DNA of 64,000 bases from Eledone cirrhosa (lineage: Eukaryota), in contig OZ024740.1 in assembly GCA_964016885.1 (NCBI GenBank), positions 111,042,001 to 111,106,000 on the forward strand, written 5' to 3'. Made by a program: the position numbers and the translations under genes. The notes beneath the pieces were generated by a model. It saw only the letters and a program-made list of their open reading frames with translations, ran no database searches and had not been told where the DNA came from. Numbering within the stretch: the first letter of the stretch is position 1; every line of letters begins with the position of its first letter. Shown here piece after piece: positions 1-64,000 of the stretch.

Positions 1-183
1 TAGGTCTTCAAAATGTTTATTATAAACATACAGAATATTTTCGAATATTCTATGTCTATATTCACATATATATCGCTATTTCAGAGCATTTATTCCAATT
101 TCTAATTTCTGCCGGACCGGCAACCGCTCTTTCAAACCAGTTCCTGTACACAGCTAAGTATTCTATAAGTCTCTAGCTGTGTC

Positions 184-272
184 ATTCTCGATAAAAGCAC
201 TGGATATGTAGTCCTGATGATTTCTAACGAGAATGAAACGCGTAGATTACTTCCCTTGCTTTTATCGAGAAT
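184..272 (+). ncRNA. Type I hammerhead ribozyme (310-bp unit, copy 1)
   Basis: Stem I GTAGTC(208-213)/GATTAC(245-250), extended by ATTCTCGATAAAAGCA/TGCTTTTATCGAGAAT; core CTGATGA 214-220; stem II TTCT-aacg-AGAA; GAAA 235-238; palindromic stem III ACGCGT; predicted cleavage after GUA at 244. Confidence 0.9.
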
Positions 273-493
273 CTAATTGTAATACGTGACGTATTCTATT
301 CTATAGCGATTAGGTCTTCAAAATGTTTATTATAAACATACAGAATATTTTCGAATATTCTATGTCTATATTCACATATATATCGCTATTTCAGAGCATT
401 TATTCCAATTTCTAATTTCTGCCGGACCGGCAACCGCTCTTTCAAACCAGTTCCTGTACACAGCTAAGTATTCTATAAGTCTCTAGCTGTGTC

Positions 494-582
494 ATTCTCG
501 ATAAAAGCACTGGATATGTAGTCCTGATGATTTCTAACGAGAATGAAACGCGTAGATTACTTCCCTTGCTTTTATCGAGAAT
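494..582 (+). ncRNA. Type I hammerhead ribozyme (310-bp unit, copy 2)
   Basis: Same as copy 1; CTGATGA at 524. Confidence 0.9.
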
Positions 583-803
583 CTAATTGTAATACGTGAC
601 GTATTCTATTCTATAGCGATTAGGTCTTCAAAATGTTTATTATAAACATACAGAATATTTTCGAATATTCTATGTCTATATTCACATATATATCGCTATT
701 TCAGAGCATTTATTCCAATTTCTAATTTCTGCCGGACCGGCAACCGCTCTTTCAAACCAGTTCCTGTACACAGCTAAGTATTCTATAAGTCTCTAGCTGT
801 GTC

Positions 804-892
804 ATTCTCGATAAAAGCACTGGATATGTAGTCCTGATGATTTCTAACGAGAATGAAACGCGTAGATTACTTCCCTTGCTTTTATCGAGAAT
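804..892 (+). ncRNA. Type I hammerhead ribozyme (310-bp unit, copy 3)
   Basis: Same as copy 1; CTGATGA at 834. Confidence 0.9.
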
Positions 893-1027
893 CTAATTGT
901 AATACGTGACGTATTCTATTCTATAGCGATTAGGTCTTCAAAATGTTTATTATAAACATACAGAATATTTTCGAATATTCTATGTCTATATTCACATATA
1001 TATCGCTATTTCAGAGCATTTATTCCA

Positions 1028-1108
<81 letters not shown>

Positions 1109-3040
1109 CATCTATGTATACAGTGGAAACACCTTTCAGTATATTTTTCAGTTTATTTCAATTCTACAAATATTCCCACAACAGAATATATACTATCTAC
1201 AAAGTCAAATATTGAAGTACATAATCACAAATACTTAGGCTTCGAGACAGGTAGAAGTTATTCGTGTGAACCTAACATCCTTCTCTTAAAACTACAATTA
1301 CATAAAATTATTATATCCTCAAACCTGTTTCCTTTCGAAAATTTTATTTTTAAAATCACTTAAATTCATTAAAAAAAATATTTATCAATATCTATAAATG
1401 TTTATTCCATTATGAATTTTATAGTTTTAATATATTCCTCTCCATTCTCTGTTCAGATAAAAAAAAGAATGCTTTAGTTTTTGTCCTTTTAGTCTTCATC
1501 TTTGTTCACTGAAATGAATTATCGATTATGAACTCCACAGCTTTATTTTTTTTTTTAACAACACAATAAAATTAAACATAAATATCTTCTAGACTTCTCG
1601 AAGAAGCAAAAACCTTTTTTTCATTTCGCTCTGTATGTAATTTTTGTATTGCTAGTTGAAGGAAGGGGATGTGATCATGAGAGTTGCAACCCCCCCGAGA
1701 CTCATGTGATTGATGCTGTTGATGTTTAGCTTGAATTGTTGAAGGTTGACTACTTCTGACATTGTGTAGAGGTTGAATTTTGGAGTTACACACACTGGCT
1801 AGGAAGAACTGGGAGAATTGGTTAGTGCAAGACCCGGGGATGGGGTCGGGTGGACGTTTTATTGGTAATGAGAGAAGGAGAAGTGAGTGATGTGAGACTG
1901 CTTGAGTGTTGGTAGCACGAAGATAGCCAGTTCGAAGGAGCAAAGATCATTGTAGTAGCAGTATAACAAAAAAGCGCCTGTAGGATAGAGGCTGCAGCGT
2001 TTTTTAGAGTGACTTTATTACAATCAGACGAGTGGCTTCTTTCTGGATTAGTTTCACAAAAGAAGAACAATTGCATATCCGTCTTTGTATCTCTCAAAGA
2101 GAGGTTTCTTAGCAAGGGAAGGGTTGTGTGGTAAATTTCAGGTCATACATATGTGGTTCCCAGTTTAATTCCATTACGCAACACGTAACTGTCTTAAGAT
2201 AGCCTTGATTCGACCATAATGTTTTGAATGAAATTAGACAGAGACTGCACGGAAGCCTTTTGGATGGTCAGTTTCTATTCTTGCTTCATCTGCTTCAACA
2301 TTATCAACATACCATTGATTTCTTTGTGAAAGTTGTTGCTTATGATTTCCAAATAATTTAGAAATTAATCAAGTATTTGGAAGAAATTAGTAATATAACT
2401 TTCCCATTATTAAGTTTGGCCACATAACTAATGCTCTTACAGAAACTTTTTATGAAATGTTTTTAGTAAATAAGAATATTCAGTTTTGTATCATAGAATC
2501 AGGGACGGTTTCAGGTATTTTGGTATAAAATGTGTAAATATTCAGATCGGATTTCCAGTATGAGGCTGATTTGTTCCCTTCCTATGGTGAATATTTGATA
2601 CTTTGTAAAGTATCATCGATGCAACTCTCTTTCAACTTTAAGTCATGTAAAAAAGGTAACAATACTATTTAAATAGTAAAGAAAATCTAAGGTAAAATCA
2701 GATTTTCTTTGTATATGAGGCGACACGGCGGTTAAGGGGTTCATTTTGCAGCAACATAGTATCAGGTTCAATCTCAATATGTGCAAGTGTCTTGTCCAAT
2801 AGCCGGCGGTAGATCAGTTCATTCTGAATGAAATTTTGTAAATGGAACCTCGGGTAAATCTGGGGATCTTTCTTTTTTTCACTTTTATTTCATTCATTTT
2901 TCTTTCAATTATAAACGAACGAACACCCCGCCCTCCATACATACACTCCATAAATCCTTTTATTCTTTTTGTCCACTCTTACGCATTTCTCTCCTTCCCA
3001 TGTTCCGACTTTCTGTCCTTTTTTCGTTTCTTTCTTACTC

Positions 3041-3042
<2 letters not shown>

Positions 3043-3097
<55 letters not shown>

Positions 3098-3125
3098 ACA
3101 CACACACGCACACACACGCACACAC

Positions 3126-3178
<53 letters not shown>

Positions 3179-3185
3179 CACACAT
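3043..3185. repeat. (CA)n microsatellite
   Basis: Read directly. Confidence 0.95.
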
Positions 3186-3509
3186 ATGAGTTTTTGTATG
3201 TTATGTATGTACTTATGTGTGTGTTTATGTGTATTATGTGTGTGTGTATGTGTGTTTCGACAAACGCATACACGTAGCAAAGAAGCGGATTATTATACAT
3301 GTGTAAAATATGTGATAAGGTTAAAGGGTCAGATAGCATCTGCTGGATTGGAAGAGTAAAAAATATATAAAACAAAAAATAACAATAACAACAACAATAA
3401 CAGCACTAGCAGAAGTATTATGATATATCTGTTCTTCATCGAATTAAGAGATTCCCAAGATTACTGGACTGGCCAAGATGGAGCACCACCTCATGAATTT
3501 TGTATTGTA

Positions 3510-4175
3510 GAGAGTGTGATATAGTGTGGCGTGGTGTAGTGAAACTGATGTAGTGTGGCGTGGTGTAGTACTGTATGGACTGATGTATAGTGGTGTAGTG
3601 TCATATGGTGTGGGGCACTGTGGTAGTGTGTGGTGTGGTGCAGTGTTGTGGTGTGATGACACTGTGGTTGTGTGTGGTGTGGTGCGGCCATATGATGTAG
3701 TGGTACTGTGATGTGGTGTGGCGTGGTGTAGTGCAGTATGGATTGATATAAAGTTAAACAGTGCCGTGTGGTGTGGTCTCATGCAGTGTGGTGTGGTGCG
3801 GCCATGTGGTGTAGTGTCACTGTGATGTGATGTGGTGTGGTGCAGCCAACTGATGTTGTGACATTGTGATGTGGTGTGTGTGGTGTAGTGCAGTGATATG
3901 GTGTACTGCAACTGTGATGTGGTGTGGTGTAGTGTGGTGTGGTGTGGTGCGGCCATGTGATGTAGTGGTACTGTGACGTGGCGTGGCGTGGTGTAGTGCA
4001 GTATGGATTTATATAAAGTTGAGCAGTGCCGTGTGGTGTGGTCTCATGCAGTGGGGGTGTGGTGCGGCCATGTGGTGTAGTGTCACAATGGTAGTGTGTG
4101 GTGTGTGGTGTGGTTTGGTGCGGCGATGTGGTGTGATGGCACTGTGATGTAGTGTGCTATGGTTCCGTGTGATGC
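3510..4175. repeat. Degenerate (GTGTG)n pentamer minisatellite with an internal duplication of about 265 bp
   Basis: GTGTG/GTGTA units; block GTGCGGCCA...GTCTCATGCAGTG at about 3682 and 3947. Confidence 0.85.
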
Positions 4176-4436
4176 GCCAGTATATGAGTTTACTGTCTTA
4201 ATGAACTGCTTGAAAAATTATTTTATTTGTTATCAGTGTAAATAGATCATTTACATATGCTTCTATGCATGAAAGTATGTATGTGAGAATATTTATGTGT
4301 AAATATGTATGAGATTGATTGTTTCACACACGCACATACACACTCCCCCCCTCCCCCCTCCACGCGATAAATACACACATACACACACACACGCACACAC
4401 ACAATACACACACACACACATATATATCTGTATGTA

Positions 4437-4496
<60 letters not shown>

Positions 4497-4553
4497 TATG
4501 TATGTATTTGCATATCTATACATTTATATATATATACATATATGTATTTGTAA

Positions 4554-4609
<56 letters not shown>

Positions 4610-5034
4610 TATACAGAGAGAGAGAGAGAGGGGAGGTAAGAGAGAGGGGAACGGAGTAGATGTATCTTTAATTTTGAGTAAAAGTGTGATGAAAAGATCT
4701 CTGTTGTGATGACAGAAATCCATCATTTCATATGTAGTGAAATAGATGGGAGATATAGTGTTAATTGAGTTGTTAGATATATTGGTAAATATGGCGATGA
4801 CGGGAGGCGAGCAGGACTGAAGAATTGGAGGTGGGAGATAGACAAAATATGGTGGTGAGGAAGGGGCAGTGTGCTGAAGGATTCGAATTGAGGAGAGGAG
4901 AGGAGCGGAAAGACCTAACAAGAGGAAAGTATTGGAAGGTAATAGGAAAATAAAGCAGATGTTAGAAATATTGCTAAGTAAAAATCCTTTCTCTCTCTCT
5001 CTCTCTCTCTCTACATATATATATATATATGTAT

Positions 5035-5404
5035 AACGAAGGAAATGTGGTACGGAACCAGATGGACCATAACGCACCAAAGTACTCAATACTTAGAGTA
5101 GTAGAGTGGGTAATAGGAACGAGTAGGACCCCGACGGCTGAGCTCAAGCCGTTTCGACGGCTAATTCTGGACTAAATTTAGTCCAGAATTAGCCGTCGAA
5201 ACGGCTTGAGCTCAGCCGTCGGGGTCCTACTCGTTCCTATTACCCACTCTACTACTCTAAGTATTGAGTACTTTGGTGCGTTATGGTCCATCTGGTTCCG
5301 TACCACATTTCCTTCGTTATACATATATATATCTGGACTAAATTTAGTCCAGAATTAGCCGTCGAAACGGCTTGAGCTCAGCCGTCGGGGTCCTACTAGT
5401 TCCT
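5035..5404. mobile_element. Fold-back non-autonomous element (family P), inverted arms plus a partial third arm; carries the 3' half of a hammerhead
   Basis: 5035-5172 is the reverse complement of 5180-5320; GAAA-CGGCTTGAGCTCAGCCG-TC-GGGGTCC; other copies at 5635, 19650 and 29167; all flanked by (TA)n. Confidence 0.8.
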
Positions 5405-5548
5405 ATATATATATATATATATATATACATTGCACGATAGAATTAATTAATAATTATTAATAATGCTATATCGTGAAATGGCCATACTCGTTAACGAGGG
5501 GGCAGCCATCACATATATATGTATATATATATGTATATATATATGTAT

Positions 5549-5598
<50 letters not shown>

Positions 5599-5601
5599 AT
5601 G

Positions 5602-5634
<33 letters not shown>

Positions 5635-5637
<3 letters not shown>

Positions 5638-5749
5638 AACCAGTAAGACCCCTGGGGTCTTACTGGTTCCTATTACCCACTCTACTACCTCAAGTATTGA
5701 GTACTTTGGTGCGTTATGGTCCACCTGGTTCCTTACCACATTTCCTTCG

Positions 5750-5751
<2 letters not shown>
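5635..5751. mobile_element. Family P copy, short inverted arm plus long arm
   Basis: GGAACCAGTAAGACCCC-t-GGGGTCTTACTGGTTCC, then the family 3' tail ending CCTTCGTTA(TA)n. Confidence 0.8.
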
Positions 5752-5812
<61 letters not shown>

Positions 5813-6007
5813 AATCTTAGACAGGAACAAAAACAGAGAGGCAGTACAAATATGAGTTTACTAGGTTCACGCTTTCGAGAGTGGCGGGGTGTATGTATAT
5901 ATATTTAGCTGTGATTTTTAACTATTGAGCACTGTGCCAGTATAATTTCTGATTTTTGCGTTTTGCTTCGCTTTTCCTGCCCGCCGAAATGCGATTCTCG
6001 CTGAAAC

Positions 6008-6049
<42 letters not shown>

Positions 6050-6050
<1 letters not shown>

Positions 6051-6330
6051 CAAAACATTACAATAATTCCGGAAGCCGAAAAAGAAATAGAACTAGGAAT
6101 ATATTATGGTTCGCTCCTCCTTTCTCACTAAATATTAAAACCCCTATTGCTAAACTATTCTTTAAAGTTCTTGACAAACGCTTCCTTAGAACACATAGAT
6201 ATTATTCAATTTTTAATAGACATACTATAAAATTAACTTACTCTTCCACCAAAAATTTAGCGCAAAATATTAATAGAATTAATAATAGAAATTTAAAACC
6301 TAACCAAAATACCAATAATAACCCAAGCAA
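6050..6330 (+). pseudogene. Penelope-like element ORF fragment (RT-endonuclease linker)
   Basis: Translates RKRNRTRNILWFAPPFSLNIKTPIAKLFFKVLDKRF...IFNRHTIKLTYSST, homologous to the 22584-24023 ORF (WYNAPSNL...ILNRSTVKFSYST). Confidence 0.8.
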
Positions 6331-6680
6331 TATTCAATCACGTGACATCGAGGTTAATCAGTGAGGAGTGGTTTGTTAAGAAGACAGCAGCCGAACCATT
6401 ACTATGAACTATAGTAGCAGTTTTGACCAATTTTGGCTCAACAAAATAATTTGGAGATAATTATAAAGAATTAGTATATCTACTAACATATATATACACA
6501 CCTCACTGATTAACCTCGATGTCACGTTATTGATTCTTTTGAATTTGCCACCGACGCAGTAGGCAGTGATTTTTTCAATGGCTTGGAACTTAGTCCGCGC
6601 TTTGCTTTTTTCCATCCACTGAATTATTTTTGTATAAATTCCCTGTGTCCACGCATCGCCTGGAAACTTAGCTGAGAATA

Positions 6681-6763
6681 GACTTCCCTGATGACGAAAG
6701 GCTTCTCCGTACGTTTCTTCGGAAACTATGTTTATTCCCTTTCAGAAACCAATTAGTTGGAGT
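6681..6763 (+). ncRNA. Hammerhead ribozyme with extended stem II (PLE-like terminus; same family as 28573)
   Basis: GACTTCC-CTGATGA(6688)-cGAAAGG...CCTTTCa-GAAA(6745)-CCAATTAG-TT-GGAGT; followed by a tail ending in (TA)n. Confidence 0.7.
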
Positions 6764-6811
6764 GAAATTTTAGTAAGTAAATTAATTTTTATAATTTTCT
6801 TATTTTATGTC

Positions 6812-6871
<60 letters not shown>

Positions 6872-7335
6872 CCATAAATCATTTTGATGAAAATAATCAG
6901 CATAAACGTAGAAGACATTTATTTAATTTAAGTGTTAAACTAATAGCATACACTGCTGTGGCCTTGCGCATTTTGTTTTAACTGATTTTTTGGCTGTTTT
7001 GAACTTGGCACACGCACACACACATATATATATTAGTATCTTTTTAAAGTGGGAGTGTCAAGGTGCGTGGCTTAGAGGTTAGAGTGTACCCATCACGAAC
7101 CGACAGTGCGTTGTCTCTTTGAGTAAGGCACTTTATTTTACGCAGCAACATTTATTTTACCTATAATTCAAAGGATCAGCCTTGTCACACATTATATCAT
7201 GGTAAATCTTCCCGAGAGGTTTCTCGTGTCTGTCGAATGCTTACCCACTTACACGTTCATTTCCCTAATCATCTAGCGCACGATTGATGCAAAAGCACCA
7301 CTCGTATATATGTAATTAATGCAAACACGTATACA

Positions 7336-7369
<34 letters not shown>

Positions 7370-7447
7370 TGTACGTGTTTATATATATATATGAATGTAC
7401 GTTTTTATATATACATACATATATATACATATATATATATATATATG

Positions 7448-7707
7448 TGGAGGCACGTGGTAAGGGTGTTGGACTTACGATCATAATGTCGTGGGTTCGA
7501 TTCCTGGGCTGAGTGTTGTGTTCTTGAGCAAAACACTTCCTTTTACGTTGCTCCAATATACTCGGCTGAAAATGAGTACCAGCAATAGCTGGAGGTTTAA
7601 CCCTGCGATGGACTGGCGCCCTGTCCACGGGCAGTCTTGTACTCTCAGTCGCTTCACGCCATGAAACCGGGATAAGCACCGGCCAAATGAGCCTTCTGGC
7701 TTAAGAC

Positions 7708-7712
<5 letters not shown>
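7448..7712 (+). mobile_element. tRNA-derived SINE with a Meta/V-like central core
   Basis: B-box GGTTCGATTCC; core AACCCTGCGATGGACTGGCG...GTCGCTTCACGCCATGAAACCGGGATAAGC recalled from metazoan core-SINEs; flanked by (TA)n. Confidence 0.65.
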
Positions 7713-7786
<74 letters not shown>

Positions 7787-7881
7787 TAGGTAATTCCGAA
7801 GGAAAAGCAAAGGAAAAAAGAGTGTTCTGTGTATAGAACAGAGCTATTTAATTAGAAAGTGAACAACACAAAATATAACTA

Positions 7882-7949
7882 CTCCATTACCAATGGTTTC
7901 TGGATCCTAGACAATAATAATATACGTCTGGACCGGTCTTCAGACAGAG
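7882..7949 (-). ncRNA. Type I hammerhead ribozyme
   Basis: Minus strand: CTCTGT-CTGAAGA-ccGGTCCAGAC...GTCTAGGATCca-GAAA-CCATTGG-TA-ATGGAG. Confidence 0.75.
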
Positions 7950-7991
7950 ATGTTATGGATAAAAGATATATATCTATATATATATACGTGT

Positions 7992-8036
<45 letters not shown>

Positions 8037-8082
8037 AAAACATTAACACGAATATCGAGTTTTGAAACGCGCGTGTATTAGA

Positions 8083-8216
8083 ATTCGTAGGAAAATGGAT
8101 AACCTCGGCGTAAGGAAGCTGTGAAAACAGCAAAATTCCGTTGATTTCTGTCCTTCAACGGCATTTGGCTGTTTTAAAAGGTCCCTTACGCCGAGTTTTT
8201 CAATTTCCCTACGAAT
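8083..8216. repeat. Imperfect 134-bp palindrome (long hairpin)
   Basis: ATTCGTAGG/CCTACGAAT, CTCGGCGTAAGG/CCTTACGCCGAG, AAAACAGC/GCTGTTTT and CCGTTGA/TCAACGG nest concentrically. Confidence 0.85.
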
Positions 8217-8684
8217 ATATATATATATATATATATTAGGGTATTAACAATGAAAATAAGTCAAGTTATTTTACCTATTCATACCATTGTTTTACGATCG
8301 TGGTTGATCATATTGATATATTGTCTCATCTATAGCAGTTAGATAACTGTATACTATCAGACCTCATATATAGGTTCGATCAGACCGTCTTCTTTGGAAA
8401 CAAGATATGTTTATATATATATATATATTATATATAGAGTTATAAACTAAAATAGTTTTTTTAAATTAAATACCTCAAACAAAGGAATATTTCTGAGCCG
8501 TGTAATACAAATGAATATATGATAGGCTACTGCCAATATAGGTTTGTTTTTATTGATTTATTATTTTAAATCGAGACAGGCAAACCGTATTATTTTAATT
8601 AGTATTTTTCAATCTAGCTAACTCGGTCATTTGCAATGCAAGCGCATGTATACTTGTATCAGTGTTTATCCCTATCATATATTC

Positions 8685-10444
<1,760 letters not shown>

Positions 10445-10445
10445 T

Positions 10446-12360
10446 ATGGGAGTCTATCTCCAAAACCTTCTATCTACTAACGAGCATATTTTCAATGACC
10501 ATTCCACTTATTACAATGAAGCTCTTGCTCGGAGTGGATTTGTCGATAAGGTAGCATATACAGAGTACGAAAATAGACCTAGAAGAAATAGATCCCGTCG
10601 CATTTGTTGGTATAACCCACCATATAATATGGAGGTGGCCACACCATTAGCTAAGATTTTTCTTTCCCTTATTACGAAGCATTTTTCCCCCTACACATAA
10701 ATATAGTAACATTTTTAATAGAAATACTATTAAAATTTCTTACTCTACGACTCCTAACCTTTCATATAACATCACAGCTTCAAATTTAGCTAAACTACCT
10801 AGCCGTAGGAACACGTACAACCCTTTAGTTAGTACTAACTGTAATTGTAGGAATCGGGTTGATTACCCCCTATCAGGGAAATGCCTCTCTAGTAACATTG
10901 TCTACAAATGTAAGGTTGAAACACCCACGTCCCGTAGGGCCTACATAGGGTTAACCGCCAATAGATTCAAGCAGCGTATTTACATGCATACCCATTCTTT
11001 TCGTTGCCCTCTAAGAAGGAATATGACGTTACTTTCAGCTTATATCTGGAGTCTAAAAGACAACCACACCCAATATAAGTTACACTGGGAGATCCTAGCT
11101 AGGGCTAGATCGTATAACGGAAATAAAAGACCAGGTGACCTCTGCGCCCGTGAGGCCCTGGAAATACTCTACGCCACAGACCACATCTTAAACAAAAAAT
11201 ATGAGGCAATTTCGGCTTGTAAACATAAATTGCACAAAACTTTCCTGTATTACAGCCCCACGTTATACCCTAAAGAATAGTACGATCTATACGTGGATAT
11301 TTTACGTCTTGATGTGGTAGCTAAGTATATGTTTTGTTTATACCATTACTTATTTGCATTGGTAAGTATATATTACCTGTATGTTTTGTGAAGGTACGTA
11401 TACTTTCTCGTACGTATATTTGATTGTATATGTTATGGCGTATAATTTTATATATTCTGGTACGTATGGTTTGGTTATGTGTATACGGGAGTTTTGCGTC
11501 TGTGTGAGTATGCAGGTTCGTACGTATATAGGGTGTGTGTATATGTGTACTTCATGTTTTGGTTGCCTTACGTCTCCGAACATTTGTGTATTTACATGTA
11601 GGTATGTGTGTGCGCTTGTTATATACGTATTTATTTATTTATATACGTTTATTTAATTATTTATTTCTTTGTATACACGCATACACACACATATTTATAT
11701 GTGCGTGGTTTTGTATACCTATGGTAAGTGTTTTCGCGTATGCTTGTGTATGTACGTATTTGTATGCCTGTATGTATTTATTTAATTTCTATTACCTCTG
11801 TATTGTATTTATTTACTTTGTTCTTAACTCTGAAGCGGAAATTCATTCGGTCTCCTAGTTAGAATTTTAGTCTACGACTTCTGCTATACCATTTACGTGG
11901 TTTTGTCTTTGCGTGCAATTGTTCTCCACGCTCCACATATGACGTATTATCTTCGTTTTTTTTGTTCATTGCCAGAGAAGGTCTCTATGAACCACCTAAG
12001 AGAACATTAATCTACGACCTCTTTTATACCATAAACGTGGTTCTGTCTTTGCGCGTAATTGTTTTTCACCGCTCCTATTAATGACGTATTATATTCGTTA
12101 TTTCCCGTTCTTTGCCAGGGAACGTTTCCACGAACCAAAGTATCGTCTTCCTGTCTTCTTCCGGTTGCAACGTTTTTTTAAATATCCACTTCTGCGTTTA
12201 CAGATTGACTTTGTTAGTTTCAGAAGATCCCGTTAAGGGTGAAAGCAGCGATTCTTTGCTTAAACTTTATTCTGTTATTTTAATAAATATTTGCTCTACG
12301 GTTCTTATATATTTGATATATATTTATCCTTATCGAGCCCTCTTTGGATTTTAGTCTTCA
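10446..12360 (+). mobile_element. 5'-truncated Penelope-like element: frameshifted RT thumb plus GIY-YIG to 11280, then 3' region
   Basis: WYNPPYN motif, CNCRN...CLSSNIVYKC...AYIGLT, DLCARE...LNKKYE...CKH; degenerate HHR-like CAGAAGA-TCCC...GGGT-GAAA at about 12221-12244; ends in (TA)n. Confidence 0.88.
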
Positions 12361-12373
12361 AATTTATTATTAT

Positions 12374-12404
<31 letters not shown>

Positions 12405-12411
<7 letters not shown>

Positions 12412-13647
12412 GTTTGTATATGTATAATAAAGCCAAAACAATGCAGGTATGGACATAGAATAAAGAATGCAAATGCAAAAGATATTGTTGACGATTAGTC
12501 TTTTACCTTAGATTTATTTAAATGTCCTTAATTTTCGAGATAATATCTCTTCTACGGAGGGAAGTAAAGCGGTTAAACCAGTGTTATAAATAGCTTGCCA
12601 AGACATGCTGACAGGAAATGGTATAGAGTATCTGTTCTATCTCTAATGTCAAAGAGTTAAGGTTAGGTGGATAAAGAGTAGTCGCCTTTTAAAACGTTTT
12701 TTTTTTCGTACATGCCTGTTTAAGTGTGTGGGAGAATGCGTGAATGTGTAAGTATGTGTGTGTGTGAGTGTGAGAAGATATGTCTATACGTAAATGTGGG
12801 GGATAGATGTTCTCTCGTGTTAGAACTGGTCTTTGTGTGTGTATGTGTGTGTGTGAGAGAGAATAATTGGAAGTGTAAGCGTGTGTGTGTGCGTGTGTGT
12901 GGGAGGGGGGTGTAAATACGGGGCTAGATGCTCTATCAAGTTATAAATTGGGTGTTGAGTTCTAGTCTATTATTGATTGGTGGTTGTATTTTGTCTATAA
13001 TTAGTGCTTCCTTAATTCTAAGATTGCCGAGGTTTCTTTCCTTAGTTTCTATCCTAACTGTTATGGTTTTGTCGGTGTTTTTGCATTTAACTAGGTGTTT
13101 CTTAAATGAGGAAGCGTTAGTATTGAGATGTTCTTTTATTCTTATGTGGAGTGGTCTGGTGGTGCTACCTACGTAGAAGTTGCTGCATTTGTCGCACTCT
13201 AGTATGTATACAACGTAAGCCTGGTGGCATTGGTCTGTGTCGTTGATGGGGCAGTTGGCTAGCCTGCAGCGGTTGTCATGTATGGTGGAGTGTCTTTTGG
13301 TTAGCTGTCCGCGTAGAGAATGACCTGAGTGGGCCAGTTGAATATCTAGTCCCTCTCGTTTGAAAGCTCTGCGGATGGCTGTTGTTGTTTCGTCACTGAA
13401 GTGTGGGAGCTTCAGGAAGCAAGTGTTAGTGCCTCGGCTGTGGTGTCCTCTGTTCTTTCTGGCACGGTTTGTGGTAGATGTCGTGTATCCGTCCAGTTTG
13501 AGTACTTCTTGGAAATGTGTGGTGTGTGTGTCTCGGTCTCTAGCGTCGGTGCATTTGTTCCGGATACGTGTAAGTTCGTTCCTTATGTATCGGAACTTAG
13601 CGCCGGCTGGGAGTGTACGAACAGGTCCCTGCTGGCGGCTTTTTTTA
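12405..13647 (-). mobile_element. 5'-truncated Penelope-like element of a second lineage; thumb plus GIY-YIG ORF ends at 12936 (absent from ORF track)
   Basis: Minus translation ...FLKLPHFSD...CRLANCPINDTDQCHQAYVVYILECDKCSNFYVGSTTRPLHIRIKEH...LRIKEALIIDKIQPPINNRLE; tail-to-tail with the 10446 element. Confidence 0.9.
12525..12560 (-). ncRNA. Degenerate minimal hammerhead in the PLE 3' end
   Basis: Minus: CCT-CCGTAGA-a-GAGAT-att-ATCTC-GAAA-AT-TA-AGG; core deviates from CTGANGA at two positions. Confidence 0.5.
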
Positions 13648-13893
13648 ATATATATATATATTATAAATCACGGTTATCTGGCATTAAATGTGTGCAAAAT
13701 GTTCTGCCAACATCAAATTACGATACAGTCCCAACTAAGAAATCCCGTGAAATATTTACACATGTACGTCTACATATAGATATTGAAACAGACCCACAAA
13801 ATGCGTATCATACTTAAAGTCAACAGTGCACAATATAGAAAACTTACATACAGAACATATATACAGCAATATAAAGGTACATATATATGTATC

Positions 13894-13976
<83 letters not shown>

Positions 13977-14202
13977 ATGATGCGTATATATGTACCTTAT
14001 ATATATCTAAGGCGGGTAAAATTCCCGAGATCCATGGACGAGTTCTCTCCCGCGGTCTCTGTCCCTCATTATCGCTGCCATGTCCTGTATACAGATTGGA
14101 GCACTCGACGAAGTACGCAGGTTTGTTTGGTTACTCCGGAGTAATGTAAAATACAGTAAATAAGTCAAATATTTAAAATTTGGCTTCGTTTATTAAAGAT
14201 GT

Positions 14203-59077: not shown

Positions 59078-59600
59078 TAAACGGAAAAAACGAAACAAAA
59101 TTTCATTTCTCACTCTTAGTACGGCTGTTACTTAAATATAAGTATGTATACGTACATACATATATGTATACACACGTACAGTAGTATGTATATATATATA
59201 CATACATGCACACACATATATATATGTACGTATGGATTCACCGAACATTTATTATAATGCTCGGTGTGTTTGTAAACAAACATCCCGTATTAAGCCGTAC
59301 AGTGTCTAGCAACCATCGTTGCTCATTTGTTCAACACTGACAAAGGAACGTTGTACTAGTTTCAAGCTTATTAGCTATCGTCAGCAACTTATACCTTCCT
59401 GCCAGCTGATTGAACGTCTGATTGAGTCGTTTTCTTCCTCGCTTTGTAAATACCATTTTTTCCAAACTGATATTGAGGAAGGTAGTTGTATAAACTAGCA
59501 GAAAAACCACCCATCGGGTGGTTTTTGGCATATTGATATTATACGCAAGTATATATGAAAGTATATATGCATGTAGATATGATACATCAAATAAAATCGT
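59078..59600 (-). mobile_element. Diverged relative of the 469-bp HHR unit
   Basis: Left end AACGAAAC.AAATTTC like 29970/49715; AGGAACGTTGTACTAGTTTC aligns with AGGAATATTGAACTAGTTTC; right boundary approximate. Confidence 0.6.
59350..59388 (-). ncRNA. Type I hammerhead ribozyme
   Basis: Minus: GTTG-CTGACGA-tAGCT-aata-AGCTt-GAAA-CTAG-TA-CAAC. Confidence 0.85.
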
Positions 59601-59881
59601 AATTGACAATATCCACAGAAATTGAACGAAGACAGTGTTACACTCTCTTATGTAATCAGTAGCGTAATCCATGATACATTAAAAAAAGACGATATTATAT
59701 ATAAACTACATTAGGAAAAAGTTAGTGATGGAAATATACGAATGTTTATTTCAGCGATCGCTAACCGGAGGTGTTGACATTTGGAAATGTTAAAGAAGTG
59801 GATCTTTAAATAAGCAATAAAGTATATTTAATCAAGAGCTACGAAGTTTAGTAGATACATTATGTAATATTCATTCATTAT

Positions 59882-60056
59882 TTGCAGTATCGGTAGATGG
59901 TCGGACATGCTTTCCAGCATAGTTACATCCCTTTACGATCTGAGTTCAAATCCCGCCGAGGTTAACTTTGCCTTTCATCCGTACGAGGTCGACAAAATAA
60001 AGTACCAGTAATGTACTGGGTAGTTGCTGGCCTTATGCCAAAAGTAGAAACAATTA
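59882..60056 (+). mobile_element. tRNA-derived SINE
   Basis: Matches the 24045 family. Confidence 0.88.
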
Positions 60057-60632
60057 TTTATTCATTCCTCACAAAAATACTGCATCTCTATGATGTAATG
60101 TTTTTGCATAATAGCCACGAAACTATGTAGTCGAGGATAATGAAGGAATTTAGGTATATTATATTTTTTATTTATATCTAATGTTTCTTCTTTCTTTATA
60201 ATGTATTATATAGCTCTGATATTGAATCAATCTAATCCATTCAGATTATTTTGTCCCTATTATTCATAGAATAACAACGGTTAAGGTTGGCACCACACAA
60301 ATCCAGGGATATATGTGGGTATATGCATATATATGTATGTATTCGCATATGTCTGTGTATTTCTTTGTATTGTTTATAACTCCATACGGTAGAGTAACCA
60401 CTGAAGTATAGTGACTGCTGTTAAGCTTACACTAATCACACTTCTCGCCATCCTAGCCAACTCTTCTACGGCCTTGACATAAATAACCCCTCCGCCTTTG
60501 GTGGTATTTTTCTCTTGGTTGTAAGAGGCTTAGCTCTGTTTCTTGACCGCTGTATCACGTGATAAGTTCCCCCTCCGCCTTACGGGATTCTATCTCGCGT
60601 CCTACGGACGTGTTTTGAAACTCTGAGTGTGG

Positions 60633-60728
60633 TATCCTCTTGATAAGTCGGCAAACCTCACAAAAATACTGCATCTCTATGATGTAATGTTTTTGCATAA
60701 TAGCCACGAAACTACGTAGTCGAGGATA
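60633..60728 (+). ncRNA. Hammerhead ribozyme with U3-A8 core (TTGATAA) and long stem II
   Basis: TATCCTC-TTGATAA-GTcGGC...GCCAC-GAAA-CTACGTAG-TC-GAGGATA; palindromic stem III; GUC site. Confidence 0.8.
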
Positions 60729-60795
60729 ATGGAGGGATTTTGGTATATTATATCTTTTTATTTATATCTAATGTTTCTTCTTTCTTTATAATGTA

Positions 60796-61694
60796 CTAGC
60801 AGTAAAGCCCGGCGTTGCTCGGGGTCGCTCAGTAGCTGTGTTAAAGTTACAATGTTAAGTTTCTTTCTTGGCTTAAAAACTGTAGTGTCTACTGTGCAGA
60901 CTTGCATGTGGTGTTTTTGATTAATATTCCCTCAACCAACAATATGCCTTATGAAGTTAAGAAAACATAACGATAACCCGAATGTTATAACAAAAGAGGA
61001 TGCTGGGGATAAAAACTGCACCGGTTATTTATTAACAAAGATCGAAAATGTAAACACTGCAACGCAGAGAAAAACATTAGCGTAACCAAATTATCAGTTA
61101 TGTCTGTCTGCACGCCTATATCACCTCTCTGCACGACTGTCTGTCTGCACGCCTATATCACCTCTCTGCACGACTCTCTGTCTGCACGCGTATATCACCT
61201 CTCTGCACGACTATCTGTCTGCACGCGTATATCACCTCTCTGCACGACTATCTGTCTGCACGACTGTCTGTCTGCACGCCTAACGAAATTTACAGATACA
61301 TATATTTTAAATAAACTTATATAATTTTTGCTTTTTTTTTACGAAATATTTGCTTGTTTTACGTAGTCTTTAAATATACTTGTTTTCAAGTAAAAATATT
61401 GTTTTAAAAGGCTTCGCTGAGAAAGCCAGCGTAATATTTTTAATTTTTGCACGCAGACGCTCAATGTAAACAGAACAAAGGGAAATAACTGATCACTTAC
61501 GCTCAAAAATCGATACATTATATTCGATTTCGTCACATAGGGCGGGTCAATTTGAAATATTTTTTTCCGATGTCTTCGCTAGGGCTCAATGTACAAGTAT
61601 AGCAATTTCGGTGCAATTCCGTGAGAGATTCTAAGAGGAGATGTGTGCAAAAAATCGATAGACAGACAGACAACCACAGTTTTATATATATAGA
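60796..61694 (-). mobile_element. Non-autonomous Helitron (899 bp) with internal 35-bp minisatellite at about 61100-61280
   Basis: Minus strand starts TCTATA, ends CCCGAGCAACGCCGGG hairpin ...CTAG; inserted between A and T with no TSD, as shown by the empty site in the upstream duplicate. Confidence 0.9.
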
Positions 61695-61885
61695 TTATAT
61701 AGCTCTAATATTGAATCAATCTAATCCATTCAAATTATTTTGTCCCTATTATTCATAGAGCAACAACGGTTAAGGTTGGCACCACACAAATCCAGGGATA
61801 TATGTGGGTATATGCATGTATATGTATGTAATCGCATGTGTCTGTGTATTTCTTTGTATTGTATATATATATATAGATAGATATA

Positions 61886-62478
61886 TTTCTTTATTAGCCA
61901 CAGGGGCACAAAAGAAGGGGACAAATACAAAGGGGGAAGTTTACATACAATAAAAACGTGTAAAATGTTATCACAGATGGAATTTAAAAGTTAGTCGATT
62001 TTCCCCAATAGAGGGAGACAGTTTATATGGGTAACACATACCCCCGAAAAAATGTGCAACCCTCATCTCCAGGAGTACGAAGAGCTTGTACTCCTTTCCT
62101 CTCCTCCTCCTTTTCCTCAATCTACAGGCTGATATAGAGAGAAGGCCCATTCACTCGGGCCATTCTCGCCACTTTCACCCACCTTTCATAAAACTTGCTG
62201 CGGTACAGCACCTCTCTCTCCATCCTGATTCTTCTTCCAAAGTGGTATTTGAAAAAAAGAATCAGTTGTTGGCCGGAGAGAAAGGTGTCTGACCTCAGCC
62301 CTTTCAACCTTGTCCACCATACAACCTCTTTCGCCATAGCTATCACACAAAGGAAAACCGCCTCTCCTTCGTTTTTGAAGGAGGGTGGCGGTTTGATCAT
62401 GACAATGGACTCGGTGGTCAACTGGATTGGTCCCACCCGCGACAATAGTCGTTCTACATATCCCCACAGGTCAGTGAC

Positions 62479-62480
<2 letters not shown>
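61886..62480 (-). mobile_element. 3' fragment of L1/Tx1 LINE (subfamily related to 46123)
   Basis: AMAKEVVWWTRLKGL...ARMARVNG and the shared 3' end CTTGTGGCTAATAAA-like sequence. Confidence 0.9.
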
Positions 62481-62545
<65 letters not shown>

Positions 62546-62558
62546 CGGATAGATAGAT
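62478..62558. repeat. (GATA)n microsatellite
   Basis: Read directly. Confidence 0.95.
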
Positions 62559-63105
62559 GAGACTAAAATAAAATCATTTCAGTCATATTACACCTTAAGG
62601 ATAGCTCAATACAATTACAGACTGAAAACTATATTATGTACACCTTATTTATACAAATTATATTAAGGTGTAATTATGTATAGATATTAAAAGTAAGCAT
62701 TGCAAGCAAAAATATATCCTAAAAGAGAAAATATAATTTTACCTACAAACATTTGTTTCTGCCGAATTGTTTCATTGGGGAAGGAAGATTACTAATTAAG
62801 ATTATCAACCAGTAATGAAGACATCAAAATTATCAGTAAGCTTCAACTTAAAACATACATTACAGTTTAAACAAGGAATATTCCAGTGAAATTACTTTTT
62901 TTTGTTAAAACTCTCGCATATATAAACATATTTTAGAGGCTGAAGCAGCTCGAATAGTTTTATGTTGCCTGTTATTCAAACTATAATTTGACTAATAGAC
63001 ACCGAAAAATGAAAGTAACGATTCAAGACTCTACAGCTTCATATAGTATGTGTAAACTCTACTTTATGTACTATGCGTTTCCTTTTTAAACAAACCTTTA
63101 ACCAA

Positions 63106-63198
<93 letters not shown>

Positions 63199-63202
<4 letters not shown>

Positions 63203-63514
63203 TAGGATTGGTGTTCTGAAATACCGATGTATACATGAGTGTATGTATAGTATATTTGGCAATATACCGTATGTTTAATTAAAAACATTTTGAAGACCTC
63301 ATTTTTAAAGTTGTGAATATGTCACGTACTTCTTTATTCGGCAAAAGAAGGGAGAGAAGCTGACAGATTCTGTTTCACGCTGTTGGCGATCCTCGCCTTT
63401 GCCGAAAATTATAGAAGTAAGTGACATAGTCACTACTTTAAAAGTGATAGCGCAAGGTCTTCAAAATGTTTTTAATTAAACATACATTATATTGCCCAAT
63501 ATACTATACATACA

Positions 63515-63520
<6 letters not shown>
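63199..63520. mobile_element. Inverted pair of a diverged relative of the 310-bp unit with a truncated hammerhead on the minus arm
   Basis: Minus: CGAGGA-tCGC-caaca-GCGt-GAAA-CAGAATCTG-TC, then TACGTGAC.TATTC...AGGTCTTCAAAATGTTT...AAACATAC...TATTTCAGA as in the 310-bp unit; (TA)n flanks. Confidence 0.75.
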
Positions 63521-63574
<54 letters not shown>

Positions 63575-63927
63575 AATATAAATTAGCGAGAGTCGCATTT
63601 CGGCTATTGGAAATTAGCGAAAAACAACTTCCGAGATGTGTGGCAAGCAGTCCATAGATACTAGTGAACTAGAGCAACAACGTACGTTGAAAGGCCAAAC
63701 ACACTGAGACCATGGTTAAACCATTATCCGCAAAGCCATAGAAACGACCAAGCTATTCGGGTCAAACAAATAATAACATATGATTGAAAATTATACCCGG
63801 ACCCCTGGAATCGGTGGTAAAATCCAATATGGGGTTTCTGCAACTCCTAAATCAGGTACTGTCTGCTTAAACAAATAATGTTAAGCTTTTGGTATGATGA
63901 TCGAAAAAGGAAGTCACTTTTTCAACA

Positions 63928-63978
<51 letters not shown>

Positions 63979-64000
63979 AATTGTAATAAGGAACCATATG

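Follow-up and report, generated by a model that had tools for sequence, protein, structure and literature searches.

The window, i.e. the whole 64-kb stretch of DNA that was analysed, is microsatellite-rich animal DNA in which perfect (TA)6 or longer runs make up 13.7%, and it opens with a tandem array of 310-bp units. Tandem Repeats Finder delimits this array on the plus strand to positions 1-1029, with a period of 310, 3.3 copies and 100% matches, the copy number being a minimum because the array passes the left window edge. An initial annotation of the locus had likewise reported at least 3.3 identical 310-bp units with a (TA)n end; units and (TA)n end are indeed present, while the periodicity stops after position 1029 and not after 1028 as annotated. 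Directly 3' of this right (TA)n junction at 1029, the flank consists of (AT)13 at 1028-1053, followed by (TG)26.5 at 1053-1105. The unit itself has a GC content of 34.5%, and the longest ORF in a six-unit concatemer comprises 30 aa on the plus strand and 17 aa on the minus strand. Neither a reverse transcriptase (RT)-endonuclease ORF within 1-1029 nor a tRNA gene in the 64-kb window was found, and a bacterial promoter scan, a type of scan not apt for animal DNA, returned 6 hits compared to 5.4 by chance. The main features are compiled in Table 1.

The annotated presence of a type I hammerhead ribozyme in every unit is borne out by a motif descriptor, which matches at 214, 524 and 834, i.e. complete motifs start in three consecutive units, while only 2 of 20,000 dinucleotide-shuffled units match it. 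In copy 1, a 6-bp helix I (208-213/245-250) encloses the core segments CUGAUGA (214-220) and GAAA (235-238) as well as a 4-bp helix II (222-225/230-233), and cleavage is predicted to take place after A244. Two further traits had not been annotated before: a U221·U234 mismatch at the base of helix II and a palindromic helix III of only 2 bp (A238-U243, C239-G242) with a 2-nt loop, which is too short for a monomer. The palindrome in question, ACGCGU at 238-243, is able to pair at 6 of its 6 positions with 548-553 of the next copy, giving helix III of a double hammerhead with a computed duplex energy of about -9.5 kcal/mol. Because helix III has only 2 bp and is palindromic, the array hammerhead would likely cut as a two-copy (dimeric) hammerhead. 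Its anatomy agrees with that given for canonical metazoan type I hammerheads, in which helices I, II and III comprise 6, 4 and 1-2 bp, respectively, and a palindromic helix III loop makes a second copy necessary, the ribozyme being active as dimer (PMC4209133). A reading of the U·U mismatch as a defect was dropped, since the same mismatch is present in Hydra-clade families, 14 of 25 by our count by eye in File S2 of PMC8557442. In the computed ensemble, helix II forms rarely, its pairs having a probability of only 0.13-0.15. At gathering score, Rfam returned no matches in the whole window and, thus, did not call a hammerhead; with E up to 10, neither a hammerhead nor another ribozyme was among the 12 chance-level matches in 1-1100. 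On the minus strand of 1-1029, the descriptor found no hammerhead.

For the remainder of the unit, a 16-bp distal stem I extension beyond an internal loop and three hairpins had been annotated. The distal stem is real, as 14 of its 16 pairs reach a probability of at least 0.97 in the circular monomer (184-199/257-272), whereas the internal loop is split into two small loops by a 3-bp helix (202-204/252-254, p ~0.9) between the distal stem and helix I. All three hairpins are present in the minimum free energy (MFE) fold. Folded as a circular 310-nt monomer, as the annotation had proposed, the unit gives a z score of -4.6 (60 shuffles) with 60% of its bases paired, and z = -3.45 when folded as linear unit. 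An alternative 9-bp helix (182-190/228-236) is predicted to block the core in the nascent transcript until 257-272 has been made.

Table 1 Main features of the window (positions refer to the window)
Feature	Position	Strand	Remarks
Tandem array of 310-bp units	1..1029	+	3.3 or more copies, 100% identity; left end beyond the window edge
Type I hammerhead, copy 1	208..250	+	found by descriptor; 2-bp palindromic helix III at 238-243; predicted cut after A244
Hammerhead, copy 2	518..560	+	predicted cut after 554
Hammerhead, copy 3	828..870	+	predicted to cut after 864; 165 nt from there to the (TA)n junction downstream
Distal stem I extension	184..272	+	16 bp (184-199/257-272) plus 3 bp (202-204/252-254), in every unit
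Alternative 9-bp helix 182-190/228-236	182..236	+	in MFE folds of truncated transcripts
Double hairpin	943..981 (943-959, 962-981); also 323-361, 633-671	+	candidate signal for a Penelope-like reverse transcriptase
~35-nt tail	995..1029	+	follows the short end point, at which the related ends stop (63519, 34513)
(TA)13(TG)26 microsatellite	1028..1105	+	likely insertion target
5'-truncated Hydra-clade Penelope-like element	10404..12377	+	ORF to 11277; hammerhead 12221-12261, 116 nt before (TA)n
5'-truncated Hydra-clade Penelope-like ORF	22547..24020	+	end of RT, CxCX5C linker, endonuclease; starts at a (TA)n run
Third related 3' end	34383..34513	+	tail absent, then (TA)n
Sister-family inverted arm	63199..63396	-	hammerhead remnant (U·U, 4-bp helix III), double hairpin, tail, then (TA)n
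Sister-family direct arm	63385..63519	+	tail absent, then (TA)n

The origin of the unit is best approached from its 3' end. Ten other (TA)n-flanked ends in the window were aligned to positions 820-1029 and compared with 500 shuffles each, and three of them are clearly homologous. The inverted arm at 63199-63396 (-) shares 136 of 187 aligned bases with 836-1029 (z 23.2), while 90 of 118 bases are identical in 63385-63519 (+; z 15.3) and 84 of 112 in 34383-34513 (+; z 9.5), all three scoring above 500 of 500 shuffles. By blastn with dust on, the unit matches a related end in the window over 133 bp at 73.7% (E 5e-17). From the ribozyme core to the array end, the unit is about 73% identical to the inverted, (TA)n-flanked remnant at 63.2-63.5 kb, the two arms of which form an inverted pair between (TA)n runs, with most of the hammerhead kept in the left arm. 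Moreover, the array ends within 2 nt of the end of this inverted arm; the ends at 63519 and 34513 stop 35 nt earlier. Two ends of a 469-bp hammerhead family and an end at 59 kb reach z 3.6-6.7, with the likeness running from the ribozyme onward, and the four other ends do not score. The 3' ends of the ORF-bearing elements of the window are among those rejected: the Hydra-type end at 12200-12377 is ruled out as direct parent of the unit (z 0.6) and 6670-6815 as a related end (z -0.2), the same alignment also ruling out 37300-37430 (z 0.9) and 14050-14270 (z 1.5).

Within the 64-kb window, the 310-bp family is represented by one locus accompanied by three diverged sister ends, and because these sister ends have diverged, the family is old in this lineage. 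The annotated independence of the family is not supported in a wider sense, as the unit corresponds to the 3' end of what is probably a Hydra-clade Penelope-like lineage with diverged relatives in the same window. It is distinct from the 469-bp array, as annotated: the best local alignment of the two units is weak (score 65 compared to 31.5 +/- 5.6 in shuffles), and in the end-to-end comparison their likeness starts at the ribozyme.

Just before the short end point, the four related ends share a double hairpin. In their alignment, 55 of 56 cells are paired and 3 of 14 pairs exhibit a compensatory change; 12 of 500 shuffles scored as high, and slid controls were 29-57% paired. As the comparison comprises four related sequences and the structure was read from those same sequences, the covariation is suggestive of a double hairpin conserved at this position. 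An RNA model built from the four ends gave strong matches to its own members only, and a weak one at 37349-37423 (E 0.0045, a rough value). The latter lies within a segment at 37154-37430 (+) that carries, 233 nt before (TA)n, a hammerhead whose core shows one change and whose helix II has 8 bp. At 59225-59400 (-), 154 nt from (TA)n, there is also a solitary hammerhead, which has a U·U core and a palindromic helix III and belongs to another family.

The 469-bp family occupies two loci (29966-34309 and 49709-50702) that are 95% identical, each consisting of an inverted arm and tandem units between TA-rich flanks. Its helix III is a 6-nt palindrome, too. The ends of these loci differ by 66-70 nt (unit positions 49-52 compared to 118-119), which exceeds the 30-40-bp tail of Penelope-like elements (PLEs).

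Coding remnants of PLEs are present in the same window. With a profile of 30 long homologues, three Hydra-type ORF fragments were located at 6059-6334, 10470-11238 and 22547-24005. Among 30 homologues of at least 660 aa retrieved for the ORF at 22584-24020, DKT occurs in 29 and RWK in 19, and the ORF itself contains CxCX5C; all three are marks of the Hydra clade according to PMC8557442, which also lists Hydra-1_Obim from Octopus bimaculoides as one of its families. Pfam gave no name to two of the Hydra ORFs. The ORF at 22584-24020 stays open for 479 codons, yet it includes an Asn/Lys/Thr-rich stretch of about 100 aa after the RT part. The hammerhead at 12221-12261 features a U·U core and one core change, and two imperfect copies of about 135 bp can be discerned by eye at 11875-12120, in the 3' UTR of this Hydra element just upstream of its hammerhead. 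At 6048-6815 (+), a short Hydra-type ORF fragment is followed by an internal inverted segment as well as, at 6688, a hammerhead-like core failing the descriptor. Another type of PLE is represented by a fragment at 12939-14260 (-), in which Pfam recognises a GIY-YIG domain and which is preceded by a hammerhead-like motif at 14252. Altogether, the U·U core recurs in four hammerhead families of the window, namely those at 214, 12221 and 59384 and the remnant at 63 kb.

Taking these results together, we consider the array to be probably a non-autonomous retrozyme whose source was the 3' end of a Hydra-clade PLE and which would be cut by pairs of hammerheads and copied back into (TA)n by the enzymes of that element. 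The annotation as retrozyme is supported by the anatomy, i.e. tandem 310-bp units with a canonical type I hammerhead each, low GC content and no ORF beyond 30 aa. Retrozymes of this kind are described as 150-450-bp tandem repeats of low GC content devoid of LTR, PBS and PPT (PMC7229834), and the array shows a head-to-tail unit in this size range, hammerheads in at least two consecutive units, low GC content, non-coding sequence and co-occurrence with PLEs. It resembles the metazoan non-LTR retrozymes of the same paper, e.g. those of Mytilus (350-390 bp) and the axolotl elements Rtz_331 and Rtz_353, in size range, one hammerhead per unit, low GC content, lack of an ORF and a structured monomer. 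The axolotl motifs are of particular use for comparison: helix III of HHR_Amex1 is weak and palindromic, HHR_Amex2 carries a U·U at the helix II base, and as monomers these weak-helix-III and U·U motifs cut 6% and 22%, respectively, in one hour, both working better as dimers (PMC7229834). The array motif differs from either by joining both weak features, the 2-bp palindromic helix III and the U·U.

The link to the Hydra clade is provided by the hammerhead on the sense strand close to the 3' end, with its cut site 165 nt away from that end, the U·U core and the insertion into (TA)n, all of them shared with the 3' ends or pseudo-LTRs of Hydra-clade PLEs; Hydra elements insert almost exclusively in (TA)n (PMC8557442). 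Section 6 of the same paper describes PLE insertions with an inverted arm and a one-sided 30-40-bp tail. Here, inverted arm and one-sided tail are both seen in the sister element at 63199-63519, in keeping with this pattern; on the array, which is open at the left, the 35-nt tail is found. In contrast to an autonomous Hydra-clade PLE, no ORF with RT, linker and endonuclease lies within 1-1029 or is attached to the array in the window, and helix III is a 6-nt palindrome instead of 3-4 bp. None of the 25 Hydra hammerheads listed in File S2 of PMC8557442 has a 2-bp palindromic helix III when inspected by eye, and the Hydra consensus sequences of the supplement gave no hit to two exact motifs taken from the unit, although line breaks there could hide a match. 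Since no ORF-bearing element of the window shares the 3' end of the unit, the partner family is deduced from clade signatures rather than found.

The kinship of animal retrozymes to PLE termini has already been published. Vertebrate PLE-derived retrozymes (bioRxiv 10.64898/2026.07.22.740005) likewise consist of two or more successive units that bear complete type I hammerheads, are related to PLE terminal repeats and co-occur with PLEs. Their phylogenetic link was established in Xenopus, in which the widespread PLE clades are others than Hydra, while the array points to Hydra in an invertebrate; by its own statement, non-vertebrates are outside the tests of that study. The word octopus does not occur in the main text of PMC7229834. 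In our literature search, which covered titles and the beginnings of abstracts without most subscription papers, Repbase and preprint supplements, no entry describes the 310-bp unit or a cross-species retrozyme. What is added here is the specific Hydra-clade link in an invertebrate, a candidate end signal and the breadth across labelled organisms set out below.

If the retrozyme reading is correct, the following cycle can be envisaged. Read-through transcription of the array would yield a concatemer, in which neighbouring hammerheads would pair their ACGCGU palindromes into a 6-bp helix III; cuts after A244 and A554 would then release 310-nt monomers. A host ligase may close these into circles, which on their own would cut themselves poorly. 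For such monomers, circularisation by RtcB ligase has been described (PMC7229834). Subsequently, a Hydra-clade reverse transcriptase/endonuclease could nick (TA)n and start just 3' of the double hairpin, and by going round the circle or along the concatemer for several rounds, it would produce identical tandem copies with the tail at one end. The enzyme that moves animal retrozymes has so far only been proposed (bioRxiv 10.64898/2026.07.22.740005; PMC7229834), which makes the double hairpin a testable candidate recognition signal for the mobilising enzyme.

Three other explanations of the array have to be weighed. The recent amplification claimed in the initial annotation holds for this one array; a wider amplification does not follow, as identical copies could stem from one insertion. 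Accordingly, a single PLE 3' end might have been inserted and then amplified locally at the DNA level by unequal crossing-over or replication slippage, with the hammerhead as passenger and no circular RNA involved. Such a route is proposed in the discussion of bioRxiv 10.64898/2026.07.22.740005, where 1 of 9 predicted Xenopus retrozyme dimers was cut in vitro and 8 of 9 remained uncut, and recent unequal exchange would explain identical copies at the only 310-bp family locus of the window as well as rolling-circle copying does. The unit, however, does not stop at the PLE end point but joins back to the sequence upstream of the ribozyme, closing an exact ring of 310 nt, the same 310-nt ring recurs in runs under other labels, the 16-bp stem flanking the ribozyme is perfect, and the two ribozyme changes of the variant in run X18 (see below) affect loop II and the helix II base, the latter giving an A-U pair. 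We therefore regard local amplification without circular RNA as improbable compared with the retrozyme reading.

Still less probable in our view is that the array represents the tandem pseudo-LTR of an autonomous Hydra-clade element whose ORF is situated to the left of the window. The left end of the array does lie outside the window, hammerhead, tail and (TA)n target are all pseudo-LTR features, and retrozymes and pseudo-LTRs are close kin (bioRxiv 10.64898/2026.07.22.740005). Yet at least three exact, ORF-free units stand at the 3' end, and in 3 of 3 runs examined the unit assembled into a closed contig without a loose end, though assembly can drop rare branches.

Finally, the designation as viroid-like applies to the size of the unit and to nothing more. 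Hammerhead viroids and viroid-like circular RNAs share size and the double-hammerhead principle with the unit, and ribozymes in both polarities are the criterion for a hammerhead viroid-like replicon; the array differs by its ribozyme on one strand only, its integrated tandem DNA and its transposon-type ends. Despite the 310 nt, the 60% paired bases, the fold z score of -4.6 and the closed rings in other runs, an integrated autonomous viroid-like RNA replicon or an assembly artefact is thus highly improbable, given the minus strand devoid of a hammerhead, the lack of any other ribozyme family among the Rfam matches, the clear homology to native PLE-type ends, which share the end point, and the lack of a match to the unit in phage or plasmid records by blastn.

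The same unit recurs in public sequencing runs. Of 31 words sampled from it, 65-100% are held by 20 of 24 listed runs, which carry 18 coded organism labels; the studies behind these 20 runs number 17, or 16 if the possible source is left out, with dates from 2020-2025, and no RNA run is among the holders listed. Word shares of 0.65-1.00 correspond to about 4 to 0 substitutions per unit, and three runs of one sample all have a share of 0.94. Contigs were compared for three of the 20 holders (X2, X4 and X18) and reads for one raw-read run, in each case against a single unit without flanks. Each of the three holders yielded one contig (340, 331 and 340 nt, respectively) that goes back 310 bases onto itself, at depths of 6.7, 9.6 and 17.7, with no loose ends and no continuation into an ORF. 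Because a tandem array collapses in the same way, a closed contig is no sign of a circular molecule. While X2 and X4, representing two other organism labels, have no differences over the bases covered, X18 displays three changes, namely T221A (creating an A-U pair at the helix II base), G229A (loop II) and C375T. In X18, the contig is interrupted at 409, exactly where the window array gives way to (TA)n; this is a hint of integrated copies, albeit in one of three runs and noticed afterwards. X21 and X22, which share their sample with X18, contain next to none of the unit words, which is no proof of absence. In the raw Hi-C run X23 (organism A, 1.94 Gb, the organism itself not being shown in the run), no reads fell on the unit; for scale, 3.3 copies would give 0 reads with a probability of 0.005-0.5 for genomes of 2.5-10 Gb. 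Exact searches with the hammerhead pattern gave no match in IMG/VR, JGI metagenomes and GTDB contigs, nor did the end-motif pattern in JGI metagenomes and GTDB contigs, and blastn of the unit found none in plasmids or phages. Since the exact patterns are absent from JGI, GTDB and IMG/VR, the unit is not a common contaminant of those collections.

As the organism labels are coded, relatives, contamination and horizontal spread are inseparable as sources of these copies. An even chance may be given to copies residing in close relatives of the host, be it through shared recent ancestry or introgression. This would fit the graded shares from 1.00 to 0.65, the separate, fixed three-change haplotype of X18 with its hint of integrated copies at 409, and the diverged sister ends that make the family old in this lineage, but sits uneasily with the zero differences of X2 and X4 under two other labels and with retrozymes being described as species-specific in section 14 of PMC7229834.

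Somewhat unlikely, although to be reckoned with, is cross-contamination or DNA from prey or co-sampled organisms, where a few long or index-hopped tandem reads would collapse into a flankless ring. Exactly one such ring was obtained per examined run at a depth of 6.7-17.7, for which a single read of 7-18 copies would presumably suffice. Nevertheless, with 17 studies from 2020-2025, three same-sample runs agreeing at 0.94 and at least two haplotypes, several independent sources would be needed, and the exact patterns are absent from JGI metagenome, GTDB and IMG/VR contigs.

More speculative, and in our estimation unlikely, is that the 310-nt ring is a parasite of Hydra-clade PLEs which spreads horizontally between animal species and re-integrates into (TA)n in any host provided with a Hydra enzyme. 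The vehicle would then be a small circular RNA or a concatemer, and about 99-100% identity across many hosts would result. If so, this would be an animal retrozyme behaving like a transmissible viroid-like element. PMC7229834 describes retrozyme sequences as species-specific (section 14), from which the array unit differs by being near-identical under many organism labels, and this breadth would hence be unexpected if the labels stood for distant species. Should the 18 labels denote distant species, a near-identical ribozyme ring would be crossing host boundaries against the published species-specificity, and the connection of genomic retrozymes with infectious circular RNAs could be tested on it directly. 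Taken as a retrozyme alone, the array is ordinary and its value modest; beyond that, a retrozyme is connected here with a single PLE clade, Hydra, through its end point, tail, target and core signature.

Other repeats of the window are listed here for completeness. A non-LTR retrotransposon RT fragment (Pfam RVT_1) lies at 38219-39394 (+); among 120 matches listed, most of them unnamed, the named protein of highest identity belongs to Argonauta hians (65% identical, with 76% of the query covered). Further non-LTR retrotransposon fragments are located at 48316-48867 (-), unannotated and taken by us to be L1/Tx1-like, and at 58257-58784 (+), the latter with a C2H2 zinc-finger tail. One SINE in the window presumably resembles octopus SINEs, which together with the Argonauta match makes an octopod the likely host, and a 37-bp tandem repeat occupies 61103-61262 with 4.3 copies that are 97% identical.
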